Position numbers and translations under genes: made by a program | Origin: Rhodomicrobium sp. | Lineage (GTDB): Bacteria; Pseudomonadota; Alphaproteobacteria; Rhizobiales; HXMU1428-3 | Assembly: GCA_021604665.1 (NCBI GenBank) | Contig: BQJK01000001.1 | Location: 956,419-1,020,418, forward strand | Direction of reading: 5' to 3' | Length of the DNA stretch: 64,000 bases | Shown here: positions 1 to 64,000 of the stretch, one piece after another | How the letters are laid out: each line of letters starts with the position of its first letter | How positions within the stretch are numbered: position 1 is the first letter of the stretch | The notes under the pieces: model-generated | What the model was told of the DNA's origin: nothing | The model's database searches: none | What the model saw: only the letters and a program-made list of their open reading frames with translations

Positions 1-19
1 GCGGGTCTATCGAAGCCAT
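1..19 (-). CDS. Probable 5' end of a gene running off the left edge (MASIDP...)
   Basis: ATG at 19-17 on the minus strand, preceded by AAGGAA; only 6 codons visible. Confidence 0.3.
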
Positions 20-389
20 AATATTCCTTAATTTCCCGGTCCGTAATTCTCGACTTAACAAGCAGAGAGTGGCCGTCTTTTTATAGATTTTTGTCTGGCC
101 CTTTCAATAGGACCGCCTATTACGCTTGCTCGTGACAAGTTCGAGAGTGTCAATCCTTGCCCTGAGTCGCAAGGGCGCGTCAGGTCTGTCCACGTTAATT
201 TTGATTAAAATAAAAGGTGGAAATCAGGCAAAATGATTTTTGTGATTCTCGCCTGTTGATAAGCCAGAATAGCCACAGAACAGCTTATTGACAGCCTCTC
301 GAAACAGAGGGGGAGAATCTATAAAACTCACCACTGGCTTAAAACCAGCGTGTCACACGGCGCGGCCAGATCAGCAAAACGCCAAGCTA

Positions 390-635
390 CTAAACAAATA
401 GCGCCCGAATATCACTGGCAAAAAGCGCGATAAGGATCCCGGCGATGAAATAAATCACATCCCCCATCAGCCCATATTTAAAACGATAGGAAAGCGGCGG
501 ATGAAACGCATGCTCAAGGCTTTTATGGAAAGAGAGTGATTTATAAGTTGTATAGCTAAAACTCATAATCATCTGAATAATTTTGAGCCCTAAAAACAAC
601 CCAACAAACATCAGAACATCCCAGATAACAGACAT
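390..635 (-). CDS. Small hypothetical membrane protein (81 aa, two hydrophobic segments)
   Basis: ATG at 635 has GGAG 6 nt upstream; hydrophobic N- and C-terminal stretches (MSVIWDVLMFVGLFLGL..., VIYFIAGILIALFA). Confidence 0.6.
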   Translation of the reverse strand: MSVIWDVLMFVGLFLGLKIIQMIMSFSYTTYKSLSFHKSLEHAFHPPLSYRFKYGLMGDVIYFIAGILIALFASDIRALFV

Positions 636-791
636 ACCCACTCCATCACTTTGTATAAAACTAAAATCTAACGACCCCGCAGCGGGGCAAATGCCCAAAT
701 CAGCAGGTTAGCGCACTATACCTCTCTTTATTCCAGCCATGCCGCAAATTTCTGACTTGTATATTAACAAACAAGCTGCTACCTCGCCCGG

Positions 792-2210
792 ATGAGCAAA
801 AACACCCCCATACATATCATCGGCGGCGGCCTTGCAGGCTCCGAGGCCGCGTTCCAGGTTGCAGAAGCTGGCGTCCCGGTAATCCTGCATGAAATGCGCC
901 CCACTGTAAAAACAGACGCCCACCACACGGAAGGGTTGGCAGAGCTTGTCTGCTCAAATTCCTTCCGTTCTGATGATTGGGAAAATAACGCCGTTGGCTT
1001 GCTGCATCAAGAAATGCGCACTATGAACTCGCTCATTATGGCCGCCGGAGATAAGCATAAACTCCCCGCGGGCGGCGCTCTCGCCGTCGATAGAGACCAT
1101 TTCTCAGACGAAGTCACAAAAACTCTTGAAGCTCACCCCAACGTCACCATTGAACGCGGTGAAATAGCCGGCCTCCCGCCAGAGGATTGGGACAATGTCA
1201 TCATCGCAACCGGCCCTTTAACCTCCCCCGCCTTAAGTGACGCCATAAGAGAGCTGACCGGCGCTGAAAACCTCGCCTTCTTTGATGCCATCGCCCCCAT
1301 CATCCACAAAGAGAGCATCGACTTTGAGAAAGTCTGGATGCAATCCCGTTATGATAAAGTCGGCCCCGGTGGTACTGGCGCTGATTACATCAACTGCGCT
1401 ATGGATGAAGCTGAATATAACGCTTTCATTGATGCGCTGTTGGCTGGCGAAAAAACAGATTTTAAAGACTGGGAGAAAAACACGCCCTATTTTGATGGCT
1501 GCCTCCCCATTGAGGTGATGGCAGAACGCGGGCGCGAAACGCTGCGCTTTGGCCCCATGAAACCTGTTGGCCTCACCAACCCACACAAGCCAGAAAAACC
1601 CCACGCCGTCATACAATTGCGCCAGGATAACGCCCTCGGCACCCTCTGGAACATGGTTGGCTTCCAAACCAAACTGAAATATGGCGCTCAGAGCGATATT
1701 TTCCGCATGATCCCAGGTCTGGAAAAAGCCGTCTTCGCCCGGCTTGGCGGCCTGCATCGCAACAGCTTCCTGAACAGCCCTGAAGTGCTAACGGCAGATC
1801 TTCGCCTTAAGGCCGCACCAAGGCTGCGTTTTGCCGGTCAGGTCACCGGTGTTGAAGGCTATGTTGAAAGCGCAGCCATTGGGCTTATCGCCGGCAGGCT
1901 CGCAGCAGCTGACAAGCTCGGCCTCCCGGTAACGCCGCCCCCAGCAGAAACAGCCCACGGCGCTCTGATCAATCATATAACAGGCGGGCATATCGCCTCA
2001 GACTATAGCGGCGGCATCAAAAGCTTCCAGCCAATGAACATCAATTTCGGCCTGATACCACCAGTGTCAGAAGTGCCAAAAACAGAAGATGGCAAACGCC
2101 TGCGCGGCAAAGAAAAATCCCGCGCCAAAAAGCGCGTCATGTCCCGCCGCGCCCTGGAAGCCATAAAGCAATGGCAACAAACCTGGCAATCAGCGCTCGC
2201 CTCTGCTTAA
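792..2210 (+). CDS. trmFO: FAD/folate-dependent tRNA (uracil-5-)-methyltransferase TrmFO (Gid)
   Basis: [13 protein letters not shown] motif, [41 protein letters not shown]. Confidence 0.97.
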
Positions 2211-2264
2211 AGCCAGGCTCAGCGCTTGTGCAGACACCAGCCTTACGAAAAAATCAGCCCAAAA

Positions 2265-4208
2265 CTATTCCGGTAAAAATAACCAGAAGCGTAACCCTGT
2301 GATGCTAAATTCAACATCACCCTTATTTTGTTTGCTCTTGTCTTGGTCGCTCTTGTCTGAATAAGAGAGAGACGTGATATAAAGCTTCGCCTCACCAGTC
2401 GCAGACTTTAACACCATTACCTCCTCAGCCTCTATCGAGCTTTTGGCAATACTATCAAAACGGCGGGCATATGTTTCAAGCGCCGCCATAGGAAAGCGCC
2501 CAATAACAGCCGCCCCCTGCCGTGCAACAAATTCTCTATCTTCCAAAGCAAACACCAGCGCAGCTTTGTCAGCATCTGCTAGTGTTTTTCCTTTAACAAC
2601 AGTTGGTTGAGAGTTTTGCGGTAAGGATGATTGCGCCAGGTCCTGAGCCACCTGCGGCTTATGTATAGGTTGATATATTGGCCCATGAAGCTTACCGCCA
2701 GCTATAAACTCAAGATTATAAGGTGCCTTTACCCTCAACGTGTGGGATTTAACGCGCGGTGCTTCAATAGCTCTTGTTTTTCGCCCCGTTATGGCTTCAC
2801 TCAGCGCCAGATACACCCGGCTACGCCGCCCATCAAACCGCCCCTCTTCTTTCATCTCTGCCTTAAGCTCTTTGCGGGCATCACCAGGCAAAAGATCAAT
2901 CAACCCCTCAGCCCGCTCTCGGTCACGAAAGTAAGCCAGCGTACTGCGTGTATCACTAACAAGCTGGCCATTCGCCGGGTCATTGCGCGGCGGCAGGGAT
3001 TTACTAATCACGCCCTTATTCAGTAAGCCCAATTCACCAAGCTGCACCATCAGCCGCTCTTTCTGCCACTTCGTTGAAACCGCCTCCGCCCCCCACGGGC
3101 CAAATGAGGAGATGAATATAATAAACGCTGCCAACACTGAGATAAGCCGAAGGTCAAACTCCCCCCTCAGCGCCAGCGCTTCATCACCCCGGCGGCCAAA
3201 ATATTTCACATAAAACCCATAAGCGATTAAAACCGCGGCCCAGATAAACAGCCCCGCCAGATAAAATCTCATCGGCGTCATGCCATAATGAGCAACCCGC
3301 AAATAATGCGCCGCCCCAACCATAAGCAGAGGCACCAGCAGAAACCACATCCAGTATGAAACGAAAAATTTAACCAGCGGCCCACTAACCCGCCTTGTCG
3401 GATAGGCCATCAAATAAGTGCCCACACCGCCGATCATCAACAGCAACCCATACCAGCCAATCTGGCCAGATGGCAGTGCCCCTTCCAGCAGCACTTTAAC
3501 CGCGAGCCCATGCAGCAAGGCCGCAAAGAGAAAGAAAAACGGCACAAATACATATTTCACAAACAGTGCCGTGACCCGAGAGGTAAACTCAACCGGCTCC
3601 CCCTCAACAACAGGCTCGGTTAAGGAGCGTGGGAGGATAGAAAGCCAGAACAAAGGCCCAACCAGGAACAATGAAACGATGAAAGAATATTGATAAGCCT
3701 TTTTAATCTGATCATCGAACAGCATGCCATAAGCCGCTATTAACAACGCGACCAATGCCGCAATCAGCAGACCACCAAGCCCGGCAATCACCAGGCTGAA
3801 CCAATATGTATGATTAAACTGCCAATAGCTGCGGTTATCCGGCGGGAGATTAAGATAGGCAAAAGAACTCGCGGCCAACACAGCCGCCACTGGCATCATC
3901 ACCGGCGTCAGGGCAATCTCCCCGCCAAAATAAAATAACGCCAAAATAATAAGGCTAACAAGAAAACTAAGCACAACACCGCTCATCAGCCCCCAGCTCC
4001 GCCGCTCAGCAAACAGGCTAGCGCCAACACTGGCGAAAAACATCGCCAATAGTCCCATCGCCCACATCACCACATCAACATTTTCCGCCGCGCCATAAAG
4101 CAGATACCCGGTCAGAACAACAGAAAGCAGCGCCGCCACCGGGAACCTAAGTAGAACCTCACGCACATTCGGCATCACCGCCGCAAAGCTTTGTGATAAA
4201 CCATCCAT
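2265..4208 (-). CDS. Polytopic membrane protein, DUF4153-like
   Basis: About 10 hydrophobic segments, RVAHYGMTPMRF and FGPWGAEAVSTKWQ motifs, C-terminal soluble domain. Confidence 0.75.
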   Translation of the reverse strand: MDGLSQSFAAVMPNVREVLLRFPVAALLSVVLTGYLLYGAAENVDVVMWAMGLLAMFFASVGASLFAERRSWGLMSGVVLSFLVSLIILALFYFGGEIALTPVMMPVAAVLAASSFAYLNLPPDNRSYWQFNHTYWFSLVIAGLGGLLIAALVALLIAAYGMLFDDQIKKAYQYSFIVSLFLVGPLFWLSILPRSLTEPVVEGEPVEFTSRVTALFVKYVFVPFFFLFAALLHGLAVKVLLEGALPSGQIGWYGLLLMIGGVGTYLMAYPTRRVSGPLVKFFVSYWMWFLLVPLLMVGAAHYLRVAHYGMTPMRFYLAGLFIWAAVLIAYGFYVKYFGRRGDEALALRGEFDLRLISVLAAFIIFISSFGPWGAEAVSTKWQKERLMVQLGELGLLNKGVISKSLPPRNDPANGQLVSDTRSTLAYFRDRERAEGLIDLLPGDARKELKAEMKEEGRFDGRRSRVYLALSEAITGRKTRAIEAPRVKSHTLRVKAPYNLEFIAGGKLHGPIYQPIHKPQVAQDLAQSSLPQNSQPTVVKGKTLADADKAALVFALEDREFVARQGAAVIGRFPMAALETYARRFDSIAKSSIEAEEVMVLKSATGEAKLYITSLSYSDKSDQDKSKQNKGDVEFSITGLRFWLFLPE

Positions 4209-4277
4209 TTATACTCTCTCCCCGTCATGCTGCCGCAGCGCACGCACAACCCTATCTAATGTCCGGCGTTATCAAAG

Positions 4278-6173
4278 CTAGCGGCGGTATTTAGCAAGCA
4301 CTTTTTCAGCTTTCTCAACCACCGCATCCGCAATCACCGCCTGCCCCTCAGCAGTCGGGTGAAACGCACCAGAATAAGTGCCCGCGATTAAAACCTGCAA
4401 TTGGCTAAAGCCTTTGATCTTGAAAATATTACGAATTACCGGCCCTGACAAATGTAAATGACCAGTTAGATACGCATCATTCGGTGTCCTGAACCATCGA
4501 GAACGGCTGGCATATGGTGCGTAATCTGCAGGGTTAAACGGATCCCATTTCTCCCCATCCCAAAATGGTAAGTGTAAATTCTCAGCAAGATCAGATTTGC
4601 GCGCCGCATCAATAGCGCAAAGCCCATGGCTGGAAAATGCCCGCCGGTGGCTGTCAACATAACTCCAATGGTAAAGATCAGCCGTCCGCTTCATAATCAC
4701 ATTCAACCTGTCAGCAAACTTCTCCGCCCGCCGAGCCCTCACAGAAGAAAGTGAGAACACAGGGGAAACCGTCATCCCAAGGTCCCCATTGTCACAAATC
4801 CGCCGCCCCTCATCACGAAACGACATATTCGGGTAAGAGGTCAGCAATATCCTGTCCGCCTCATTCCACGGAATGTGCAACACATTATGCAGCGCCCGCC
4901 GCAAAGCCTTGAAACGCGGCTTCAATTCTTTCAAATTATCCCGCGCCTGAACGGCATTAAGAATGCGCCCCATCCAACCACCAACCATTTTCAGGTTTAC
5001 AGTGTCCTTCACAATCACATTCGCAACCAGTGATGAAAACCCCACATCATTACCGCCAATAGACAGCATCAGCAGGTCAATCTTACGAGCGATCTTTCTC
5101 GGGCAGTTCAAAATGGGAAGGTCGTTCAAAATCTCCAACCGGTTATCAACCCCAAAAGCTCTGGCATAGTGTCTCTTACGCGCAGCTTTCGCCCCGCACT
5201 GCGCTTTAGCAACAGCACTAATCTGCGAGAGGCGGGGCGGGCTTAGCGACCATTCATTGCCCTTAAACCTGAGAAACAAACCATGGGTAATCTCAGCCCC
5301 GGCGCAGGCAAAGCCAACAAAGGTCACCGCCCGTTGCGGGTTGTTCAGCGCCAATTGCAAGCTGGCCCGCATCTGGTGCGAATAAAGCGAGCGATGGCAA
5401 GACTGCCCCATCCATAAGGCTTTGCCAGCCATAAAGCGATTATCACCAACAACCCTCCAGTCACCGGCCCGGGTTGGATAGGCCCGCCCGGCTTTTTTGT
5501 CATGTATAGTCGGTCCGTAAACCACAAATCGCTTGCGATCAAATCTCACTGGTACATCAGGGTTCCCCTCACCAGAGGCAAAGCTATCCCCCATCCCCAC
5601 GACCAGAATGTCCTCAACCTTAATAATTTTCTGAATTTGCGTGCCATCGGAAATATCAAGGTTCAACCGCGCCCCTTGAGGATATGGCACATGAAACGCC
5701 GCCACCTGATCACAGGGCAGGTTAACTGGTGTCGCAAGCGCTTTGATGCCATCAATCTCTGTCATCGTCCAACGGCAGCTTTTGCTAAGCCGCTCCGTCA
5801 GCGCTGCGCCATCAAGATGCACCCGAACAAGATGAGATTTCGGGTTGATATAATCGCCTTGAGATTTTCCGCAATTGCTATAAGCCCCCTTCTGTCTCGA
5901 CCAGCAGGTACGATCGAGCAAGTCTTGAGCCCAGCCAAATGGCAAATGAGATGACAGCCGCCGCTCACTGTTAAGCACAGGAGCAAGCCGCTCCACTGCA
6001 GTTAGCTGTTTATGAACAAGATGGTGAAATCTAAATATCTCATCATCCTTGAACAGCCTGAAAGGGTTGCTCAAAGCCCATTTAATTTCTAATGCTGATT
6101 GCGCAAAAACTGTTGATGGAGAAAGAAAAAAGAACAGCAAAGTCAAAGTCAACAAAAGGCGGGAAAGCTGCAT
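4278..6173 (-). CDS. Secreted SGNH/GDSL-type hydrolase with N-terminal extension
   Basis: Signal peptide; block I GMGDSFASGEG, block II FACAGAE, block III SIGGNDVGF, block V AFHPT. Confidence 0.8.
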   Translation of the reverse strand: MQLSRLLLTLTLLFFFLSPSTVFAQSALEIKWALSNPFRLFKDDEIFRFHHLVHKQLTAVERLAPVLNSERRLSSHLPFGWAQDLLDRTCWSRQKGAYSNCGKSQGDYINPKSHLVRVHLDGAALTERLSKSCRWTMTEIDGIKALATPVNLPCDQVAAFHVPYPQGARLNLDISDGTQIQKIIKVEDILVVGMGDSFASGEGNPDVPVRFDRKRFVVYGPTIHDKKAGRAYPTRAGDWRVVGDNRFMAGKALWMGQSCHRSLYSHQMRASLQLALNNPQRAVTFVGFACAGAEITHGLFLRFKGNEWSLSPPRLSQISAVAKAQCGAKAARKRHYARAFGVDNRLEILNDLPILNCPRKIARKIDLLMLSIGGNDVGFSSLVANVIVKDTVNLKMVGGWMGRILNAVQARDNLKELKPRFKALRRALHNVLHIPWNEADRILLTSYPNMSFRDEGRRICDNGDLGMTVSPVFSLSSVRARRAEKFADRLNVIMKRTADLYHWSYVDSHRRAFSSHGLCAIDAARKSDLAENLHLPFWDGEKWDPFNPADYAPYASRSRWFRTPNDAYLTGHLHLSGPVIRNIFKIKGFSQLQVLIAGTYSGAFHPTAEGQAVIADAVVEKAEKVLAKYRR

Positions 6174-6294
6174 ACCAAAACCCTCTAGGTATAGTGCTAA
6201 TAAATCTGAGCTTTAATTCAAGATTATGGCACCCCCAAGATATACGCCCTTACGAACAAAAGCTAAAAGCAAAACAAGAGGGTTCACGCCCCGA

Positions 6295-7158
6295 TTAAAC
6301 AGTACCACGAAGCAGGGTCATATAAATTCGCAGCGGATTAAGCGACGAAATAATTGGCCGTGCAAGACGCCGATCTTCAATTGCAGTTTTAAGTAAGGCT
6401 GGCACGATCATCCAACAAGAGAAATACACGCGCTGTTTTTTCTTCACCATACCAAGCCTGGCCTTAATATCCCAGCTAATCACCACCCCGCCATCAGCAA
6501 TTGCATAGAGCGCTTTGCCAATCCGCACAGCAATCTCAGGAGAAGGCGCATCGCTGGTCATAAAATCCTGATGTGTCAACCCATGAGCAGACAGCATATC
6601 AACCGGCAGTGGCTGCATCCCGGCTTGTAAAGTCAAAGGCAATTGAGCAATCGCAGCTGTTACCCCAATCGACATACCCGCCTCACTCGCCAATAAAACT
6701 GTTTGCGGCGTGGAACATCCCGTGATGAGCAAAGCCGCCCGCAACAATCCTCCATAGCGCTGGTCCTGTATTTCAAAAAATGTCGCCATATCTGGCACTG
6801 GCGTTTTTTGAATATCAAACCTGAAACTATCAATAATCCCAGTCATGGCACCGCGCAGCAACGGGCCCCGCTCCGCCAAACAATCCCCAAGCCCATCAGC
6901 AACCGGGTGACCAACCCGTTCACCGCGCTCAAGTTTCACAAGGCCATCCCGCCACCATTGCATCCTGATCTCACCCAGCAGCGGTTCATCACTTTTAAAG
7001 GGGATTTGAGCAACTTCATGAAAAAAACCATAGAGCCAGTAAAGCTCGTCGCGTGTCTCTTTAGGTGAAAACCGCACAGATAAATAAGAGGCATAATCAA
7101 GCCGACGAAGCCGCTTCACTACAGCCTCAAGTTCTGAAAGCTCTTCCCGCTTTGCCAT
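6295..7158 (-). CDS. Squalene/phytoene synthase family protein (NDUFAF6-like complex I assembly factor)
   Basis: LYGFFHEVAQIP...EPLLGEIRMQWWRD...GHPVAD; conserved position downstream of the Mth938 gene and secDF. Confidence 0.85.
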   Translation of the reverse strand: MAKREELSELEAVVKRLRRLDYASYLSVRFSPKETRDELYWLYGFFHEVAQIPFKSDEPLLGEIRMQWWRDGLVKLERGERVGHPVADGLGDCLAERGPLLRGAMTGIIDSFRFDIQKTPVPDMATFFEIQDQRYGGLLRAALLITGCSTPQTVLLASEAGMSIGVTAAIAQLPLTLQAGMQPLPVDMLSAHGLTHQDFMTSDAPSPEIAVRIGKALYAIADGGVVISWDIKARLGMVKKKQRVYFSCWMIVPALLKTAIEDRRLARPIISSLNPLRIYMTLLRGTV

Positions 7159-7298
7159 CTTCAATACCCTCAGCTATAGCCAGAAATTAAAAAGAACCAC
7201 CGCAAACATGCTTATTACAGCATGCGCAGCTTATATACCAAAACGGGAAATCCTGAATGAGAGAACGACCTCGCAAATCGATGTCAGGCAGGGTGCGC

Positions 7299-7673
7299 TC
7301 ACTCAACAGCAAGCAAAGCCGCCGCCACTTTTCGCCCCTCAGCAATCAAAACATTATAGGTGCGAGCAGCAGCCCCAGTGTCCATCACCTCAAGCCCAAT
7401 GCCCGCTTCATAAAATGCCGCCTTCATATCCGAATGGGGAAAGCGCTGCTCATCACCTGTGCCAAAAAGTAAAAATTCCGTCTCACCGATTTCATCGAAT
7501 AAAAGTTGAAACGCCGCCAGGTCAACATCTTCAAAACTCTTATAGTCCCAGCCATAAATGCCGCTTTGCAAAATCAACAACGATCCCTTATGGCTCATCT
7601 CCCCAAAGCGGAAGCCGCCATTACCATAGGATTCCAATTCAATCGCTTCCGGAAAAAAGGCCTCTGCTTTCAT
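7299..7673 (-). CDS. Mth938-like domain protein (NDUFAF3-like)
   Basis: IESYGNGGFRF, LLFGTG, EVMDTGAAARTYNVLIAEGRKVAAAL; start moved to ATG 7673 because the longer ORF crosses the secF terminator. Confidence 0.92.
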   Translation of the reverse strand: MKAEAFFPEAIELESYGNGGFRFGEMSHKGSLLILQSGIYGWDYKSFEDVDLAAFQLLFDEIGETEFLLFGTGDEQRFPHSDMKAAFYEAGIGLEVMDTGAAARTYNVLIAEGRKVAAALLAVE

Positions 7674-7710
7674 GATTATTCTTCGTCTCTCTATATGTGC
7701 CAATAAGAAA

Positions 7711-7737
7711 AAAGGGCGCTTCAACTGAGCGCCCTTT
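7711..7737 (-). terminator. Intrinsic terminator after secF
   Basis: AAAGGGCGCT-N7-AGCGCCCTTT hairpin followed by a T-run on the minus strand. Confidence 0.75.
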
Positions 7738-7794
7738 ATCATAATGAATATAAATGGCTATGCCCTCACCTGAATAGAGAGGCAAAGCGGCGCA

Positions 7795-8739
7795 TCAGGC
7801 CTGGCCTGGTTCTTTAAATTTAGCACCGCCAAGGCCGCTCCAGTCCCGCTTGACACCAAGCATTAACAGAACAGGCGAAGCAATAAAGATAGATGAGTAA
7901 GTACCCACCACAACACCCCAGATCATCGCAAACACAAAGCCGCGAATAACCTCACCACCAAAGAAGAACAGCGCAAATAATGCAATCAATGTGGTAACAG
8001 ATGTCAGGATCGTGCGGGACAAAGTCTCATTAATAGAAACATCCAAAAGACTGGAAAGTTCCATCTTCTTAAATTTCCGCAAATTCTCCCGCACCCGGTC
8101 ATAAACAACCACAGTATCATTGAGGGAGTAACCAACAATGGTCAACAAAGCCGCAATGATAGAGAGCGTAAATTCAAGTTGTAGCAACGAGAATATGCCA
8201 ATTGTCAGCACCACGTCATGCACCAGCGCGATCACAGCACCAAGTGAGAACTGCCATTCAAACCGCAGCCAGATATAAATCAACACAACAATAATCGCGC
8301 TCAAAACCGCAATCATACCGGCTTGTGTCAGCTCCTCAGAAACAGTCGGCCCGATAACTTCAGTGTTACGGAACTCATAGTCATCCCCCAAGGATTTACG
8401 GATCTGGTCAAGAGCAACCTGGTTAGATTCTTCACCGCCTTCTTGCAGCTCAATGCGTACAAGCACATCACGCGGGTCATTAAACTGCTGCACCTGAACA
8501 TCACCAAACCCAAGCGCGCCAACTTTAGCGCGAATATCACCAATGTCAGCCGGCCCGCCTTTATGGCGCACTTCAATAGAAGTACCACCAATAAAGTCGA
8601 TACCGTAATTAAGCCCCTTCATCGAAAACAGCGTGATCGACGCGATAATAGCAAGCCCAGATAGGGCAAAGGCTATCATCCGCATTGAAAGGAACGGAAT
8701 TTTCGTACCGCGAGGGATAAAATCAATACCTTTTAACAT
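7795..8739 (-). CDS. secF: Protein translocase subunit SecF
   Basis: GLNYGIDFIGGT, EVIGPTVSEEL, GYSLNDTVVVYDRVREN, INETLSRT. Confidence 0.97.
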   Translation of the reverse strand: MLKGIDFIPRGTKIPFLSMRMIAFALSGLAIIASITLFSMKGLNYGIDFIGGTSIEVRHKGGPADIGDIRAKVGALGFGDVQVQQFNDPRDVLVRIELQEGGEESNQVALDQIRKSLGDDYEFRNTEVIGPTVSEELTQAGMIAVLSAIIVVLIYIWLRFEWQFSLGAVIALVHDVVLTIGIFSLLQLEFTLSIIAALLTIVGYSLNDTVVVYDRVRENLRKFKKMELSSLLDVSINETLSRTILTSVTTLIALFALFFFGGEVIRGFVFAMIWGVVVGTYSSIFIASPVLLMLGVKRDWSGLGGAKFKEPGQA

Positions 8740-8750
8740 AATTTTCTCCC

Positions 8751-10388
8751 TTATATTGGCATTTCAACTTTACTGGACCGCTTGGAGCGCAACCACCAGG
8801 CAATCAACCAACGGGTTAAGACAAAGGCAGTAAACACCGAAGTGAACACACCAATTGAAAGTGTCACGGCAAAACCGCTAACCGGGCCAGAGCCAAGCCA
8901 GAACAGAATGATCGCCGCAAGAAATGTCGTGATGTTGGCATCAAGAATGGTAGAGAGCGCCCGTGAATAACCAGATTCAATCGCACTGATTGCGGTCTTC
9001 CCTGCTCTAAGCTCTTCTCTGATACGCTCAAAAATCAGCACATTCGCATCAACCGCCATACCCATCGTCAAAACAATACCGGCAATGCCCGGCAGGGTAA
9101 GTGTTGCTTGCAATAGTGAAAGTGCACCAATGATCATCGCAATGTTAATCACCAGGGCGATATTGGCATAAATTCCAAACCGGCCATAAGCCACCAGAAT
9201 AAAGATAATCACCCCAACCAAACCGATCATGGCCGCAAGTTTACCAGCAGCGATACTATCAGCACCAAGGCTCGCATCAACGGTGCGCTCCTCTAGAATA
9301 GTCAGCGGCGCTTCCAGTGAACCTGAGCGCAATAGAAGCGCTAAATCATCAGCACTGGAGACTGTAAAGTTACCAGAGATTTCACCAGAGCCACCAGTGA
9401 TCGGCTCATTTATGGTTGGCGCTGAAATCACCTTGCCATCAAGCACAATGGCAAAAGGCCGGCCAACATTATTGGTTGTTACATCACCAAACCGCACAGC
9501 ACCGCGTGTGTTGAGACGGAACGTGACAACAGGCCGGTTCGTTGAAGGGCTTTGCCCGCGCTGCGCATTGGCAAGGTCGGCACCCGTTAATAATGGTTCA
9601 TCATCAATCACATAATGTGAGGAATATTGGTCAAGTGACGGGAGTATAGTTGTCCCCGGCTCCACCAAACCATCTTCAGCCTCTTTAGCTGTTGCGGGCC
9701 TTACAACCAGATGAAAAGACAGCACGGCAGCTTGTTTAACAACAGTTTTAAGCTTCTCAGGGTTATCATAACCCGGCACTTGCAATAGAATGCGATCCTC
9801 GCCCTGGCGTTGAATGCTTGGCTCAGTTGTACCAAGCGCGTCAACCCGGCGGCGCACAACTTCAATGGCACTATCAATCGTTGTGCCAACACGCTGCGTA
9901 ATGGCAGCATCCGTCATCCGCACAACAATGCGTCCATCATCTTCTTTTTCAACCGTGAGGTTATTACCTGATGAAGTGCCAAAACTAGTGGCCGGCAACG
10001 GTTCAACAAGAGTTTTCACACGCTGAAAAGCTTTATCAAGCTCAGCTGGTTCACTAGGGCGGAATTCAACTCTATCCTGGCGAACAGAAAGGTTTTTATA
10101 ACGAATAGCGCTATCATTACCTGTTCCATCTCTTTTGCCACGCAAAACACTCCGCACAGAACCGCGTAATATTTTCAGCTGTTTTTCGAGAAGAACATTC
10201 TTATCCATCTGCAATAGCAGATGAGAGCCACCCCTAAGGTCAAGGCCAAGATTAAGACGTAGATTCTGCACAAATTGCGGATAAGAGGATAAACTCTTCT
10301 CCGGGATCAGGTTCGGCAATGCGCAAAAAACGCCAAGCAGCGCGATCCCCCAAATTGTGAAACTTTTCCATTTTGAAAAATGCAACAT
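8751..10388 (-). CDS. secD: Protein translocase subunit SecD
   Basis: LNLGLDLRGG, RRRVDALGTTEPSIQRQG, GMAVDANVLIFERIREE, TILDANITT. Confidence 0.97.
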   Translation of the reverse strand: MLHFSKWKSFTIWGIALLGVFCALPNLIPEKSLSSYPQFVQNLRLNLGLDLRGGSHLLLQMDKNVLLEKQLKILRGSVRSVLRGKRDGTGNDSAIRYKNLSVRQDRVEFRPSEPAELDKAFQRVKTLVEPLPATSFGTSSGNNLTVEKEDDGRIVVRMTDAAITQRVGTTIDSAIEVVRRRVDALGTTEPSIQRQGEDRILLQVPGYDNPEKLKTVVKQAAVLSFHLVVRPATAKEAEDGLVEPGTTILPSLDQYSSHYVIDDEPLLTGADLANAQRGQSPSTNRPVVTFRLNTRGAVRFGDVTTNNVGRPFAIVLDGKVISAPTINEPITGGSGEISGNFTVSSADDLALLLRSGSLEAPLTILEERTVDASLGADSIAAGKLAAMIGLVGVIIFILVAYGRFGIYANIALVINIAMIIGALSLLQATLTLPGIAGIVLTMGMAVDANVLIFERIREELRAGKTAISAIESGYSRALSTILDANITTFLAAIILFWLGSGPVSGFAVTLSIGVFTSVFTAFVLTRWLIAWWLRSKRSSKVEMPI

Positions 10389-10458
10389 GGAAAGGGCCTT
10401 TCCCACCAACAAACGCCAAGGGGCCGCAAAACGACCCCGGACGCAGATAAATTTCTAG

Positions 10459-10791
10459 TTATTTTTCTTCAACCGGTTCGGTTTTGGTCCGCAATGTCGC
10501 CACAGCGCCCCGTGCGATACGAACCCGAACTCCATCAGCAATTTCGACCTGGAACTCTTGTTCATCAACCACTTTGGTGACTTTCCCGATCAGGCCACCA
10601 TTGGTGACAATCGTGTCACCCCGGCGCAAATTACCGAGCATTTCTTTATGCTTTTTGACTTGAGCCTGTTGAGGACGGATAATGAGGAAATACCAAATAG
10701 CAATGAGAGCGATAAAAAGAAACGCGGTTCCCATAATATCAGCGCCACCGCCACCACTTGATGATTGTGCAAATGCAGGCGTAATTAGCAT
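10459..10791 (-). CDS. yajC: Preprotein translocase subunit YajC
   Basis: MLITPAFAQ start, YFLIIRPQQ, LRRGDTIVTNGGLIG; position upstream of secD. Confidence 0.96.
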   Translation of the reverse strand: MLITPAFAQSSSGGGGADIMGTAFLFIALIAIWYFLIIRPQQAQVKKHKEMLGNLRRGDTIVTNGGLIGKVTKVVDEQEFQVEIADGVRVRIARGAVATLRTKTEPVEEK

Positions 10792-10967
10792 AGATTTCAA
10801 TCCCTTATCCATTAACAACAAACAGCCGAGCACCCCAGGCGCCGCGTCTGACAAAGGGAATATAGCCTCTTGTGCCTTCTTTGCAAGCCATCCTGTCGTC
10901 AACTCTTGCGAAATGACACAAAATAAGCCTCAAATCACTGAACATAATAAACGAAAAGCCCAAACCT

Positions 10968-11828
10968 ATGCCCAAAAACACCGATTTATCAGCCGAATTG
11001 ACCCGAATTGCCGAAGCGCTGGAGCGGCTCAGCCCACCGCCGCCCAAAAAACCGGATTTTAAAAAAGCCCGCGCCGCGCTTTGGTATGGCAGCAGTAAAG
11101 GCTTTGAGACCATAAAGCATGTAAATGCGGTTCCGCTTGATTATCTGGTTGGTATAGACAGCCAGAAACAGCAGTTGTTAGAGAACACCGAAGCCTTTCA
11201 AAAAGGCTTTACCGCCAACAATACATTATTATGGGGCGCCCGCGGCATGGGCAAAAGCTCGCTGATTAAAGCTGTGCACCAGCATCAGAACAAACAGAAT
11301 GAAGACAACCCATTAATTCTGATAGAGATCCTGCGCGAAGAGATAGACACGATAGATCAATGCCTGGCCCACCTGAAAGAGCGGCCAGAGCGTTTTATTT
11401 TATTTTGTGATGATCTCTCATTTGAGCCACAGGATAAAGCCTACAAAGCGCTCAAAGCTGTACTTGAAGGCGGCATCATTGGGCGGCCTGATAATGTGCT
11501 TTTTTACGCCACATCCAATCAGCGTCATCTCTTACCGCGCCGCCACAGCGAATATGAAAACCGCGACTATTTGAACGACACTGACATCACCAATGAGACG
11601 GTTAGCCTGTCAGATCGTTTCGGCCTGTGGCTCGGGTTTCATAATTGTAGCAATGAAGACTATAAGCAAATGGTCATCAATTACGCGGTGCACTACAAAA
11701 TACCGCTGGTGCGAAAAGAGCTGCTGGATGAAGCCCATAAATGGCAAATGGCCCGCGGCGCCAGATCAGGCCGCGTCGCCTGGCAATATATCCAGCACCT
11801 CTTGGGCAAATATGAAATTCAATTGTAA
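10968..11828 (+). CDS. DUF815 family AAA+ ATP-binding protein
   Basis: Walker A GARGMGKSS, FCDDLSFE, YATSNQRHL, SLSDRFGLWLGF, ARSGRVAWQY. Confidence 0.92.
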   Translation: MPKNTDLSAELTRIAEALERLSPPPPKKPDFKKARAALWYGSSKGFETIKHVNAVPLDYLVGIDSQKQQLLENTEAFQKGFTANNTLLWGARGMGKSSLIKAVHQHQNKQNEDNPLILIEILREEIDTIDQCLAHLKERPERFILFCDDLSFEPQDKAYKALKAVLEGGIIGRPDNVLFYATSNQRHLLPRRHSEYENRDYLNDTDITNETVSLSDRFGLWLGFHNCSNEDYKQMVINYAVHYKIPLVRKELLDEAHKWQMARGARSGRVAWQYIQHLLGKYEIQL

Positions 11829-11835
11829 AAACAAA

Positions 11836-11857
11836 AACCCGGCCACAAGGCCGGGTT
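11836..11857. terminator. Intrinsic terminator between the convergent DUF815 and nlpD genes
   Basis: AACCCGGCC-ACAA-GGCCGGGTT, A-rich on both sides. Confidence 0.75.
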
Positions 11858-12010
11858 AATAAAACCGCGCTGCGATCTCAAAAATCATGAAATCAAAAAC
11901 CGCAATACGAGCCTAACGCGCCGCTCACATCACGATGAAGGAGCAACGCCTCTGCGGCGGCAGAGACATGGCAAAGCCCCATAGAGAGCTGCGGAATAGC
12001 CCGTGAGAGA

Positions 12011-13309
12011 CTAACGAATTGCCAAATGCCGCATCGGGTTCACAGGCTTCGAGCCTTTGCGCAATTCAAAATGCAGCTGCGGCTGTGTAACAGAGCCGCT
12101 TTTACCAGATTTGGCAATCACCTGCCCACGTCTCACTTTATCACCGCGTTTGACAAGCAGGCTCTTATTATGAGCATAAGCCGTGACCCAATTATTCGAA
12201 TGACGAACAAGAATAAGCTTACCATAGCCCTTCAACTCATGCCCCGCATAGGCAACCACACCATCACCAGCTGATTTAATTTTCGTACCCGCTGGAATAG
12301 CAATGTTCACACCATCATTGATAGTACCGCTTTTCTGGCGGCCAAAATTAGAAACGATCCGACCGCGTGCTGGCCATAAAAATTTGCCGCTACTAACAGA
12401 TTTGATCTTCTTTGAATTTGCAGGTTTCTTCTTTGGCGTCTGCACATTTGTGCGCCGACCGGAAAGACCAATTTTCTTATCAATTGAGGCAACCCTCACA
12501 GGCTTTTCTGTCCGCTTAGCGGCAACACGATCACCAGGGATAACAAGTTCCTGGCCCATTGAGAGCCTAGTTAGGTCTTCATTATTATTGGCATCAGAAA
12601 GCTCCGCAATAGAAATGCCATGACGGCGCGCTATGCTATAGGCCGTGTCGCCCTGTGCCACTATATAGCGGCTTCTAGCTTTGCGGCTCTGTGATTTCTT
12701 AACGATTGAGGCGTTTTTAGTGAGCCCCGGAATAGCCAGGCGTTGCCCTAGTTTTATATCATTGCCATCCATATCATTGGCGCGCTTAATGCGTGAAACA
12801 TCTACGCCATAGCGACGAGAGATATTATAGAGCGTATCCCCCTCACTCACCACATGATGTCCAGAAGAATCCCGGCGAGCAACTAAGCGCGGCTTTTCAA
12901 CACGGCTTTGCTGTTTAAGATCTGGCAGTTCACGGCGACCATAATCATCTTTGCCATCCGCATACTCACCACCATCAGCATAGCGCTTATAGTCAGTGGA
13001 TTTTTTCCCGAAGCTGGCAGTGTTGCCAACATCCCGGTCATCCAAATATCTGTTTTGGGAATTGCTTGAATAGCGCTCACTATTATAGCGCGATTCAGGC
13101 TGGTATTTGCGGGTCGAATTATAATCCGGCGCTTTATAGCGATTATTACTGTAATCCCGGGCTTGGTCGTCAGCCTTATAGCCATTCCGGTTACCGGTTT
13201 TTTCAACTGGCCCACCATTCATGCCCATTACCGGGTAATCAAACCGTGTAAAATTTGAACTGCAAGCGGGGAGTGCCATAGTAAAAGCACCAACAACCGC
13301 AAAACGCAT
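12011..13309 (-). CDS. nlpD: LysM x2 / M23 peptidase-domain lipoprotein (NlpD/DipM family)
   Basis: Lipobox LPAC, two LysM repeats (VSEGDTLYNISRRYG, VAQGDTAYSIARRHG), M23 domain ending QPQLHFELR; zinc-binding motif degenerate (NDGVNI); upstream TTG at 13339 possible. Confidence 0.88.
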   Translation of the reverse strand: MRFAVVGAFTMALPACSSNFTRFDYPVMGMNGGPVEKTGNRNGYKADDQARDYSNNRYKAPDYNSTRKYQPESRYNSERYSSNSQNRYLDDRDVGNTASFGKKSTDYKRYADGGEYADGKDDYGRRELPDLKQQSRVEKPRLVARRDSSGHHVVSEGDTLYNISRRYGVDVSRIKRANDMDGNDIKLGQRLAIPGLTKNASIVKKSQSRKARSRYIVAQGDTAYSIARRHGISIAELSDANNNEDLTRLSMGQELVIPGDRVAAKRTEKPVRVASIDKKIGLSGRRTNVQTPKKKPANSKKIKSVSSGKFLWPARGRIVSNFGRQKSGTINDGVNIAIPAGTKIKSAGDGVVAYAGHELKGYGKLILVRHSNNWVTAYAHNKSLLVKRGDKVRRGQVIAKSGKSGSVTQPQLHFELRKGSKPVNPMRHLAIR

Positions 13310-13466
13310 CACTCTATTCACAACACTGCCCCTACTCAAACATCTGGGTTACTAAATTCAGCCCTACTCAAATTGACCTGTACAAACAAACAGCCCGACT
13401 AAAACTTCAAAAAGGTAGCGTCAAAGAGACCCCACCGTAACATGGTAAATTTAAGCCCAAACCTGA

Positions 13467-13482
13467 TTAACAGAAGCTTAAC
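13467..13482. promoter_or_regulatory. CtrA-binding box upstream of nlpD/dipM
   Basis: TTAA-CAGAAGC-TTAAC matches TTAA-N7-TTAAC exactly. Confidence 0.7.
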
Positions 13483-13517
13483 GAAACGGGTTCAGTTTTA
13501 CTGAGTTCATCATCATG

Positions 13518-13534
13518 GTTAACAAATCCCTAAC
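13518..13534. promoter_or_regulatory. Second, near-consensus CtrA box
   Basis: GTTAA-CAAATCC-CTAAC, one mismatch. Confidence 0.5.
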
Positions 13535-13778
13535 AAAGCAGCTGCATTACCCAAGCTTAAGCCAACGCCCGCAACCGCCCAAAGCACCACAAAAGATAGC
13601 CCATCCTCTGATAGCTCAAACGAATAACGATGCGCGAAACAAGCCGCCCATTAAAAGAAAGATCCCGCTTAAAATAGTTAACCACAATTACGCCCGAAAA
13701 GCGGCAAGCGGCTAAATTAATAAACAGAGTTTAGAATTAAGACAAAAGCTGAAGGTATCGGAGAGATCAATTACCGCT

Positions 13779-14546
13779 CTAAACGCCGGTGAATAACCGC
13801 TCAAGCTGAGCTGTCGTTTCATGATGGGTAAGATCAAGATGCAAAGGAGTGACGGAGATATAGTTATTATAAACCGCCCAAAGATCAGTACCTTGCGCAG
13901 GGTTAGAGCGCTTACGCTGAAAATCAAACCAGTAATAATCGCGCCCCCGCGGGTCTTGCCGCGCATCAATAGCTAAAAGGCTCTGGTCCCGGCGCCCCTG
14001 CCGTGTCGCAATCCGCCCCTTCACATCTTGTGGTGAACAATCCGGGAAATTAACATTCATCAACACATCAGTGCCCCACCCGGCCTTTAGCAAATCTTGG
14101 ATCAAAGGCACCGCTAAAGCCTCCGGTGTCTCCCAATGTTCTGATCCCGGCGCTTCAAACCCGGTTGTGAGACTAAGCGCAATAGAGGGGATGCCAAGTA
14201 AAGCCCCCTCAATCGCCCCGGCAATGGTTCCAGAATAGGTCACATCATCAGCAATATTTTGCCCATGATTAATACCAGAGAGAATAAGATCCGGCGGCGT
14301 GTCTCCCATAAACTGGCGCACAGCCATAATCACGCAATCAGTCGGCGTACCTTCAACGGCAAAAGTCTGTTCCCCCAGCTGCCGGCTGCGCAGCGGGTCT
14401 TTTAAACTCAAGGAATGAGAGGCACCACTATTATCCAGCGCCGGGGCAACGACCCACACATCATCTGAAAGTTGCTGGGCAATACGGCCAAGCACCTCAA
14501 TGCCTTGCGCATCAATACCATCATCATTCGTCACTAAAATACGCAT
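13779..14546 (-). CDS. surE: 5'/3'-nucleotidase SurE
   Basis: MRILVTNDDG, GTPTDCV, SGINHGQN, YSGT, YISVTPL. Confidence 0.97.
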   Translation of the reverse strand: MRILVTNDDGIDAQGIEVLGRIAQQLSDDVWVVAPALDNSGASHSLSLKDPLRSRQLGEQTFAVEGTPTDCVIMAVRQFMGDTPPDLILSGINHGQNIADDVTYSGTIAGAIEGALLGIPSIALSLTTGFEAPGSEHWETPEALAVPLIQDLLKAGWGTDVLMNVNFPDCSPQDVKGRIATRQGRRDQSLLAIDARQDPRGRDYYWFDFQRKRSNPAQGTDLWAVYNNYISVTPLHLDLTHHETTAQLERLFTGV

Positions 14547-14563
14547 AGGTTAGATGCCGCCTT

Positions 14564-15850
14564 TCAAGCGTTAAGAGGGGCAATTCTTTCTTTGCCGCCA
14601 ACATAAGGGCGCAACACCTCAGGAATTATGACACTGCCATCGGCTTGTTGATAATTCTCCAGCACCGCCACCAATGTGCGCCCAACCGCAAGGCCAGAGC
14701 CATTTAGGGTGTGAACAAATTTAAGATGCTTAGCCCCCTCAGGCCGGTAGCGCGCATTCATCCGCCGTGCCTGAAAATCACCACAGACAGAACAGCTGGA
14801 AATTTCCCGGTAGCAATTCTGCCCCGGCAACCAAACCTCAATGTCATAAGTCCGCCGCGCGCCAAAGCCCATATCACCAGTGCAGAGTTTCATCACTCGA
14901 TATGAAAGCCCAAGCCGTTTTAAAACCTCTTCAGCGCAGCCCGTCATCCGCTCTAACTCAGCTTCGGATTGCTCCGGCGAGGTGATTGAGACCATCTCAA
15001 CTTTTAAAAACTGATGCTGGCGGATCATCCCTCTCGTATCCCGCCCTGCAGACCCAGCTTCAGAGCGAAAGCATGGTGTAAAGGCTGTGTAGCGGCGCGG
15101 TAAATAGCTTTCTTCTATGGTGCAGTCGGCAACGATATTGGTCAGCGGCACTTCAGCCGTTGGAATAAGGTAATGTTCTGTTGTGGTCTTAAAAAGATCT
15201 TCTTCAAATTTCGGCAACTGCCCAGTGCCATAAAGCGCATTATCTTTCACCAGCATCGGCGGTGAAACTTCGGTATAACCATGTTCGCCTGTTTGCAAAT
15301 CAAGCATAAACTGCGTCAATGCCCGCTCAAGCCTTGCCAATGCACCAGAGAGCAAAACAAACCGGCTGCCAGACATTTTAGCCGCCACTTCAAAATCCAT
15401 TAATCCGAGAGATTCACCAATTTCAAAATGTTCTTTCGGCTCAAATTCAAATGAGGGCACCTCGCCAACTGTGCGCACCAGCTCATTGGCATCTTCATCA
15501 GCGCCAACCGGCACATCATCATGTGGCAAATTAGGAATAGTAGATAACAGCGCTTCAAGCCGCTGGTTTATCTCACGTTCGGTGTCTTCCCCGCTTTGAA
15601 TAAAGCTCTTAATTTTAGCAACCTCATCTATCGCTGCCTGTGCGGCGGCTTCATCACCGCTGGCCTTGGCCTTGCCAATTTCCTTAGAGGCAGCATTGCG
15701 TTTCGCTTGCGCTTCCTGCAAAGCAGCCAAATGCGCACGCCGCTCATCATCAATCTCCAAAACTTTCGGTGATAACGGCTCCAACCCGCGCATTTTCAGT
15801 TTAGCGTCAAATTCAGCGCTATTTTCGCGGATCCATTTCACATCAAGCAT
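14564..15850 (-). CDS. serS: Serine--tRNA ligase
   Basis: [49 protein letters not shown]. Confidence 0.98.
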
Positions 15851-16107
15851 AATTCACCTCTAGGCAGTTTGGGGCATTCAGAAACCCGGCCATAATGACA
15901 ATGACCAAAGCCATAACTTTAAGCGATGACTTTAAGTCATGACTACATAACAAGTTGCATCGCAACCTACTTAACAATCACAGCAGGGGAGTTCCAGTAA
16001 AATCAGGAGATCAATTGTAAAGTGAGAGGCCGACTGAACGTCAAAAAAGCATGAATGGAAAACTCACGAAAGACTTTGCCGCTGGCATCCAGGCAAAGGC
16101 ACCAAAC

Positions 16108-16887
16108 TTAGCCCCGCTTCGCTTCCCGCTCAGCACGCTTCTTCTCCACCAATGTCACCATCCATATTGAGGTTTCATAAAGGAGATAGGTCGGCAAAGC
16201 GAGCCCAAGCTGGCTAAATGGGTCAGGCGGCGTCATCAAAGCAGCAACAGCAAACACACCAACAATGGCATAACGCCGCTTGTTCTTTAATGTCTGGCTA
16301 CTCACCAAGCCAGCCCGTGCCATTAAGGTCAGCGCCACCGGCAATTGGAAACAAATGCCAAAGGCCAGCATCAGCGATGTGATAAGCGAGAAATATTCAC
16401 TTACCTTGGCAACAAGCTGAATGCGCACGCCAGTGTCACCGCTCTGCTGATGAGAGAGAAAATAATCCATCGCCAAAGGCATAACTATAAAATAAACAAC
16501 AGACGCGCCAATAATAAAGAGGAACGGCGTTGCCAGCAGATAAGGCAAAAACGCTGATTTCTCATTCTTATACAGGCCCGGCGCAATGAACATATAGATC
16601 TGCGCTGAGAGGAGAGGAAACGCAATAACGAAGGCACCAAACAGCGCGAGTTTTAGCTTGGTGAAGAAAAATTCATGGGGTGCAGTAAACTGCATGTCGA
16701 TAATCTGATCAGTTCCAACCGCCCGCTCATAAGGCCAGAGCAGAAAATTATAAATCGGCGTAGCAAAATAAAAGCAAAACACAAATGCAACCGCCAGCGC
16801 CACCATGCACCAAATCAGCCTTTGCCGTAATTCAACAAGATGCGCCAGCAATGGAGCTTTACTGCCCTCAATCTCATCCACACTCAT
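16108..16887 (-). CDS. tatC: Twin-arginine translocase subunit TatC
   Basis: HLVELRQRL, APGLYKNEK, TPPDPFSQ; six TM segments. Confidence 0.97.
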   Translation of the reverse strand: MSVDEIEGSKAPLLAHLVELRQRLIWCMVALAVAFVFCFYFATPIYNFLLWPYERAVGTDQIIDMQFTAPHEFFFTKLKLALFGAFVIAFPLLSAQIYMFIAPGLYKNEKSAFLPYLLATPFLFIIGASVVYFIVMPLAMDYFLSHQQSGDTGVRIQLVAKVSEYFSLITSLMLAFGICFQLPVALTLMARAGLVSSQTLKNKRRYAIVGVFAVAALMTPPDPFSQLGLALPTYLLYETSIWMVTLVEKKRAEREAKRG

Positions 16888-17387
16888 TAACTCTGGCTCC
16901 CCTTAACTGTCTCGCTTGTTTTGAGCGCGGCAGTTTCATCAGGCAAAGGATCTTGTTGGGCGGGCGTTGCCTCTTTAACAGCTTCAGTATCTTTATTTAC
17001 ACCGGTCGCAACTTGAGAGTTTTTCGGCGGCTTATAAGCATCGCCATCCTTTTCCGCCATCACCTTTTTGTTCCAGTCATCAACATCAAAGGTCTCATAA
17101 TTATCAGGGTCAAACTCATCCATGATTTCATCATCAAGCCCCATGCCGCCCATAATTTTATCCGGGCTAAGATCGCGGGAAAGCTCATCGACGCTGGATT
17201 TCAGCTTACCGATCTCACTCTCCTCCACCGCCTCTTCAAACTGGCGCTGAAACTGACTAGCAGTTTGTTTGATTTTTTTGATATAGCCACCAATGGTACG
17301 CATAAGGCCAGGCAACTCTTTCGGGCCTACGACCACAAGAGCCACAAGCCCAACCACCAAAAGTTCGCTCCAGCCAATATCAAACAT
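16887..17387 (-). CDS. tatB: Twin-arginine translocase subunit TatB
   Basis: MFDIGWSELLVVGLVALVVVGPKELP; stop codon overlaps tatC start by 1 nt. Confidence 0.96.
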   Translation of the reverse strand: MFDIGWSELLVVGLVALVVVGPKELPGLMRTIGGYIKKIKQTASQFQRQFEEAVEESEIGKLKSSVDELSRDLSPDKIMGGMGLDDEIMDEFDPDNYETFDVDDWNKKVMAEKDGDAYKPPKNSQVATGVNKDTEAVKEATPAQQDPLPDETAALKTSETVKGSQS

Positions 17388-17779
17388 GAAAAATGTTACT
17401 CATGGATTCTGTCACTCATTATTTGCCATACATTTAAAGCTTACACTTTATGAAAACTGACATTTATAAAAATGACACTCTACGAAAATGCCGCCCCGTA
17501 AAATCACCACCGCCATGAAAAATTTTAAAAGGCAGACGTCCATTCAAAGGGATGAGCATTCAGGGCACTATGCCCGGCACAACAAAACCTTCACTAATAA
17601 AACGAGCTGGAATGTTGCGCAGTTAAAAAAATCAGTAAAACAGAATACCTATTAGATTAGCAGTACCAGAGTTTATGAGGCACAAAGATTTAAGCCGGCC
17701 ATACAAATCGTAAGACCAGAAACACCCAATTCACCTTATATCCAGACAAAACAGCAACAGGCATACTCCCTACAACGGA

Positions 17780-18019
17780 TCAGGAAATATCAGCTTTTTC
17801 TTTATGTAAAGGCGAAGCTTCTTCTCCGGTGACACCAGGCTCGAGAGTTTGAACAGTTTCATCACTGCCCTCAGTCTCATCGTCCTTAAGGCCCTTTTTA
17901 AAGCTGGTGATACCCTTGGCAACATCACCCATTAAATCGGAAATTTTCCCGCGGCCAAACAATAAAACAACCAGCAAAACAACTATAAGGATTTGCCAAA
18001 AACCAGGATAACCGAACAT
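17780..18019 (-). CDS. tatA: Twin-arginine translocase subunit TatA
   Basis: [36 protein letters not shown]; AGGAG spaced correctly for ATG 18019. Confidence 0.96.
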
Positions 18020-18150
18020 ATTCATCTCCTAACGCCAGAAATGGCGTTGTTAATCTACTTTAGATCAATATGACAAAATCGCCGCATCTGCGCAACCACG
18101 CAACACGTACATTCCATCAAAGCGGTAAACCGCCAATAACACATAATGTT

Positions 18151-19254
18151 TTAATCGTCACTCTCAAGTATTAGCGCTTTATCTTTATCAAGCTCAACAA
18201 AAATTTCCTCACCGGTCAAAGGCGCTAAATTCTCACGTAAACGCACTTTTAGCGGTGTATCCAGCCCATTTACCACAATCTCGATCAAAGCCGCATCACC
18301 AAGGAATTTTCTATCAATCACCCGGCCAGGCACACCCATCCCCTGCTCATTCAGGCTAAGAGCGCGAAAGCGCACCCCAACCGTCACATCATCAGAGGTT
18401 ATCGTCTTTGGCACTTCAAACTTACCAAACACAGTGTCAACATAACCACCTACAGCCCGGCAATCCATTTCATTCATCTCAGAAAACACCCGCGCCACAA
18501 AAAGCGAGTTTGGGTGATTATAGATATCCTCACTGGTGCCAACTTGCAGAACCCGCCCGCCGCGCATCACCGCAATGCGGTCACCCATCCGCATGGCTTC
18601 CTCAGCCTGGTGTGTCACGATCACAGATGTCGCCCGCATTTCTTTTAAGATCGCCATCGTTTCTTCGCGCATATGATCCCGCAACCGTGGATCAAGACCA
18701 GAGAAAGGCTCATCCATAAACATAACACTTGGCCGCGGCGCGATAGCCCTGGCTAACGCCACTCGCTGCTGCTGCCCACCTGAAAGCACATGCGGATAAT
18801 CCTCCGCATAAGCTTCAAGCCCAACCCGCACCAGTGCCGCCATAGCAACTCTGTGCGCCTGAGCAGGCTCAAGCATTCGCAACCCAAACATCACATTTTT
18901 TACAATTGATAAATGAGGGAAAAGCGCAAAATCCTGAAACATCAAACCAATGCCGCGCTTCTCAGGCGGTACGAAAACATTTGGCCCAACAACTTCCTGA
19001 TGGTTAAACAGCACCCGGCCCGCATCCGGCCATTCAATCCCGGCTGCTATGCGCAATAAAGTTGTTTTGCCGCAACCAGACGGCCCCAGCAGACACATCG
19101 TCTCCGCCGGTTCAATATCCAGGCTAACCCCTCTGAGCGCATATTTATCATCAAATTTCCGCGTCAGATTTTCAAAGGTAAGGCGCGCAGCAATCGTCGC
19201 CGCAGCAGACCCTCGCTGGCCCCAACCATTCGTCACTCGGCTCAAAGATACCAT
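18151..19254 (-). CDS. Orphan ABC transporter ATP-binding protein (FbpC/PotA-like, TOBE domain)
   Basis: GPSGCGKTT, LSGGQQQRVALAR, MDEPFS; no permease or binding protein adjacent. Confidence 0.88.
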   Translation of the reverse strand: MVSLSRVTNGWGQRGSAAATIAARLTFENLTRKFDDKYALRGVSLDIEPAETMCLLGPSGCGKTTLLRIAAGIEWPDAGRVLFNHQEVVGPNVFVPPEKRGIGLMFQDFALFPHLSIVKNVMFGLRMLEPAQAHRVAMAALVRVGLEAYAEDYPHVLSGGQQQRVALARAIAPRPSVMFMDEPFSGLDPRLRDHMREETMAILKEMRATSVIVTHQAEEAMRMGDRIAVMRGGRVLQVGTSEDIYNHPNSLFVARVFSEMNEMDCRAVGGYVDTVFGKFEVPKTITSDDVTVGVRFRALSLNEQGMGVPGRVIDRKFLGDAALIEIVVNGLDTPLKVRLRENLAPLTGEEIFVELDKDKALILESDD

Positions 19255-19518
19255 CCTCTGATAGATTATTTCGCCGCAACAACAATCCTGTCATCATCCC
19301 GGCACAATGCCCGTAAGAGCCAGCAGCCTTAAACTTTTGGCGGTTATACTGCTAACTGACCTAATATCAATCACCGTTATGTCAAAAGTTGAACCACCTG
19401 TATAGAGCTACAAAATCACGCATCCCCCCAATGCGGCCCAAAAAACAAACAAGGCAAGTCGCTATTACATATGAAGTTTCATAAGGAAATTCAAAACATA
19501 GGAGAGCCAAAACACTGA

Positions 19519-20310
19519 TTATTCAATCTCATCCCCGTCTAACAACTCTTCAGTTTTAAACCGCAGCGGGTCTTCTTCTGCGCCCAAAAGTTCCTCATCC
19601 GGATCAAAAGGGTCTTCTAAGTCCTGTAGCGCGTCACTGTCATCAGGCGTGGGAACCTCAAAATCTGGCGGCAACGCGCCATCAAGCAACCCCGCCCCCT
19701 TCAGCTCTTTGAGCCCCGGTAGATCATCAATCCGCCCTAAGCCAAATTGATCAAGAAACAAACCACTCGTACCATAGGTAATCGGCCGCCCCGGCGCGCG
19801 CCGCCTCCCGCGCATGCGAACCCAGCCAGTTTCAAGCAAAACATCAATCGTGCCCTTGGCAACCTGCACCCCCCGCACATCCTCAATCTCCGCCCGTGTC
19901 ACAGGCTGGTGATAGGCGATAATTGCCAATGTCTCCAGCGCCGCCTTAGAGAGCTTACGCTTCACATCCCGGTAGCGTGTCAGCACCGGCCCAAGGTCAG
20001 ACGCTGTGCGAAAAGCCCAGCCCTCTCCAACCTGCCGCAATACCACACCACGCCCGGCATAAATATCGTGGAGCTCCATCAAAAGCCCCGGCACATCTTC
20101 CAGCATTGAGAACTGACGCTCAATCTCAGCCACACTCATCGGCTCAGGAGAGGCAAATAACGCGGCCTCAAGCAAGCGCAAACCATCCCCGGCCTCAAAT
20201 CCCTCAGCATCAGGATCATCCCTTTTGCTATCGGCTCCCTTGGAAAATTTACCGTCACCCAGTTTACGAGGGCTGGCAGCTGTTTCATTTGAAAAAGGGC
20301 CATCACTCAT
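19519..20310 (-). CDS. scpB: SMC-Scp complex subunit ScpB
   Basis: LEAALFASPEP, LSKAALETLAIIAYHQPVTRAEIEDVRGV, PGRPITYGT. Confidence 0.96.
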   Translation of the reverse strand: MSDGPFSNETAASPRKLGDGKFSKGADSKRDDPDAEGFEAGDGLRLLEAALFASPEPMSVAEIERQFSMLEDVPGLLMELHDIYAGRGVVLRQVGEGWAFRTASDLGPVLTRYRDVKRKLSKAALETLAIIAYHQPVTRAEIEDVRGVQVAKGTIDVLLETGWVRMRGRRRAPGRPITYGTSGLFLDQFGLGRIDDLPGLKELKGAGLLDGALPPDFEVPTPDDSDALQDLEDPFDPDEELLGAEEDPLRFKTEELLDGDEIE

Positions 20311-21106
20311 CACGGCTCTCCCCTTCATTTTCTATCGCCTTAATATAGAGCGGGCTGAAAGCCGCGCCCTGGCGCAATTCAACCACCCCGTCTCTCGCCA
20401 GTTCAAGACTGGCTCCAAACGTGCTGGCAACGGTGGTTTTTTTCATATCCTCACCGCCAAGGAAAGAAACAATCAGATCGTTAATCGGCGCCCAGCCAAT
20501 CGGCATGCCAAGCATCTTTTGCAATCTATTCCGCGCTTTCTTAATCGACCAGACCTCTCGCTTTACCATCTTCAACCTGGTTTCACTCACCCTCTGCCGT
20601 TGACTGGCATAAGCTTTCAAAAGGCCATAAAAATCAGGCTGATAGGCAATGCGCTGCACAAGTTCAAACCCTTCAGGAGCGGGCCGGGCAAAAAAATCCT
20701 GCCCCAACTGATCACGCGCCATTAGCTGCTGGGCCTTTTCCCGCATCGCAGCCAACCGTTTCAAACGAAAAGCCAGCTGCGCCGCCAGCTCATCACCGCT
20801 CGGCTCATCAAGCCCATCATCAATCTGCGGCAGCATTAATTTGGATTTTAAAAACGCCAACCAGGCCGCCATAACCAGATAGTCGGCGGCAATCTCTAAT
20901 CTCTCTGAGCGCATCCGCTCAATATAAAGAATATATTGTTGCGCCAACTCCGCCATGGAAAGCTGAGCCAGGTCAATTTTTTTACTGCGCGAAAGGCCAA
21001 GCAACAAATCAAGCGGGCCTTCATAACCATCCAGCTCCAGATTGAGTATCTCAGCCTCCCGTCGCTCCGAGAAGGCAACCCCTTCATCAAACTCAGTGCT
21101 GTTCAT
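20303..21106 (-). CDS. scpA: Segregation and condensation protein A
   Basis: YEGPLDLLL, ADYLVMAAWLAFLKSKLMLP, STFGASLEL. Confidence 0.96.
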   Translation of the reverse strand: MNSTEFDEGVAFSERREAEILNLELDGYEGPLDLLLGLSRSKKIDLAQLSMAELAQQYILYIERMRSERLEIAADYLVMAAWLAFLKSKLMLPQIDDGLDEPSGDELAAQLAFRLKRLAAMREKAQQLMARDQLGQDFFARPAPEGFELVQRIAYQPDFYGLLKAYASQRQRVSETRLKMVKREVWSIKKARNRLQKMLGMPIGWAPINDLIVSFLGGEDMKKTTVASTFGASLELARDGVVELRQGAAFSPLYIKAIENEGESRDE

Positions 21107-21151
21107 CTCTTTGCTGCCTTCACCATGTGCGTTGCCGCCTTGCGCCCCAAA

Positions 21152-22168
21152 TCAAGCAAGCCCTGCCCACTCTTCATGAAGCCGGGTCAGCGCCCGCTCT
21201 TCATCAAACTCTTGCGGCTGGGCAATCAAATCAAAGCTACGCTCAAATCGAAGCTGCGCCTGGTCAGCTAAAACAGTAGAATTTTCAGCAACCTGTCTGA
21301 GCTCATCCAAATCACCATTGCAATGCAGCGCCCCATCACATCCGGCTGCCAAACACGCCGCCACCCGCTCACCAATCGTGCCCTCTAGCGCTTCCATAGA
21401 GACATCATCAGACATCAAAAACCCATCAAATCCAATCTCATCGCGGATAACAGTTTCGATAACCTTGGCAGAAACACTCACAGGGGCAGATGGATCAATC
21501 GCCTCAAGCAACACATGCGCCGTCATCGCCAGAGGCATTTTATTCAATCCTTTGAAAGGCGCAAAATCGACCCGAGATAGAGTCTCATGATCCGAAGCAA
21601 TTTTCGGCAATGCCTTATGGCTATCAGCCTCGGCGCGGCCATGCCCCGGGATATGTTTTATCACCGGCAAAACCCCCGATGAAATATGCCCAAGCGATAT
21701 CGCCATCCCCAATGCGACGATCATATCAATATCCTGGCCAAAACTACGGTTACCGATGATCTCATCAGCTCCAGGCTGCGGCACATCAAGCACCGGCGTA
21801 CAATTGACGTTGATACCAAAATCGAGAAGATGCCGGCCCATTAATTTTGCAATATCATTCGCCGCACTAAGCGCCTCTAACGGTTGGTCCTCATACAACA
21901 CCCCCAACCGCCGCATAGCAGGCAATGCCGGAAAGAGCGGCGGGCGCAGCCGTTGCACACGGCCCCCTTCCTGGTCGATTAATACCCAGAACTGATCAGA
22001 CCCAACCTCATGGCGTACGTCCCCAATCAACCGTTTAATCTGTTCTTTATCTTGTAAGTTACGGTCAAACAGAATTAGCCCAAGTGGCGCAGCAGTGCGA
22101 AAAATACTTCGTTCAGCATCAGTCAGCTCAACTCCCGCGACCCCCGCAATAAAATTCAATCTGGTCAA
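21152..22168 (-). CDS. nagZ: Beta-N-acetylhexosaminidase (GH3)
   Basis: DQEGGRVQRL, KHIPGHG, DSH, LMSDDVSM; TTG start at 22168 with GAGGGA upstream. Confidence 0.95.
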   Translation of the reverse strand: MTRLNFIAGVAGVELTDAERSIFRTAAPLGLILFDRNLQDKEQIKRLIGDVRHEVGSDQFWVLIDQEGGRVQRLRPPLFPALPAMRRLGVLYEDQPLEALSAANDIAKLMGRHLLDFGINVNCTPVLDVPQPGADEIIGNRSFGQDIDMIVALGMAISLGHISSGVLPVIKHIPGHGRAEADSHKALPKIASDHETLSRVDFAPFKGLNKMPLAMTAHVLLEAIDPSAPVSVSAKVIETVIRDEIGFDGFLMSDDVSMEALEGTIGERVAACLAAGCDGALHCNGDLDELRQVAENSTVLADQAQLRFERSFDLIAQPQEFDEERALTRLHEEWAGLA

Positions 22169-22297
22169 ACCACATCCCTCTTCACAAAAACAACCGGCCC
22201 GCATAAAAACCACGAGCCACCCTTTTAAGGCATAATAGAAACAATTCTCAAACTGTAATGACCGCGAATAGGAGAGCAAGCAAAATTACAAAAAAAA

Positions 22298-22317
22298 CGC
22301 CCCATTAATATGGGGCG
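22298..22317 (-). terminator. Intrinsic terminator after the SPOR gene
   Basis: CGCCCCAT-TAAT-ATGGGGCG followed by a long T-run on the minus strand. Confidence 0.75.
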
Positions 22318-22408
22318 CTTCTTAATATTGAAAACGATAAAATGCTTTTATATCAGTGCATTAAAATACCCAGCGCCGCAAGACCTAGATCTTAATGCGT
22401 GATGTACT

Positions 22409-24133
22409 CTAGCGTGTGGTCACAAAGCAGTTAGAGAGGCCTTTGGCTTTCAGTTTGCTACAAACCGAAGACGCTGTGTCTTTACTTGCCATCGGACCAA
22501 CTCGTAAGCGGTAATAAACTCCCTTATTACCAAGGTCCGCCTTTTGGATCAGCGGACGATAACCGCTAAGAACATCCCCATATTTAGATTGAAGACCAGA
22601 GAAGGCCGCTAGCGCATCCTGTTGGCTACGGCGGGCAGAAATTTGCACCACATAAGAGCCATCAGTTGCTGGTGGTGCGGCGCGATCGTTAGAGGCAACC
22701 TTACGCTCTTGCGCCCGGACAGCATTGCCTTCGCGCAAAGTTTTTACAGCACGAGCCGCCTGGCCAGTATCAACGGTCACACCGACCATATCTTTGACCT
22801 GAGCTTCATTCTGAATAGAAACCCGATTATCCTGAACCCGATCACCATTACGATCAATCCGATAGGTGCGCACTAGACGCGGGCCAGAACCATCATCATT
22901 AGTGTCTTTAGCTTCAGCGCCGGCAAGTTTATTACCATCGCTATTGCTACGCAGGCTCTCAACCACTTCAGGTTCACCGCGAGATGCAATCACAGCTTTG
23001 GCAGCACCAGGGTCACCCAAGCGTGCGAAGATTTTCTTGTTTTTATTGGCAAATTCACGTCCGCCCGGATCTTCAGGGGCAACTTTTCCATCACCCGCAT
23101 CAGAGAGAATAACCGGCGCCCGATCATTACTGCTATCACCTGAATATTTATAGGCAAAAGCAACGCCGCCACCAATAATCACTGATCCCAGGATCATTGT
23201 ACCAACTAAAAATGATTTGCGACCAGATGATTGATAGTCACTGCGGAGGCTGGCATCTGCCTGCGCAACCTGTAGTGGAGCTGGCGCATAAGGGTCATTT
23301 AACTGTTGCATACCTTGCGGCTGCGGCTGCATTGGTTGCCCGTTAAACTGGCCGTTATAATCTGTGTAAGACTGATCATAGCCATAAGCATCGGCAGCAA
23401 GTGCGCCGGCATTATGCTGATGATGAGCAGCAGCTTCATAAGCTTGCGCGTCATAACCCTGGCCTTCGTAAGCATGGCCTTCATAGCCTTGATTATAAAG
23501 TGCTGGTGATTTCCCAGTATCAACCTGAGCTTGGTGATAATATTGCTCAGCATAACCTTCAGGATATTCGCCAGCTTGTTCAGACGGGTGCCCAAAGCTG
23601 TGCGCCGTGGCATCAAAAGGCTTCGTCGCATTCTGATGCGCCGCGAGATAAGGATTCACTTCCTCTTCCTCTTCATACTGCTCGGCGCCATAGGCTTCAC
23701 CATGTTGCTGAGCATACTGGCGGTGATAATCTGCCTGAGAATACCCTTGAGCAGCATCAGCCTGCTGGTCATAACCATAGCCAGCAGCTTGCGCTTCTGT
23801 CAGCTGGCCATAGCCGGGCTGATAAGCCTGGTTACGTTCGGCATGCTGTTGCGCGTAATATTGATTGTAAGCTTCCGGAAGCTGTTCATGCTGGCCAGCA
23901 TGATGGGGCTGCTGCTGAGGCAGCGCCGCGTGGCCTTTATGCGCTTCACCATATGGGTTAGCATGGCCTTGCCCATTATGCCCATGACCATTTTGACCAT
24001 AAGCATGATTATGTTGCCATTGATGCAAGGGCTGCCCGGTTGTCGGGTCCACACCGTAATTAGTTTGGGTAGCGTCACCCTCTCTATGGGAGTTGTAAGC
24101 TTCTCCCCTGTATGCGGTATGTTTATCCGACAT
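22409..24133 (-). CDS. SPOR-domain cell division protein (FtsN/RgsS-like) with long low-complexity cytoplasmic N-terminus
   Basis: Single TM (FLVGTMILGSVIIGGGVAFAY), C-terminal SPOR (YVVQISA...YYRLRVGP...CSKLK...CFV); conserved position downstream of argS. Confidence 0.88.
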   Translation of the reverse strand: MSDKHTAYRGEAYNSHREGDATQTNYGVDPTTGQPLHQWQHNHAYGQNGHGHNGQGHANPYGEAHKGHAALPQQQPHHAGQHEQLPEAYNQYYAQQHAERNQAYQPGYGQLTEAQAAGYGYDQQADAAQGYSQADYHRQYAQQHGEAYGAEQYEEEEEVNPYLAAHQNATKPFDATAHSFGHPSEQAGEYPEGYAEQYYHQAQVDTGKSPALYNQGYEGHAYEGQGYDAQAYEAAAHHQHNAGALAADAYGYDQSYTDYNGQFNGQPMQPQPQGMQQLNDPYAPAPLQVAQADASLRSDYQSSGRKSFLVGTMILGSVIIGGGVAFAYKYSGDSSNDRAPVILSDAGDGKVAPEDPGGREFANKNKKIFARLGDPGAAKAVIASRGEPEVVESLRSNSDGNKLAGAEAKDTNDDGSGPRLVRTYRIDRNGDRVQDNRVSIQNEAQVKDMVGVTVDTGQAARAVKTLREGNAVRAQERKVASNDRAAPPATDGSYVVQISARRSQQDALAAFSGLQSKYGDVLSGYRPLIQKADLGNKGVYYRLRVGPMASKDTASSVCSKLKAKGLSNCFVTTR

Positions 24134-24169
24134 ATTTTATTTCCTCAACCCGATCAGTTCAACCCGCGT

Positions 24170-24196
24170 AAGTCTTAACTTTAAAAAGTCTTAACT
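24170..24196. promoter_or_regulatory. Direct repeat AAGTCTTAACT x2 containing a near-consensus CtrA box
   Basis: Copies at 24170-24180 and 24186-24196; TTTA-N7-TTAAC at 24180-24195; 40-60 bp upstream of the SPOR gene. Confidence 0.45.
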
Positions 24197-24255
24197 ATAG
24201 ATGTCTCAAATAGAAGTCTTATCTCTAGGCCCCGAATCAAAACTTACAAAAAAGT

Positions 24256-26016
24256 TTACCTCATCTCACGCGGTGCCGAAACGCCTAGAATCGTTAGTCC
24301 AGACTTTAGTGTGTTACCAACCGCTGCGATAAGTGCGAATCTATCTTGTGTAAGCTCCCAATCGTCTTCTTGGATAATCCTTAAATGTGGCGCAACTTTG
24401 CCTCGCGCCCAATGGCTATGCAAATCGCTGGCGAGTTCATAGAGGTAAAAAGCGATCCTGTGCGGTTCCTGCGCGGCTGCTGCCCCCGCAATAACCCGGG
24501 GATACTGAGCCAACTTCCGCATAATCGCAATTTCCCCCTCATCGGTCAGCCGGGTAAGAGGTGCAGTTGCATGATCAAGGTTAGCAGAATCCATGCCAGG
24601 TATAGATTCTTCAAGCTGGCGGAACAGCGAACAGGTCCGAGCATGGCCATATTGCACATAAAATACCGGATTATCTTTGCTTTGCTCGGTTACACGGGCA
24701 AAATCAAAATCCAGCGTGGCATCATTTTTCCGCATCAACATCATAAACCGTACCGGATCGACACCAACCTCTTCTACCACGTCCCGCAATGTAACAAATG
24801 TGCCGGCCCGTTTTGACATTTTAACTTCAGCGCCATCTCTAAGCAGCTTCACAAGCTGGCAAATCCGAACATCAAGTTCGCCCTTACCATCAGAAATTGC
24901 CTTCAATGCTGCCTTTAGCCGCTTGATATAACCACCATGATCAGCGCCAAGCACATCAATCTGATGCGCAAAGCCTCGATCAAACTTATCCTTATGGTAG
25001 GCAATATCAGCTGCAAAATATGTATAGCTGCCATCAGACTTTTCTAGCGCCCGGTCAACATCATCACCAAAATCGGTCGCTCTAAACAAGGTTTGCTCCC
25101 TGTCTTCCCAATCTTCTGGCAGCGTGCCTTTGGGGGGATCAAGCCGACCACGGTAAATATGCCCAGCACTACGCAGGCTCTCAATCACCGCGCCAATCGC
25201 CGCGCCATTATTCTCATGCAGTGTCTTTTCAGAAAAGAACACATCATGATGAATGTTCAATTTAGCAAGATCTTCACGGATCAATGCCATCATCGCATCA
25301 ATCGCCGCATCTTTAACAATCGGCAACCATTCCGCCTCATCCATGGAAAGCAGCGCTTCACCATGGGTTTCACTGAGCGAGACCCCAAGCGGCACCAGAT
25401 AATCACCCGGATAAAGCCCTTCAGGGATCTCACCAATATCCTCGCCCAGCGCTTCCCGGTATCTCAAAAATGCCGAGCGCGCCAACACATCAACCTGCGC
25501 CCCCGCATCATTAATGTAATATTCCCGGCAAACATCATAACCGGTAAATTCGAGCAACCGTGCCAGGGCATCACCAAATACGGCACCTCTTGTATGCCCC
25601 ACATGCATCGGCCCGGTCGGGTTGGCAGAAACATATTCAATATTCAGCTTTGCCCCGCCGCCAATATTCGACTTGCCATAATCATCACCGGCTTCAAGCA
25701 CAGCTTTAACTATGCGCGGCCAAAAGCTGGTTTCTAGCCGTAAATTAATAAAACCCGGCCCCGCCACTTCAGCGCTGGCAACAATATCAATCTCGCCCAG
25801 CTTGCCAGCAATCTGCTCAGCCAGCGCCCTGGGGTTCATTTTAGAAGGCTTAGCAAGCACCATCGCCGCATTGGTTGAAAGATCCCCGTGGCCAGTATCC
25901 CGCGGCAATTCAACAATCACCCCGCGCCGGTTTGCATCCTCAGGCACAACACCCTCAGCCACCAAACCATCAATAATCTGGTCCACATGCTCTTCAAAAA
26001 TATCAAAGAGATCCAT
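24256..26016 (-). CDS. argS: Arginine--tRNA ligase
   Basis: [35 protein letters not shown]; GGAGG before ATG 26016. Confidence 0.98.
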
Positions 26017-26171
26017 AAAATCCTCCAAAGCGCGCGAGCAACAAGCTGCGCCGCGTCACTAAAACTCAATTCAAGAAATGATTACTAGAATAAAAAACCA
26101 GCTCAATATATATCCAGAGACTGAATACTACGCATAAAACCGGCTATCTGAAGCAGTAATAAGCCCGCTTG

Positions 26172-27356
26172 CTATCTCAATTCCGGGGTCGCGTCAAACA
26201 AACGCCGATGTTCAAGCAAGGCATAGCGATCGGTCATCCCCGCTACAAAATCACAAATTAAAACGGCGCGCCCGGTCTCATCCGGCTGGGCCAAAACAGC
26301 TTCCTGCCATTCATGGGGCAACGCCTCAGTATTATTGCGGTATTTTTCAAAGAGATCCGTAACAATCTCCTCAGCGCGGCCCATCACCTTCATCACCCAG
26401 TCATCCCGGTAAACCGAATTAAAGAGGAAAGCCCGCAGCTCTTTAATCCCCTGGCTCATGGCCGGAGAAAACTGCACCAAAGCCTCCCCGGCGCAGCGCA
26501 CATCGTCAACACTCTCAATCTGTTGGTTTAAAAGACGCTGGCTGGTTGTCTTGTTCATATCCTCGACCATAGCCGTGATCAATCGCCGATTTAATTCATA
26601 CACAAGCCTGCCAACTGGCAAATTACCATATATCCGCCGGATATCATGGAGCAGCTCTTTAGTTAGCGGCACAGTTTCCAAGTCATTAGGTACAATCAAC
26701 CCTGCTCGCAAACCGTCATCAATGTCATGGTTCGAATAGGCGATATCATCCGCCAGCGCCGCCACCTGTGCCTCTAATAAAGCATAAGTTGAAAGGCCGA
26801 GATCATAGGTCTCATTAAACTGGCTGATATAGCACGGCGTGAACGCGCTTATCAAAGGGCCATTATGCTTCACAATCCCCTCAAGGCATTCATAGCTAAG
26901 GTTCAGCCCATCAAAGAGCGGGTATTTATGCTCCAACAAAGTTACATGTTTCAGGCTTTGAGCATTATGATCAAAACCGCCAAAGACTTTCATAACCCTG
27001 TTCAGCGCCCGTTCTCCCGCATGGCCAAATGGGGAATGGCCAAGATCATGGGCCAGCGCCACAGCCTCAGTCAGGTCCTCATCAAGCTGCAGCATGCGAG
27101 CTAGTGAGCGTGCAATCTGCGCCACCTCAAGTGTGTGGGTCAGCCTTGTGCGGTAATGGTCCCCTTCATAATAGATAAACACCTGGGTTTTATGGGTTAA
27201 CCGGCGAAAGGCAGTTGAGTGGATTATTCTGTCCCGGTCACGTTGATAAGGCGAGCGCATACGGCACCCATCTTCATGAAACAGCCGCCCCTGGCTCTCT
27301 GAAGCGACAGCAGCACCAGCGCGAAGGTTACCAAAAGAACTCCCCAACTCTGTCAT
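26172..27356 (-). CDS. dgt: Deoxyguanosinetriphosphate triphosphohydrolase (HD domain)
   Basis: RSPYQRDRDRIIHS, RTRLTHTLEV, AHDLGHSPFGHAGE, DFVAGMTDRYA. Confidence 0.95.
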   Translation of the reverse strand: MTELGSSFGNLRAGAAVASESQGRLFHEDGCRMRSPYQRDRDRIIHSTAFRRLTHKTQVFIYYEGDHYRTRLTHTLEVAQIARSLARMLQLDEDLTEAVALAHDLGHSPFGHAGERALNRVMKVFGGFDHNAQSLKHVTLLEHKYPLFDGLNLSYECLEGIVKHNGPLISAFTPCYISQFNETYDLGLSTYALLEAQVAALADDIAYSNHDIDDGLRAGLIVPNDLETVPLTKELLHDIRRIYGNLPVGRLVYELNRRLITAMVEDMNKTTSQRLLNQQIESVDDVRCAGEALVQFSPAMSQGIKELRAFLFNSVYRDDWVMKVMGRAEEIVTDLFEKYRNNTEALPHEWQEAVLAQPDETGRAVLICDFVAGMTDRYALLEHRRLFDATPELR

Positions 27357-27636
27357 CCCCCATTTACCCTTAATCAGCGCTACTTTCAGGCTAGTTTGAA
27401 GTGTAACAAGCAGCACACCACAAGCTTGACATCCCACCACGCCCGCTTATCTAAAAGAGAGGCCCTATCCTATTGAGGCATATATGTAACGCTTAGCCGA
27501 TTTAAGGGCCATAAATACATGCAAACCACTCAGTTTTAACTGTGTGAAACTATGATAGTATGGGCTATCGCGAAATATATGACAGCAAACAATTGAACAG
27601 CATCAGCTTTTCACGCCAACTAGAGTGTTATTAGAT

Positions 27637-28008
27637 ATGACGGACCAACAAACAACCACCACACCAGAAACTAATACAGACGCTCTCCCTGTCGGCCTGA
27701 CAGAAAGCGCTGCCAAACGCATAGTCACCATTATATCTGATGAACCAGAAGGCACCATGCTGCGTGTCTCAGTAGAAGGCGGCGGGTGCTCAGGTTTTTC
27801 CTATAAATTTGATCTAACAACAGAGAAAAAAGCCGACGACCTCGTAATCGAGAGAAGCGGCGCAACAGTCCTGGTTGATGAACTGTCACTAGGTTTTCTG
27901 GATGGCTCAGAGATCGATTATGTCGATGCCCTCATTGGCGCGTCCTTCCAGATCAACAATCCAAACGCAACCGCCAGCTGCGGCTGTGGCACCAGCTTCT
28001 CTATCTAA
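27637..28008 (+). CDS. erpA: Iron-sulfur cluster insertion protein (ErpA/IscA, HesB family)
   Basis: LRVSVEGGGCSGFSY, NPNATASCGCGTSF. Confidence 0.93.
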   Translation: MTDQQTTTTPETNTDALPVGLTESAAKRIVTIISDEPEGTMLRVSVEGGGCSGFSYKFDLTTEKKADDLVIERSGATVLVDELSLGFLDGSEIDYVDALIGASFQINNPNATASCGCGTSFSI

Positions 28009-28223
28009 AACTTGCCTATTTAAAGCTCATTGATGAACAGTTTTGCAGCGCCTAGCGACCAGCCCGGCCGCCTTGCAACTTGCCAATCTGCAAAGCTCCC
28101 CTCTATGGCAACAGCCCTTTAAGCAGCAGGCTTTTAAAACAGCAGCCCTATAAGCTGCATCCTTGACAGTAGCAGTCATTGCACCCTATCCATCAACAGG
28201 GCAAAAAATGAGGGGGCAGGTCC

Positions 28224-29006
28224 ATGAAAATTGCAACATGGAACATCAACGGCATCAAAGCGCGAATTAATAACCTTGAGCGCTGGCTAAAAGTAGCCGA
28301 GCCAGATATCGCCTGCTTACAAGAAATCAAATCAGTTGAAGAAAACTTCCCCGCCGAGCTGTTTGAAGCAATGGGCTATAATGTTGCGGTGTTTGGCCAA
28401 AAAAGTTTCAATGGTGTCGCCATCCTCTCTAAAAAACCTTTTGATGAGGTTATTAAAGGCCTCCCAGGCGACGACACAGATGAGCAGGCCCGCTATTTAG
28501 AAGCCGTAATTTCAGTTGATGGCGGTGTCATCCGTGTGGCCTCAATCTATCTCCCAAATGGCAACCCGGTTGAAAGCGAGAAATACCCTTATAAACTAGC
28601 ATGGATGGAGAGACTGAGGGCCCATGCCAAATCACGTCTCAGCCTGGAAGAACCGCTAATTCTCGCCGGTGATTATAACGTCATCCCAACAGAGCAGGAT
28701 GTCTATGATGCCTCAAAATGGGTAGATGACGCTCTTTTTCTGCCGCAGTCACGGGCCGCTTACCAGGCCATACTCAATCTTGGCCTCACAAGCGCCTTCG
28801 AGGCCAGCATCAACCACCCCTATTGTTATACCTTCTGGGATTACCAAAGAGGCAGCTGGAACAAAGATCATGGCATTCGCATTGATCATATCCTCCTCTC
28901 CCCCCAGGCCGCAGACAAGCTTGAGACCTGCCAGATAGACCGCCCAACAAGAGGATGGGAAAAACCATCAGACCATGTGCCTATATGGATTGATCTGGCT
29001 GTTTAA
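28224..29006 (+). CDS. xth: Exodeoxyribonuclease III
   Basis: TWNINGI, LQEIK, YLPNGNP, GDYN, GIRIDHILL, SDHVP. Confidence 0.97.
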   Translation: MKIATWNINGIKARINNLERWLKVAEPDIACLQEIKSVEENFPAELFEAMGYNVAVFGQKSFNGVAILSKKPFDEVIKGLPGDDTDEQARYLEAVISVDGGVIRVASIYLPNGNPVESEKYPYKLAWMERLRAHAKSRLSLEEPLILAGDYNVIPTEQDVYDASKWVDDALFLPQSRAAYQAILNLGLTSAFEASINHPYCYTFWDYQRGSWNKDHGIRIDHILLSPQAADKLETCQIDRPTRGWEKPSDHVPIWIDLAV

Positions 29007-29056
29007 CCAAGAAGGCCACTAAGCTATAAGCCTGTTCGCAGCATCCCCACAAAAAA

Positions 29057-29076
29057 ACCCGGCTCAACAGCCGGGT
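29057..29076. terminator. Intrinsic terminator between xth and the exoR-like gene
   Basis: ACCCGGCT-CAAC-AGCCGGGT with A7 on the left (T-run on the minus strand). Confidence 0.75.
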
Positions 29077-29205
29077 AAAATCAGTTTTTAGTCATTTATA
29101 TTTAGTCATTTATAAAAGGGGAAATCCTTAAAGGGCAGCCTTAAAAGGCTAACACAGAGATATCTCCAAAACGCTCAAAATTACAATGACACGCCATCAT
29201 CGCAA

Positions 29206-30615
29206 TCAATCGGGCCGGGCGCCAAGTCCAAACATCTGATAACCAAAGCTGGAGGCCTCATTCTGCCGGAACCCTTCAGGATGTTGCCCAAGTTCAGGCA
29301 ATTGATTGCGCGGCGTTTTCGCCTCAAGCTGTTCTGTATCCAACCCTTGTGGTGGTTCCGCCAAAACGATACCGTCCAAAAGCTCACGCACCGGGCTTTG
29401 TTTTGCAGGCACATCGCGCCATAGAACATTATATTTACTACGCAGCTTACCAATATAAAGAGCCGCCCGGTTATGCTCTTCTTCTGTCATGTCATACCTA
29501 ACGGCCTCATAAAGCCGCTCAACATGATTTTTCACAGAGCCGGTCGCATTGCGGCGGGCAAATTCTATCCACGCAAGAGCAAGGCCCTGCTTCCTCTTCA
29601 CCAAATCTCCCTGCCAATAGAGCGCCCCAAGATAAGCCTGCGCTTTTGGGTTGTTTTTAATCGCGGCACGTGTCAACCAGCGCTGGCCAAGCTTAATATT
29701 TCGCATTTGGCCGGTTTCTATCAAAAAACGACCCAGCTGATATTGCCCTTCCACATCACCAAAATGCGCAGCTTTCTCAAACAGGATGCGCGCAACCAGC
29801 GGGTCGGGCAAAACATTCAAATCTGGAACACCTATCTCTCTATAGCGCGCCAACTGAACAAAAGCATGGGCGACAAACGGGGTCACACGGGTATATTCCC
29901 TGGAATTATCCGCAAAGTCAGAAGTGATCTGATGATAATAGCGATAGGCCTTGGCGTGATCGACCGCACCGGCTTTCCCTGTCCGATAAAGATGCGCCAG
30001 CAAAAACCGCGCAATGAAAGACCCATTATCCGCAGCGCTTTCCAACACCAGCACAGCGTCTTCAACCCGCTTCTCGCGGTAAGCTAAAATAGCAGCCCGT
30101 ATCGGATTTTGAACCGCTGGCACAGCTGGCTCCTGCGAAAGCTGTTCAGCCAGCTCATCGGCATCCGTTTCGCCAGCATCACGTTTCGAACTGCTAAGCG
30201 GCTCCCCGGATTTATCAAAAGTTCCATCAATCGGCGGCGACGAAAAGCCTTCAGTAGAATTGCCGTTATCGTCAAGCGGATTACGCTCTAAATCCTGCGC
30301 TGGCGGCGCGCCATTTTGGCGGCGGCGCATCTGAGAAGCATCATTCCCCTCATCAGCAATCAACTGAGCCTGAGACCTATGCCCATCATTAGTATAATAA
30401 TCATCACCCGCTTTATGAGCAGAATAACCACCAACGGCCAACCGGCCAAAAATACCAACACGTCGCTCCCCACTGAAGCCGTCATATTGTTCGGCCATCA
30501 ATGGGGATGAAATAGAAAGCATGCTCAGCATCAACCCGGCTAACAAACAAGCTGAAACCGGGGCAAAAATGCAAGAGAGCCGGTGCCTCAGGCCACTATA
30601 GCCTGAAGCCACCAT
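29206..30615 (-). CDS. exoR: Exported Sel1-repeat protein, ExoR-like, with acidic N-terminal extension
   Basis: Sel1 repeats (ARFLLAHLYRTG, EGQYQLGRFL, KAQAYLGALYWQG); conserved position next to xth; start trimmed to remove overlap with ilvD; orthology not tested. Confidence 0.7.
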   Translation of the reverse strand: MVASGYSGLRHRLSCIFAPVSACLLAGLMLSMLSISSPLMAEQYDGFSGERRVGIFGRLAVGGYSAHKAGDDYYTNDGHRSQAQLIADEGNDASQMRRRQNGAPPAQDLERNPLDDNGNSTEGFSSPPIDGTFDKSGEPLSSSKRDAGETDADELAEQLSQEPAVPAVQNPIRAAILAYREKRVEDAVLVLESAADNGSFIARFLLAHLYRTGKAGAVDHAKAYRYYHQITSDFADNSREYTRVTPFVAHAFVQLARYREIGVPDLNVLPDPLVARILFEKAAHFGDVEGQYQLGRFLIETGQMRNIKLGQRWLTRAAIKNNPKAQAYLGALYWQGDLVKRKQGLALAWIEFARRNATGSVKNHVERLYEAVRYDMTEEEHNRAALYIGKLRSKYNVLWRDVPAKQSPVRELLDGIVLAEPPQGLDTEQLEAKTPRNQLPELGQHPEGFRQNEASSFGYQMFGLGARPD

Positions 30616-30643
30616 TTCTAGCTGAGCTATTAAGTTCAGCGGT

Positions 30644-32368
30644 TTATATGTCTGCAAAACAAACAACTTCTGCTTTTCCTCCAGGGTGCGTAACCGCCCC
30701 TTTACGTGCAGGACCAACCTGCTGTGCATATTTCCACAATGTGCCCGATTGATAATCGGTCGAGCGCGGCTGCCATTTCTCACGGCGAGCCGCCAGTTGT
30801 TCAGCTGTAAGGTCCACATCTAATGTGCCAAGCTCTGCATCAATGCGGATAATGTCACCATCTTCCAACAAGCCAATCGGCCCACCTTCAGCAGCTTCCG
30901 GGCCAACATGGCCAATACAAAAACCTCGTGTCGCACCAGAAAAACGGCCATCAGTGATAAGCGCAACCTTGTCACCCATACCCTGACCATAAAGCGCCGC
31001 CGTCGTAGAGAGCATTTCTCTCATACCAGGGCCACCTTTTGGCCCCTCATAGCGAATGATAATCACATCGCCTTCTTCATATTTCTTGGCACTAACAGCG
31101 GCGAAAGCTTCTTCTTCGCTGTCAAACACCCGGGCAGGCCCTTCAAATTGCAGTTTTTTCATACCCGCAACTTTCACAATGCCGCCGTCAGGGGCAAGGC
31201 TGCCTTTCAAGCCAACAACGCCGCCCGTCGGGGTGATCGGATTGTTAACTGAATAAATCACTTTTTGCGTATCATCGAAGGTCACCCCTTCAAGATTTTC
31301 AGCAATCGTCTTGCCGGTGACAGTCAGGCAATCACCATGAATGAAGCCGCCATCATAAAGCGTCTTGAGAAGCATCGGCACGCCGCCCGCCTCATACATA
31401 TCTTTAGCCACATATTTTCCGCCTGGTTTTAAATCAGCGATATATGGCGTTTTTTTGAAGATCTCGGCCACTTCAAACAAATCAAAATCAATGCCTACCT
31501 CATGCGCAATCGCTGGCAAATGCAGCGCCGCATTGGTCGAGCCACCAGAAGCCGCAACAACAGTCGCCGCATTCTCAAGCGCCTTGCGGGTCACTATATC
31601 CCGTGGGCGAATGCCCTGAGCCACAAGTTCCATTACCTGGCGACCAGAAGCCTCAGCATATTCATCGCGGCTCTCATAAGGTGCTGGCGCGCCTGAAGAA
31701 CTCGGCAAAGCAAGCCCCATCGCCTCAGAAACGCAAGCCATTGTGTTCGCCGTAAACTGGCCGCCACAAGACCCAGCGCTAGGGCAAGCTGCACATTCCA
31801 GCTCATGCAGATCTTCATCGCTCATTTTACCGGCAGAATGCTGGCCAACACCTTCAAACACATCAACAACCGTGACATCCTTGCCTTTAAATTTGCCCGG
31901 CAATATAGAGCCACCATACATAAACACACTCGGCACATTCAGCCGCACCATGGCCATCATCATGCCCGGCAGCGATTTATCGCAGCCAGCAAGCCCAACA
32001 AGCGCATCATAACAATGGCCGCGCATTGTCAGTTCAATGCTGTCGGCAATCACTTCCCGAGAGACAAGAGAAGATTTCATCCCCTGATGGCCCATAGCAA
32101 TGCCGTCTGTAACAGTGATGGTGCAAAATTCACGCGGCGTACCAGCAGCACTATAAACGCCAGCTTTTGCAGCCTGCGCCTGGCGCATAAGAGCAATGTT
32201 ACAAGGTGCAGCTTCATTCCAGCAGGAAACAACACCGACAAACGGCTGGTGAATCTGTTCCTCAGTCAGCCCCATCGCATAATAATAGGAACGATGCGGC
32301 GCCCGGTCAGCCCCTTCGGTAACATGGCGGCTCGGCAACTTTGACTTATCGAATGTTTTAGCGTCCAT
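30644..32368 (-). CDS. ilvD: Dihydroxy-acid dehydratase
   Basis: [52 protein letters not shown]. Confidence 0.97.
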
Positions 32369-32647
32369 AAAGCTTCTCAAATATCTCTATTAGTTTTTGG
32401 TTGTGATTAAGAGAGCACTTAATAACCTACAAATCAGATGCGAGTAAAGCGGCAGATCAACTCGCCAGTAATCCAGCCCGCATAACAGACTGCCTAACCG
32501 CAAAATAAGCTCCCACCTGAGTAAAAGCTGTTGCCATTAATATTTCTGGAATATGTAGAGAAATGATGAGGTAAACGCTTATAGAAGCAGCATCACATGA
32601 TAAAGTCGCAAAGACAAAGCAGATGTAATTATGAGAGCCTTGAACAG

Positions 32648-32709
32648 TTCAAAGCATCTAAAATTTCGAAGCTTCGAAAACTTCAAAGCATCTAACACTT
32701 CAAAGCATC
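32648..32709. repeat. Three TTCAAAGCATC(TAA) direct repeats with a 16-bp perfect palindrome between copies 1 and 2
   Basis: Copies start at 32648, 32682, 32699; TTTCGAAGCTTCGAAA at 32664-32679. Confidence 0.9.
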
Positions 32710-33087
32710 AGCTTCACAATCACTACAGTAATAACAAAGCTTCCAAATCAATGAATAAGTTACGATCAACCCCATAGAAACAATCTAAATATAGAGAAGA
32801 TAAACCTTATAAGATCCCTTATCTCACCCATCGGATATATCGCTTTAAAGATATACCATCTGTTAGATAGTTCTCAGCAGATCTTAACTCTTGCCTGCTC
32901 GTAAGCCCTATTCAGCTCACAACTTTATCAATTATTATTTTACCCGCTTCTTACCTCACCGGCATGATGTCATACGCTATCTTGCAAAGACGCCACTTGA
33001 TTATCAGCTGTTATTACCTAGAGAGAAGTCTCTACATAGAACAGCATGATCCTGAATGTGGCTCATATGAACATCATCTCCAGATCC

Positions 33088-33294
33088 CTAAATACCCAGT
33101 TCGATGAAATGACTATGCGCTGCATTTATGGCACAAACGGGGCAATCTTGCCTCACCCGCGTGGCCAATGCGCCACAGACATGGCACGGGTAAAAAATGA
33201 ACCTTTGGCAAAGAGTTAAATCGGTGTTTGAGCAATAAAATAGAATAATCAGCAGGGCGCAATCCACAAGCCTAAACCATATACGAGAGGCCAT
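33088..33294 (-). CDS. Possible small zinc-ribbon protein (CxxC-x10-CPxC)
   Basis: CHVCGALATRVRQDCPVC; no clear SD; may be spurious. Confidence 0.25.
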   Translation of the reverse strand: MASRIWFRLVDCALLIILFYCSNTDLTLCQRFIFYPCHVCGALATRVRQDCPVCAINAAHSHFIELGI

Positions 33295-33576
33295 AGGCCA
33301 GATGCAAAACAACCTGCTAATCTGCCAGATCTGCAATTACCAACACAGCGCCTGATAGGGAAACCCAACAAATTTCATCCAAACGGTGAACTATTACCCC
33401 GCTCAAAGCGACAATGCTGGTACCAATAATTTGAAAACCTATTGCAAAAGGCCAGCTGGCAACATGACAAATTTTTCACCTGATTTATTCACAACCGCTG
33501 TTACAATCCGGCGCTAAGAATTAAAAATAAACCACAGACGCTTAAATCGCATCACCACCTTGAAAAGAGACTTAGA

Positions 33577-34683
33577 ATGGAACCTTCAAACTCACCTCAT
33601 ACCGGCCAGCCGATAGATATATCATGGGCTGGCAAAGGCACAGATTACATTGGCCTCGGGTTTAAAATCTTCCTGTTGAAAATCATTACCCTCGGCATTT
33701 ATCATTTCTGGGGCAAAACAGAAACCCGCCGCAAACTCTGGAATCACACCAGAATAAACTCAGAGCCCCTGGAATATACCGGCACTGGCATGCAGCTCTT
33801 CCTCGGGTTCCTTATTGCAATGCTGGTTGTTTTCGCGCCTATTTTTATCGGCGTCATCATCATTGTCTCGCTATTTGGCCAACAAAGTATCGCTCTCGCG
33901 GTTTTTATGGTCTGTGTTTATGTGTCTTTTCTCTACCTTATCGGCGTGGCGATTTACTCTGCCAACCGCTACCGCCTCTCTCGCACCCAATGGCGGGGCA
34001 TTCGGGGGGCGCTCAAAGGCTCTGCTTGGGCTTATGGCTGGACAACCTTCTGGACAACAATTGTCACAATACTCAGCCTGGGCCTTGCCGTGCCATGGCA
34101 AAGTATCAAGCTGCAACGCATTATAACAAACAACACATATTTCGGCGAAACAGGCATGCAGTTCACTGGCAAAGCCTCAGCCGTCTTTAAATATTTCATC
34201 ATCCCCTGGCTGGTGATGGTCGGCGGCCTCATCGCGCTTGGCTTTTTGATTTCACCTTATATCGTGCAAATTCAGGCCTGGCAGGAAGCTGGCGGTATCG
34301 CAGATCCAAACAAAATTCTTTATGTTCAGCTCATGCTGATATTACATTATATGGGCTTCCTCGTCTTTGCCTCAGTTGCCTATGCTTGGTATCAGTCTAA
34401 ATATTATAACTATATTGCCGAGCAAACCCATTTCTCCAATGGCAACTTCAACCTCACGACAACCGCAGGCGGGCTGATATGGCTGACCTTAAGCAATGTG
34501 CTTATTGTCATCCTCAGCCTCACCATTTTGACCCCAGTCGCTGTCGCAAGAGTGTTTGGTTATATTGTCGATAATCTCTCATTCAATGGCACCGTAGATG
34601 TCGCGGGCATACAGCAAAGCCAACAAAGCTTGAGCAAAACAGGCGAAGGCCTGGCCGAAGGATTTGATATCGGCTCCTTCTAA
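33577..34683 (+). CDS. YjgN/DUF898 family inner membrane protein
   Basis: ITLGIYHFWGK, LEYTGTG, YRLSRTQWRG, TYFGETGMQFTG, EGLAEGFD. Confidence 0.9.
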   Translation: MEPSNSPHTGQPIDISWAGKGTDYIGLGFKIFLLKIITLGIYHFWGKTETRRKLWNHTRINSEPLEYTGTGMQLFLGFLIAMLVVFAPIFIGVIIIVSLFGQQSIALAVFMVCVYVSFLYLIGVAIYSANRYRLSRTQWRGIRGALKGSAWAYGWTTFWTTIVTILSLGLAVPWQSIKLQRIITNNTYFGETGMQFTGKASAVFKYFIIPWLVMVGGLIALGFLISPYIVQIQAWQEAGGIADPNKILYVQLMLILHYMGFLVFASVAYAWYQSKYYNYIAEQTHFSNGNFNLTTTAGGLIWLTLSNVLIVILSLTILTPVAVARVFGYIVDNLSFNGTVDVAGIQQSQQSLSKTGEGLAEGFDIGSF

Positions 34684-34776
34684 CCCCATATAAACCTACG
34701 ACCTTCACTTAGACGAAAGGGGCGAGCAGTAATTCAGCTGCCCGCCCCTCTTTGACCCTGAAATAGGACCGCCAGA

Positions 34777-36120
34777 ATGACCAATGGGCAACATCTATCT
34801 GAATATGAATATCAACAGGGCCGAGATAAGAAACCTCTCAGCCTGGACGCTGGTGATAGTTGCAATGGCCGTTGGAGCGATGGCAAAACCGCAGCCGCTC
34901 ATAGCGTTGAGATAGAATTACAGAACACAGCTCTGCTATTCCGCAGAGATGATGAGAATAGCCTTAGCCATACCAATCACATTCATGAATGGCCCTATGC
35001 CTCCATCCACTCCCCCTCACCAATCTCACCAAATGATGAACATGTCCTCATAACCTCAACTGATTACCCTGGGGAGCGCCTGTTCATAGACACCCCGGAT
35101 TTCGCCGCCAAAATTCTCAGCCGCGCACCCAATGTGAGCCGCCGCAGCCACCAATGGGCGCTGTTAAAATGGCCCCTTGGCATGGCAGTGGCATTGGTGT
35201 TTTTCTGGGCGCTCACCTATTTTGATGTTATCAGCCCGGCCAATAGCCTCGCCAAACTAATGCCAGATGATGCCCGCACCACCATCGGCACCGGCCTCAT
35301 AAAAACCATCCGCCAAGATAGTAAAGTTTGCCAAACACCGGCCGGCAATGCAGCGCTCAACAAATTGCTTTACCGCCTCACCCCGGCCCTCCCCAAAGCC
35401 CTCGACTATAAAGTTCAGGTGGCAGACATAAACTATGTCAACGCCTTCGCAGCCCCGGGAGACCAAATCATTGTCTCAGGCAAATTGATACAGCAAGCCA
35501 AATCAGCAGATGAAGTCGCTGGCGTCATCGCCCATGAACTCGGCCACAGCATTGAGCGCCACCCTGAAGCCAACCTCATCCGCGCACTTGGACTGCTAAC
35601 AATGGTTCAGCTACTCACCGCCGGTGAAGCCGGTGCCTTTGGTGACATAGCCTTCATGCTTGTTCAATCTGGCTATAGCCGCTCTGCCGAAGCTCAGGCT
35701 GATAAGCATGCCGCAAAAATTCTCAATATGGTGGATATTGATAGCCGCCCATTAGCGCTATTTTTTGAAAGATTAATCAACAAAGCCAAAGACAAATCAA
35801 AGGATGAGAACCCTTCAGAAGATAACGCCGACAAAACATCAGACACATCATCAGACAACGCAATGACCAGAGAAACCGACGCAGACGATGATGCCTCAGA
35901 AACTTCAGATTACACCGGATGGATCAGCACTCACCCACCAACCAAAAACCGCATCAACTATTTCAACAAAAGCAAAATCAACACGGCCCCAGCTATATTA
36001 ACCCCAACAGAATGGGCGGCGCTCCAAGCCATATGCGGCAAACCAAAGGAAAATGATAAATCTGCCAAGCAAGCTGGAGACAGCAAACCGGCAGCTCGTA
36101 AGGGCGGTTCAGGTAAATAG
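34777..36120 (+). CDS. M48 family zinc metallopeptidase
   Basis: NAFAAPG, HELGH, YSRSAEAQAD, STHPPT; usual partner of DUF898. Confidence 0.92.
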   Translation: MTNGQHLSEYEYQQGRDKKPLSLDAGDSCNGRWSDGKTAAAHSVEIELQNTALLFRRDDENSLSHTNHIHEWPYASIHSPSPISPNDEHVLITSTDYPGERLFIDTPDFAAKILSRAPNVSRRSHQWALLKWPLGMAVALVFFWALTYFDVISPANSLAKLMPDDARTTIGTGLIKTIRQDSKVCQTPAGNAALNKLLYRLTPALPKALDYKVQVADINYVNAFAAPGDQIIVSGKLIQQAKSADEVAGVIAHELGHSIERHPEANLIRALGLLTMVQLLTAGEAGAFGDIAFMLVQSGYSRSAEAQADKHAAKILNMVDIDSRPLALFFERLINKAKDKSKDENPSEDNADKTSDTSSDNAMTRETDADDDASETSDYTGWISTHPPTKNRINYFNKSKINTAPAILTPTEWAALQAICGKPKENDKSAKQAGDSKPAARKGGSGK

Positions 36121-36136
36121 CCACCAGCAAAAAAAA

Positions 36137-36164
36137 ATCGCCAGAGCGAGGCCGCTCTGGCGAT
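36137..36164. terminator. Intrinsic terminator between convergent M48 and DUF1097 genes
   Basis: Perfect 12-bp stem ATCGCCAGAGCG-AGGC-CGCTCTGGCGAT, A-run on the left. Confidence 0.85.
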
Positions 36165-36208
36165 AATTAAAAGATCAGAAATTTAATAAAAACTGCGGCG
36201 ATCTCTTA

Positions 36209-36718
36209 TCAACCGGCAGAAAGAATGCCAGCCAGCTTCTCAGACACATAGCCAAACACAGCGCCCACAATCAATGACAGAATGACAGTGAGAATTGGCC
36301 CATCCAGCGCAACCGAGGTAATATCATTCGCCCCACTGGAAAGCAGCGCGTAGGCAGCGATTGAAGCAAACCCTAAAACAGAAGCGGGTATCGCCGCAAA
36401 GAGTGGAATGCTAGAGGCCAGCACAATGACAGCCGCACCAATACCCACAGCAATACCAGCCCAAACAGCATCAGCGACGCCAGGGTTAAAGTTTCCATTC
36501 AGATAAAGCGCTGCGGCCCCAATAAGCACGCCAAACGCTGTGGCAATGACAGTCGTCACAAAGCCGCGCTCACCGCCGCCACATTGGAAAAAGCAGGCCC
36601 AGGCAATAAATACCGCCCAGATTTGCAATCCAAGTCCCGTGATATTTGAAACGGCCAACCAGGTTGCAACCGCAGCCAACACGCCAATGCTAATAGTTAG
36701 TCCCAATAATTTCGGCAT
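36209..36718 (-). CDS. DUF1097 family membrane protein
   Basis: WAVFIAWACFF...GG; five to six hydrophobic helices; GAVFGYVSEKLAG C-terminus. Confidence 0.75.
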   Translation of the reverse strand: MPKLLGLTISIGVLAAVATWLAVSNITGLGLQIWAVFIAWACFFQCGGGERGFVTTVIATAFGVLIGAAALYLNGNFNPGVADAVWAGIAVGIGAAVIVLASSIPLFAAIPASVLGFASIAAYALLSSGANDITSVALDGPILTVILSLIVGAVFGYVSEKLAGILSAG

Positions 36719-37017
36719 TATAAACTCTCCCCTCATTGATTAAATCTAACCAGACACCAGCCCCAAATTGCCGCTGCCCAAAAGTTACTCACCCACAAAC
36801 AAAATCAAAATAGTGATGATATTTTAATCACCACCGGCAAGAGACTGCACATAAATATATCACTTTGCAAACTTATTAATCACCTATCTGGGGAGAGAGA
36901 GCCTGGATAAACCGCAGCCGAGAAAAGTCAAATCCTCATAAAAAAGGGCCGCCCCTTTACAATGGGCAGCCCAATATATCGCAAAATTTTAACGGGTTAG
37001 AAGGCCCAGTTAACCTG

Positions 37018-39687
37018 CTAGCTCAACTCTGCCAGCCGTTTCAAAGCCGCTTCTAACTGCTCTTTTTGCTCACCTTCTTCAGCAAGGCGCCGCTTCTGTT
37101 CTTCAACAACATTCGCCGGCGCTTTCGAGAGAAACTGCTCATTTGAGAGTTTGCCGCTAAGCTTTTTAATTTCACCAGAAACTTTGCCTAGCTCTTTGTT
37201 AAGCCGCTCAGTTTCGGCGCCAACATCAATCACGCCTTCAAGTTTCAGGCAGGCAACAGCCTCCCCGCACACAATCTGCAGCGACCCCTTCGGCACACTC
37301 GCATCAAAGGAAATATCAGAAAGCCGCGCCATTTGCTTTAGCGTTCCATCAAATTTCTCAGCCCGGGCAATAGTTTCATCATTTGCATGAGCCATAACAA
37401 GAGCAAGCTTCGCCCCTGCCGGCACATTCATTTCAGAGCGTGCTGAGCGGATATCAGAAATCAGGGCGATCAGCCAATTAATCTCGGCCGCAGCTGAAGC
37501 ATCTTCAACCCCACTCACTTTAGGCCAGGGAGCAGTGATCAGCATTGTCTCTCTTTTCCGCCCCTGCTCACCAAGCCGTTGCCACAACTCTTCCGTCATG
37601 AAAGGCATAAACGGGTGCAGCAGCTTAATCATCTCATCAAGCACATGAGCCGTCACAGCCCGGGTCTCTGTGATCAGAGCTTTATCAGCGCCAGAAAATA
37701 CCGGCTTTGAAAGCTCCACATACCAGTCACAATATGTATGCCAGATAAAGTGATAAACACCAGACGCCGCCTCATTAAAGCGATAGGCCTCAATTGACGC
37801 AGTAACAGAAGTGATGGTGCCTTCTAGTTCACTCAAAATCCAACGGTTGAGGCTGGATTTTAAATCACCAGGTGATATCTCACCCGGCCCAACACAACCA
37901 TTCATCTCAGCAAACCGCGCGGCGTTCCAAAGCTTGGTCGCAAAATTACGATAGCCTGCCACCCGCGAGACATTCATATTCACATCGCGCCCCTGCGCCG
38001 CCATCGCCGCCATAGTAAACCGCAGCGCATCAGCACCATATTCATCAATCAGCTCCAGGGGATCAACAACATTGCCCTTGGATTTAGACATCTTCTTACC
38101 ATGCTCATCTCTAACAAGAGCATGGATATAAACAGTGTCAAACGGCACTTCTTTCATAAAGTGCAGCCCCATCATCATCATACGAGCAACCCAGAAAAAG
38201 ATGATGTCAAAGGCCGTTGAAAGTGTGGCCGTTGGATAATAACGCTGCAATTCAGCCGTGTTCTCAGGCCAGCCAAGTGTAGAAAATGGCCAAAGCGCTG
38301 AGGAAAACCAGGTATCAAGCACATCCTCATCACGGGTCAATGTCACAGCCCGCCCATAATGAGCCTCAGCATCGGCAAGCGCTTCAGCTTCACTCTCAGC
38401 CACAAAAACTGCCCCATCTTCGCCATACCAGGCCGGGATCTGATGCCCCCACCAAAGCTGGCGTGAAATGCACCATGGCTGAATGTTATTCATCCACTCA
38501 AAATAGGTTTTATCCCAATTGCCAGGCACAAATTTGGTTTGACCAGACTTAACAGCCTCAATCGCTGGCCCAGCCAGCGTTTCCGCATTAACATACCATT
38601 GGTCCGTCAGCCATGGCTCAATCACCACGCCAGAGCGGTCGCCATAAGGCACAGTTAACTGATGGTCCTCAACCTTTTCAAGCAAGCCCAGCGCATCCAT
38701 CTCAGCAACAATTTTTTTGCGCGCCTCAAACCGCTCCATCCCTTGGTAAGCCTCCGGCACATTTTCATTCAAATGCGCCGTCTCATCAAAGATATTGATC
38801 ATTTCAAGATTTTGGCGACGACCAACCTCAAAGTCATTAAAGTCATGAGCTGGTGTCATCTTCACGGCGCCCGAGCCTTGCTCAGGGTCAGGATATTCAT
38901 CCGCCACAATCGGGATCAACCGATCAGAAATCGGCAAACGCACCATACGGCCAACAAGCGCCATGTAGCGCTCATCATCCGGGTGAACAGCAACACCGGT
39001 ATCACCCAGCATCGTTTCAGGCCGCGTTGTCACAACGGTAATAAATTGGCCCTCTTCCCCCTCAATCGGGTACTTGAAATGCCACATATGCCCGTTGGTC
39101 TCTACCGGCTCAACCTCAAGATCTGAAATCGCAGTGAGTAATTTAGGGTCCCAGTTCACAAGGCGCTTATCCTTGTAGATCAGCCCTTCCTTATAAAGCG
39201 AGACAAACACCTTAAGCACCGCTTTAGAGAGCCCTTCATCCATTGTGAAACGCTCGCGAGACCAGTCACAAGAAGCACCAAGCCGGCGCAGCTGATTAAC
39301 AATCGTGCCGCCAGATTCTTCCTTCCACGCCCATACCTTCTCTAAAAATGCCTCGCGGCCCATTTCCCGGCGGCCCGGCAATCCCTGTTCCGCAAGCTGG
39401 CGTTCTACAACCATTTGCGTTGCAATACCCGCATGGTCAACACCAGGCTGCCACAAAACATTCTTGCCGCGCATACGCTCAAAACGGATCAACAAATCCT
39501 GCAGACTATTATTCAGCGCATGCCCCATATGTAGTGAGCCGGTTACATTAGGCGGCGGAATGACAATACAGAAATTCTCATCAGAACCAGTGCTCGAAGG
39601 GTCACCGGCCTTAAATGCGCCAGCCTCTTCCCAAGCATCATAAATCCGCTCTTCTATATCTTTAGGTTGATACGTCTTATCGAGCAT
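37018..39687 (-). CDS. valS: Valine--tRNA ligase
   Basis: PPPNVTGSLHMGH, WCISRQLWWGH, KMSKSKGN, C-terminal coiled-coil arm. Confidence 0.98.
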   Translation of the reverse strand: MLDKTYQPKDIEERIYDAWEEAGAFKAGDPSSTGSDENFCIVIPPPNVTGSLHMGHALNNSLQDLLIRFERMRGKNVLWQPGVDHAGIATQMVVERQLAEQGLPGRREMGREAFLEKVWAWKEESGGTIVNQLRRLGASCDWSRERFTMDEGLSKAVLKVFVSLYKEGLIYKDKRLVNWDPKLLTAISDLEVEPVETNGHMWHFKYPIEGEEGQFITVVTTRPETMLGDTGVAVHPDDERYMALVGRMVRLPISDRLIPIVADEYPDPEQGSGAVKMTPAHDFNDFEVGRRQNLEMINIFDETAHLNENVPEAYQGMERFEARKKIVAEMDALGLLEKVEDHQLTVPYGDRSGVVIEPWLTDQWYVNAETLAGPAIEAVKSGQTKFVPGNWDKTYFEWMNNIQPWCISRQLWWGHQIPAWYGEDGAVFVAESEAEALADAEAHYGRAVTLTRDEDVLDTWFSSALWPFSTLGWPENTAELQRYYPTATLSTAFDIIFFWVARMMMMGLHFMKEVPFDTVYIHALVRDEHGKKMSKSKGNVVDPLELIDEYGADALRFTMAAMAAQGRDVNMNVSRVAGYRNFATKLWNAARFAEMNGCVGPGEISPGDLKSSLNRWILSELEGTITSVTASIEAYRFNEAASGVYHFIWHTYCDWYVELSKPVFSGADKALITETRAVTAHVLDEMIKLLHPFMPFMTEELWQRLGEQGRKRETMLITAPWPKVSGVEDASAAAEINWLIALISDIRSARSEMNVPAGAKLALVMAHANDETIARAEKFDGTLKQMARLSDISFDASVPKGSLQIVCGEAVACLKLEGVIDVGAETERLNKELGKVSGEIKKLSGKLSNEQFLSKAPANVVEEQKRRLAEEGEQKEQLEAALKRLAELS

Positions 39688-39799
39688 AATTCTCTTAACC
39701 CCGGCTCTTGCCTCAAAACTAAAAAATCGGTGGTACGCCCCCCGGCTTGTCCTGTCAACAGGCCAGCAAGAGATCAAAGCTATTTAAGGCAAAATAAAA

Positions 39800-39825
39800 G
39801 GGGCACCACCCCAAGGCGGCACCCC
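39800..39825 (-). terminator. Intrinsic terminator after popZ
   Basis: 11-bp stem with G-U pairs that forms only on the minus strand, followed by TTTTATTTT. Confidence 0.6.
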
Positions 39826-39856
39826 TAAAATAAACTCTCAGTCAATCAGACCCGGC

Positions 39857-41608
39857 CTAAAGCCTATTCGGGTCAATCTTGCCGTTATCATCAACAGCGC
39901 CCCGTAATAGATCTGGCAGATTGCGCTCCAACCACTCACGCAATAGCGGTTTCAAGAGCTGCTTAACAATCTCTTCCAGATTATTTCGCATCTCTAATGG
40001 CAGTTGGTCCACCATCGGATCAGACATAGCCATCATCGGCTGCGCCGCTGGTAAACCGCCCCGGCTAGTCGGCACTGGCAAACCATCACTACCTGATACA
40101 GCAGGTAAATACCCTTGATGAGGGATTAAACCAGCATCAGCTGGCATTTGAGGGGTTTGCCCATGATGCGGCTGCATAGAAGAGTTATGCCCTTCACTTA
40201 AGCCCCGCATCTGTGCTTCAGCACCAGCAAAGGGTGAGTTTCCCTCAGCGCCGCGAGATATCGGCCCCCCATGCTCCGGCTGACCGGCTTGAGGAGAAAA
40301 TCCACCTTCCCTCGGGTCACGTTGCCCCAGATTAAGGCTGGCATCTGCCTGGCTAAGCGCCGCGCCCATTGCCAGTTCGTTTTCAAGCCTTTGATCATTA
40401 GTCGCTCTTGGATCTTGGGCGTGTCTCGGGTCCTGAGCCAATCTTGGATCTTGAGCTAATCTTGGGTCTTGTGCCAGTCTCGGGTCTTGTACATGTCTTG
40501 GATCCTGCCCCTGCGGCGCGGCAGAAGAAGGTTGAATACCTTGATTAGGTAAATGCGGTTGACCTAAGCTATGCCCTGGCGCACCTTCAGCAGCTAGTGG
40601 CTGCATGCCGCGCGAAGCAGGACCAGCATCACCCGGCTGATGGTCATTCCGACTATGAGGTGGCATTGGCTGCCCCTGAGGCTGCCCCACCTGATGACCT
40701 TGTGGCGGCATACCACCCTGGCCCTGAAGCCCAGGTTGGCCCTGTGGAATTGGCTGACCTTGAGGAAAAGGCTGTCCGTGCGGTGGCTGCCCCTGAGCGG
40801 CTAATTCTCGAGACAGTGGCGGTTGTTGCCGCACCTGCTCACCCATCCCCGGCTGAGGGGCATTTTGTCCATTATTTTGTAAGTCGCGATTAAGACCATC
40901 TCTGGACTGTGGCGCTATATTTCCTTGTTGCATCAAAGGTTGCACATCGTCTTGCGCGGCCCTCTGAGCGCGCGCCTCAGCAGCATCAGTCTCTCGCCCG
41001 TGCGAAGCGCCGTGTGCATCGCCGCCAACGCCCATAGCTCCGCCAAGCCCTAAATCATCATTCATCGCGCCAAGGAGATCAGTAATTTCGGAAGCCGTCT
41101 CATGAGCACTGCCGGCCTCTTCCTTAGCTTGTTGGCCAATATCCCTATTGGCGGCAGCACCCATCGCACCAAATTCACCTTGAGCACGCGCAGCCTCCTG
41201 GGTATGTGCAGCCTCTTGAGCATGCGCAGCCTGTGGATGACCCGGCTGTGGTTGCCCACCGGCTAGATCATCTCTTTGAGATCCAGGCACTAACTCTTGA
41301 ACGGATTGACTTTGCGGCGTATCCGCCCGCTTTTGGTCGCCATTATCACGGGGGTCAGACATTTGCCGCGGATCGTGGCCAGCCTCATGGCCGCCAGGGG
41401 GCAAGCCCATATCAGCAGCCTGCGGCTTCGCGGCAGGCGCTTGCGGCGGCTTGACCACATTGGTCAAATCCATGACACCGTCATCTAACTCTTGAGACGG
41501 TTGTTGTTGAGACGATGCCTCACCATTACTTTCGCCCTCAATCATACTCTTAATGGATGCAAGTAATTCATCCATCGAAACATTGGGAGCTTGGCCGCTA
41601 CTGCTCAT
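39857..41608 (-). CDS. popZ: Polar organizing protein PopZ (DUF2497) with very long disordered linker
   Basis: N-terminal SMDELLASIK helix; C-terminal LEEIVKQLLKPLLREWLERNLP; conserved position between tolC and valS. Confidence 0.92.
   Translation of the reverse strand: MSSSGQAPNVSMDELLASIKSMIEGESNGEASSQQQPSQELDDGVMDLTNVVKPPQAPAAKPQAADMGLPPGGHEAGHDPRQMSDPRDNGDQKRADTPQSQSVQELVPGSQRDDLAGGQPQPGHPQAAHAQEAAHTQEAARAQGEFGAMGAAANRDIGQQAKEEAGSAHETASEITDLLGAMNDDLGLGGAMGVGGDAHGASHGRETDAAEARAQRAAQDDVQPLMQQGNIAPQSRDGLNRDLQNNGQNAPQPGMGEQVRQQPPLSRELAAQGQPPHGQPFPQGQPIPQGQPGLQGQGGMPPQGHQVGQPQGQPMPPHSRNDHQPGDAGPASRGMQPLAAEGAPGHSLGQPHLPNQGIQPSSAAPQGQDPRHVQDPRLAQDPRLAQDPRLAQDPRHAQDPRATNDQRLENELAMGAALSQADASLNLGQRDPREGGFSPQAGQPEHGGPISRGAEGNSPFAGAEAQMRGLSEGHNSSMQPHHGQTPQMPADAGLIPHQGYLPAVSGSDGLPVPTSRGGLPAAQPMMAMSDPMVDQLPLEMRNNLEEIVKQLLKPLLREWLERNLPDLLRGAVDDNGKIDPNRL
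40406..40507 (-). repeat. Six 18-nt tandem units encoding QDPR(HV/LA/HA) in PopZ
   Basis: QDPRHVQDPRLAQDPRLAQDPRLAQDPRHAQDPR; units differ at synonymous positions. Confidence 0.95.
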
Positions 41609-42505
41609 CTAATGCGTCCTCGATAATATTTAACTGCACAATCTCGTAACAGATCCAACTCACAATTAAGGTCATTGCTAACCCCACCTAATTATAAATC
41701 TCTCCGAAGAGAACCAGGCTTAATTGTCAGTCATAAACTCAGACTTAGCCTCAACCTTCGCCTCAGTGAGGTGATACGGACATTCAATGACACCAAAGCA
41801 ATGATATCAAGGCGGTGTTGAAGCTTAAGAGACGATGCCACCGGTTAGCAGGCAGACAGCTGAAGAACAGCTATCAACACAAACACACCTGGCAAAGCCC
41901 CAAGGCTATCATCATGTGAAAGAGAGATTTCAAAGAGAAGTGAATTTAAGAACTTATCTAAACCTAAGCACTCATCTAAAAAGATAACCCACCCAGAGTG
42001 ATAAATTACCTAAAAGATAAAGGCCGACCCCAAAAGGATCAAAGCTGAACCCATAGGCCAGCAGCCCCAAACACCCGCACTTTAAAAAACAAACCCCGCA
42101 TGATCACCGTAATATCCTGGCTTCTGAAACGATCCGGACCCGCATCTCGCAGGCCTTTACTACTGCTCGCAAAAAACCGGCTAGCCCTCTAACCGATATT
42201 AGCTTTGCGGAGCACAGCTCCTAAAAGCCGGTAAACGCTCCAGGGCATCACCAAGAGACTGGTAAAACCAATCTAAGCCAACCCTGTCTAAGTTCATATG
42301 AGAAAGGTCAATAACCAAACCCACATGCACAAAAGCCCCCTCATGAACAAATCTCATGAGTAGACAAGACTATGCTTACTCTAATTGCTTAAACCATATG
42401 AAAGCCCCCCTCAAGTGAATCGAACAGTTTTGTAAAATTACACACAGCTCGATTCACAATTGAGGAAAATGGGCCACATCAGAGCGGCAATCTCTTATTT
42501 AGGGA

Positions 42506-43987
42506 TTATTTGAAACTAGCCTCATCACGGCGGCTAAACATATCTTCAGAGAGCATTACACGGCGCTCATCCAATTCAGCATGATTGATCGTGCTGCCTC
42601 TCCAGCGGCGATCTACGCGTGAATAGTTTTCCACAGGGTCATAGATCATGGTCGGAACAGGCAGCATCACAACAGATAACCGCCCAATAGAAGCAAGCAG
42701 GTTATATTCTGCCACAATCACATCACGCTGCGCAGTCACAAGGTCTACCTGACTGTTCAAAAACGCCTGTTCGGCATCAAGCACATCAAGAATGGTGCGC
42801 TGGCCAACTTTTTCCTCTTCCCTAACACCGGAAAGGGCCGTTCTGTTGGCTCGAACAGCCACTCTATTCGCTTCAATCTGTGCCCGGGCTGCCTCAAGCT
42901 GCCCCCAGGCTGAAATAACAGAAGATTGCACAAGCAACCGTGCCTGGCTCAATTCTGCCCGCCGTTGCAACACAAGCTGCTTCGCCTGGCGAATACGGGC
43001 GTAAACCTCACCGCCTTGATAAAGCGGCACACGGGCCCGCGCATAAACAGAGCCGGTCTCCCGTTCATCAGTTAAAGGTGAACTATCAAAATTCTGCGAA
43101 TATTGCGCTTCAAGGTTCACTTCAGGTAAGCGCTCACCTTGAATAACATTCACATTATGCCGGGCAGCTTTCTCATTAAACAGCGCAACCTCGATAGAAG
43201 GATGCTCCGCCAGACCCCAGCTTAGCGCTTCCCTCTGATTTTTAGGCAGATGCTTGGCGATCGTACCAGGATGCTGCAATCTTTTTGGCTGGTGCCCGAC
43301 AATGCGGCGAAACTCAGCTCTTGCCGTCTTAAGATTGGCGCGCGCTAAATTAAGAGATGAAACGGAGATACTGCGCCGCGCCCGCGCTTGCGCAACGTCT
43401 GTTGTGGTCACTTCACCCACTGAAAAACGGTCATTCGTTGCGTTAAACTGCTGGCTCAGCACGCTAACATTATTGGTCTGCAAGCGAAGCACAGCCCCCT
43501 CGCGCACCACATTCATATAAGCTGTCACCGCATCAAGCAGCACATTTTGTTCAACCTGACGCAAGCTGGCGCGCCCAGCATGCACCTGCGCCCGGGCAGT
43601 CCGCACGCCATTTATGGTGCGAAAACCACGGAACAGAGGCTGAGTAACCGTCACGGAATATCCATAAGGAGATGTTCGCCCATCAGCAAGAGAGCCGGGC
43701 CGCGTATCCGTATCAACTGAGCCTAGCTCACCATTCAGTGTCACATTTGGCCGATAGCCAGACTGTGCCCGCGCCACTTCTTCATCAGTCCCGCGCAACC
43801 GGGCCTGCTCTGCATGGAGAGCCGGATTATGCTGATAAGCTGAAGACAGCGCGTCATTAATAGATTCAGCCCTAGCCCCAGCAACAGGAACCGCCAGCAA
43901 TGCAGCAACAGAGACAAAACCTGCGCCAACAATAAAGCGGGCCCTGCGCAAATTGCGCCCGACGAAAATATTTTGATAAACCTTCAT
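42506..43987 (-). CDS. tolC: TolC family outer membrane protein
   Basis: ARAQSGYRP, PLFRGF, PLYQGG, EEKVGQRTILDVLDAEQ; pcm-tolC-popZ-valS order. Confidence 0.93.
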   Translation of the reverse strand: MKVYQNIFVGRNLRRARFIVGAGFVSVAALLAVPVAGARAESINDALSSAYQHNPALHAEQARLRGTDEEVARAQSGYRPNVTLNGELGSVDTDTRPGSLADGRTSPYGYSVTVTQPLFRGFRTINGVRTARAQVHAGRASLRQVEQNVLLDAVTAYMNVVREGAVLRLQTNNVSVLSQQFNATNDRFSVGEVTTTDVAQARARRSISVSSLNLARANLKTARAEFRRIVGHQPKRLQHPGTIAKHLPKNQREALSWGLAEHPSIEVALFNEKAARHNVNVIQGERLPEVNLEAQYSQNFDSSPLTDERETGSVYARARVPLYQGGEVYARIRQAKQLVLQRRAELSQARLLVQSSVISAWGQLEAARAQIEANRVAVRANRTALSGVREEEKVGQRTILDVLDAEQAFLNSQVDLVTAQRDVIVAEYNLLASIGRLSVVMLPVPTMIYDPVENYSRVDRRWRGSTINHAELDERRVMLSEDMFSRRDEASFK

Positions 43988-44529
43988 AAGGAAAATCACC
44001 TTTGAATAGCACTGAATGGCGTAAGCAATGCTGGTATATGATTAGAGATTATGAGGTCATCCCTGCCCTCACCCTCAAATGAACATTTAAGTTTCAAAAG
44101 AGGCCATACTGAATATCCAGTCCGAATCACTTACAAAAAGTTACCGCAAACCAGAGAGGTCAATATAAGACTGTATATCAGGAATATAATGTGGAAAGAG
44201 TGTGGATAAACCATAAGGAGCATTAATCATATCATCGTTTCATATATGCCACAGATCTCTCAACCTTAGGATGAGACCACATGCACCCATGGGCCCGCAG
44301 GTGGCCACATAAGAGCGCATTTCTTGATAGATTTATGAAAACATAGAATGATTTTGAGGCATTTTAACCGCCCCCATAACCCAGCGCAAAGCCTTGCGCC
44401 GCAAAAGAACAATGAAGACCATTAGAAAAGCAGATATTTGAGAGCCAGATAGTCTTGGACTAAGCCAGCTAGCCTTGCGAGTGAAACTGCATCCACAGCT
44501 TGTGCAAAAAATACCGGAAACAGCGATTT

Positions 44530-45204
44530 TTAAAATACAAACGCTTCAGGTTTCACAAAATCACCCAGTAATGGCGCAGAGAGATCACCAATGGTCACAG
44601 AACCAACAACACCGCCGCTACGCACAAAGCGCTCAGCACGGCCATAGCCATTTTCGAGCACCACAGTCACAAGGCGTCCGCCATCTTTCAGTTGATCAAG
44701 TAAAACCTGCGGCACCACTTCAACAGCACCATTAATCAAGATCACATCATAAGGGCCTTGTGAGGCCTGGCCCTCAGCCAAAGCGCCTTCAACGACAGCC
44801 ACATTCATAATTTGCTGGTCAGTTAAGGTCTCAGTAGCATTGGGGACCATGTTAGCGATTGATTCTACCGCCACAACAGAATCCGCCAAATGCGCCAATA
44901 CAGCAGATGAATAGCCTGTCAGGCACCCAACATCGAGCGCAAAATCACTTGGTTGAATCTCCGCCGCCTGAATAAGCGTGGCAAGCGCAACGGGCATTAA
45001 CATGTAACGCGGCCCACCACTTTCATCACGACCAACAATCCGCAAATCTTTATCTGCATAGGCGATAGATTTTAAGTCACCAGGAACAAAAGCCTCCCGC
45101 GGCACTTCATCCATAGCAGCAAGAATCCGAAGGTCGGTGATATCATCAGGCCGCAATTGGCAATCAACCATGTTGCGGCGTAGTTCTTTATAATTATCCA
45201 TCAT
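44530..45204 (-). CDS. pcm: Protein-L-isoaspartate O-methyltransferase family protein
   Basis: RRNMVDCQLRP, VPREAFVP, LDVGCLTGYSSAVLA, GPYDVILINGAV, QLKDGGRLV. Confidence 0.88.
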   Translation of the reverse strand: MMDNYKELRRNMVDCQLRPDDITDLRILAAMDEVPREAFVPGDLKSIAYADKDLRIVGRDESGGPRYMLMPVALATLIQAAEIQPSDFALDVGCLTGYSSAVLAHLADSVVAVESIANMVPNATETLTDQQIMNVAVVEGALAEGQASQGPYDVILINGAVEVVPQVLLDQLKDGGRLVTVVLENGYGRAERFVRSGGVVGSVTIGDLSAPLLGDFVKPEAFVF

Positions 45205-45593
45205 ACCCTCACCAGAAAAATGCCTCGAAGTTACCCGCTATAATATGTATCAGCAGGGGCCCTTAAATTAGGTCATAAAGTAAGTTAACTCACATTTCAA
45301 TTGAAGGCGTCAAAAGGGCGCAAATTGTCACCTTTATATTCAGGCAAACACAAAACAACGAAACCTAGGTGAATACTATGCCCTGCCCCCCAAAAAATCA
45401 TTGACAAACCACCCCACCTAAAGCTTAGGTGTGCCTTCCGTTAGAGGGGGTGCTCATCACCACATTAAGCGCCCACCCGGCAAAAGCGAAGGCACAAATC
45501 TCTGGCCGTCTACAACTTGCCAGGCTGCCTAAGCGGATAATTGTGGGCATCAGATGCACAAAGATGCAGGCATCTGAAGCCCATCAAGAGAGA

Positions 45594-45667
45594 GGCCACG
45601 TGGCGGAGTGGTGACGCAGCGGATTGCAAATCCGTGTACCCCGGTTCGATTCCGGGCGTGGCCTCCA
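45594..45667 (+). tRNA. tRNA-Cys (GCA)
   Basis: GGCCACG/CGTGGCC acceptor stem, anticodon loop TT-GCA-AA, GGTTCGATTCC T-arm, encoded CCA. Confidence 0.98.
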
Positions 45668-45819
45668 ATTCTTACCCCCTGCCTCAAGATCAAACTCATA
45701 TTTCCCCATAAACATAAAATTCATCTGAAAAAAATAAAATTGCATCTTGGCAAAGCGGCAAAAGCTTTGTAAAAGAGCGCTTCGCCTGTCGCTTCACTGC
45801 AGCGGCGCAACGGCGTTAT

Positions 45820-45895
45820 TCCCCGGTAGCTCAGTTGGTAGAGCAAACGGCTGTTAACCGTTCGGTCGCTGGTTCGAGTCCGGCCCGGGGAGCCA
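45820..45895 (+). tRNA. tRNA-Asn (GTT)
   Basis: TCCCCGG/CCGGGGA acceptor stem, anticodon loop CT-GTT-AA, GGTTCGAGTCC, encoded CCA. Confidence 0.98.
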
Positions 45896-46042
45896 CTTAT
45901 TTTTACACCCTCCTCTCAGACTTTCACTAATCCCCCAAACCCATCACAAACCCCTAGACCAGATTAGCCCATTGATTTAACGTCCTGAAAAAAGCGCGCC
46001 ATCGCATAAACTCAGCACAGCAGAAAATCAAAAGGGCTACAG

Positions 46043-47068
46043 ATCATCAGCACATCAGATCAAAACCCGCATGGCCCTTCAGCCTGGATCCTCACCGATG
46101 GCAAAATCGGTGATCTTGTCCAATGCCGCGGTATTGCTGATCAACTGAATGCAACCGTCAGAGAAATCGTCATTACCCCAGGAAAGCCCTGGGACTGGTT
46201 ATTACCCTGGGGCCCCCTGCCGCCTCAACATCGCCCCACAGCGATAAACAGCCCCATCGCCGGGCCATATCCGGATCTTGTCATCGCCTCTGGTCGCCGC
46301 ACGCTGCAATATCTCAAGGCCATCAAACAAGCGTCAAACAAACAAACCTTCACAGTCTTCCTCAAAGCACCTCAGCGACACTCGCCAGATATCGACCTTA
46401 TCTGGCTGCCCTGGCACGATAAGCTACGCGGTGAGAATGTGCTCACCACCCTAACCGCACCACACACCATTTCTGCTGAAATTTTGTCTGAGTTACGAAG
46501 CCGCCCCCTCCCCGAGCATTTGCATAATTTACCCGCCCCCCATATAGGCCTGATCATCGGGGACCCGCTCTCACGCACCACAAAGCACGCGGAGGCCCTG
46601 CAGCATTTTCTGACTGAAGTAGATAAATTAACCGAGGCGGCTGGCAGTTTCTGGATCATTGGCTCAAGGCGAACACCGCCAGAGGTGATGGAAGCTTTAA
46701 AACAGCATCTGAAAAACAAGCCCCATTGGCTGTGGCAGGGTCAGGGTCAGGGAGAGAACCCCTATAAACTGATATTGGCCAGAGCTGATGCACTCGCCGT
46801 CACCGCTGATAGCCACAATATGGTCGGAGAAGCGCTCGCCACCGGTAGTGAAGTAATCCCGATCACCCCCCTAGCCATAAACCCTAAACTTGGCCGCTTC
46901 ATCCAAAAGCTGAAAGTTGACGGCTACGTAAAAAGCCCAGTTGATATAACAGGGAAACCTCAGTCTATTGTGAGCCAGCCTGGCCAAAACCGCCCGCCAC
47001 TTGATGCAACAAAAGAAATTGCAGCCGCTATCCGGTTAAAAATGGCAGAGCACGCCAAAGCCCTATAA
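46043..47068 (+). CDS. ELM1/GtrOC1-family protein (putative glycosyltransferase); start codon non-canonical or frameshifted
   Basis: The frame of the 46439 ORF stays open back to a stop at 46007-46009 and contains WILTDGKIGDLVQC, PDLVIASGRR and LPWHD; no ATG/GTG/TTG before 46082; ATC 46043 follows AAGGG. Confidence 0.8.
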   Translation: MISTSDQNPHGPSAWILTDGKIGDLVQCRGIADQLNATVREIVITPGKPWDWLLPWGPLPPQHRPTAINSPIAGPYPDLVIASGRRTLQYLKAIKQASNKQTFTVFLKAPQRHSPDIDLIWLPWHDKLRGENVLTTLTAPHTISAEILSELRSRPLPEHLHNLPAPHIGLIIGDPLSRTTKHAEALQHFLTEVDKLTEAAGSFWIIGSRRTPPEVMEALKQHLKNKPHWLWQGQGQGENPYKLILARADALAVTADSHNMVGEALATGSEVIPITPLAINPKLGRFIQKLKVDGYVKSPVDITGKPQSIVSQPGQNRPPLDATKEIAAAIRLKMAEHAKAL

Positions 47069-47139
47069 GGCCAAACAGCGCTTGAGTGTAACTTCCAAGA
47101 CAACTCCAGCCCTGCCCTAAATATCGACCCAAAACTGGC

Positions 47140-47808
47140 TTACCGACCAACAACTGGCTCATTAGGATAAGCCAGCTCTTCCCGAGATCTCCATTCCGGC
47201 TTCACATAATTCACGATAATAGATTTACGGATCCCTTTGATGGGGCGCTTCTCAAAACCGTGGTAGGTTTTATCTGAGGGAATAAAGATTAAAGCGTGAT
47301 TAGGAGCAAAAGGTGAGCGCCCAACATGCTCATCCTTAGAGGCATAAATATCAGTGCCTAAAGTTTCATGCCCCTCTTCATCAGATAGATAGAGCAGCAT
47401 TGTGAAAAGCTTGGCGCCAACATCAGTATGAGGCTCAAGCCAAAAGCCATCCATATCCTGAGCAAATTCAATCCGTAGATTAGAACCACCAAGCTTAACG
47501 TCCAGGGTGTCTTCTATTTTTTTAACAACGTCTTCAGATTGAAAAGCCTCAGCCATAGCGCCGCAGGAGGCATATTTTTGATTATTCTCAACATCAAAAT
47601 AATTACGATGTTTATTATAAATCTCCCGGCGGCCATAACCTTCTTCATAAGAAAAACATTCAAAATCCAGCTTTTGAAAATCTGTAATCACATTTTCTGG
47701 CAAGACATTATCAACCAACCAATGCTTATAGGGTGTCTCGTTCTCATGGCGTGCATCGAGGGAACGCTCAAAACAATCAACAATTTCAGATTTTAACTTC
47801 GCATCCAT
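47140..47808 (-). CDS. 2OG-Fe(II) oxygenase superfamily protein
   Basis: HxD (EPHTD), distal His (TYHGF), RKSIIVNY 2OG-binding motif. Confidence 0.85.
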   Translation of the reverse strand: MDAKLKSEIVDCFERSLDARHENETPYKHWLVDNVLPENVITDFQKLDFECFSYEEGYGRREIYNKHRNYFDVENNQKYASCGAMAEAFQSEDVVKKIEDTLDVKLGGSNLRIEFAQDMDGFWLEPHTDVGAKLFTMLLYLSDEEGHETLGTDIYASKDEHVGRSPFAPNHALIFIPSDKTYHGFEKRPIKGIRKSIIVNYVKPEWRSREELAYPNEPVVGR

Positions 47809-48199
47809 AACAACTACACTCCCCAAAAGCCCCAAACAAATCTGATAGTAAACCAATATAAAATTCTGAACAGCCCAGCCGAGTTGTTTTTACAAAGCAA
47901 CACTTTTTCCAAATCAATCCTGGCCACGAACATAACAACACGGCGAAGCCACAATAGCTCAGCGCCCAAACTGGTTAACATCTTTTAAGATACATGCACT
48001 CACCGGGTCCACTATTAAATTCAGATTTACCTCGACCGGCCCGCCCCTTCACAGTCCAGTTAGAGGCGCCGGATTAAATAATGCTAAGTATTTAATTAAC
48101 TAACCCAGAGATGAAAAAGCCAATAACTTGAAACACTAACCAGATACCGCTAACAATATAATTCCATTTAAATGAGTAAACGAGATTAAGAGTAAAATC

Positions 48200-48556
48200 A
48201 TGAACAAACCAAGCAATAATGATCTTTGGTATGCGTACCTAAGAGCCCATGAGGATGAAAGAACCAGAAACCTACATTACGCCGGCACTCTTCTCGGCAT
48301 CGGTATGTTCGTCTCTGCCATTTTGGTGATGCAGCCTCTGCTCATTCTCGCTGGTGTCATCGCAGCTTACGGTATGGCCTGGTTTGGTCACTTCACCATT
48401 GAGAAGAATAAGCCAGCCGCTTTCACCCGCCCCATTCTCTCTTTCCTCTATAATTTTAAAATGCTGTGGCTCTGGCTAAATGGCGAAGTTGATAAAGAGT
48501 TTGAAGCAGCGCTTAGTCAAAAGCCAAAAACAATTGGCGAAGAAAGCCCCGCTTAA
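48200..48556 (+). CDS. DUF962 / Mpo1-like membrane protein
   Basis: YLRAH...RNLHYAGT, AWFGHFTIEKNKPAAF. Confidence 0.88.
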   Translation: MNKPSNNDLWYAYLRAHEDERTRNLHYAGTLLGIGMFVSAILVMQPLLILAGVIAAYGMAWFGHFTIEKNKPAAFTRPILSFLYNFKMLWLWLNGEVDKEFEAALSQKPKTIGEESPA

Positions 48557-48612
48557 ACGAGTGTAAGATAATCTCTAGAGGGCGCGGTCCACGATAACCA
48601 AAACCTACCATG

Positions 48613-48668
48613 CCTGAAAAACAAAACACGGCCTGAAAAACAAGACATGACCTGCAAAACAAAAAAGG
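48613..48668. repeat. Three imperfect 19-bp tandem units CCTG(A/C)AAAACAA...
   Basis: Starts at 48613, 48632, 48651; ends 30 bp upstream of the 48699 gene. Confidence 0.85.
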
Positions 48669-48698
48669 CCCACCGCACATAATCTGAAGGAGTTTGCC

Positions 48699-49127
48699 AT
48701 GATGACCACTAAAATTAGCTCAAAACTACTTAGAGTTGCCATGCTGGCATTTGTCTCGCTTGGTCTGTCCTCGCTAGAAGCCTCGGCAGATCAACATATG
48801 AAGGATGGCACGATCCCCAATCTCATTGGCACCTGGTCTGGCAAAAACAACACCATCTCAGATAAAAAAGGTTACCTCACCAGAGACAAAACCATAGAGA
48901 TAACAGAACAGAAAGACCGCCGCTTTAAGGGCATTTTTAAATATGCTGAAGGCACAGTGAAATTTTTCGGGGTCATCTATCCCGATAATCTCTCCTTCAC
49001 ATGGGTCTCTGAAGGCAGCCGCGGTTATAATCAGGGCCGCATATTAGGAAAGTCAAAAATCAGCGCCTGCTATGTTGAATCTGGCATCGATGCCACCGCT
49101 GGCTGCGCTGAGCTAACCCGCCAATAA
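48699..49127 (+). CDS. Small secreted beta-rich hypothetical protein (lipocalin-like signature)
   Basis: Signal peptide ending ASA, PNLIGTWSG, C-terminal Cys pair; AAGGAG SD. Confidence 0.75.
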   Translation: MMTTKISSKLLRVAMLAFVSLGLSSLEASADQHMKDGTIPNLIGTWSGKNNTISDKKGYLTRDKTIEITEQKDRRFKGIFKYAEGTVKFFGVIYPDNLSFTWVSEGSRGYNQGRILGKSKISACYVESGIDATAGCAELTRQ

Positions 49128-49235
49128 AGGCGAGGTAAAAACGGCTCGCCCCCTGCAGATAAGCACCGTTAGCGCATGTGTAACTGTTAGTTAGCAAACA
49201 AGGCGGGGCTGATTAAACCATCAGATAAAAATAAA

Positions 49236-49268
49236 GCCGCCCCCTTCAGGTCAAGGTGAAGGGGGCGG
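49236..49268. terminator. Bidirectional intrinsic terminator between the 48699 gene and katG
   Basis: CCGCCCCCTTCA-N8-TGAAGGGGGCGG with T-rich tails on both strands. Confidence 0.85.
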
Positions 49269-49295
49269 TTTTGTTTATTTTAAAAGCTAGACAAC

Positions 49296-51491
<2,196 letters not shown>

Positions 51492-52502
51492 TTAAATTTA
51501 TAAATTGATCTGCCGCGCCATAAAGGCGCTCTGTTCAGTCAAATAACTCTTATTATTGTGTCAGCCTGACAACATAAGGCTAGTTGTCGACTGAGCTTAT
51601 AAATCACTGAAATATGAGGGGCAGATGGCATAATAAAAATCATGCGTCTTAAGCCCTTCAGATACCAGATTTACATCATCAGTAAAACTTGTATTTAATG
51701 ATTTATTGATTAGCTATGCTGATGGAGGTGGTCGTCTGCGCCAAGGCAAATGCCCACCTTCACCGCTAATCTTCTAGCATAGACGAAAAAAAGAGCGGTC
51801 CCCATAGGTGATATCTTGCACAATAAATACTGTTAATCCATCAGACCCAACAACCGATGAAACAACAACAGCGTATTACAGCTATGTTGATATGTTCGCG
51901 GCTCATAAAGATCAATGACCATGACTAAAGAGCGCTAACCCATAATAATCTCTTTGATTAGAATTAGCTCATCCACCGCCGTAAAGATAATATGCCCGGC
52001 TTCAGCACCAGGCTCTCAGCAACCATCCGCTATGGCTGAAAAAACAAAAGCCGTTTCTGACGAGAGCCCAAAATCAGAAAGAGCCACAAAATTAAATCCC
52101 TAATTTTTGACATAGTGAATATTAGGGATAAACCAGAAACCATATGGGCAATTATAACTATCAGGGTGTATAACTACATTGTTTGAAGAGAGGGGGAAGA
52201 TCTGCAAAAGATCGTCTCACCTTTTCAATTTGCCTGTGACCGGGGCTACAGAGCAGTGCCCCCGGTCACGGCGATACCCTCCACAAAAATCATAACCCAC
52301 AATAACATAGCTGCTGGCTATTCAATGCATTGGCAAAGAGAGCGCTCAAATATTCCGCCAACTAAGCCATTGATCACTGGTGGGAAAAACAACGCCTTTA
52401 TCACCATGAACAGTTTTCAGGAGCCCCCTGGCCGTGAAGAACGGCTTAAACAAGTTTGGCAAATAAGTGACAACCGCTAAAACGAAATGAAAGGCTTCGG
52501 GC

Positions 52503-53234
52503 CTACTCAGCGACCGCTTCAAAAAGATCAGGATAACGCGCCTTAACTTCAGCCCGTTTCGCCTCAATAGCCGCTTCATTCGCCCGGTCCGTCGGCAAAA
52601 TTTTCAAACGCTCACGCACACGGCCAGGCCGGGTGGTAATTAATAAAACCTCTTCACCAAGTTCCACAGCTTCACGCATGTCATGGGTCACCATCACAGC
52701 GGTTATCGGGTTGTCTTCCCACAATCGGCGCACAAGCTGGCGCAGCCTCGAAGCGGTTGGTGCATCTAGCGAAACAAAAGGTTCATCAAGCAATAATAGA
52801 TTTGGTTTCGTTGCAAACGCCCGCGCAATGCCAACCCGGCGCGCCAGACCAAGCGACAATTCAGAGGGAAAATTATCAACCAGCTCAGTTAGCCCCATCG
52901 CCTCCATCAGCTGGCTAAATTCAGCCTCACCAAACGTTGGGTCAGCCCGGAGCATCACATTGTCCCGAACGGAGCGCCATGGCAAAAGGCGCGGCTCTTG
53001 AAACACAAATCCAATTTTCGGCGGGGTCTCCCACTCCACCTTGCCTTTATAATGCGGGTCCAGCCCGGCAAGTATTCTGAGCAAGGTAGATTTACCGCAG
53101 CCAGATGGGCCAAACAAAACAGTGAAACTGTTTTTAGTCAGGGTGAAATGCGTATCCTCAAGCGCTAAAATCTTACCGCCATTGGCACTCGTATATATTT
53201 TTTCGTCTATATGAACCTTAAGCAGGCTCTGCAC
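52503..53234 (-). CDS. ABC transporter ATP-binding protein, NitT/TauT family
   Basis: GPSGCGKST, variant signature LSLGLARRV, LLDEPF; GTG start overlaps permease end. Confidence 0.9.
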   Translation of the reverse strand: MQSLLKVHIDEKIYTSANGGKILALEDTHFTLTKNSFTVLFGPSGCGKSTLLRILAGLDPHYKGKVEWETPPKIGFVFQEPRLLPWRSVRDNVMLRADPTFGEAEFSQLMEAMGLTELVDNFPSELSLGLARRVGIARAFATKPNLLLLDEPFVSLDAPTASRLRQLVRRLWEDNPITAVMVTHDMREAVELGEEVLLITTRPGRVRERLKILPTDRANEAAIEAKRAEVKARYPDLFEAVAE

Positions 53235-53964
53235 GCCAACGTGTTGCATAACGCTCCCACGGTTGAATAAACACAATTTCAATCACCAGCATCACCGCAA
53301 TAAAAGCAACGGAATAAGCAAAGATCGCCGCCACATTGAAGAGCTGAAAATAAGTATGGAGTTGGAAGCCAACCCCATCAGAGCGGCCGATAAACTCAAC
53401 CACCAAAACAATCTTCCATATCAATGACAAACCAGACCGCCCCGCCGCCGCTAAAAATGGCTGCAACTGCGGAAAGATAATATGCTGATAGCGCTGCAAA
53501 TTCGTATAACGGAAACTAGCCGCCATCTCATCCAGCTCAGCACTGAGAGACCGCGCGCCCTCGCGCAGCATCACCGCCACATTCGGCACCTTATTGATAA
53601 CAACAGCAAGAATGGCCGCTGTCTCCGTCAGGCCGCCCCAGATATAGCATAGGAATATGATAACAAGAGCAGGCACATTGAGAAAGAACACAAGCCAGGG
53701 GTCAAAAATGCCATTGAATAAATGGCTCCGCCCCATAGCAAGGCCAATCACCGTGCCAAGCAACATAGCAATCACAAAGCTGGCCATAACCCGCCATAGA
53801 GTAATAAACAGATGATAGAATAAATCCCCGTTTTGCACCTCATCGATCAGCGTCATGAATACTTTTTCAGGGCCGGGAAATAACCTGTCATTCACCAGCC
53901 AGGCCACAACAAGCCACAGCACCAAAAAACCAACAATCGATAACAGAGGATAGAACCGCCGCAT
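53218..53964 (-). CDS. ABC transporter permease, NitT/TauT family
   Basis: Six TM segments, EAA-like loop LDEMAASFR, EFIGRSDGVG. Confidence 0.9.
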   Translation of the reverse strand: MRRFYPLLSIVGFLVLWLVVAWLVNDRLFPGPEKVFMTLIDEVQNGDLFYHLFITLWRVMASFVIAMLLGTVIGLAMGRSHLFNGIFDPWLVFFLNVPALVIIFLCYIWGGLTETAAILAVVINKVPNVAVMLREGARSLSAELDEMAASFRYTNLQRYQHIIFPQLQPFLAAAGRSGLSLIWKIVLVVEFIGRSDGVGFQLHTYFQLFNVAAIFAYSVAFIAVMLVIEIVFIQPWERYATRWRAEPA

Positions 53965-53966
53965 AA

Positions 53967-54995
53967 CTACTCAGCCTTTTGCTCGGTTTCAACCGGTTGA
54001 GAGATATCACCCGTCAGCCAGAAGGTACCAGGACTTAGCGTTTTGGAATTGCCCACAAGTTTGCGGCCTCCAAGTTCCACCAGTACATTAAAAAGCCTTG
54101 CAACATCCGCCCGCTCAACAACAAGCGGCCGCCTGAGAATACCTATGCGAAATGATTTTTTCAGCGCTTCAAATGTTGCCTCATCTTCAGCCTTCATACG
54201 GGGGCGAATTTCCTCCCAGATGGCTTCATCCTTATCAAGAATTGCAATAGCATCCTGAATAGCTGAGAGAAACCCTCTTATTTGATCTTCATTGGCAGCG
54301 GCCCATTTATCGTGAAAAGCAAAGCCAATAGCGACAGTCGGGCCAGAAGTGCCAAGTCCGGTCATCACATCACCAACAGATAAAAGTGAGCGAAAACCTT
54401 TAGCTTCCAAACGCGCACTAAAATGCCAAAAGTTCAGAATAGCATCAAACTCACCGCGGATCATTTTCTGTGTCAACAAGGGCGGCGCCCCGTAAACAGG
54501 TGTCACGATCTCAGCAAGATCAACGCCAATAGTTTGCTTGGCGTAAGCGCGAAGGAACAACCAGCTTTTATCAAGCGGACCACCGGCAACGCCGAGTGTT
54601 TTACCCTTTAAATCCTCAAGCGACTTAATCGGAGACTCTGCCGCCACCATCAAATGACCAACAGCTGAACTATAAGGCACCATGGCAAAATCTGCGCCTT
54701 CAGCACGTTGCCTCGATATCCAGGTCCAGTCAGTTGCAACAATATCAGCCGAACCGCCCTGCAGAGCAATCTTGGCCCCATTCGTGTTCGCAAGCGGAAT
54801 AACACTCAACTTAAAGTTATGCTTCTCATCAAGTTTGCGCAGCTTCACCGTGTCCAGAACCCAGTTAACCGTTCCAAATTTTAAAGTCGCAACTCTGAGG
54901 GCATCAGCTGCTTGAGCTGGATTATTGCAGGCACTGCCGAAGCTAAGACATAAAACAACTAGGATGAGAGAGGTTAATCGCAAAATTGTCGTCAT
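53967..54995 (-). CDS. ABC transporter substrate-binding protein, NitT/TauT family (subtype seen with PQQ-ADH / lanthanide-uptake loci)
   Basis: Signal peptide; KFGTVNW, DWTWISRQR, PYSSAVG, GGPLDKSWL, YGAPPLL, LNFWHFSARLE; subtype call from memory. Confidence 0.8.
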   Translation of the reverse strand: MTTILRLTSLILVVLCLSFGSACNNPAQAADALRVATLKFGTVNWVLDTVKLRKLDEKHNFKLSVIPLANTNGAKIALQGGSADIVATDWTWISRQRAEGADFAMVPYSSAVGHLMVAAESPIKSLEDLKGKTLGVAGGPLDKSWLFLRAYAKQTIGVDLAEIVTPVYGAPPLLTQKMIRGEFDAILNFWHFSARLEAKGFRSLLSVGDVMTGLGTSGPTVAIGFAFHDKWAAANEDQIRGFLSAIQDAIAILDKDEAIWEEIRPRMKAEDEATFEALKKSFRIGILRRPLVVERADVARLFNVLVELGGRKLVGNSKTLSPGTFWLTGDISQPVETEQKAE

Positions 54996-55153
54996 ATATA
55001 TAGACACCTATTCGATAGAATTTGTTATGTCTGAAGGGCTGAACGCCCTTTGCTGGCGGTCTTTTACTAATTTATTTAGCTTTATTTTTGGCCATAATTT
55101 TCAGACCAAACTTTTCTCTAGAGAGACCATGCTTCCTGTAACCACCTATCTTT

Positions 55154-55183
55154 AAACCCAGTCACTTAAAACCCAGTCACTTA
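55154..55183. repeat. Perfect 15-bp tandem duplication AAACCCAGTCACTTA x2
   Basis: 55154-55168 and 55169-55183, in the divergent promoter region. Confidence 0.95.
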
Positions 55184-55446
55184 TCATGATTGTCTAGTTC
55201 AAAACCATCATCACCCTAAAATGGATAGGGGTAGCACTGGAAATTGCACAACCACATATTACATATGCACCTAACGTTTATGCACTTATTAAACTGGTTA
55301 CGTAAAAACTGGCGTTAACTAACTTAAGGTTCAAGCCAGAATGGCTAATATAGACAGAGTGGCGAAACTATCCAGATGGTTGGCACATATGCCAACCCCA
55401 CTAGCCTCAATAATCAATAACCTAACGTAGGGGTCTTGAGAAAATA

Positions 55447-56154
55447 ATGAGAAACAAGATCTTAAGCCTATTCATCTTTATGATGGGGCTATTCGCAGCA
55501 CTTACCACACCGCTCCTCACAGCGCGGGCTGACGACACCTCAGAAAAGCAACGCCAAACCAACACCCCAAGCCTCAAAACCCCAAAGCGCGAATTAAAAA
55601 TCACAAAAGGTGCTGAGCCACCAATAATTTGGCACAAACGATACCGCCACATAGATAAAGTAACAGGGCTAAGAACCGCCTATTACCGTGCGGCGCTCCC
55701 CCCCAAAGTGCCCGGCGGCACACGAATAGATGTAAAACAGGCCTATGATCATTACAAAAACAAAGACGCGCTTTTTATTGATGTAATGGCCCACACAGGC
55801 ACCGGCCCGGACCCAATAGATGGCTATTGGCGGCTTTCAGAACCGCGAAGCAATATACCGGATAGCTATTGGCTGGCAGATGTTGGCACAGGCACCCTCA
55901 CACCTGAAATGCAGCACTATTATAAAGAGAACCTAAGGAAGATAACAGGCGGCGATAAAACAAAAGCGCTCATTCTCTATTGCACCGCAGATTGCTGGAT
56001 GGCGTGGAATGCCGTGCGGCGAGCGTCTCGCCTTGGTTACACAAATCTGCTCTGGTTCCCAGAAGGCAGCGACGAATGGAGCGCCGCCGGTTATCCATTA
56101 AAAAACTCTATCCCGATACCGCTGGACTTAGATGAAAACATAGAGGAAGAATGA
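55447..56154 (+). CDS. Exported rhodanese-like protein, PQQ-dependent catabolism-associated CXXCW type
   Basis: Signal peptide; YYRAALP..VPGG, FIDVM, IPDSYWLADVG, LYCTADCWMAWNAVRRA, WFPEGSDEW. Confidence 0.85.
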   Translation: MRNKILSLFIFMMGLFAALTTPLLTARADDTSEKQRQTNTPSLKTPKRELKITKGAEPPIIWHKRYRHIDKVTGLRTAYYRAALPPKVPGGTRIDVKQAYDHYKNKDALFIDVMAHTGTGPDPIDGYWRLSEPRSNIPDSYWLADVGTGTLTPEMQHYYKENLRKITGGDKTKALILYCTADCWMAWNAVRRASRLGYTNLLWFPEGSDEWSAAGYPLKNSIPIPLDLDENIEEE

Positions 56155-56384
56155 ATTCACATTCTTCAGCCTGGCCCCCAAATCATTTGGCAGCAGCCTT
56201 CAAACAAAACAGCTGGAAGATGAATCACATGCTGTTTTAGAGTTACAGCCATCACATTCACGTGAAGCATTCGACTTTACGCCAATATCAGAGAGCATTT
56301 AGCAAGCTCCGCGCTAGACCAGCTCGCTCCCCCCCCATAAACTTCATTACAATATTCTCAAATCTGCACACCACAACTGTGCAG

Positions 56385-56414
56385 AACACAACAATGCGTA
56401 ACACAACACTGCGT
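56385..56414. repeat. 15-bp tandem duplication AACACAACA(A/C)TGCGT x2 next to an 8-bp hairpin
   Basis: Units 56385-56399 and 56400-56414; TCTGCACA/TGTGCAGA at 56363-56385. Confidence 0.85.
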
Positions 56415-56654
56415 AATAAAGATACCAGCAGTGAAACCATACCTGGTCCCAGCACCGCATTAGGAACTGCCCTCTAAAGCATTGCGCAACCGACTTAACA
56501 AACAAATGAATGAGGCAACACAGAACCAAGCCACTACAGAGATAATTCACAGCCCCTCAAGGGCCGTAAGACAGCAAGTAAATAGAGATAAAACCACCAA
56601 GCTATCGCAACAATAAATAACAGGGCCAAAACAGGCCCATTGGGAGCATAATAA

Positions 56655-57263
56655 ATGACGACGCCCTCCACTATAATAAAGAGAAGATCAAAACGCCTGT
56701 TTCTCCCAGCGCTCGCCCTCCTGGCGGCGCTGAGTACCCTGCCAATAACAACAGCCTCCTTTGCAGCAGATGACACTGCAAGCGAAACAAAAAAAGTCAC
56801 CCTCATTGGCAAGGATGGCAGCCGCCTGGAAATTGCCAGCGTCACCCTTACAAAGACTGAGGAAGGCGAAAAAATCAGCATAAACTTCATCGAAGATCGC
56901 TTTTCAGAACATTTCCTCTCCATGCGGCCTTTCAAGTGCATAGATGGCGACCAAACCCTCTGTCACTTGCCCTACCCCTATAAAACCAAAGACATTATCA
57001 CCAAAGATAATTTGATGGACCTCGAATATAAGCTGCTCTTCATCCATAAGGGTGCCGGCGAATATGGCATTAACTTTTGGAATGGCGTTTATTATCGCCT
57101 AAAACGCGAACATGATGGCAGCTTCACAGGTGTCGTATGGGAAACAGATATGGACGAGCTTGCCGCCCCGCCGGAAGTAGAATACTCGCGCCCAATCGGT
57201 GGTGATGACCTTTCAGAAGGCGCTGAAGGAAAGCACCGCTATCCACTTGTAGAAATCAAATAG
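56655..57263 (+). CDS. Conserved exported protein of unknown function
   Basis: Signal peptide (RR-containing n-region); HFLSMRPFKC, DLEYKLLF, YGINFWNGVYY, ETDMDELAAPP motifs that I associate with PQQ-ADH neighbourhoods. Confidence 0.75.
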   Translation: MTTPSTIIKRRSKRLFLPALALLAALSTLPITTASFAADDTASETKKVTLIGKDGSRLEIASVTLTKTEEGEKISINFIEDRFSEHFLSMRPFKCIDGDQTLCHLPYPYKTKDIITKDNLMDLEYKLLFIHKGAGEYGINFWNGVYYRLKREHDGSFTGVVWETDMDELAAPPEVEYSRPIGGDDLSEGAEGKHRYPLVEIK

Positions 57264-58131
57264 CTTGATCGTCAAAGGTAATGAATATAGCAGCAGCAAC
57301 TGGGATAACTGACGGCAAGTTGGCACAAAGCAACCGCACTTTCATGTCATTATATGCAATTATAACATATGTGACCAAGCGCTAGGGGCAAACACTATAC
57401 CTTCGCATTAAAGCCCCCTTTAGAGCCTCGTCGAGCCTGTTGAGTTATGCTAACATCGACAACAAGGAACCATGATATTCATGTGTTTTCATGCCTGTAG
57501 CTTCTAAAACATTTGGTGCAGAATCAATCGCTTAAAACCTCACCGGCAAGGTAAAATTTAAACCTCCTTACCGATGAACAGAGCCCGGATTGAGACCAAA
57601 CCATTTTCAGACCTTGTTTGTATGAGACTACAAAACAATGAGACCATGAAAGTGTATTTAAAAGAGTTCCAGTTACTAGTCTGTAATTCATCCACGAAAG
57701 GGAGGTTGTCATAAATAACCCTAAAGGGCTTACTCACTAAATCTCAGAATTTCCCTATAGCTCATCATCTATTATTGTTCCCAATCGCTTGGGGCCACAA
57801 ATACCGGCCCTGCTAACAAGCCACAAAGAACACTGGATTGAACTGAGCTGGATTTATTTAGCGTCTGCTAAATTAAGAGCCGTGATTTTAGTGATAGACC
57901 TGACAAAAACGTCAAAACGCATGTGGTTATTTAAAGACATATAACAAAGGCAGTCGCCGCTATTACTGAGCAATCAGCTAAGCACCGGCACCATAAAGCC
58001 TTGAGACCTCTCAATAAAAAGAAGATGAAAAAACAGAATTTGGCCGTCGCTAGCATAACAGCTGCTGGGGCCAAACTGTACATAAGAGAGAAGTTGCTTT
58101 TAAAGCATAGAAAAAATTAAGGAGGGCGCTC

Positions 58132-58608
58132 ATGCAGCTCGCGCTGGTATTAGATCCCGCAAAGTGCACATCGTGCAAACAATGCGAAATGGCTTGTGCC
58201 TACGAGAACGAACAAACATTCAACCCGGCTAAATCCCGAATTCGTATTTTCGATTTCCATGAAGATGGCCGCTTTGTACCCTACACCTGCACCCAGTGCG
58301 ATGAAGCCTGGTGTCAGCAAGCCTGCCCGGTTAACGCCATCACCACAGACCCTGCCACCGGCGTTAAGCTGGTACATGATAATCTCTGCGTTGGCTGTAA
58401 AGTCTGCACAATCGCCTGCCCATTCGGCACCGTGAATTACAATGCAGCAACCGGCAAAGTAATCAAATGCGACCTATGCATGGGCGATCCAGCCTGCGCG
58501 AAAGCCTGCCCGACTGGCGCCATCACCTATTCAGATGTTGAGCAAGCAGGGTTTGACAAAATGAGAGCCTGGGCCGCCAAAACGGATTCCGGCGCACAAG
58601 CAACGTAA
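58132..58608 (+). CDS. aorA: 4x[4Fe-4S] polyferredoxin subunit of tungsten aldehyde oxidoreductase
   Basis: 16 Cys in four ferredoxin motifs; C-terminal helix GFDKMRAWAAK; AAGGAGG SD. Confidence 0.9.
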   Translation: MQLALVLDPAKCTSCKQCEMACAYENEQTFNPAKSRIRIFDFHEDGRFVPYTCTQCDEAWCQQACPVNAITTDPATGVKLVHDNLCVGCKVCTIACPFGTVNYNAATGKVIKCDLCMGDPACAKACPTGAITYSDVEQAGFDKMRAWAAKTDSGAQAT

Positions 58609-58672
58609 ACTATATGCGCCCATACCTGGCACAGCTTACGGCAAATAAAATTTCGTCAAGGGAGATGTCCTC

Positions 58673-60526
58673 ATGGCTTGGACACGAAAAGTACTAAGAA
58701 TTAATCTCACTTCAGGTGAGATCACAACTGAGCCCCTAAATATGGAATGGGCTCAAAAATATCTCGGTCAGCGCGGTCTGGCGACAAAATACCTAGTGGA
58801 AGAAACAGACCCGAAGGTTGATCCGCTTTCACCAGATAACAAAATGATCTTCGCAACCGGCCCGCTTACCGGCACATGCGCCTCAACAGGCGGCCGTTAT
58901 TCTGTCATCACCAAAGGCCCGCTTACAGGCGCAATCGCCTGCTCCAATTCAGGCGGTTACTTCGGACCAGAGCTTAAATTCTCTGGCTATGACATGGTCA
59001 TCCTTGAAGGCAAATCACCAAAACCGGTTTACCTCTCAATCTTTGATGACAAAGTAAAACTTCGCGATGCGTCTCATCTTTGGGGCAAATCTGTGTGGGA
59101 TACTGATGATGCTATTAAAGCTGAAGTCCAGGATCCGCTCGCCCACGTTGCCGCCATTGGCGTCTCCGGCGAAAAAGGTGTGCTCTACTCTTGCATCGTC
59201 AACAACAAGCACCGGGCAGCCGGTCGCTCAGGTGTTGGTGCTGTAATGGGCTCCAAAAACCTGAAGGCAATTGTCGCCAGAGGGTCAAACGGTGTCACCG
59301 TTGAGCAGCCACAGGAATTCTTTGCAGCCACTGATGCCGGCAAAAAAGTTCTGAAAGAGAATGCCGTGACAGGTGAAGGCCTCCCAGCTTTCGGCACGCA
59401 GGTTCTAATGAACGTCATCAACGAAACAGGCGCCATGCCAACCCGCAACTGCCGGGATGTTCAGTTTGAAGGCGCGCATGACATTTCAGCTGAAGCCATG
59501 GCAGAGCCGCGCCGCTCAGATGGCAAAGCTAACCTTTCAACAAACCAGGGCTGTTTTGCCTGCACCATCGCCTGTGGTCGTGTTTCCACTATCGACCCGC
59601 AGCACTACACCCTGCAAGGCGAAGGCAAGGATCAATATAAGCACGCCTCAGGTGGCCTTGAATATGAAGCAGCCTGGGCCCTTGGTTCCGCCACAGGTGT
59701 TAACGATCTAGACGCGCTGACATATGCTCAGTTCCTTTGCAACGAACATGGCCTCGACCCGATTTCACTCGGCGCGACCATTGCAGCAGCTATGGACCTC
59801 TATGAAGAGGGTGTCATCAACCAGGATATCACTGGTGGGCTAGACCTGCGCTTCGGCAATGCAAAAGCATTGACAGAAGCAGTAGAGCTAACCGGCACAG
59901 CTGAAGGTTTTGGTGTCGAGCTTGGCCTCGGCTCTGCCCGCCTATGTGCCAAATATGGCCGCCCGGATCTATCCATGACGGTTAAAAAGCAGGAATTCCC
60001 TGCTTATGACCCACGCGGCATTCAAGGCATGGGCCTCACCTATGCCACTTCCAACCGTGGTGCTTGTCACCTTCGCTCCTACACAGTGTCATCAGAAGTG
60101 CTTGGCATTCCTGAAAAAACTGACCCACTGGTAACTGAAGGTAAGGCCGCCCTTGTGAAAGCCTTCCAGGACGCCACAGCCGCTGTCGATAGCGCAGGTA
60201 TCTGCGTCTTCACGACCTTCGCCTGGACAATGGAAGACATTGCCCCTCAGGTGAATGCAGCTTGTGAAGGCAATTGGTCCGTTGATGCACTGATGGAAGT
60301 CGGTGAACGCATCTGGAATCTTGAGCGTCAGTATAATATGGCCGCTGGTATCCTCGGCGACCAGGACACCCTACCGCAGCGTCTTCTTAAAGAAGCCGCT
60401 AAAGTTGGCCCGGCTCAAGGACTGGTGAATGGCCTCGATAAAATGCTGCCAGAATATTACGAGCTTCGTGGCTGGTCTACAGATGGCACACCAACAGGTG
60501 AAACGATCTCTCGTTTAGGCCTGTAA
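58673..60526 (+). CDS. aorB: Tungsten-containing aldehyde:ferredoxin oxidoreductase catalytic subunit (AOR/WOR family)
   Basis: KGPLTGAIACSNSGG, HRAAGRSGVGAVMGSKNLKA, CFACTIACGR, EYE, GLDPIS, VKKQEFPAYDPRG, SNRGACHL, YYELRGW. Confidence 0.95.
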   Translation: MAWTRKVLRINLTSGEITTEPLNMEWAQKYLGQRGLATKYLVEETDPKVDPLSPDNKMIFATGPLTGTCASTGGRYSVITKGPLTGAIACSNSGGYFGPELKFSGYDMVILEGKSPKPVYLSIFDDKVKLRDASHLWGKSVWDTDDAIKAEVQDPLAHVAAIGVSGEKGVLYSCIVNNKHRAAGRSGVGAVMGSKNLKAIVARGSNGVTVEQPQEFFAATDAGKKVLKENAVTGEGLPAFGTQVLMNVINETGAMPTRNCRDVQFEGAHDISAEAMAEPRRSDGKANLSTNQGCFACTIACGRVSTIDPQHYTLQGEGKDQYKHASGGLEYEAAWALGSATGVNDLDALTYAQFLCNEHGLDPISLGATIAAAMDLYEEGVINQDITGGLDLRFGNAKALTEAVELTGTAEGFGVELGLGSARLCAKYGRPDLSMTVKKQEFPAYDPRGIQGMGLTYATSNRGACHLRSYTVSSEVLGIPEKTDPLVTEGKAALVKAFQDATAAVDSAGICVFTTFAWTMEDIAPQVNAACEGNWSVDALMEVGERIWNLERQYNMAAGILGDQDTLPQRLLKEAAKVGPAQGLVNGLDKMLPEYYELRGWSTDGTPTGETISRLGL

Positions 60527-60537
60527 CAATTAAAAAA

Positions 60538-60569
60538 GCGGCCCCAGCCATAAGCGCGGGGCCGTTTTT
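60538..60569 (+). terminator. Terminator-like hairpin between aorB and aorC
   Basis: GCGGCCCC-N12-GGGGCCGT followed by T4. Confidence 0.65.
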
Positions 60570-60776
60570 CAACCTAATAAATACATAAGAAATAGCGATA
60601 GGTTGTTCACCTCTTAACAGAAGGCAAAAATGCCTAAAGAGGTCTTTGAATATAGGGGAAGTGTTCTTTTAACTGGCCGGGAATAGGACGCCTGGGCAAA
60701 ACCATCTTGCCAGACGACCCGGCCCCCTCATTCAAAAGACGGTTCAACCGACAACATATATTAAAGGAATGCTGCC

Positions 60777-62033
60777 ATGCATTATCTTGTTTTGGGGGCC
60801 GGCCCTGCTGGCGTAACAGCCGCGGAAACCCTACGCAAACATGACAAATCCGCCAAAATCACTCTCCTCGGCGGCGAGCCGGAACCACCCTATTCTCGCA
60901 TGGCCATCCCCTATTATCTGATTGAAAAAGTCGGTGAAGACGGCACATATCTCCGCCAGACAGAAGGCCATTATGAACAGCATGGCATTGATTATGTCCA
61001 TGGCACTGCTGTTGCGCTCCAGGGCAAGGCAAAACGCCTGAAGCTAGAAGATGGCTCCGAACTCCAGTATGACAAACTACTGATCTGTACTGGCGCCAGC
61101 CCAATCTCCCCGCCGGTCCCGGGCCTTGATCGCCCCGGCATACATAATTGCTGGACCCTGGAAGATGCCCGCCACATCGCAGAGCTCTCACAAAAAGGCG
61201 ACCCTGTCGTACTAATGGGCGCAGGCTTCATCGGCTCCATCATCCTCGAAGCGCTCGCCCTTAAAGGCGTAAACCTAACAGTGGTTGAGATGGGAGACCG
61301 CATGGTCCCACGCATGCTGGATGAAACAGCCGGCAACATGCTGAAAGATTGGTGCATAGATAAAGGCGTCCGCGTCCTGACCAGCACCCAGATTTCAGAA
61401 GTCACAGATGGCTCTGAAGGCTTAACAGTTCACACCAAAGGCGGCGAAGCGCTAGATGCAAGATTATTGGTTGTCGCCGCGGGCGTGCAACCCAATATCA
61501 GCTTCCTTGCCTCAAGCGGTGTAGAAATCGACCACGGCATCATCGTTGATCAATATATGCGCACCAGCGTACCAGATGTTTACGCCGCAGGTGATGTTTG
61601 CCAGGCAATCGACTTCTCAACTCAAAAAGCTGAAATGCTGGCCATTCAGCCTGTAGCCGTAGAGCATGGCCGCATTGCCGCACAAAACATGGCCGGCAAA
61701 CCAACCCCCCATGAAGGCAGCCTGAATATGAACGTGCTTGAAGCCATGGGCCTCATCACAGCCTCCTTCGGTCTCTGGATGGGCGTTGAAGGCGGCGATA
61801 GCTGCCGCATGCATGACCCGGAGAACAACCGCTACTTACGGCTGGAGTTTGATGGCAACAAACTGGTGGGCGGCCAATCTGTAGGGTTAACCGAACATGT
61901 CGGCATGTTGCGCGGCCTCATCCAAACCGAGCTGGACCTTGGCGAATGGAAGAATAAGCTCATGAAATCACCAGAGCGCCTACCAGAAGCATATGTCGCT
62001 GTAGCCCAGCACAACTTTAACATTTCAGCTTAA
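60777..62033 (+). CDS. aorC: FAD/NAD(H)-dependent oxidoreductase subunit of AOR
   Basis: GAGPAG FAD motif, GAGFIG NAD motif, YAAGDV; AAGGA SD; position after aorB. Confidence 0.88.
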   Translation: MHYLVLGAGPAGVTAAETLRKHDKSAKITLLGGEPEPPYSRMAIPYYLIEKVGEDGTYLRQTEGHYEQHGIDYVHGTAVALQGKAKRLKLEDGSELQYDKLLICTGASPISPPVPGLDRPGIHNCWTLEDARHIAELSQKGDPVVLMGAGFIGSIILEALALKGVNLTVVEMGDRMVPRMLDETAGNMLKDWCIDKGVRVLTSTQISEVTDGSEGLTVHTKGGEALDARLLVVAAGVQPNISFLASSGVEIDHGIIVDQYMRTSVPDVYAAGDVCQAIDFSTQKAEMLAIQPVAVEHGRIAAQNMAGKPTPHEGSLNMNVLEAMGLITASFGLWMGVEGGDSCRMHDPENNRYLRLEFDGNKLVGGQSVGLTEHVGMLRGLIQTELDLGEWKNKLMKSPERLPEAYVAVAQHNFNISA

Positions 62034-62086
62034 TAATAAGGCTTTAAAAGCATAATAAGCAGTGATTACACACTGCACTTTCTCTC

Positions 62087-62123
62087 ACCGCCTCAGGGCA
62101 TTGCCCTGTTGGCGGTTTTTTTT
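62087..62123 (+). terminator. Intrinsic terminator after aorC
   Basis: ACCGCC-T-CAGGGC-ATT-GCCCTG-TT-GGCGGT followed by a long T-run. Confidence 0.85.
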
Positions 62124-62269
62124 AAGTTAAACTCTCTAAGGAACCGACTTGTAAATCTCATAGTTTTTTCAGAGCTTTATCATTTTCTGTTGAGTTTAAG
62201 TCACGACATCTACCCATTTTCGTTTAAAAAACACAATCCTGCCTCAATAAGCTTCCCCCCCTTGCAAAT

Positions 62270-62285
62270 GTTAAGTATCCATTAA
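62270..62285. promoter_or_regulatory. CtrA-consensus box upstream of the acidic beta-barrel gene
   Basis: GTTAA-GTATCCA-TTAA (TTAA-N7-TTAAC on the minus strand), 70 bp before the ATG, adjacent to TTGCAA. Confidence 0.45.
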
Positions 62286-62355
62286 AGTCAACGTATCATG
62301 GCGTTGCTACTTTAAAACAAGCAGCCTGTTACCATTACTTTTTGGGGGATAATTA

Positions 62356-63180
62356 ATGAATAAATACGCAATCGCATCACTCACATGCGCCTCTTTGCTG
62401 CTCGCAGCAAATCCAGCCTACGCCATCAGCCTTGAAGAAGCTGGCGTCGAAAAAGGCGAAGTCGAACTTCAGTATGAAGCAACCTACACTGATAAAAACG
62501 CCGAAGGTGCCTATGAGCATGAAGAAGAAATCGAAGTTCAAATGGGCCTGACAGACTGGTTGCTGCTCACCGTTGGCTTCGGTTTTGAGGAAGAGGAAGG
62601 TGAACGGGATTTTGAATTTTCCGAACTTGAGGGCTCAGTTCAAATTGAACTGGTTGATCCTGAAAAAGGTGGATTTGGATTTGCCCTTCTCGCTGGCTTT
62701 AGCAAAGAGTTCGCCGCAGAATCGGGAGAAGAGGACGAAAACACCTACAAGATTGGTGCCATTGCCGAGCACCACTACAATAAGTGGCTGTTCAGAGGCA
62801 ATCTGTTTTACATCTCCGATATTGACGGCGACGGCGAAGAAGAATTTGATGGCGTAGAATATGCCTATCAAATCAAATACGACGTTAGCGAAAAGCTCGG
62901 CGTCGGCGTTGAAGGCTACGGCACTCACCAGGAATTTGATGACCCAGGCGAAGATGATGTTGACCAGCACATGGTTGGCCCGGTTCTCTACTATAGCTTT
63001 GAACGTGGAAATGATACCAGCCGCCACGCGTCCATTAAAGATGTAGCTGAAATTGGCGGCGAAGACGGTGATGACGAAGATGAAGGCATCGAATTCGAGC
63101 TTCAGGCCGGCGTGCTGTTTGGCACAACGGACGACACCGCTGATGTGACTTATAAATGGGGCCTTGAGATCGAATTCTAG
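62356..63180 (+). CDS. Highly acidic outer-membrane beta-barrel protein (putative porin)
   Basis: Signal peptide ending AYA, alternating amphipathic strands, C-terminal YKWGLEIEF; about 69 Asp/Glu versus about 15 Lys/Arg in 274 aa (hand count). Confidence 0.8.
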   Translation: MNKYAIASLTCASLLLAANPAYAISLEEAGVEKGEVELQYEATYTDKNAEGAYEHEEEIEVQMGLTDWLLLTVGFGFEEEEGERDFEFSELEGSVQIELVDPEKGGFGFALLAGFSKEFAAESGEEDENTYKIGAIAEHHYNKWLFRGNLFYISDIDGDGEEEFDGVEYAYQIKYDVSEKLGVGVEGYGTHQEFDDPGEDDVDQHMVGPVLYYSFERGNDTSRHASIKDVAEIGGEDGDDEDEGIEFELQAGVLFGTTDDTADVTYKWGLEIEF

Positions 63181-63218
63181 GTTTTTCTCCTGGCACAGTA
63201 AATTTTCCTGGCACAGCC

Positions 63219-63254
63219 AAAAGCAGCAAGTCATCTCCGGCTTGCTGCTTTTTT
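63219..63254 (+). terminator. Intrinsic terminator after the porin gene
   Basis: AAAAGCAGCAAG-N10-CTTGCTGCTTTTTT. Confidence 0.85.
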
Positions 63255-63323
63255 GTTGGCTTATTGTTTATTGAGTTCTACGCGCCCAGCCATTAAAATC
63301 GGATGAAATGGAGAGACTTGATA

Positions 63324-63575
63324 ATGGATGTAACCCTGAAACTATATGCAACCCTAACGCCCTTCCTGCCCTCAGGTGCGGAGAAAAACCAGATTTCTAT
63401 AGATGTCTCAGAAGGCAGCTCAGTCATGGACATTGTAGATAAATACCAGCTGCCAAAAGAAAGCTGCCACCTCATTCTGGTAAATGGCAATTACACGCCT
63501 TTAGCTTCTGCTGACCAGAAAATCCTTGTAGAAGGTGACACCCTGGCTATATGGCCCCCCGTTGCCGGTGGGTAG
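63324..63575 (+). CDS. moaD: MoaD/ThiS ubiquitin-like sulfur carrier (AorD-like)
   Basis: LILVNG, GDTLAIWPPVAGG C-terminal di-glycine; GGAGA SD before ATG 63324. Confidence 0.9.
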   Translation: MDVTLKLYATLTPFLPSGAEKNQISIDVSEGSSVMDIVDKYQLPKESCHLILVNGNYTPLASADQKILVEGDTLAIWPPVAGG

Positions 63576-63855
63576 CCCATATCCCCATTCTATATATATT
63601 GGCTATTACCGATATAAAGCGGCGGTTTAAAAAACGAGAGGGTTAAGAATCTAACGGCTTTAAAACAACTGGGCACCCCTGGTTTTATTAGAGAGCTCTC
63701 AGAAAACCCCTCATTTTCTAAGAATAAGCCGTTTTATTGCATTTTTTAGGCTCAGATTCTGTTTTATGCCTAAGAGCTGATGCGCTATATTACAGACAAG
63801 TTAAAACACAGAGCCAAAGCCATTATGCTAAGGCTCACCAACGGGAGATAGCATT

Positions 63856-63945
63856 ATGAAAAATTGGACAACACCACAAGTTTCTGAAACTGAAACAGGC
63901 ATGGAAGTAACTTCTTATATGCCTGCTGAACTTGACCGCGCATAA
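63856..63945 (+). CDS. pqqA: PQQ precursor peptide PqqA (29 aa, MKNWTTPQVSETETGMEVTSYMPAELDRA)
   Basis: GGGAG SD 8 nt upstream; W-x-x-P leader and GMEVTSY core with the E-x3-Y pair; too short for the ORF track. Confidence 0.9.
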   Translation: MKNWTTPQVSETETGMEVTSYMPAELDRA

Positions 63946-63968
63946 GCGATTAAGTTTCTATATATGAA

Positions 63969-64000
63969 AACCGGCGGTTGAGAGAAATCTCCCGCCGGTT
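63969..64000 (+). terminator. Hairpin after pqqA (terminator or stabilising stem)
   Basis: AACCGGCGG...GAGA-GAAA-TCTC-CCGCCGGTT; any T-tail lies beyond the window edge. Confidence 0.7.

Follow-up and report, generated by a model that had tools for sequence, protein, structure and literature searches.

Results

The window analysed here is a 64,000-nt stretch from Rhodomicrobium sp. (GCA_021604665.1, BQJK01000001.1:956,419-1,020,418, forward strand), in which an aldehyde oxidoreductase (aor) operon lies between accessory genes of PQQ-dependent alcohol dehydrogenases (PQQ-ADHs) and genes for PQQ biosynthesis. All genes listed in the initial annotation are intact open reading frames at the stated coordinates. 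Their identities were judged against curated cut-offs and cannot be put down to chance. A gene at the left edge of the block (48699..49127, forward strand) encodes a 142-aa exported protein, which carries a signal peptide, has no Pfam family match and no assigned function, and has homologues at the same position in the relatives L011 and L012 (61-70% identity). The catalase-peroxidase gene katG (49296..51488, reverse strand; TIGR00198, 1165 bits) does lie just upstream, as had been noted, but is missing at the corresponding position in L011-L013, L096 and L101; by this comparison it is a genome-specific insertion and not part of the block.

Three reverse-strand genes encode an ABC transporter of the NitT/TauT type: the ATPase (52503..53282; PF00005), which in NCBIfam comes closest to taurine/sulfonate ATPases, with scores below the family cut-offs, and is 75-79% identical in relatives, the permease (53218..53964; PF00528; SsuC/SaoP-like, under the cut-off) and a periplasmic NMT1/SsuA-like substrate-binding protein (53967..55007; PF09084, 39 bits). 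The same transporter type occurs within a PQQ-ADH cluster in L104 and next to pqq in L098. On the forward strand follows a periplasmic rhodanese-like protein of the "PQQ-dependent catabolism-associated CXXCW" family (55447..56154; TIGR03865, 170.2 bits against a cut-off of 128.05), with a signal peptide and a C-TAD-C-W (C-x3-C-W) motif; it is one of two such proteins in the genome. The adjoining gene, here called exp202 (56655..57263, forward strand), encodes an exported protein of 202 aa from an uncharacterised family linked to PQQ-ADHs. It is present in a single copy, matches nothing in Pfam or NCBIfam and has 402 homologues, and its AF2 model (pLDDT 87) gave no fold match in the PDB. In five of the nine contexts read, members of the family are divergent from a PQQ-ADH gene, and in the rest they adjoin aorA; judged by these contexts, the family normally adjoins PQQ-ADHs. 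Genes for exp202, the rhodanese and the NMT1-type ABC system are all found inside PQQ-ADH clusters in other genomes.

The aor operon itself is encoded on the forward strand. AorA (58132..58608; 232 bits to 8C0Z chain C) is a poly-ferredoxin subunit with 16 Cys in four [4Fe-4S] cluster motifs and no export signal, and is 89-92% identical in relatives. The catalytic tungstopterin subunit AorB (58673..60526) comprises AFOR_N and AFOR_C domains (PF02730, 275.6 bits; PF01314, 452.2 bits) and aligns end to end with 8C0Z chain A (950 bits, residues 1-617 against 1-615); its gene is the sole AOR-family gene in the genome. AorC (60777..62033), the FAD/NAD subunit, has a Pyr_redox_2 domain (199.5 bits) and matches 8C0Z chain E end to end (409 bits). 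Judged from these alignments, the aor genes are orthologues of those for Aromatoleum AorABC (PDB 8C0Z). Between aorC and aorD lies a gene for a clade-specific, acidic outer-membrane beta-barrel (62356..63180, forward strand), with a signal peptide, a C-terminal Phe, 25% Asp+Glu and a marginal match to Pfam Phenol_MetA_deg (22.7 bits against 22); it has only 36 homologues and holds this position in every relative read. The MoaD/ThiS-like protein encoded next (63303..63575, forward strand; 90 aa, GG end, weak MoaD/SAMP1 matches) has a homologue after aorC in most of 80 AorB loci. Its gene is thus aorD, fourth in a widely conserved module of aor genes and not a separate cofactor supply; the protein is predicted to serve as the tungsten-cofactor maturation factor of the operon. 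Both aorD and aorE have been described (PMC6365974); an aorE-like query from L066 found no match in the clade loci L011-L013.

A first copy of pqqA (63856..63945, forward strand; TIGR02107, 34.8 bits against 20; E-x3-Y core) closes the window, and a second, identical copy lies just past its end (C1:1020772-1020858). The annotation had rightly placed pqqBCDE and the dehydrogenase outside the window: pqqBCDE start about 590 bp beyond it, and all four products score above their equivalog cut-offs (PqqB 396.9/245, PqqC 358.7/240, PqqD 72.6/46 and PqqE 553.8/381 bits), while TIGR03075 has no match in the window and the closest PQQ-ADH gene lies at a distance of 171 kb. Searches of the block found no PQQ-ADH, cytochrome c550, sensor or regulator genes and no NAD aldehyde dehydrogenase, and the locus holds no tungstate transporter. 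Gaps of 120-870 bp between the genes indicate that the block is transcribed as several units, and a scan of the block for a shared motif, a sigma-54 promoter or a riboswitch found none.

Besides pqqA, the genome has pqqBCDE and lanthanide-type PQQ-ADHs, which the annotation had proposed looking for beyond the window. It encodes five to seven PQQ-ADHs, including XoxF-type and PedH-type enzymes with the lanthanide D-x-D motif, and W-D-Y-D stands at the metal site in five of seven ADH-family genes. The XoxF5-type enzyme scores 1068 bits to XoxF 6OC5 and the PedH-type enzyme 854 bits to the Pseudomonas quinoprotein ethanol dehydrogenase 6ZCV, which we take to be PedH; a PedE-type ethanol dehydrogenase and a quinohaemoprotein are also encoded. 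No NAD aldehyde dehydrogenase gene lies near any of the PQQ-ADH genes, and only two full-length aldehyde dehydrogenases occur in the genome (C3:66205 and C1:753755). For metal supply, ModA is present together with an orphan TupA-like protein, which at 236 bits stays below the cut-off of 400 and has no adjoining transporter genes. Two haem-copper oxidases indicate an aerobic lifestyle.

At least eight diverged genomes retain the block from the ABC transporter genes through to pqqE (the window, L011-L013, the cultured isolate L096, L101, L105 and L106), with the isolate NBRC 116602 among its carriers, so that the adjacency of aor and PQQ genes extends beyond a single genome. Across these carriers AorABC is 87-92% identical, as against 51-55% for alr, a level at which the synteny is seen to persist through family-level divergence. 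The block thus appears to be a conserved island of one clade of aerobic marine Hyphomicrobiales. Since in the outgroup L098 the ABC, rhodanese and exp202 genes, one for a Sel1 protein and pqqEDCBA occur with no aor among them, the operon probably entered an older PQQ module.

Linkage between aor and PQQ-system genes is also evident elsewhere. Within a deep gammaproteobacterial clade, aor is linked with PedA1/A2-like genes and pqq: at 11 loci, aorA stands divergent to a propeller gene (TIGR03866, 319.7 bits, cut-off 287.3) and to one for a PedA1-like fragment, and in four loci of the clade the pqq genes lie 6-8 kb downstream. At the Magnetovibrionaceae locus L095, aorCBA occupies the slot held by the ADH in roseobacters. 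Weaker links are seen in Azospirillum, where c-type cytochrome and FIST/kinase genes adjoin aor, and in L015, where a PedH-like ADH lies 3 kb upstream of aorA. On these gene neighbourhoods, the linkage arose independently in several lineages, and the partner genes differ from one to the next. About 60 of 80 AorB loci lack a PQQ-related neighbour, and adjacency to the pqq operon is limited to one alphaproteobacterial and one gammaproteobacterial clade.

Among 400 sampled Alphaproteobacteria, pqqC was found in 12 of 24 genomes with AorB-like genes and in 59 of 376 without (odds ratio 5.4); with AorB orthologues of at least 62% identity only, it was found in 6 of 11 families against a background of 18%. 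Co-occurrence of AorB and pqqC at the genome level is therefore above expectation. The initial annotation had proposed testing whether aorB and pqqA lie within about 15 kb of each other across alphaproteobacterial genomes. The aor and PQQ genes adjoin in the eight or more relatives with the block, but in the sample none of the 12 genomes having both carried AorB near pqqC.

Discussion

The position of the aor operon between PQQ-ADH accessory genes and PQQ biosynthesis genes suggests that it would handle the aldehydes made by PQQ-ADHs. Given the conservation of the block and the repeated linkage of aor with PQQ genes in other lineages, a functional link between AorABC and the PQQ system is likely. 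We regard it as moderately probable, on the comparative evidence, that PQQ-ADHs oxidise alcohols and AorABC the resulting aldehydes, the operon having been inserted into a pre-existing PQQ module. In outline, aorA-aorB-aorC, the barrel gene and aorD would have been inserted into an ABC-rhodanese-exp202-pqqA1A2BCDE module; PQQ made by PqqA-E would equip periplasmic quinoprotein ADHs encoded elsewhere (XoxF-, PedH- and PedE-type and the quinohaemoprotein), which would turn alcohols into aldehydes; these would enter the cytoplasm and be oxidised to acids at the tungstopterin centre of AorB, with electrons then carried by the five [4Fe-4S] clusters in AorB and AorA to the FAD of AorC and finally to NAD+. 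AorABC would then replace the NAD aldehyde dehydrogenase of classical ped/exa clusters, and aorD would serve maturation of the tungsten cofactor. The comparisons establish gene identities, synteny, recurrent independent linkage and co-occurrence at the genome level; substrate, reaction direction, tungsten content and co-regulation of AorABC are what we infer here. The original idea of a coupled PQQ and tungsten locus holding both cofactor supplies survives in part: the pqq genes do follow, but ADH, cytochrome c550 and tungstate transporter are absent from it, and tungsten supply is represented only by aorD.

The closest characterised relative, AorABC(DE) of Aromatoleum aromaticum EbN1 (8C0Z; Class III WOR, clade 87), has the same three subunits in the same order, a MoaD-like gene downstream and four cluster motifs in AorA, and by analogy the enzyme here may likewise be cytoplasmic, NAD-linked and of broad aldehyde range. 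The A. aromaticum enzyme withstands air in extracts, and its substrates include aliphatic aldehydes and formaldehyde (PMC6365974); this AOR branch was already placed in aerobic or denitrifying mesophiles (Arndt et al., 2019). However, the A. aromaticum host is a denitrifying betaproteobacterium, as opposed to the aerobic marine Hyphomicrobiales here, and has both aorD and aorE, whereas here a single MoaD-like gene follows the barrel gene; the present operon, in addition, has PQQ accessory genes on one side and pqqABCDE on the other. With the ped/exa clusters (Pseudomonas putida KT2440, P. aeruginosa and the roseobacter loci L094 and L097) the block has in common the CXXCW rhodanese family, an ABC importer without assigned role, nearby pqq biosynthesis genes and, with the roseobacter members, the exp202 family. 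Those clusters differ in having the PQQ-ADH, cytochrome c550 and sensor/regulator genes, in an ABC system of the PedA1A2BC type instead of NitT/TauT, and in an NAD aldehyde dehydrogenase (PedI/ExaC; Aldedh in L094) for the aldehyde step, for which a tungsten enzyme is proposed here. The gammaproteobacterial loci L053-L078 likewise place aorABCD(E) between upstream PQQ accessory genes and, in some, downstream pqqEDCB, but with the propeller and PedA1-like fragment in place of rhodanese, exp202 and NitT/TauT ABC genes, no barrel inside the operon and an AorB clade separate from that found here.

The annotation knew of no description of the pairing, yet a route from PQQ-ADH to tungsten AOR has already been proposed for Methyloversatilis universalis FAM5 (PMC5023235), whose AOR transcript level on methanol was 2.6-fold that on methylamine, and for Cycloclasticus (PMC12510462, citing Rubin-Blum 2017). 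Both follow the same two-step logic of a periplasmic quinoprotein and then a tungsten AOR; they are reconstructions from genomes, transcripts or proteomes in which, as far as the accessible texts go, no gene linkage is reported, whereas the evidence here is physical linkage and its recurrence.

Alternatively, the genes could be neighbours without coupling of pathways, AorABC being a general cytoplasmic aldehyde detoxifier or part of another catabolic route, and the synteny simply inherited. The missing ADH and large gaps in the block fit such a scenario, as do the scarcity of PQQ-related neighbours among AorB loci, the half of sampled AorB-like carriers without pqqC, the lack of close pairs in the other half, and the role shown for the A. 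aromaticum AOR in phenylalanine degradation, unrelated to PQQ (PMC6365974). We nevertheless consider it unlikely, since linkage arose separately in several lineages with differing partners, synteny persists at an alr identity of 51-55%, and co-occurrence is enriched at the genome level.

Less probable still is that AorABC mainly oxidises formaldehyde derived from XoxF, offsetting a missing tetrahydromethanopterin pathway. Fae and Mch were not found in the genome, which is 98% complete, a XoxF5-type enzyme is present, the A. aromaticum AOR oxidises formaldehyde at 4.1 U/mg (PMC6365974), and the same role was proposed for Methyloversatilis (PMC5023235). However, the gene for a glutathione-dependent formaldehyde dehydrogenase lies some 2.3 kb from xoxF, formaldehyde ranks with the poorer substrates of the characterised AOR (PMC6365974), and the genome also encodes ethanol dehydrogenases of the PedH and PedE types. 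That AorABC works reductively (acid to aldehyde, or linked to H2/NADH) or bears Mo instead of W, unrelated to ADH products, is very improbable: although the A. aromaticum AOR can reduce acids with strong reductants or H2 (PMC9295118), and ModA is present where a full tungstate transporter was not found, the organism is aerobic and acid reduction requires very low potentials, a TupA-like gene and an ABC ATPase lie directly upstream of aorA in related Hyphomicrobium loci, and AorB shares about 69% identity with the tungsten enzyme (gauged via L065, a close relative of A. aromaticum) besides matching 8C0Z from end to end.

Tungsten enzymes are usually regarded as a trait of anaerobes. If the coupling of PQQ-ADHs and AorABC is true, they would share in mainstream aerobic oxidation of alcohols, possibly including methanol, by marine bacteria, adding a trace-metal requirement beside lanthanides; it would also explain the scarcity of NAD aldehyde dehydrogenases in these genomes and suggest an oxygen-tolerant AorABC that is of interest for biotechnology. 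More tentatively, and with somewhat less than even confidence, AorABC could be a dedicated, co-regulated, aldehyde-oxidising partner of lanthanide/PQQ ADHs in many aerobic Proteobacteria, one that has repeatedly taken over from the NAD aldehyde dehydrogenase of ped-like clusters and in a single lineage occupies the ADH slot itself; these marine bacteria would then depend for alcohol oxidation on three unusual cofactors simultaneously (PQQ, a lanthanide and tungsten), with tungsten a hidden growth requirement of aerobic alcohol and methanol oxidisers. The analysis also marks exp202, the rhodanese and the NitT/TauT-type transporter as unstudied accessory factors of PQQ-ADH systems.

Architecture of the aor/PQQ block

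The window carries an aldehyde oxidoreductase (aor) operon of the tungsten type which, together with an internal clade-specific barrel gene, is nested between accessory genes of PQQ-dependent alcohol dehydrogenases (PQQ-ADHs) and a duplicated pqqA followed by pqqBCDE. This architecture is specific to the window's group, and its hosts are aerobic marine Hyphomicrobiales, one representative of which has been cultured. Gene identities, synteny and the recurrence of that synteny form the firm part of the account. Family searches of the window recovered every element named in the initial annotation intact and in place. A three-gene ABC system of the NitT/TauT type (52503-55007, minus strand) is followed by an exported rhodanese (55447-56154, plus strand; 170 bits to TIGR03865 against a cut-off of 128 bits), a family whose title is 'PQQ-dependent catabolism-associated CXXCW motif protein', and by an exported protein of 202 residues with no family match (exp202; 56655-57263, plus strand). 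Next come aorA, aorB and aorC; the gene for a putative outer-membrane protein of 274 residues (barrel; 62356-63180, plus strand), which has a signal peptide, ends in Phe, is 25% Asp+Glu and only marginally matches an outer-membrane barrel family; the gene for a MoaD/ThiS-like protein of 90 residues ending in GG; and a pqqA of 29 codons, which scores 34.8 bits where the cut-off is 20. The gap upstream of aorA (57264-58131) measures 868 bp, compared with 440-720 bp in relatives, and searches there for an ORF, an RNA family or a promoter gave nothing convincing. We rejected katG (49296-51488, minus strand) as a component of the system, given that no relative has it at the same place; only in the window's genome does it lie between a gene for a 142-residue exported protein and the ABC genes.

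The window corresponds to G000:C1:956419-1020418, and the flanking contig supplies pqqBCDE, which the initial annotation had noted as lying outside the window. A second pqqA copy with an identical 29-residue product is found some 400 bp beyond the end of the window (G000:C1:1020772-1020858; L001:2773-2859), roughly 500 bp downstream of the first, and is followed by pqqB, pqqC, pqqD and pqqE, each far above its equivalog cut-off, then by alanine racemase (alr) and housekeeping genes. The tandem pqqA pair is common to the relatives L012, L096, L101, L105 and L106. A further copy with 96% identity, the third, is 820 kb off (G000:C1:194917-194994).

The three Aor subunits match the chains of the Aromatoleum aromaticum AorABC structure (8C0Z) end to end (AorB 950, AorA 232 and AorC 409 bits); the 16 Cys of AorA fall into four cluster motifs, and the protein lacks an export signal. 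A module of aorA-aorB-aorC with a MoaD-like gene after it is conserved over 80 species-level AorB loci, which come from Alpha-, Beta- and Gammaproteobacteria. In A. aromaticum the operon runs aorABCDE, and both D and E are putative maturation factors resembling MoaD (PMC6365974). The MoaD-like gene, previously read as a co-located cofactor supply, is therefore aorD, a part of the enzyme's own operon. At the Hyphomicrobium-type loci (L018-L021, L079, L089) an ABC ATPase match lies directly upstream of aorA, joined in L019, the sole one checked, by a TupA-like binding protein, an arrangement that would fit a tungsten dependence of this AorB branch.

Conservation and origin of the block

The order ABC, rhodanese, exp202, aorABC, barrel, aorD, pqqA(A)BCDE, alr recurs in seven loci from diverged relatives (L011-L013, L096, L101, L105, L106), including the cultured isolate Hyphomicrobiales bacterium 4NK60-0047b (L096), so that the aor/PQQ adjacency is not limited to the window's genome. 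Among the block genomes alr is 51-55% identical, exp202 and barrel 48-66%, and AorA/B/C 83-92%; the enzyme, so similar in genomes so far apart, is therefore under strong constraint. The barrel family has only 36 members, and the gene lies between aorC and aorD in every relative whose sequence reaches this part of the block (L012, L013, L096, L101, L105 and L106), as in the window. Variants of the insert around it are seen in L105 (6880-8703) and L106 (9001-10772): one of the pair has an extra exported protein of 607 residues with two EF-hand-like loops (DIDNNG, DKNGDG) in the interval between aorC and barrel, and the other has two barrel paralogs in tandem, which hints at a metal-related role for the insert.

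On a more distant contig (L098) the ABC system, rhodanese, exp202 and a Sel1 protein adjoin pqqEDCBA with no aor genes; since the module occurs there without aor, the most economical reading is that the PQQ module came first and aor was inserted later. To the immediate left of the block, the close relative L012 has a divergent PQQ-ADH-family protein (1513-4113) next to a Rieske protein. It exceeds the TIGR03075 cut-off but has neither the Cys-Cys pair nor the D-x-D motif, and the window's genome has no ortholog of it.

The intergenic gaps of 120-870 bp suggest that the block comprises several transcription units. No regulatory motif was shared across six intergenic regions; a weak repeat resembling TTTTCAGACC was present in two of the six, was not kept in relatives and was dropped. 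Matches to the sigma-54 consensus numbered 52 in the window against 50.6 expected, with none upstream of aorA, and comparing 51.4-64 kb with Rfam, with E values up to 1 allowed, returned no Moco riboswitch and no credible RNA.

Association of aor with PQQ genes in other lineages

The family of exp202 comprises 402 homologs, none annotated and none with a Pfam match. The AF2 model of exp202 is all-beta and of high confidence (pLDDT 87), with no meaningful match in a fold search against the PDB (best TM about 0.3), and the invariant residues of the family include two Cys and several aromatics. In marine Alphaproteobacteria its usual place is between a PQQ-ADH and the cytochrome c of that enzyme. 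Five of nine contexts (Ruegeria, Thalassovita and three metagenomic contigs) are ped/exa-like clusters in which exp202 is divergent from a PQQ-ADH, together with cytochrome c, Sel1, an ABC-2 exporter, a propeller protein, PedA1-like and MoxJ-like binding proteins and a regulator set of the FIST/PAS-kinase/LuxR type; the Ruegeria cluster also has an NAD aldehyde dehydrogenase. One of these clusters has exp202 followed by an NMT1-type ABC system, and another of them exp202 followed by a rhodanese. Because exp202, rhodanese and ABC genes recur in PQQ-ADH clusters, we regard the left half of the block as a PQQ-ADH accessory gene set.

In the AorB tree the window's group is a single clade (support 100/100); of 14 entries in a distinct deep clade from Gammaproteobacteria, 12 show an aor/PQQ link. 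Divergent from aorA at 11 of these loci are genes for a TIGR03866 propeller, at 319.7 bits (cut-off 287.3), and for a fragment resembling PedA1, which at 130.6 bits falls short of its cut-off. The pqq genes lie 6-8 kb downstream in 4 of the 12 linked loci, namely three of the 11 and L074, whose upstream flank is cut off. A Magnetovibrionaceae contig has aorCBA between FIST/kinase genes and exp202 plus cytochrome c, the slot held by the ADH in roseobacters; in Azospirillum a c-type cytochrome gene immediately precedes aorA, with FIST/kinase genes in the vicinity; and in L015 a PedH-like ADH cluster lies 3 kb upstream of aor, with an unrelated transpeptidase gene in between. Weak ADH-like tblastn matches downstream of aor at Rhodospirillales loci proved to be BamB adjoining Der, both of them housekeeping genes, and pqqE matches in L049 and L064 (32-35% identity) were taken as other radical-SAM genes and left uncounted.

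In a sample of 400 Alphaproteobacteria spread evenly over the class, an AorB-like gene was present in 24, pqqC in 71 and both in 12 (odds ratio 5.4, Fisher p = 2e-4), and AorB orthologs of at least 62% identity were accompanied by pqqC in 11 of 18 genomes, or 6 of 11 families against a background of 18% by genus (binomial p = 0.007), both p-values being rough because relatives are not independent. Not one of these 12 genomes has the two genes close together, and in three complete genomes the AorB-like gene and pqqC are 0.7-1 Mb apart. Adjacency to the pqq operon thus marks particular clades, while co-occurrence, like linkage to ADH accessory genes, extends more widely.

Proposed pathway and genomic context

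With cellular locations inferred from signal peptides, periplasmic quinoproteins would oxidize alcohols, and the resulting aldehydes would get into the cytoplasm, where AorB may oxidize them at its tungstopterin and pass electrons through AorA and the FAD of AorC to NAD+. Such a two-step route has been put forward before: the initial annotation knew of no description of the pairing, and proposals existed for two organisms. In Methyloversatilis universalis, a tungsten aldehyde enzyme is predicted to oxidize formaldehyde from PQQ-dependent methanol oxidation, and its transcript was 2.6-fold higher on methanol than on methylamine (PMC5023235); in Cycloclasticus, short alkanes are proposed to be processed through PQQ-ADH and then tungsten AOR (PMC12510462, citing Rubin-Blum 2017). 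Arndt et al. had already described this AOR branch as air-tolerant and as stemming from mesophiles that are aerobic or denitrifying. PQQ goes unmentioned in a 2026 classification of tungsten oxidoreductases, and we found no publication on aor/PQQ gene linkage in the literature joining tungsten or AOR with PQQ, XoxF or lanthanides.

The genome (2.9 Mb, 98% complete) encodes two haem-copper oxidases, which show its lifestyle to be aerobic. Its PQQ-ADHs comprise five that pass the cut-off for the methanol/ethanol family and two with weaker scores, the nearest of them 171 kb from aorB, in keeping with the initial annotation, which had put the ADH outside the window. The metal-site motif is W-D-Y-D in five, the one anticipated for lanthanide enzymes, WDFS (calcium type) in one and WDYT in one quinohaemoprotein; both an XoxF5-like (1068 bits to 6OC5) and a PedH-like dehydrogenase (854 bits to 6ZCV) are present. 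About 2.3 kb separate xoxF from a gene for glutathione-dependent formaldehyde dehydrogenase, and Fae and Mch of the tetrahydromethanopterin pathway were not found in this 98% complete genome. Only two full-length NAD aldehyde dehydrogenase genes are present, neither near an ADH.

Among molybdenum and tungsten genes, the genome has two MoeA and ModA, and tupABC was represented only by an orphan TupA-like binding protein (L099:5095-7133; G000:C4:161094-163132), which with 236 bits falls short of its cut-off. Its gene has neither a permease nor an ATPase gene next to it and so gives no evidence of a complete tungstate importer; it is convergent with a gene for an HTH protein bearing a molybdopterin-biosynthesis-like domain. 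A SoxY-SoxZ fusion and a metallo-beta-lactamase-fold protein recur as a pair beside PQQ-ADH clusters (L100:4185-7417, which is G000:C2:162184-165416; L015:2624-4430; L102:16199-17952), and in the window's genome this pair adjoins a second copy of the CXXCW rhodanese.

Follow-up and report, generated by a model that had tools for sequence, protein, structure and literature searches.

A predicted PqqT-type ABC transporter operon, probably for the recapture of pyrroloquinoline quinone, in Rhodomicrobium sp.

PqqT of M. extorquens AM1 reportedly binds pyrroloquinoline quinone (PQQ) with a Kd of about 50 nM, a value credited to Ho and Cotruvo (2019). The published experiments on the PqqT family show binding of PQQ by the AM1 protein, transport being a proposal, and PQQ is known to be used in the periplasm only. 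PqqT is described as a periplasmic PQQ-binding protein with a Kd of ~50 nM (PMC11331073; bioRxiv 10.1101/2024.06.04.597491). It is the chain found in the crystal structures 9B1U, 9B1V and 9OOZ (PMC11331073) and it has been proposed to help PQQ uptake (bioRxiv 10.1101/2024.06.04.597491; PMC11331073). According to the structural description, PQQ is contacted by T41, G112, K142, N143, the stacking residue Y188 and I222, and a strained invariant Lys sits in the metal-binding site of PQQ and shields it (PMC11331073).

A different ABC transporter, Lut of M. extorquens, is reported to share >50% identity with PedA1, PedB and PedC and >43% with PedA2 (Wehrmann et al. 2019, PMC6839425).

The operon described here lies in a window of 64,000 nucleotides, by which we mean the whole stretch of Rhodomicrobium sp. 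DNA that was analysed. From its sequence and a structural model we consider it likely that the operon encodes a PqqT-type system, that is, a PQQ-binding protein with an ABC permease and ATPase, which recaptures or retains PQQ. Being the counterpart of the published PqqT system, it would add a new member to a known family and would differ from the known lanthanide transporter.

The operon and its surroundings

Three genes on the minus strand make up the operon and are divergent from a plus-strand gene matching TIGR03865, which is the arrangement that the sequence-only reading had given, namely a binding protein, permease and ATPase operon divergent from a PQQ-type rhodanese. The first gene, predicted from PDB and fold matches to encode a PqqT-type periplasmic PQQ-binding protein, covers 53967-55007 when read from a GTG (346 aa) or 53967-54995 when read from an ATG (342 aa). 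The ATG at 54995 is the more likely start, since a database protein 96% identical to the window protein is 342 aa long. The permease gene (53218-53964, 248 aa) encodes a BPD_transp_1 protein of the type I importer fold. The ATPase gene (ABC_tran) has a longest open reading frame at 52503-53282 (259 aa); the ATG at 53249 probably marks its true start (248 aa), because in the orthologue of locus L014 a stop codon lies in frame shortly before the corresponding Met.

Direct reading of the sequence gives the region between the divergent genes, which is assigned to neither strand, as 55008-55446, and presumably both promoters lie within it. Scans for promoter and terminator consensus sequences near the operon gave matches no commoner than in shuffled sequence, and an Rfam scan of positions 48000-64000, which include this intergenic region, gave no match. 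The plus-strand gene (55447-56154) encodes a CXXCW rhodanese-like exported protein associated with PQQ-dependent catabolism and scored 170.2 bits against TIGR03865 PQQ_CXXCW (cut-off 128). By profile matches, the neighbours of the operon in the window are KatG, the CXXCW protein, an unknown exported protein and AorABC; in the 1 kb gap between katG and the ATPase gene all open reading frames are of 77 aa or less.

The genes for PQQ synthesis begin ~9 kb from the transporter with tandem pqqA copies followed by pqqBCDE, of which pqqB-E lie just past the window end. The first pqqA (63856-63945, plus strand) was recognised by the E-x-x-x-Y motif at the peptide end and is followed 498 bp downstream by a second, identical copy, and pqqC and pqqE were found at C1:1021984-1024205 with scores over their cut-offs. 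Five PQQ dehydrogenases over the family cut-off, and one just below it, are encoded in the genome. The genome yielded no TonB-dependent receptor that passes the Pfam cut-off, and the PqqT system is thereby seen to occur also in a genome of this kind.

Relationship of the three proteins to PqqT systems

When the binding protein was searched against the PDB with phmmer, its best solved relative was PqqT with PQQ (9b1u/9b1v/9ooz; E 5e-74), whereas SsuA reached only E 2.7e-4. The alignment with PqqT runs over residues 34-329 of the window protein, 296 residues with zero gaps and 43% identity. An AF2 model (pLDDT 87) gave the same answer in Foldseek: it superposed on PqqT with E 5e-36, TM 0.91-0.93, rmsd 2.0-2.3 A and 43% identity, and the hits that came after it, which were SsuA, Thi5 and TauA, had E 1e-16 or weaker at 12-23% identity (the one ranking directly after PqqT, E 1e-16 and 19%). 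By inspection, the protein is probably exported: a hydrophobic helix at the N-terminus (residues 3-25 of the model) precedes AQA|AD, with a probable cleavage after AQA, at residue 33. In the alignment, the predicted mature N-terminus falls on residue 2 of the PqqT chain in the crystal. The gene for the binding protein is present in a single copy in the genome. On these alignments and the model, the window binding protein is an orthologue of the protein crystallised with PQQ.

The ungapped alignment places the PQQ contacts T41, G112, K142, N143, Y188 and I222 of PqqT at T46, G117, K147, S148, F193 and I227 of the window protein, and L42 is also among the contact positions that are kept; the invariant Lys of PqqT corresponds to K147. 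Both K147 and G117 are invariant in 129/129 homologues, position 193 is F or Y in all 129 and position 46 is T or S. There are also differences between the two proteins: where AM1 PqqT has N143 and Y188, the window protein has Ser (S148) and Phe (F193), and the helix after strand 3 reads DLIFAARLG in PqqT and DWTWISRQR here. The pocket-adjacent residues W94, W96, S98 and R101, which show little or no variation in the branch of the window protein, are L, F, A and G in the AM1 protein. Moreover, the low-occupancy Gd site of AM1 PqqT (N70, R74) is T75 and K79 in the window protein.

The permease matched Pfam BPD_transp_1 (1.1e-16), and inspection of its translation shows a coupling loop of EAA-like type (EMAASF...IIFPQL); against SsuC/SaoP-like models it scored ~90 bits, far under the cut-offs of 295-347. 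The ATPase matched ABC_tran (1.1e-27), with Walker A, Q-loop, Walker B (DE) and H-loop intact, and the motifs GPSGCGKST, FQEPRL, LLLDEPF and VTHD are conserved across its orthologues. A BPD_transp_1 permease with an EAA-like loop and an ABC_tran ATPase with its catalytic motifs are the features of a type I binding-protein-dependent ABC importer. The unusual ATPase signature LSLGL, already pointed out from the sequence, was confirmed at residues 142-146 of the longest open reading frame (bases 52845-52859). A pattern search showed it to be the sole such variant among the 35 ABC nucleotide-binding domains of the genome, 31 of which have G in the third place. The form LS[LIV]G is found in 91/96 orthologous ATPases, the non-canonical, family-wide version being LSLG[LM], and it is a hallmark of the PqqT-type ATPase family. 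The LSLGL signature might lower ATPase activity.

In nearly all of ~100 homologous loci the permease gene comes directly after the binding-protein gene and the trio is kept together in a fixed order, with the binding protein first, the permease second and the ATPase third. Among the neighbours in 80 related loci the commonest were PqqB (31), a histidine kinase (28), a PedC-type permease (25), a response regulator (20), a PQQ alcohol dehydrogenase (19), MoxJ_2 (16) and a quinoprotein-associated SoxYZ-like carrier (15), which bears out the statement of the sequence-only reading that this binding-protein subtype occurs beside PQQ alcohol dehydrogenase genes. SoxH-like hydrolase and CXXCW genes are also common neighbours of the homologous operons, a CXXCW homologue lying within 10 kb of the operon in ~30 of ~100 related loci, and XoxF-type dehydrogenase, MoxJ-like and PedC genes adjoin them too. 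The same PQQ-related neighbourhoods were seen in 20 loci from the Microvirga family (probably Beijerinckiaceae), and a scan of these 20 found no lanmodulin-like EF-hand repeats. As raw counts uncorrected for phylogeny, pqqC is present in 50/55 genomes with the binding protein and in 20/96 without it.

The related loci were collected with degenerate search patterns that exclude the AM1-type 'GGALDK/DLIF' variant, and the exact AM1 PqqT peptide occurs in 0 of ~130 fetched related loci. For this reason AM1-like neighbourhoods of pqqT were inferred from loci of the AM1-like branch, in which the operon is followed downstream by xoxF, CXXCW and a gene resembling MoxJ. In the tree the window protein falls within a branch of Methyloligella-like marine genomes and not in the AM1-like branch. 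What the comparison adds for this family is a fixed three-gene order, conserved contacts, the LSLG[LM] signature and an occurrence mainly in PQQ producers.

Function and alternative readings

If the operon works as a PqqT-type system, the secreted solute-binding protein would capture free PQQ in the periplasm with high affinity and, by analogy with type I importers, hand it on to a permease homodimer that is powered by an ATPase homodimer. PQQ would then be moved into the cytoplasm, as has been proposed in the literature, and the main service of the system may be to recapture or retain PQQ, made by the cell itself or by the community, which would be lost across the outer membrane without it. 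Several points speak against this reading. PQQ acts in the periplasm, so that a PQQ maker would gain nothing obvious by taking it into the cytoplasm; the identity to the characterised PqqT is only 43%, with differing residues next to the pocket and at the Gd site; the LSLGL signature might slow the ATPase; and the counts for pqqC are uncorrected for phylogeny. The comparative findings on the family make it a sharper question why a PQQ maker would import PQQ.

A less likely reading is that the PqqT system works slowly and under regulation, to retrieve PQQ from the periplasm or to sense it there, possibly with feedback on pqq/xox expression or clearance of PQQ adducts, because it is mostly found in PQQ producers, PQQ is known to work only in the periplasm and LSLG[LM] would be present in both ATP sites. 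If true, such a role in cofactor homeostasis would be new for any ABC importer. We regard it as improbable that the binding protein binds PQQ in a system whose job is not bulk import at all, PqqT serving as a periplasmic buffer or chaperone that loads apo-dehydrogenases, or the LSLGL-type transporter working slowly so as to report the periplasmic PQQ level to the cytoplasm or to remove damaged PQQ adducts. The presence of pqqC, a gene of PQQ synthesis, in most genomes with the binding protein, the fact that PQQ is known to be used only in the periplasm, the non-canonical ATP-binding signature across the whole PqqT-type family and the two-component system that is a frequent neighbour of homologous operons are consistent with it. 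However, the conservation of the binding protein, permease and ATPase as a unit, together with the intact catalytic residues, argues for a working transporter.

Very unlikely is the reading in which the operon imports a lanthanide or a lanthanide chelate, the binding protein carrying Ln3+ or Ln-PQQ to the permease. We take the NCBIfam models TIGR03863, TIGR03864 and TIGR03861 to be those of PedA1, PedB and PedC, and TIGR03866 to be that of PedA2, judging from their descriptions, and they stand for a different ABC architecture. The window proteins were compared with TIGR03863, TIGR03866 and TIGR03861 and gave no match. LutAEF/PedA1A2BC is, like the window operon, an ABC system of PQQ-dehydrogenase neighbourhoods, and the two are often adjacent. 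It has a TIGR03863 binding protein, a TIGR03866 beta-propeller and a TIGR03861 permease of ABC-2 type, whereas the window permease belongs to BPD_transp_1. The genome has its own complete PedA1A2BC set elsewhere (C2:76398-80410), with the TIGR03863 (PedA1/LutA) binding protein at C2:76398-77441 and the beta-propeller and PedC also on contig C2; in BLASTP the window binding protein showed no similarity to this PedA1 (E = 12), nor the window permease to this PedC (E = 1.7).

The frequent position of PqqT-type operons next to PedC-type (Lut/Ped) lanthanide transporters and XoxF-type dehydrogenases would fit a lanthanide substrate, as would the reports that lanthanides upregulate PqqT in M. extorquens and that PQQ-bound PqqT binds several Ln3+ ions weakly at 1:1 (PMC11331073). 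Nevertheless, the metal binding of wild-type PqqT is described in the same work as weak, unselective and probably not biologically relevant, and the metal site of PQQ would be occupied and shielded by the invariant Lys, K147 here (PMC11331073). LutAEF and PedA1A2BC, the ABC transporter whose role with lanthanides is proven by genetics, are of another family (PMC6839425), and the placing of LutAEF in the family of the window operon by the sequence-only reading was mistaken. That reading had proposed either a lanthanide (chelate) or PQQ as the substrate; PQQ itself is the ligand of the closest characterised homologue, and the lanthanide half of the proposal lost ground. The Lut/PedA1A2BC transporter and the PqqT ABC system, often side by side and easily confused, are here told apart. 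Genes looked up in a screen (Sci Rep 2020) were set aside, orf6/orf7, which appear in its gene list only as of unknown function, and META1p2359, which is given there as a fused exporter and is a different kind of protein. Literature searches on CXXCW with lanthanide, or on NitT/TauT with lanthanide, returned nothing useful.

In databases the homologues are labelled 'NitT/TauT family transport system substrate-binding protein', the mislabelling that had been foreseen, and routine annotation would therefore make this operon an ordinary importer of aliphatic sulfonates, taurine or nitrate. The SsuABC and TauABC systems (SsuA 3E4R, 3KSX, 2X26; TauA 6SSY) do share with it the class II binding-protein fold, the type I permease, the ATPase subfamily and a general operon logic, and SsuA_fam, SsuC, TauB and NMT1 all match the window proteins weakly. 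However, every sulfonate, taurine or nitrate model scored far under its curated cut-off, with 35.8 bits against 163.5 for SsuA_fam, 89 against 347 for SsuC, 147.6 against 357 for TauB and 46.2 against 209 for ntrB. The ATPase signature in those systems is LSGG[QM] and not LSLGL, the pocket residues of SsuA and TauA differ from those of the window protein, and their structures are 16-23% identical to it, against 43% for PqqT. From general annotation, no ssuD/E or tauD-like gene, and no other gene for desulfonation or nitrate assimilation, was seen beside the operon in the window, and none was seen among the commonest annotated neighbour clusters of the related loci, whose genes have to do with PQQ. 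An importer of sulfonates, taurine or nitrate is thus scarcely credible here, in agreement with the sequence-only reading. This corrects a systematic mis-annotation, as thousands of proteins of the family are named NitT/TauT, NMT1/THI5 or 'ABC transporter substrate-binding protein', although they group with a protein whose binding of PQQ is demonstrated.

Comparison with PqqT and PqqU

The window protein has the fold and length of PqqT of M. extorquens AM1 and keeps the Thr, the backbone Gly, the strained Lys and a stacking aromatic residue. Both proteins have a signal peptide and pqq or quinoprotein genes as neighbours, and in the homologous loci a type I permease and an ATPase come next. The surroundings differ, since the window pqqT adjoins the CXXCW gene and a gene cluster for a tungsten aldehyde oxidoreductase, whereas the AM1-like pqqT adjoins xoxF. 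PqqU (YncD), through which E. coli takes up PQQ across its outer membrane in a TonB-dependent way, is described as capturing PQQ with high affinity, as PqqT does (bioRxiv 10.1101/2024.06.04.597491), but it and the PqqT-type system belong to different membranes and have different folds.

The operon and its match to PqqT

The operon consists of three closely packed genes on the minus strand, as read from the ORFs of the window. The binding-protein gene (53967-55007) is a 346-aa ORF starting at GTG, or 342 aa if the ATG at 54995 is used; this shorter length is that of a 96%-identical database protein, and the same start had been chosen in an earlier, sequence-only reading. The permease gene (53218-53964, 248 aa) starts two bases past the end of the binding-protein gene, and the longest ORF of the ATPase gene (52503-53282) has 259 aa. 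Translation of the ATPase probably begins at the ATG at 53249, as the reading frame of the orthologue at the related locus L014 is interrupted by a stop codon shortly before the corresponding Met. Pfam recognised NMT1 in the binding protein (weakly, 8e-10), BPD_transp_1 in the permease and ABC_tran in the ATPase, and all NCBIfam matches were sub-threshold (SsuA_fam 35.8 bits against a cut-off of 163.5, SsuC 89 against 347, TauB 147.6 against 357).

The ATPase has the signature LSLGL, while its Walker A, Q-loop, Walker B and H-loop are all normal. No other of the 35 nucleotide-binding domains that can be recognised in the window's genome (G000) has this signature; it is no accident of this one gene, since 91 of 96 orthologous ATPases carry LS[LIV]G. 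Both ATP sites would have the variant signature, as the ATPase presumably works as a homodimer. G000 holds exactly one PqqT-type binding protein (most genomes have a single copy), and no further NitT/TauT-like binding protein or permease was found in it at E < 1e-3.

When the binding protein was compared with all PDB sequences by phmmer, one match stood out, 9b1u/9b1v/9ooz (E 5e-74), with residues 34-329 pairing with PqqT chain residues 2-297 without a gap; the next relevant matches were SsuA (E 2.7e-4 and 3.5e-3). Entry 9B1U is the crystal structure, with PQQ, of PqqT from Methylorubrum extorquens AM1, a PQQ-binding protein of the periplasm (PMC11331073, PNAS 2024), for which the PqqU preprint quotes a Kd for PQQ of about 50 nM (bioRxiv 10.1101/2024.06.04.597491). 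An AlphaFold model of the binding protein, made with an input alignment of 14 sequences (mean pLDDT 87.2), gave TM 0.91-0.93, rmsd 2.0-2.3 A and 43% identity against the three PqqT entries, and SsuA, Thi5, ThiY-like and TauA structures ranked after them (E 1e-16 or weaker, 12-23% identity). Judged from these comparisons, the binding protein is an orthologue of PQQ-binding PqqT.

In AM1 PqqT, T41 contacts PQQ through both its side chain and its backbone, L37, A42 and G112 through the backbone, and K142 and N143 through the side chain, while Y188 pi-stacks on the ligand and I222 is nearby; mutating K142 lowers the affinity for PQQ 50- to 150-fold (PMC11331073). Chain indices were converted by offsets of 27 to the paper's numbering (from the 9OOZ title, 'Y161W') and of 32 to the window protein (ungapped alignment), so that L37, T41, A42, G112, K142, N143, Y188 and I222 correspond to L42, T46, V47, G117, K147, S148, F193 and I227, respectively. 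Over 129 homologues, taken from about 130 loci, K147, G117, D93 and R99 were invariant, position 193 was Phe or Tyr in all, position 46 was Thr in 123 and Ser in 6, and position 148 was Ser, Asn or Gly. At the level of this alignment the PQQ-contact residues are conserved in the window protein. The two proteins differ in the helix after strand 3 (DWTWISRQR in the window, DLIFAARLG in AM1) and at the low-occupancy Gd site of AM1 PqqT, where N70 and R74 are replaced by T75 and K79.

The sequence-only reading was right in every detail of what it observed (SBP-permease-ATPase operon, divergent PQQ-type rhodanese gene, LSLGL), as ORFs, Pfam and TIGR03865 agree. The sub-threshold NitT/TauT-type models and the PDB match to PqqT also bear out its expectation that routine annotation would mislabel the operon, and PQQ itself, one of its two proposed substrates, is supported by the match and the contact residues. 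Of SsuA and TauA, with which clustering would have counted against it, SsuA ranks behind PqqT in the sequence search and both do so in structure.

Surroundings in the window and the genome

The genes next to the operon, all on the plus strand, are in order the divergent PQQ_CXXCW gene (55447-56154; TIGR03865, 170 bits against a cut-off of 128), a 202-aa exported protein (56655-57263, ORF reading) for which no Pfam or NCBIfam match was found, a tungsten-type aldehyde:ferredoxin oxidoreductase trio (58132-62033; Fe-S subunit, AFOR_N/AFOR_C and PadH-like FAD subunit), an acidic outer-membrane barrel (62356-63180; weak Phenol_MetA_deg and OMP_b-brl matches), a 90-aa ThiS/MoaD-like ORF (63303-63575) and two identical tandem pqqA genes (MKNWTTPQVSETETGMEVTSYMPAELDRA), 498 bp apart, the first at 63856-63945. 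The trio thus sits between the CXXCW gene and pqqA. Genes pqqB, C, D and E come after the tandem copies, just past the window end (pqq genes from G000:C1:1020772 onward, C1 being the contig that holds the window). On the ATPase side lies a 142-aa plus-strand ORF (48699-49127) with zero Pfam matches, whose counterparts in four close relatives (58-69% identity) are likewise downstream of the ATPase.

Conservation of the 202-aa protein is limited to the five closest relatives, in all of which it stands between the CXXCW and aldehyde oxidoreductase genes. Four of the closest relatives (loci L011, L013, L014 and L015) keep the oxidoreductase and ThiS/MoaD-like block in synteny with the pqqT operon, the contig of L015 stopping inside the block.

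In G000, five PQQ dehydrogenases exceed the family cut-off and a sixth narrowly misses it. No TonB-dependent receptor above the Pfam cut-off was found in this 2.9 Mb, 98% complete genome, and therefore no LutH- or PqqU-type outer-membrane importer; this lack coexists with the five dehydrogenases, PedA1, PedA2, PedC and pqqAABCDE. Where TonB receptors are lacking, the barrel could be the way by which PQQ or cations cross the outer membrane. A second PQQ_CXXCW gene lies on another contig (C2:164889-165362, 201 bits), and a second PedA2-like beta-propeller (C1:839004-839921) adjoins a PQQ dehydrogenase (C1:842751-844343).

Family tree and gene neighbourhood

In a maximum-likelihood tree of 120 members the family is single and continuous, with lineage-coherent clades, and the AM1-like 'N-R-L' type is one branch. 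The window protein clusters with those of five marine genomes that carry the labels Methyloligella, Rhodomicrobium, Hyphomicrobiales or Hyphomicrobiaceae, a group adjoining the Methyloceanibacter clade.

Scanning GTDB species genomes gave more than 594 loci, the best 80 of which were used for neighbour tallies; all neighbouring ORFs were clustered and the commonest clusters annotated. Nearly all of these 80 have the binding-protein gene first, followed by those of the permease and the ATPase. The neighbours were PqqB (31 loci), a histidine kinase (28), a PedC-type permease (TIGR03861; 25), an acidic barrel resembling that of the window (25), a response regulator (20), a PQQ methanol/ethanol dehydrogenase (TIGR03075; 19), MoxJ_2 (16), a quinoprotein-associated SoxYZ-like carrier (15), CXXCW (at least 14) and a quinoprotein relay metallohydrolase (11). 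The barrel homologues lie about 3.9 kb upstream of pqqT, in Methyloceanibacter-type loci between pqqB and the two-component genes adjoining pqqT. A sample of 151 genomes from the family to which Microvirga belongs (probably Beijerinckiaceae) contributed 20 more loci, which show the same picture. In one genome of that family (locus L137, G126:C1:3028801-3030804) two tandem pqqT-like genes precede a single permease and ATPase and adjoin xoxF.

Function and comparison with known systems

The three genes form a conserved unit, in which the catalytic motifs are intact and which is linked to pqq and quinoprotein genes. On the best-supported reading, the operon encodes an ABC system for PQQ of the PqqT type, dependent on its binding protein, in which permease and ATPase would carry PQQ into the cytoplasm; a role in PQQ buffering, chaperoning, sensing or adduct clearance, without bulk import, is rather improbable. 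Among the 151 genomes, pqqC is present in 50 of the 55 with the binding protein and in 20 of the 96 without (Fisher p = 6e-18, kinship ignored), and the system is therefore mainly a trait of PQQ producers and not of auxotrophs. This agrees better with recapturing or retaining a cofactor that is costly and leaks away than with pure scavenging. The five genomes in which pqqC was not found (G001, G006, G082, G109 and G123) may be PQQ auxotrophs salvaging through the PqqT system, or incomplete assemblies.

The Lut/Ped lanthanide transporter, whose genes often adjoin PqqT-type operons, has a different ABC architecture, the models that match it by description being TIGR03863 (binding protein), TIGR03866 (propeller), TIGR03864 (ATPase) and TIGR03861 (PedC permease). 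The NCBIfam search found no match to these models in the window proteins. G000 has its own PedA1, PedA2 and PedC in a single cluster on contig C2 (C2:76398-80410), where the gap between PedA2 and PedC suggests PedB, and neither the binding protein nor the permease of the window matched these copies in BLASTP (E = 12 and 1.7). A Lut/Ped-type lanthanide transporter is ruled out by these two results.

The sequence-only reading had taken it as established that LutAEF belongs to the NitT/TauT family and proposed a lanthanide as the other substrate; neither point held. LutA, LutE and LutF are called just periplasmic, ATP-binding and membrane components (Sci Rep 2020, PMC7391723), and the M. extorquens transporter resembles Pseudomonas putida PedA1, PedB and PedC (>50% identical) and PedA2 (>43%), a YVTN beta-propeller (Wehrmann et al. 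2019, PMC6839425). Import of lanthanides by the operon is very unlikely, as the proven system is of another family and present elsewhere in the genome, wild-type PqqT binds metals weakly and unselectively (PMC11331073), and the conserved Lys blocks the metal site of PQQ. Import of sulfonate, taurine or nitrate is likewise very unlikely, opposed by scores, identities and gene context.

Work on PQQ homeostasis may profit from the family-wide LSLG[LM], the fixed operon order, the frequent adjacency to Lut/Ped and pqq genes, the predominance in PQQ producers and the presence of the system in a genome without a TonB-dependent receptor above the Pfam cut-off. With 43% identity to PqqT, the system is a further member of a family whose founder has already been studied biochemically and structurally, and is therefore not novel in kind.

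Follow-up and report, generated by a model that had tools for sequence, protein, structure and literature searches.

The analyzed window, a 64,000-nt stretch of a Rhodomicrobium sp. contig, carries a complete AorABC operon which, to judge from its sequence, belongs as a genuine member to the Aromatoleum-type (AOR_Aa) three-subunit clade. With a probability of about 0.85, the product of the stretch would be a functional member of the AOR_Aa subclade, an aldehyde oxidoreductase that is linked to NAD and very probably depends on tungsten. It is an ordinary new member, since both the enzyme and its AorA tail are standard in the genus and in many other Proteobacteria, and the AorABC of the window is a routine, well-conserved orthologue of the characterized enzyme.

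Identification of the AorABC operon

Three intact ORFs were found in the order A-B-C, exactly at the coordinates given in the preliminary description of this DNA. The following features define the operon:

58132..58608, + strand: aorA, 158 aa, the subunit carrying four [4Fe-4S] clusters, which forms the backbone of the filaments in A. aromaticum (232 bits to 8c0z_C)
58543..58605, + strand: codons of AorA residues 138-158, equivalent of the C-terminal helix (by alignment to the A. aromaticum tail)
58673..60526, + strand: aorB, 617-aa catalytic subunit, predicted to hold a tungsten-bis-pyranopterin and one [4Fe-4S] cluster (AFOR_N and AFOR_C domains)
60777..62033, + strand: aorC, 418-aa NAD-reducing subunit with FAD (Pyr_redox_2; 409 bits to 8c0z_E)

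For each of AorA, AorB and AorC, the best match among solved structures is the A. aromaticum AOR (PDB 8C0Z), and the matches to its chains are well beyond chance (E values of 2.5e-68, 5e-285 and 2e-121, respectively). In the catalytic subunit, the domains PF02730 (AFOR_N, 276 bits) and PF01314 (AFOR_C, 452 bits) were detected, and AorB aligns with 8c0z_A over its full length (950 bits, E = 5e-285, ~70% identity), with lower scores to WOR1 (9MQX, 715 bits) and the Pyrococcus furiosus AOR (599 bits). The ligands of the FS0 cluster, C294, C297, C301 and C511, align with C295, C298, C302 and C509 of the A. aromaticum protein. Residues R75, N92, G94, R181, A182, E332, D362, Y445, H466, D506, I510 and V512 are identical to its cofactor and catalytic residues (R75, N92, G94, R181, A182, E331, D361, Y443, H464, D504, I508 and V510 in A. 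aromaticum numbering). Thus, with the Cys ligands included, AorB retains each of the 16 residues that PMC10413684 names for cofactor binding and catalysis.

AorC shares ~50% identity with 8c0z_E (409 bits, E 2e-121). Residues R41, M42, R179 and the equivalent of Q294 (Q/E294 in the subclade test) are conserved, and the region forming the main interface with AorA is well conserved. Its last six residues are unrelated to 8c0z_E and remain unaligned, leaving no counterpart of P419, M420 and R424, which touch the second and third AorA and AorB in the A. aromaticum structure (8C0Z). The extreme tail of AorC varies throughout the clade, so these contacts are not family-defining.

In the mechanism that we propose, AorB would oxidize a broad range of aldehydes at its W-bis-pyranopterin center, and electrons would pass from its FS0 cluster through the four AorA clusters to the FAD of AorC, where NAD+ would be reduced. 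Several AorAB protomers are probably stacked on one AorC in Aor(AB)nC oligomers, because AorA retains the C-terminal helix segment. At ~70% identity, tungsten content, filament formation and activity with H2 are all plausible by homology; metal, oligomer length, H2 reactivity and physiological role are what we infer from the sequence.

The AorA C-terminal helix motif and the length of the proposed oligomers

AorA matches 8c0z_C without gaps over residues 4-157 (232 bits, E 2.5e-68). The four ferredoxin motifs reported earlier were all recovered (C12/15/18/22, C53/56/61/65, C86/89/92/96 and C113/116/122/126), and all 16 Cys residues are invariant in a 34-sequence alignment. The preliminary description also had AorA ending in AGFDKMRAWAAK. 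This string does lie at residues 139-150, but it is not the terminus, as eight further residues (TDSGAQAT) follow the helix motif G-F-D-K-M-R-A-W-A-A-K. The A. aromaticum AorA likewise extends past this motif, and its tail aligns with the helix segment of the window (residues 138-158) without gaps. The residues touched by the helix (P9, F42, W60 and A95) are conserved, but the position just before it differs (E-Q here, D-W in A. aromaticum). An AlphaFold2 model of AorA built from a 34-row alignment places a helix at residues 136-155, but its mean pLDDT of 49 makes it unreliable.

Deletion of the AorA C-terminal helix abolishes filaments in A. aromaticum (PMC10413684), and retention of the helix had been singled out as noteworthy in this DNA. 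That emphasis is not supported: the motif is present in 70/70 aligned proteobacterial AorA orthologues and absent from two Desulfuromonadia outgroups, and the high conservation of the last 20 residues across the subclade has already been published (PMC10413684).

It is possible, though less probable than the formation of longer stacks, that a genuine AorABC assembles here only to AorABC or Aor(AB)2C and gives no long filaments. The AorC tail, a nucleation aid in A. aromaticum, differs in this protein and lacks counterparts of the three contact residues, and oligomer length is not fixed by the AorA helix alone: growth of WorABCSL halts at 3:1 because the helix of its third small subunit is folded back (PMC12318220), and purified AOR_Aa is itself mostly Aor(AB)2C (PMC10413684). 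However, the AorC tail varies clade-wide, whereas the AorA helix motif with its contacts and the main AorC-AorA interface region are well conserved.

Distribution and inheritance

AorB was detected in 12/14 genomes of the host genus, including 11/11 of the high-quality ones, and in 43/301 sampled genomes (22/124 sampled genera) of the host order. In a FastTree phylogeny of AorB with Desulfuromonadia as the outgroup, the window sequence lies within a Hyphomicrobiales clade (support 97) that is nested in a 72-row Pseudomonadota clade including Aromatoleum. This placement, together with the score of 950 bits against 715 and 599 for the other AOR types, bears out the assignment of AorB to the Aromatoleum clade. 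The tree tracks taxonomy, with 4 label changes compared to 23 in shuffles; therefore, the lineage is not an unexpected one, as had been suggested. Within the genus AorB is a core gene, and it recurs across the order; the host respires nitrate and already has a [NiFe]-hydrogenase. Horizontal acquisition was considered and rejected, since the tree follows taxonomy, the gene is near-universal in the genus, and GC content differs little between the operon (0.50-0.55) and the MAG (0.49). The gene set is a standard component of this genus and has been inherited vertically.

Gene neighborhood and intergenic hairpins

Several features around the three genes bear on expression and physiological role:

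55447..56154, + strand: gene upstream of aorA for a CXXCW motif protein associated with PQQ-dependent catabolism (TIGR03865, 170 bits; cut-off 128)
60534..60569, + strand: terminator-like hairpin with U-run, 8 nt past the aorB stop, at the start of the 250-nt aorB-aorC spacer
62087..62124, + strand: strong intrinsic-terminator-like hairpin with U8, after aorC
62356..63180, + strand: acidic, outer-membrane-barrel-like protein, 274 aa (weak Pfam OMP matches)
63303..63575, + strand: aorD, 90-aa MoaD/ThiS-like protein ending ...AGG (Pfam Ub-Mut7C and ThiS)

The aorD gene is orthologous to the gene directly following aorC in ~58 loci, where the order aorABCD is kept. Here, the outer-membrane protein gene is inserted between aorC and aorD, and it occupies the same position in two other loci (L002 and L003). 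No aorE was found behind aorD at the locus; an aorE homologue ending ...RRGGG lies unlinked on contig 2 (tblastn E 3e-9).

The operon is part of a PQQ gene island, with the CXXCW gene on one side and pqqBCDE on the other. The role that we favor is the oxidation or detoxification of aldehydes produced by the PQQ alcohol dehydrogenases of the host. A narrower role, somewhat unlikely in our judgment, is that AorABC serves the genus as the dedicated second step of PQQ-dependent alcohol oxidation rather than as a general detoxifier; the aldehydes would then come from periplasmic PQQ dehydrogenases and be turned into acids by AorABC in the cytoplasm, with conservation of NADH. The order CXXCW-aorABC-pqqBCDE, repeated in L002 and L003, and the presence in the genome of five genes scoring above the family cut-off for PQQ alcohol dehydrogenases are consistent with such a pathway. 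However, this linkage is confined to the genus, and other Hyphomicrobiaceae loci (L004-L012) have no PQQ genes beside aor. No PQQ dehydrogenase gene adjoins aorABC, strong terminators cut the operon off from its neighbors, and a literature search found no paper combining tungsten AOR, PQQ and methylotrophs.

The aorB-aorC spacer is unusually long, and its hairpin (dG -22.6 kcal/mol, z -4.75; 0/200 shuffles equally good) could set the AB:C ratio; comparable hairpins were found in many orthologous loci, Azospirillum and Terasakiella strains among them. The element after aorC is strong (102-nt stretch, dG -34.1, z -5.14). A more elaborate proposal, which we regard as unlikely, takes the long spacer with its hairpin as a conserved device in many members of the clade that keeps AorC below AorAB, so that under-expression of AorC would determine the (AB)n:C ratio and thereby the length of the enzyme filaments; in the genus, the PQQ gene island would moreover have recruited the enzyme to work in the cytoplasm as a partner for alcohol dehydrogenases of the periplasm.

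Other regulatory elements were also searched for. An Rfam scan of positions 56000-64000 gave no Moco/Tuco riboswitch or any other family above threshold. Across the window, the sigma54 promoter consensus has a single match, which lies inside aorC and corresponds to chance level, and the sequences resembling it ahead of aorA are incorrectly spaced. When the region upstream of aorA was aligned with that of three close relatives, the ribosome-binding site was the sole conserved element.

Metal supply, cofactor synthesis and metabolism of the host

The host is represented by a 2.9-Mb Hyphomicrobiales MAG, and its genome encodes NarG; its nitrate respiration is shared with Aromatoleum. Among public sequencing runs, two biofilm metagenomes, possibly the source of this DNA, were the only ones to contain the complete stretch, and no RNA run containing it was listed. 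As stated in the preliminary description, the window encodes no tungstate transporter, MoeA or sigma54 activator; these lie elsewhere in the genome, all six sigma54 activators being outside C1:956419-1020418. Pyranopterin biosynthesis, on which the tungsten reading had been made to depend, is covered by a full gene set (moaA, moaC, moaE, two mogA/moaB-type genes and two moeA genes, the latter at C6:15186 and C1:574073). The suggested genome search for a tungstate transporter gave a divided result: a TupA-like gene occurs on contig 4 beside an HTH+PBP_like regulator, but its product scores below the NCBIfam cut-off (236 vs 400) and no permease or ATPase gene adjoins it. The modABC genes on contig 2 make up the only complete oxyanion transporter found. 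Taken together, the genome can, from its gene content, be expected to support pyranopterin synthesis and molybdate/tungstate uptake. Because membership in the AOR_Aa clade, pyranopterin synthesis and molybdate/tungstate uptake genes are all present, none of the refuting findings proposed earlier that can be sought in the sequence was obtained.

It is quite improbable that the main in vivo activity of the enzyme is the reverse reaction or that of a hydrogenase, with H2 as electron donor for the reduction of NAD+ or acids. AOR_Aa catalyzes such reactions in vitro (PMC9295118, PMC10413684) and the active-site residues are all conserved here, but the reaction is considered a side activity in A. 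aromaticum, the sequence determinants of H2 reactivity are not known, and the host already encodes a [NiFe] uptake hydrogenase of the standard type, together with genes for a sensor and a regulator. That the enzyme holds molybdenum rather than tungsten, to which modABC as the sole complete oxyanion transporter might point, is very improbable given that within the family only the YdhV subclade prefers Mo (review PMC12096430), that AorB is ~70% identical to an enzyme proven by ICP-MS to contain W (PMC6365974), and that a TupA-like protein beside an HTH+PBP_like regulator and two MoeA paralogues are present.

Significance and comparison with known systems

The AorABC type thus represents a core gene set of a Hyphomicrobiales genus from marine or biofilm settings, and it is also common among Alpha- and Gammaproteobacteria. 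With this operon, a tungsten enzyme for acid and aldehyde conversion that tolerates oxygen and is linked to NAD could be obtained from a second source, an alphaproteobacterial one, and, if the intercistronic hairpin does control the subunit ratio, a simple genetic handle on filament length would exist in the family. The new points are minor: the unlinked aorE, the displaced aorD, the setting in a PQQ gene island and the aorB-aorC hairpin.

The closest known system is AOR_Aa of A. aromaticum EbN1 (8C0Z; PMC6365974, PMC9295118, PMC10413684), whose three subunits are of the same type and are encoded in the same order. The two AorB proteins align from end to end at ~70% identity, and the enzymes have in common the AorA helix motif M-x-A-W-A-A-K and each of the residues named for the W-cofactor, FS0, catalysis and FAD; the genome that contains the window also has aorD and a homologue of aorE. 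In contrast, AorC is only ~50% identical with an unrelated stretch of six residues at its end, the 250-nt aorB-aorC spacer contains a terminator-like hairpin, aorD stands behind the inserted outer-membrane gene and aorE on another contig, no sigma54 activator lies near the locus, and the host is an alphaproteobacterial, methylotroph-like organism in which PQQ genes surround the locus. AOR_Mt of Moorella thermoacetica is also encoded by an aorABC-type three-gene operon, but its AorA lacks the C-terminal extension and is therefore predicted to be non-filamentous (review PMC12096430), whereas the extension is present in AorA of the window. WorABCSL of Acetomicrobium mobile (9MQX; PMC12318220) is homologous in its large (715 bits) and small subunits (115 bits), and the small ones polymerize via a C-terminal helix; an electron-bifurcating BfuABC-type module takes the place of AorC, and ferredoxin is reduced as well as NAD. 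The Pyrococcus furiosus AOR (1AOR; 599 bits) has the catalytic fold and the W-bis-pyranopterin and [4Fe-4S] site in common, but it is a ferredoxin-dependent, hyperthermophilic and highly oxygen-sensitive homodimer without AorA or AorC. The HDCR filaments (HycB3/HycB4; 7QV7) are likewise built from polyferredoxins that polymerize via C-terminal helices, but their similarity to AorA is weak (E 1e-17 to 1e-18); HycB3 and HycB4 are not AorA orthologues and bear hydrogenase and formate dehydrogenase modules.

Gene integrity and identity of aorABC

Three genes on the forward strand, each an intact ORF, encode the Fe-S subunit AorA, the catalytic subunit AorB and the FAD-containing, NAD-reducing subunit AorC, as the preliminary description had placed them.

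Features of the aor region in the window
56655-57263, directly upstream of aorA, gene for a 202-aa protein whose N-terminus resembles a signal peptide
58132-58608, forward strand, aorA, 158 aa, Pfam 4Fe-4S dicluster domains
58673-60526, forward strand, aorB, 617 aa, Pfam AFOR_N and AFOR_C
60534-60569, start of the aorB-aorC spacer, terminator-like hairpin with U-run (dG -22.6, z -4.75)
60777-62033, forward strand, aorC, 418 aa, Pfam Pyr_redox_2
62087-62124, downstream of aorC, strong intrinsic terminator
62356-63180, between this terminator and aorD, gene for an acidic outer-membrane-barrel-like protein
63303-63575, aorD, MoaD-like, product ending in GG

When searched against all PDB chains, AorB (950 bits, E 5e-285), AorA (232 bits) and AorC (409 bits) all have as top match 8C0Z, the cryo-EM structure of the Aromatoleum aromaticum enzyme, AOR_Aa (PMC10413684). 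A search of the whole host genome found aorB as its sole AOR-family gene.

Positions named in the structure paper (PMC10413684) were transferred via HMMER alignments. All four FS0 cysteines of AorB are identical to those of A. aromaticum, as are 12 of 12 residues for catalysis and for pterin/Mg binding, among them those equivalent to Glu331, Tyr443 and His464. AorC keeps R41, M42, R179 and the Gln at A. aromaticum position 294. Across an alignment of 34 AorA sequences, all 16 cysteines are invariant, and P9, F42, W60 and A95, which are listed as contacts of the AorC tail (PMC10413684), vary little or not at all. The A. aromaticum AorC tail contacts adjacent subunits through P419, M420 and R424 (PMC10413684); alignment of the last six residues of the window AorC with A. 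aromaticum AorC showed no conservation. Because the tail is variable throughout the clade, it was not taken as family-defining.

The AorA C-terminal helix and the distribution of the enzyme

The identity of the enzyme was correctly recognized in the preliminary description, but its supposed rarity was not borne out. The string quoted there as the AorA C-terminus is present (residues 139-150), but it is not the end of the protein, which continues for eight further residues, likewise in Aromatoleum AorA. Retention of the helix had been regarded as something special. However, when AorA was extracted from 80 loci of species-representative genomes and the C-termini were aligned, the motif G-(L/F)-x-(K/R)-M-(R/K/Q)-x-(W/H)-A was present in 70/70 proteobacterial sequences and missing in two Desulfuromonadia outgroups alone (41-44% identity). 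High conservation of the last 20 residues within the subclade has already been published (PMC10413684), and the 2025 structure of WorABCSL displays the same helix-mediated stacking, a mode that its authors argue applies throughout this family of small subunits (PMC12318220). A gammaproteobacterial subgroup (loci L042, L043, L047, L049, L056, L060 and L068) has a short AorA tail that stops after M-R-A-H-A-A-Q-S and carries His in place of Trp; this subgroup may behave differently with respect to filaments.

Nor is the lineage unexpected, as had been supposed. aorB occurs in 12 of the 14 genomes of the host's GTDB genus (86-90% identity; 11/11 of the high-quality ones) and in 43 of 301 sampled genomes of the order, spanning 22 of 124 genera. 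The closest AorB relatives are from Hyphomicrobiaceae/Hyphomicrobiales MAGs (88-90% identity). In the AorB tree, the window sequence lies within a 15-row Hyphomicrobiales clade (support 97) nested in a 72-row Pseudomonadota clade that includes Aromatoleum, and the tree follows the taxon labels (4 changes needed vs 23 in shuffles).

The order aorA-B-C-D is conserved in ~58 loci. Loci L016, L027 and L049 contain aorA and aorB with no aorC detectable adjacent (in L016, aorB is directly followed by aorD) and may represent variants without the NAD-linking subunit. In addition, a second distinct clade of AorB-like paralogues (52-57% identity) was observed in several genomes of the order (e.g., G045:C48, G286:C1:2797611 and G036:C11), at times together with the AOR_Aa type in one genome.

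Organization of the aor locus

Compared with Aromatoleum, the window has a long, structured aorB-aorC spacer (250 nt, 60527-60776). Clade-wide, the median aorB-aorC spacer is 101 nt, whereas the medians at the aorA-aorB and aorC-aorD junctions are 14 and 20 nt. Among the 52 loci with an aorB-aorC spacer of at least 45 nt, which are phylogenetically non-independent, the first 70 nt fold with z < -2 in 28 and z < -3 in 19; the hairpin sequences are unrelated from one subclade to another. Since eleven loci, one of them from Rhodocyclaceae, have next to no spacer, this structure is frequent but not universal. We hypothesize that the hairpin acts as a partial terminator or stabilizing element, yielding more AorAB than AorC and tuning their ratio, which would fit an (AB)nC assembly.

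Also unlike in Aromatoleum, aorD is displaced from aorC by the terminator and the outer-membrane-barrel-like gene, and aorE is unlinked. In most loci aorE (~95 aa, C-terminus ...QRGGG) follows aorD; it was not found there in the window or in L002 and L003, two loci sharing its gene order. A homologue of 104 aa ending in ...FRRGGG (P0004) is encoded on contig 2 (C2:507373-507687; L097:5374-5688), flanked by genes for an OmpA-family protein and a methylase. Pfam contains no model for the AorE family.

A further difference is that the window locus sits among PQQ genes, with a TIGR03865 CXXCW gene and the gene for the 202-aa secreted protein upstream of aorABC and pqqBCDE downstream. The order CXXCW gene, 202-aa protein, aorABC, outer-membrane protein, aorD, pqqBCDE (window 52503-64000 plus the adjoining stretch L082:2586-5820) recurs in L002 and L003, not in other Hyphomicrobiaceae loci. 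The 202-aa protein has no match in Pfam or NCBIfam and is 52-66% identical across L001-L003. The aor enzyme, whose family is oxygen-sensitive, has a catalase-peroxidase gene, katG (49296-51488, 1297 bits), encoded 7 kb upstream.

Host genome and proposed mechanism

The host genome (2.91 Mb, six contigs, 49% GC, 98% complete) apparently comes from a biofilm metagenome. Pyranopterin biosynthesis is represented by moaA, moaC, a moaE located 6 kb ahead of the window, two genes of the mogA/moaB type and a pair of moeA paralogues. One of the two MoeA paralogues (C6:15186 and C1:574073) in this 2.9-Mb genome may be specialized for tungsten insertion. For oxyanion uptake, modABC is complete. The search for tupABC gave an orphan binding protein whose sole NCBIfam match is TupA (236 bits, under the cut-off of 400), with no permease or ATPase gene beside it. 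It is adjacent, on the opposite strand, to an HTH_17 plus PBP_like (PF12727) regulator (contig C4, L093:5095-6063 and 6180-7133), and the two may form a tungstate/molybdate sensing pair.

Judged from its sequence, the window enzyme is best read as an aldehyde oxidoreductase with a W-bis-pyranopterin cofactor, in which electrons would pass from AorB through the AorA clusters and AorC-FAD to NAD+, and AorAB protomers would stack via the AorA helix. The sequences show that the genes are intact, that the enzyme belongs to the clade and that the residues compared are conserved; we infer which metal it carries, how long its oligomers are, how it responds to H2 and oxygen, and what it does in the cell.

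A respiratory nitrate reductase (NarG), NarK, an NAD-type formate dehydrogenase, a [NiFe]-hydrogenase cluster and five PQQ alcohol dehydrogenase genes over the family cut-off point to a facultatively nitrate-respiring, methylotroph-like host. Such a nitrate-respiring physiology is of the same kind as that in which AOR_Aa was found, and the host already possesses a true hydrogenase. The window AorABC is a further example of an already known enzyme type, ordinary in both its helix and its lineage.

Follow-up and report, generated by a model that had tools for sequence, protein, structure and literature searches.

The gene at 62356..63180 (+ strand, stop codon included, reading frame open) of the window, the whole 64,000-nt stretch of DNA analysed here, encodes a very acidic, 12-stranded outer-membrane barrel of 274 aa including its signal peptide. 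Sequence comparisons place the protein in a family of about 1,000 clusters that has not been described before and has no specific Pfam or NCBIfam model. Its gene is linked to pqq genes and has a promoter element in common with pqqA. The best reading of these data, to which we assign a probability of about 0.42, is that the barrel may act as a passive cation-selective channel supplying metal when PQQ enzymes are made.

The first-pass annotation of this DNA had described a protein with a signal peptide, a terminal Phe and about 25% Asp/Glu, and all of these features were confirmed. Residues 1-23 read as a signal peptide (62356..62424, + strand), with cleavage between AYA and I and the first mature codon at 62425, and the A-x-A of the cleavage site (A21, A23) was invariant or nearly so in the alignment of barrel orthologues. 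The C-terminal residue is Phe. The chain contains 24 Asp and 45 Glu, amounting to 25.2% of its residues and 27.5% of the mature part, and only 15 Lys and Arg, with a pI of 4.05 and a net charge of about -54. By Asp+Glu content it ranked second in its genome, among 2,011 ORFs with a length of 150 aa or more (mean 11.9%, sd 3.4%); other candidate outer-membrane proteins of this genome contain 11-17%. The acidic loops that had been quoted from the sequence were likewise found in place, DIDGDGEEEFDGVE for example corresponding to residues 155-168.

An AlphaFold2 run on a 35-sequence alignment produced a barrel model of 12 strands with a mean pLDDT of 80 and a pTM of 0.75. The best Foldseek matches of this model were the 12-stranded FapF, the 12-stranded COG4313/Pput2725 and the 14-stranded OmpG, supporting the earlier assignment of the protein as an outer-membrane beta-barrel. 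For the orientation of the loops, both termini were taken as periplasmic, and the lumen and lipid sides of the strands were assigned from strand parity in the sequence. Strand 1 is preceded by the N-terminal segment ISLEEAGVEKGE (62425..62460, + strand), in which E28, E32, K33, G34 and E35 are invariant or nearly so; by analogy with the COG4313 barrels, this segment is a possible lumen plug. The acidic stretch EEEEGERD (residues 78-85; 62587..62610, + strand) spans the end of strand 3, a loop at 81-83 and the start of strand 4, and should be extracellular. The loop DIDGDGEEEFDGVE (62818..62859, + strand) joins strands 7 and 8, and DDPGEDDVD (residues 196-204; 62941..62967, + strand) joins strands 9 and 10, immediately preceding a family-wide H205-x-x-G208-P209. 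A long acidic loop including EDGDDEDE (residues 218-244; 63007..63087, + strand) joins strands 10 and 11 and would be periplasmic. Residues 220-241 of this loop had a pLDDT below 50 in the AlphaFold2 model, and the loop varies in length and sequence, yet it is acidic in all orthologues.

The loop at residues 155-168 had been thought to carry a Ca2+/Ln3+ binding signature, DxDxDG. This part of the earlier description did not survive comparison, as the motif occurs only in the present protein and in 2 of 34 relatives, and its absence of conservation ruled it out as a binding motif. Orthologues have DIDAEDDE, DLKNEEDE, DMDNEEDE and similar sequences in its place, indicating that acidity, and not DxDxDG, is the conserved feature of this loop. 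On the strands, parity places about 23 acidic versus 6 basic residues on the lumen side, and 19 of these are conserved within the clade. E37, E78, N149, E186 and H205 are conserved family-wide, H205 and E186 being kept also in the FTR1-linked members described below. Taken together, these sequence features support a barrel with an exceptionally electronegative surface and lumen.

The barrel gene is, to judge from its flanking sequences, a transcription unit of its own. A terminator scan revealed an intrinsic terminator 3' of aorC (62087..62124, + strand; hairpin and U8), which parts the barrel gene from the aorABC transcript, and folding revealed another 3' of the barrel gene itself (63210..63261, + strand; 14-bp stem and U6). 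The structures within 62080-62128 and 63195-63262 had free energies of -22.1 kcal/mol (z -5.4) and -28.2 kcal/mol (z -4.7), respectively, so that the terminators previously suspected on both sides of the gene proved to be real hairpins with U-runs. A hairpin and T-run are found at the same place upstream of the barrel gene in orthologous loci, and a hairpin 3' of the barrel gene also occurs in Methyloceanibacter-type loci. A search of the 240-nt barrel leader against Rfam at E <=0.1 gave only a sub-threshold sRNA match, located on the opposite strand over the terminator, and a riboswitch or known RNA in the leader was rejected on this result.

Approximately 150-200 nt 5' of the barrel start codon, we found a conserved promoter-proximal element in which TCTYA occurs three times as a direct repeat, with a spacing of about 10-11 nt, ahead of TGTTGA (62153..62207, + strand). 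The element is conserved in 13 orthologous barrel upstream regions. When a model was built from the barrel upstream regions alone, its next-best genome-wide matches lay upstream of both pqqA copies, and the element was present upstream of 13 of the 14 pqqA copies in 7 loci. In the window, a weaker copy (63684..63704, + strand; contig 1020102-1020122) is located about 150-170 nt 5' of pqqA copy 1, a gene of 29 codons (63856..63945, + strand). An identical second pqqA copy and pqqBCDE follow just past the window end; in the coordinates of locus L067, the two pqqA copies are at 4275-4364 and 4773-4862, and pqqB is at 5005-5976. Since the repeat element is common to the barrel gene and pqqA, expression of the barrel gene is probably induced along with PQQ synthesis, an OmpR-type response regulator being a possible activator. 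One OmpR-type regulator of this genome is encoded at C2:594649-595329. A by-eye, non-rigorous comparison of the upstream element with Irr, RirA and Mur/Fur boxes gave no convincing match.

The immediate neighbours of the barrel gene are aorA, aorB and aorC for a tungsten aldehyde oxidoreductase (58132..62033, + strand) and the MoaD/ThiS-like aorD (63303..63575, + strand), the latter preceded by a promoter-like site (63271-63299). Every longer contig examined from this genus kept the order aorC, barrel, aorD, pqqA copies and pqqBCDE. Of 13 other species in the genus, 11 had the barrel, and the two species without it are represented by genomes that are 70-78% complete. In one MAG, a 607-aa protein with a faint EF-hand match is encoded between aorC and the barrel gene; it is basic and Lys-rich, and was set aside as a lineage-specific insertion. 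Outside the genus, 16 of 21 Methyloceanibacter-type barrels, which have about 27% identity to the present protein, adjoin a genuine pqqB (called at 380 bits against a cut-off of 245). An SsuA/NMT1-type ABC importer, comprising ATPase, permease and binding protein (52503..55007, - strand), accompanies the barrel in the two clades associated with PQQ, and the Methyloceanibacter-type loci, which contain the same importer, also encode a divergently transcribed histidine kinase and OmpR-type regulator. Going by this conserved linkage, the barrel may feed the adjacent importer. The recurrence of the promoter repeat upstream of the pqqA copies suggests that the linkage of the barrel is to PQQ rather than to the tungsten enzyme AOR. 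The expectation that homologues would be linked to PQQ genes was thus borne out in two diverged clades and by the motif common to the pqqA promoters.

In the phylogenetic tree, the family fell into two clades, separated with 100/100 support. All barrels that are fused to or adjoin an FTR1 iron permease and a cupredoxin are in clade I, and clade II (Methyloligellaceae, Hyphomicrobiaceae) contains the present protein and the Methyloceanibacter-type group and has no FTR1-linked member. In an even sample of Alphaproteobacteria, FTR1 was fused in frame or located directly upstream in 11 of 25 loci, and cupredoxin-FTR1-barrel units, often in a single reading frame, were found in 18 further loci. The FTR1 fusions have an internal A-x-A site. 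The likeness to barrels of FTR1-type loci, which the first-pass annotation had noted, is therefore real and concerns about half of the wider family. The present protein falls in the PQQ-island-associated class that we propose, by its position in clade II, its pqq adjacency and its linkage to the SsuA/NMT1-type ABC importer. The PQQ linkage is not universal in clade II, as about 21 of its barrels (including those of Hyphomicrobium, Devosia and G452) are in uninformative neighbourhoods, and the neighbourhoods of family members linked to neither FTR1 nor pqq contained only housekeeping or unrelated genes, without any functional hint. The Asp+Glu content fell from 26% in the clade of the present protein to 21% in barrels linked to pqqB and 17% in those linked to FTR1, with 15% for the remaining members.

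We examined the other metal routes encoded in the genome. The observation that the window holds no TonB receptor could be extended to the whole genome, in which domain searches found neither a TonB-dependent receptor nor a Plug domain; FTR1 was also absent genome-wide. Lanthanide-type DYD motifs are carried by 5 of the 7 PQQ dehydrogenases, and at least 5 general-porin-like proteins are encoded. Each of the 13 other species in the genus encodes 1-14 TonB-dependent receptors alongside the barrel, the present genome being the only one without any. These Plug-domain proteins in 13 of 13 species rule out the idea that the barrel is a genus-wide substitute for TonB-dependent receptors.

The barrel was compared with known outer-membrane systems. 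It resembles the COG4313/PF13557 barrels (Pput2725, SphA) in its 12 strands, its size and the conserved segment ahead of strand 1; the Pfam match to them is marginal, and there is a fold match. Hydrophobic molecules are the presumed cargo of COG4313 channels, but strand parity predicts a Glu-lined lumen for the present barrel rather than a hydrophobic one. General trimeric porins have 16-18 strands, in contrast to the 12 of the model, and Porin_4 was matched by 1 of 35 family members. PcoB of the E. coli pco system is an outer-membrane barrel that conducts Cu2+ through an electronegative funnel (PMC9210255). PcoB/CopB are likewise small barrels, and PcoB has an outward-open funnel of this kind with paired acidic pore residues for passive metal entry (PMC9210255). 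Nevertheless, we found no sequence relation to them, no Pfam CopB match and no PcoB among the 50 best fold matches; their context is copper resistance instead of PQQ genes, and the charge of the present protein is far more extreme. A further precedent for a metal-specific alphaproteobacterial channel is MnoP of Bradyrhizobium japonicum, reportedly an Mn2+-selective, TonB-independent outer-membrane channel co-regulated with a matching inner-membrane transporter; MnoP is a member of another, larger family of porins.

The lanthanide system of Methylorubrum extorquens, the lut cluster, consists of the TonB-dependent receptor LutH and the LutAEF ABC importer (PMC7391723). As in the locus described here, an outer-membrane step, a periplasmic binding protein and an ABC importer are encoded near methylotrophy/PQQ genes in a genome with lanthanide-type dehydrogenases. 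LutH, however, is a 22-stranded, energised, plug-containing chelate receptor, unlike the 274-aa, 12-stranded barrel, which has no plug domain (no Plug or TonB_dep_Rec Pfam match in the protein) and whose lanthanide role is putative. Mutants of lutH become acclimated and import La3+ through the outer membrane, the mechanism being unexplained (PMC7391723). It is conceivable, but rather unlikely, that the barrel is a dedicated TonB-independent Ln3+ channel which would form, with the SsuA/NMT1-type ABC importer, a complete porin-binding protein-ABC route under an OmpR-type two-component system that would induce it along with PQQ synthesis, and that such a channel is the unexplained route of the lutH mutants.

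The cargo of the barrel, and whether it is a channel at all, can be explained in other ways. It might be an entry channel for Fe2+ or another divalent transition metal, doing the same job as its FTR1/cupredoxin-coupled sister clade and kept here to feed iron-hungry neighbours, since PqqB depends on iron, Fe-S clusters are present in PqqE, and AorA/AorB have five of them. The FTR1 linkage in half of the wider family is in accordance with this hypothesis, the family-wide H205 and E186 would suit borderline metals better than Ln3+, and in a genome without a TonB-dependent receptor iron too must cross by diffusion. We nevertheless regard it as doubtful, as the tree places the present protein in the other major clade (100/100), which is free of FTR1-linked members, and its genome has no FTR1; acidity climbs stepwise toward the PQQ-linked clades; and the promoter element ties the gene to pqqA, with no known iron-regulator box seen by eye. 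Another possibility, which we consider unlikely, is that the barrel passes a cationic or zwitterionic organic solute, such as an amine, an amino alcohol or a pyrimidine-like compound, which the SsuA/NMT1-type importer would then take up. The linkage of barrel and importer persists in two clades at only about 27% barrel identity, and binding proteins of the SsuA/NMT1/TauA type usually take small organic molecules. SphA, a COG4313 barrel, mediates uptake of the cationic lipid sphingosine. The conserved core, however, includes no gene for breaking down a solute of this kind, the partner of the sister clade is a metal permease, and a net charge of -54 far exceeds the need for attracting a monovalent organic cation.

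Counting against any channel reading, 12-stranded barrels are often plugged, as in COG4313, and the conserved N-terminal segment could occlude the lumen, as the corresponding segment does in Pput2725-like barrels. The barrel may then be no channel, its acidic loops binding surface Ca2+/Mg2+ for surface charge, envelope stabilisation or cation buffering in a salt-loving methylotroph, and the pqq adjacency being inherited synteny without common function. The unrelated neighbourhoods of many clade II members and the general-porin-like proteins already encoded in the genome would fit this explanation; but the roughly 19 conserved acidic residues face the lumen on the strands, beyond the loops, the FTR1 fusions favour a transport role in the family, and the motif common to the barrel and pqqA promoters is hard to explain from synteny alone, leaving this explanation with a rather low probability. 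A COG4313/Phenol_MetA_deg-type channel for hydrophobic substrates of the PQQ dehydrogenases and AOR (alcohols, aldehydes, aromatics) is very improbable. It draws on the PF13557 match, which is marginal (22.7 bits against a cut-off of 22, residues 104-218 only), and on Pput2725 (4rl8; TM about 0.58 by Foldseek) among the fold matches. Only 9 of 35 family members matched PF13557 at E <0.01, with partial coverage (the generic PF13505 was matched in 28 of 35), the family profile found no match up to E 10 among Protein Data Bank sequences, and a Glu-lined lumen would be quite unsuited to the passage of hydrophobic compounds. Less probable still, and already largely refuted, is a role in tungstate uptake or AOR maturation, for which the position between aorC and aorD, conserved across the genus, would speak. 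In Methyloceanibacter-type relatives the barrel adjoins pqqB and aor genes are absent within 6 kb, and genome G452 has such a barrel and no AOR genome-wide; on these grounds the role was rejected. The barrel gene, moreover, has its own terminators and promoter element, and the charge of the protein should repel tungstate. The weakness of any tungstate link despite the position of the gene had been anticipated in the first-pass annotation.

We prefer the hypothesis of a cation channel linked to PQQ synthesis. According to this proposal, the barrel would be a monomeric-size passive diffusion channel with strong cation selectivity, in which six short Asp/Glu-rich extracellular loops form a carboxylate ring concentrating cations at the mouth. 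The ladder of about 19 conserved lumen-facing Glu/Asp would move cations inward, near E37, E78, N149, E186 and H205, and the long periplasmic acidic loop may release them or hand them on. Expression would be induced with PQQ synthesis via the direct-repeat element. The cargo would most likely be a metal cation needed while PQQ enzymes are built, with Ln3+/Ca2+ for the periplasmic PQQ dehydrogenases as the most attractive reading and Fe2+, by analogy with the FTR1-coupled sister clade, as the main alternative. Against this hypothesis, dissolved lanthanides are present in seawater at approximately picomolar levels, beside millimolar Ca2+ and Mg2+. In a passive channel lined with carboxylates, Ca2+/Mg2+ would be the main occupants.

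This candidate barrel makes testable the question of how lanthanides and other metals get through the outer membrane when there is no TonB-dependent receptor. Its merits as a candidate are the charge of -54, the promoter element in common with pqqA, the pqqB linkage across about 27% identity, the five lanthanide-type dehydrogenases and the lack of a TonB receptor. If the channel proved selective for trivalent ions, it would be of possible interest for rare-earth recovery. In its host, a marine methylotroph, the barrel may let metal cations enter without any TonB receptor, and this proposal is open to test. The wider family, too, appears to be tied to metal-cation uptake, as the sister clade is encoded with cupredoxin and FTR1 in an arrangement reminiscent of FTR1/EfeU-type systems with cupredoxin (FtrABCD-like). 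To our knowledge, based on a limited literature search, no dedicated outer-membrane component is known for the described FTR1 systems. The translation of barrels of that clade in one frame with the inner-membrane FTR1 suggests that FTR1/cupredoxin systems in many Proteobacteria may have an outer-membrane component of their own.

The ORF at 62356-63180 (+) was found to be a real gene. Its 274-aa product carries a signal peptide ending AYA|I, a C-terminal Phe, and 24 Asp and 45 Glu versus 15 Lys+Arg (pI 4.05, net charge approximately -54), in agreement with the signal peptide, terminal Phe and about 25% Asp/Glu reported in the first-pass annotation. By a crude ORF calling of the source genome (2.9 Mb, 6 contigs, 98% complete), the protein ranked second in Asp+Glu content among the 2,011 ORFs with 150 or more residues (mean 11.9%, sd 3.4%). 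Other candidate outer-membrane proteins of this genome, at least five of which resemble general porins and are 420-470 aa long, contain 11-17% Asp+Glu; the charge is therefore specific to this protein, rather than a proteome-wide salt adaptation. AlphaFold2, run on a 35-sequence alignment, predicted 12 strands (pLDDT 80, pTM 0.75), with confidence below 50 only at the signal peptide and residues 220-241. The top Foldseek matches of the model were the 12-stranded FapF and COG4313/Pput2725 barrels and the 14-stranded OmpG. The upstream and downstream terminators annotated for the gene formed much more stable folds than shuffled sequences did.

In barrels of this type, the N- and C-termini as a rule lie in the periplasm. 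On this basis, the six extracellular loops would be short (3-9 residues) and nearly all acidic, and the long loop at residues 218-244, containing EDGDDEDE, would lie on the periplasmic side. The lumen side, assigned from the sequence by hydrophobicity parity within strands, carries approximately 23 acidic versus 6 basic residues, and 19 of these acidic positions are conserved in the clade by the same assignment. Across 113 wider-family members, the best-conserved positions were G34, E37, G64, T66, E78, G134, N149, Y169, E186, G189, H205, G208 and P209. The segment preceding strand 1, ISLEEAGVEKGE, is also strongly conserved, and may plug the barrel in the manner of COG4313 proteins. The DxDxDG pattern noted previously (62818-62835) is present, but is not a conserved feature: it is shared with the two nearest relatives only, the other orthologues having different acidic sequences there.

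A word-indexed search returned 36 relatives, none with an informative name, and a profile search of 1.8 billion representatives gave 1,008 clusters with E ≤ 0.001, of which 438 also passed E ≤ 1e-10. Pfam gave a marginal, partial match to PF13557 and sub-threshold matches to generic barrels; NCBIfam had no match to the barrel, and the family profile matched no Protein Data Bank sequence. In several representatives of approximately 520 aa, an FTR1/EfeU iron permease precedes the barrel domain, and a hydrophobic segment containing an A-x-A-type site separates the two. Such single-frame fusions were found in proteins P0125, P0147 and P0151 and at loci L017, L024, L031, L036, L037, L112-L114, L122, L127, L130, L131, L133, L134 and L136. 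The sites include TASA|G and DVHA|G, and a cupredoxin gene usually comes first. This arrangement suggests that an inner-membrane permease and an outer-membrane barrel may be made as one polypeptide and later cleaved. When 401 evenly sampled Alphaproteobacteria were searched, a family member was found in 24 genomes, one of them the source genome. Among 25 loci with a near-full-length barrel (24 from the 23 other genomes, plus one from genome G452), FTR1 was fused in frame or directly upstream in 11. A scan of named genomes revealed the order cupredoxin-FTR1-barrel in 18 further loci, from Guyparkeria, Halothiobacillus, Steroidobacteraceae, a Zetaproteobacterium and others. The resemblance to barrels of FTR1 loci noted in the first-pass annotation is real.

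A maximum-likelihood tree of 91 barrel domains was divided into two clades with 100/100 support. All 27 FTR1-linked barrels fell in Clade I, and none in Clade II (48 rows; Methyloligellaceae, Hyphomicrobiaceae and Devosia). The window protein belongs to a tight Clade II group of 11 (100/100 support), and the Methyloceanibacter-type barrels, with approximately 27% identity to it, form a second Clade II group. Asp+Glu content increased stepwise, from 15% in other barrels to 17% in FTR1-linked, 21% in pqqB-linked and 26% in the window clade. Literature searches found nothing on the family, its division into two clades, the fusions to FTR1 or the PQQ-linked clade, all of which appear to be undescribed.

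In the genus of the window, the gene order is constant: the ABC importer (minus strand), a CXXCW rhodanese, a 202-aa exported protein, aorABC, the barrel, aorD, two or three pqqA, and pqqBCDE. The barrel is present in 11 of 13 other species, the two without it being 70-78% complete. The 202-aa protein (56655-57263 (+) in the window) has no family match and is conserved in most genus loci extending far enough upstream; in one MAG, an additional exported protein of 607 aa (L003:7880-9703), rich in Lys and showing a faint EF-hand match, is inserted between aorC and the barrel. Linkage of homologues to PQQ genes was also seen in the Methyloceanibacter-type group, where a pqqB passing its equivalog model (380 bits against a cut-off of 245) adjoins 16 of 21 barrels. 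Also encoded at these loci are an OmpR-type regulator, a divergently oriented histidine kinase, and an ABC importer with a binding protein that matches the one in the window. In L104, L094 and 14 similar loci, this genuine pqqB stands alone, with no pqqA, pqqC or pqqE within 6 kb. No aor genes were found within 6 kb of the Methyloceanibacter-type barrels, and G452, which has such a barrel and PQQ dehydrogenases, lacks AOR throughout its genome. The partners that stay with the barrel are therefore the ABC importer and the pqq genes, whereas the tungsten enzyme is not conserved with it. Neighbors of other Clade II loci were uninformative.

Three TCTYA repeats approximately 10-11 nt apart, followed by TGTKA, lie upstream of the barrel in 13 orthologous regions. 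When a model built from these regions alone was searched against the whole genome, five non-self matches were obtained at E ≤ 30; the best and one more lay 150-200 nt upstream of the two pqqA copies on the coding strand (chance expectation approximately 4e-4). These copies (63856-63945 in the window, and L067:4773-4862 just past it) encode identical 29-aa peptides, and lie approximately 500 nt apart, each with its own repeat element; related species have three copies. The element precedes 13 of 14 pqqA copies at seven loci from different species, and Methyloceanibacter-type barrel promoters have a similar TCAT-type repeat with approximately 11-nt spacing. These motifs suggest that the barrel may be co-regulated with PQQ synthesis. 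A candidate binder of the repeats is the OmpR-type regulator encoded with a histidine kinase on contig 2 of the source genome (C2:594649-596954 (-)), adjoining a PQQ dehydrogenase gene; within this genome, the two are the closest homologues, with 47% and 33% identity, of the regulator and kinase beside Methyloceanibacter-type barrels. Rfam gave a match below threshold to the Rhizobiales sRNA Atu_C9 at 63220-63321 (-), with 20 bits where the gathering score is 40 (E 0.059). This match overlaps the barrel terminator, and is therefore probably no more than its hairpin.

The source genome, in which the window is C1:956419-1020418, encodes seven PQQ dehydrogenases. Five of them carry D-Y-D, a motif typical of enzymes that depend on lanthanides: one XoxF-like (C1:842622-844406) and four others (C1:591007-592764, C1:278050-279882, C1:1280013-1281728 and C1:1284824-1286824). 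The remaining two read DYT (a quinohaemoprotein, C4:175868-178003) and DFS (C2:591323-593254). An ORF at C4:178307-178765 (-) (also L070:6308-6766), next to the gene for the quinohaemoprotein alcohol dehydrogenase, is the most acidic in the genome, with 27.6% Asp+Glu; its 152-aa exported product has a tail of (D/E)(A/V)PSD(D/E) repeats and no family match. The reported lack of a TonB receptor in the window holds for the whole genome, where we found neither a Plug domain nor FTR1, and no TonB-dependent receptor barrel scoring above threshold; metals must therefore use diffusion channels across the outer membrane in this strain. Plug-domain proteins are present in each of the 13 other species (1-14 per species), so diffusion-only entry is not genus-wide.

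On the best-supported reading of these results, the barrel would be a passive channel in the outer membrane that selects for cations, is produced along with PQQ and supplies a metal cation. As cargo, Ln3+ or Ca2+ would agree with the extreme charge, the linkage to PQQ and the lanthanide-type enzymes, and Fe2+ with the sister clade and with the His/Glu positions conserved across the family. PcoB is a small barrel with an electronegative funnel serving as a passive Cu2+ channel (PMC9210255). We propose that the window protein works like PcoB and MnoP, both metal-cation outer-membrane channels, although it lies outside their families. According to the Methylorubrum literature, La3+ can still pass the outer membrane when LutH is absent, through a mechanism that is not known (PMC7391723).

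Two main rivals were considered. Given the importer shared by both groups of loci, the barrel may instead be a channel for an organic cation feeding that importer; with the conserved segment before strand 1 acting as a plug, it may be a non-conducting, cation-binding protein. A COG4313-like channel for hydrophobic substrates, which the Foldseek matches bring to mind, is unlikely. The window protein is at most a distant relative of COG4313. A role in tungstate passage, suggested by the position between aorC and aorD, is likewise unlikely; the first-pass annotation had already disfavored it, and the aor-free loci support that view. The reading of the barrel as a passive, cation-selective channel is directly testable.

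Follow-up and report, generated by a model that had tools for sequence, protein, structure and literature searches.

The 3' end of the window, i.e., of the whole 64,000-nt stretch of DNA that was analysed (positions 956419-1020418 of contig C1, in a 2.9 Mb genome of six contigs with 49% G+C), carries a short ORF of the pqqA type, which lies downstream of an aldehyde:ferredoxin oxidoreductase (aor) locus and is followed by a hairpin that the window end cuts. The next 14 kb past the window (L001, in which a position equals the window position minus 63582) contain a second copy of this ORF and the genes of pyrroloquinoline quinone (PQQ) biosynthesis. The features referred to below are:

Window 55447-56151, + strand: gene of a rhodanese-like protein matching TIGR03865 (PQQ_CXXCW, 'PQQ-dependent catabolism-associated CXXCW motif protein') with 170 bits (cut-off 128)
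Window 62356-63180: gene of an acidic 274-aa beta-barrel protein (OMP), directly on the upstream side of the tandem pqqA genes
Window 63303-63575: MoaD-like gene, adjoining the tandem pqqA pair and separated from copy 1 by a 280-nt gap
Window 63682..63706, + strand: conserved box of TTTTATTAGA-N5-TCTCAGAAA type, about 170 nt 5' of the copy-1 ATG, candidate promoter or regulator site
Window 63843..63848, + strand: Shine-Dalgarno sequence GGGAGA of pqqA copy 1, 7 nt 5' of the ATG
Window 63856..63945, + strand: pqqA copy 1, ATG start, 29 codons and a stop, reading MKNWTTPQVSETETGMEVTSYMPAELDRA
Window 63966..64000 (L001 about 384-424), + strand: predicted intrinsic terminator of copy 1, comprising an A-tract, a G+C-rich stem-loop and a U7 tail that extends 5-6 nt beyond the window end
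L001 772-861: pqqA copy 2, encoding a peptide identical to that of copy 1, with the ribosome-binding site (RBS) AAGGAGA and its own predicted terminator
L001 1043-1975: pqqB, 397 bits, exceeding the NCBIfam equivalog cut-off
L001 1972-2709: pqqC, 359 bits, exceeding the NCBIfam equivalog cut-off
L001 2785-3105: pqqD, 73 bits, exceeding the NCBIfam equivalog cut-off
L001 3102-4238: pqqE, 554 bits, exceeding the NCBIfam equivalog cut-off
C1 194914-195000, - strand: dispersed pqqA copy 3, encoding MTWTAPQVS and then the same core, with an RBS and a stem-plus-U-tract terminator

The pqqA copies and the pqqBCDE cluster

The product of copy 1 has the small size of PqqA proteins, about 20-40 aa, and their motifs, namely, 29 aa with the leader W4-x-x-P7 and the core G15-M-E17-V-T-S-Y21. 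A sequence-only reading of the window had identified this ORF as pqqA on the basis of its 29 codons and a good Shine-Dalgarno sequence, both of which were found as described, and had proposed a search with PqqA profiles; the peptide exceeds the cut-offs of both curated ones (35.2 bits vs. 21.1 for Pfam PF08042; 34.8 bits vs. 20 for the NCBIfam equivalog TIGR02107), and the identification was right. The Shine-Dalgarno position is retained as GGGAGA or GGAGA in 11 of 12 aligned loci. The W-x-x-P and G-x-E-x3-Y columns are also present in 59 distinct alphaproteobacterial PqqA peptides, a set gathered with a pattern that itself demands the leader and core motifs. Results of our analysis indicate that the region 63856-63945 is a genuine pqqA, the gene of the predicted PQQ precursor peptide. 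Its Glu17 and Tyr21 are, by homology to the cross-linked pair Glu16/Tyr20 of the Methylorubrum extorquens AM1 peptide (PMC10906245), the PQQ-forming residues.

The possibility that the ORF at 63856-63945 arose by chance was ruled out by the model scores and by a divergence from copy 2 that preserves the peptide. A mirror ORF of 29 codons opposite pqqA (63854-63943, - strand) is without support and was rejected as a by-product of the coding frame.

The earlier description of the gene as unannotated holds for the ORF track supplied with the window, from which it was missing, but not beyond it: the exact 29-mer is present on 37 contigs in public protein collections, and close relatives (of the dispersed-copy type and in related MAGs) are named 'pyrroloquinoline quinone precursor peptide PqqA' by NCBI. 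Peptide-precursor genes of this kind escape ORF tracks that apply a length cut-off.

Past the window end, the gene order is pqqA-terminator-pqqA-terminator-pqqB-C-D-E, with copy 1 as the first gene and the window stopping inside the copy-1 terminator. From the start of copy 1 to that of copy 2 the distance is 498 nt, and 181 nt separate the copy-2 stop from the pqqB start. The cognate maturation enzymes PqqB, PqqC, PqqD, and PqqE are thus encoded adjacent to the tandem pqqA pair. The sequence-only reading had advised looking for pqqB beyond position 64000 and counting the pqqA copies, and had named a genome devoid of pqqDE as evidence against its proposal; pqqB was found with pqqC, pqqD, and pqqE after it, and a single PqqD and a single PqqE gene, each the only one in the genome, lie 2.5-3 kb downstream of copy 1. 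In a scan of the whole genome, three pqqA matches and no more exceeded the cut-off; the third is located on the same contig, 825 kb away.

Five loci, all outside the window, score above the cut-off of the PQQ-alcohol-dehydrogenase model TIGR03075, so that, by this measure, no fewer than five PQQ-dependent alcohol or methanol dehydrogenases are encoded in the genome. The end of the window is therefore the head of a complete pqqA-pqqA-pqqBCDE cluster, with which the organism would make its own PQQ for several quinoprotein dehydrogenases. Three pqqA genes, one PqqD gene, one PqqE gene, and five TIGR03075 loci in one genome constitute the multi-copy pqqA arrangement of methylotrophs. The closest named relatives of PqqB are from marine Hyphomicrobiales or Methyloligella-labelled MAGs (74-78% identity), followed by those of cultured Methyloligella species (61-65%) and Methyloceanibacter (about 60-62%), and the organism is therefore a Methyloligellaceae-type methylotroph, an alphaproteobacterium.

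Conservation of the precursor peptide

Ten of the 87 coding nucleotides, spread over eight codons and including a TCT/AGC serine switch, are different in copies 1 and 2, and yet the two peptides do not differ at all; among 200,000 random sets of 10 substitutions not one preserved the peptide. The NG86 estimates are 0.64 for dS and 0.03 for dN (dN/dS about 0.05), with the non-zero dN coming solely from the serine path. These values indicate that the pqqA peptide is under purifying selection, which would mean that it is translated. The flanks of the three copies are unalignable, which implies that the duplication is old and that only the peptide, the RBS, and the terminators have been retained.

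A pqqA gene was found in each of the 13 same-genus genomes searched. At least nine of the 13 carry an adjacent tandem pair with a spacing of about 370-510 nt, one of them (G001) having a triple, and the dispersed MTWTAPQ-type copy is also present in most genomes of the genus. In a sample of the class, pqqA was detected in 50 of 301 alphaproteobacterial genomes; two or more matches occur in 16 of the 49 others, and tight tandem pqqA arrays in at least five unrelated genomes (G091, G238, G246, G196, and G099).

The sequence-only reading had regarded the cysteine-free peptide, with ETETG in front of the core, as a notable variant when compared to peptides of EICVG type. Literally, the copy-1 peptide is free of cysteine, and the contrast with EICVG-type peptides is real, but it represents only a clade signature in the segment of PqqA that varies most. 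The stretch SETETGMEVTSYMPAELDRA is identical in all peptides recovered from the genus, except for one species with Thr in place of Glu11 and one dispersed copy that reads TETETG. In the 59-peptide sample, no part of PqqA varies more than the four residues that connect the leader to Gly. Cysteine is present in the leader or linker of 29 of these 59 peptides, and most of the others have it after Tyr. Fully cysteine-free PqqA peptides outside the genus are few: four are from other families of the order (ETPVG, EQEVG, ESETG, and ETDTG), two of which, ESETG and ETDTG, are similar to ETETG, and one is from a more distant member of the class (ETRIG). To our knowledge, PqqA of Klebsiella (the enterobacterial type) and of Pseudomonas is also devoid of cysteine, which implies that this residue is not required for PQQ formation. 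Because the SETETG...Y core is identical across the genus with the exception of one species, the acidic, cysteine-free ETETG linker is a lineage trait in a variable segment and not an anomaly. The idea that a cysteine-free peptide marks an unusual substrate was rejected, given that the trait is genus-wide and located in the variable linker.

Replacements in the leader are mirrored in both tandem copies of a given genome (N3/Q8 here, E3/S8 in the G010 group, and D3/N5/E8 in L037). In G001, the two-nucleotide change from Glu11 to Thr is shared by the four copies, the dispersed one among them, and their synonymous sites differ. When close species are compared, pqqA orthologues are more similar to one another than paralogues. 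This pattern, seen in the copies compared (L001, L002, L027, L037, L042, and L022), suggests concerted evolution, either by gene conversion or through co-selection by the single PqqD/PqqE. A broader proposal, that the pqqA paralogues of the genus evolve in concert and are at the same time wired differently, with copy 1 co-expressed with the upstream OMP/MoaD-like (aor) genes, appears to us rather unlikely as a whole. If true, such wiring would link the PQQ precursor supply to the tungsten aldehyde-oxidoreductase module.

Terminators, upstream boxes, and neighbouring genes

The hairpin that the sequence-only reading had noted 23 nt after the pqqA stop is present and strong, and the window shows only a part of the element. 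The G+C-rich stem begins about 23-25 nt past the stop (about 63969-63999) and consists of 12 outer and four inner base pairs followed by T7; the window is cut just ahead of this U tract. The calculated free energy of the hairpin is -25.9 kcal/mol (z = -5.4), none of 200 shuffled sequences folded as well, and the MFE and centroid structures agree on a single stable hairpin. The stem is kept in nine loci of the genus with compensatory changes in five of 14 pairs, and GGTTTTTT and the U tract are invariant, so that structure rather than sequence is conserved. A stable G+C stem and a U tract are also found downstream of the two other pqqA copies, the copy-2 terminator having a 13-pair stem (L001 911-941) followed by T9. 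A search of Rfam gave only two sub-threshold chance matches. By its predicted fold, the copy-1 hairpin is a textbook intrinsic (Rho-independent) terminator, only partly visible inside the window.

The sequence-only reading had offered two alternatives, that the gene opens a pqq operon or that it is an extra copy that boosts the precursor supply, and each of them is half right: the gene stands at the head of pqqBCDE, as the first of two tandem copies, and the complete intrinsic terminator that it carries makes an additional source of precursor its most likely role.

Upstream of the pqqA copies, several conserved elements were identified. The box at 63682..63706 is conserved in most loci of the genus, with diverging flanks, and a repeat search revealed a TTAGAGAGCT-TCA element, identical to the copy-1 box at 13 of 14 positions, at the same distance 5' of copy 2. 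Copy 2 is additionally preceded by a TTTTATGATTRG box and an A/T-rich hexamer, putatively -10-like. A scan for consensus sigma-70 promoters on the + strand upstream of copies 1 and 2 found none, and no convincing sigma-54 -24/-12 site was detected upstream of the three copies, the counts of matches being at the level of shuffled sequences. The conserved boxes suggest that each pqqA copy may have a separate promoter.

Upstream of copy 3 (L002 about 1560-1700, - strand), the elements GTTGCACT-N10-TTTTGYTAAKAT, a putative extended -10 promoter, are conserved across the species of the genus, and a second conserved element, CCCAAG-N4-TGGGAGGGAACC, is a box of the 5'UTR. The neighbours of copy 3 encode a SoxY-SoxZ fusion and a DUF302 protein. 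Just past the copy-2 terminator, 5' of pqqB, the TTGATATTTCTCATTGAAT block (L001 about 951-969) is retained by about 10 of the 12 loci of the genus, while the spacer around it diverges and measures between roughly 180 and 430 nt; this block is unlike a sigma-70 promoter.

The genes 5' of pqqA encode a 4Fe-4S protein, an aldehyde:ferredoxin oxidoreductase (AOR) of tungsten type, an FAD oxidoreductase, the acidic beta-barrel protein, and the MoaD/ThiS-like protein, and none of these proteins uses PQQ. The pqqA gene had been taken as the firmest evidence that ties this locus to PQQ. Our results do not bear this out, as copy 1 belongs to the downstream pqq biosynthesis cluster, and the adjacency to pqqA alone gives no ground for reading the tungsten aldehyde-oxidoreductase genes as PQQ-dependent. 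Nor is pqqA the sole link to PQQ in the window, given the TIGR03865 match at 55447-56151. The gene of this PQQ_CXXCW protein is divergent from those of an ABC transporter of NitT/TauT type (52503-55007).

A barrel homologue of 27-31% identity is encoded immediately 5' of pqqB in Methyloceanibacter-like loci, and a gene of a TonB-dependent receptor occupies the place of the barrel gene 5' of pqqB in Methyloligella halotolerans. Genes of outer-membrane proteins thus recur next to pqq genes in the Methyloligellaceae, as judged from the window and loci L047-L052 and L044.

Precursor supply and comparison with known systems

Taken together, the identity of the gene, the copy number, the purifying selection on the peptide, the conserved terminators, and the linkage to a single pqqBCDE set make it very probable that copy 1 is a functional pqqA, the first of a tandem pair heading pqqBCDE, with its own terminator, and that the additional copies provide an excess of precursor. 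In this scheme, the radical-SAM enzyme PqqE would cross-link Glu17 and Tyr21 of the ribosomally made precursor peptide, for which PqqD would serve as a leader-binding chaperone, and the cross-linked peptide would be processed by PqqB and PqqC to PQQ. PqqA would be consumed stoichiometrically, one peptide per PQQ, and PqqB-E would act as catalysts. Because the precursor is used one-for-one, the enzymes turn over, and several PQQ-dependent alcohol or methanol dehydrogenases presumably have to be supplied, the extra terminated pqqA copies most likely serve to provide an excess of precursor message. With duplicated, individually terminated pqqA units, short pqqA transcripts would then most likely far outnumber the pqqBCDE message, and the expression of pqqBCDE may rely on incomplete termination after copy 2 or on another promoter.

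It is quite improbable that copy 1 instead forms part of the upstream aor/OMP/MoaD-like group and is transcribed mainly by read-through, which would couple the precursor supply to that locus, as in one of the alternatives of the sequence-only reading. The OMP and MoaD-like genes are indeed located directly 5' of the tandem pqqA in every genus relative with enough flanking sequence, the interval from the MoaD-like stop (63575) to copy 1 showed no intrinsic terminator, and the PQQ_CXXCW protein is encoded 8 kb upstream. However, the 280-nt gap contains conserved boxes, one of which recurs ahead of copy 2 at an equal distance, and this speaks for a separate copy-1 promoter. The upstream AOR, of tungsten or molybdopterin type, and its Fe-S and FAD subunits make no use of PQQ, and every PQQ-dependent dehydrogenase of the genome is encoded outside the window. 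Moreover, in more distant relatives the gene of the OMP homologue abuts pqqB itself, which indicates that what is conserved is the proximity to the pqq cluster and not to aor.

The reading of the hairpin as a regulated attenuator switched by a signal, as opposed to a constitutive terminator and 3' stabiliser, also has a low probability in our view. It would make sense for the terminator that separates copy 2 from pqqB, as some read-through or an internal promoter is necessary there and a conserved block directly follows the terminator, and regulation across the pqqA-pqqB spacer has been reported in Ketogulonicigenium vulgare (PMC10520945). In the case of copy 1, however, no anti-terminator pairing was predicted next to the one stable hairpin on which both folding methods agree, no Rfam family was matched, and the gene that follows the hairpin is another pqqA with upstream boxes of its own. 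That copy 1 is a redundant duplicate, decaying or silent, is highly improbable. The same core is encoded by two other copies, and certain pqqA copies are nearly silent in some methylotrophs (PMC9851590), but the start codon, RBS, and terminator of copy 1 are intact, its peptide is unchanged despite a dS of about 0.64, and the two-copy arrangement has been kept across the genus.

The kind of gene and the tandem, multi-copy arrangement of pqqA are already known in methylotrophs (methanol-using bacteria). The PqqA peptide encoded in the pqqABC/DE cluster of M. extorquens AM1 is similar to that of copy 1 in its 29 residues, W-x-x-P leader, four-residue linker, and G-M-E-V-T-S-Y core. Its linker is of ICV type with a cysteine, as opposed to ETET here, and the C-terminal tail of copy 1, MPAELDRA, is unlike that of AM1. 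Ramamoorthi and Lidstrom are said to have described, in 1995, an abundant short pqqA transcript in this strain. As in the genome studied here, AM1 is a methylotroph with a single set of enzymes and more than one pqqA; the difference is that the tandem pair is located directly before pqqB here, whereas AM1 has one copy at the operon and a spare pair elsewhere. Two further pqqA homologues of AM1, with consecutive locus tags, would explain the production of PQQ by a pqqA mutant (PMC6520949).

In Methylophilaceae, three to 12 copies of pqqA accompany single pqqB-G genes (PMC4109929), and in a methylotroph with five copies these are differentially expressed (PMC9851590). A multi-copy pqqA of Methylovorus sp. 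MP688 has been described by Ge et al. 2015, as cited in PMC6520949. Methylophilaceae and MP688 resemble the present case in having several pqqA genes vs. single pqqB-E genes, with some of the copies dispersed, monocistronic, and differently expressed (PMC4109929, PMC9851590). Unlike our alphaproteobacterial genus, with its fixed two tandem copies (three in one species) and one dispersed copy, they are Betaproteobacteria and have more copies. The genus would thus be a further case of a known rule, according to which methylotrophs multiply the gene of the stoichiometrically consumed precursor and not those of the enzymes.

The pqqABCDE(F) operons of K. vulgare and of Klebsiella and Pseudomonas types are similar to the cluster described here in that pqqA is the first gene and a structured spacer precedes pqqB. 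In K. vulgare, expression of the precursor greatly exceeds that of the enzymes, the difference between genes of the operon being about 1000-fold, and the intergenic region of 159 bp between pqqA and pqqB restricts how strongly the genes after it are expressed (PMC10520945). In contrast to these operons, which contain a single pqqA, the gene is duplicated here, and each of the copies is followed by a predicted canonical terminator with a U tract.

Tandem copies of pqqA can collapse in metagenome assemblies. In a related MAG (L035 2074-2298, corresponding to L016 1495-1719), a run of N fuses the tandem copies into one 74-codon 'ORF', which, the region being a tandem repeat, reflects a scaffold gap and constitutes an annotation trap.
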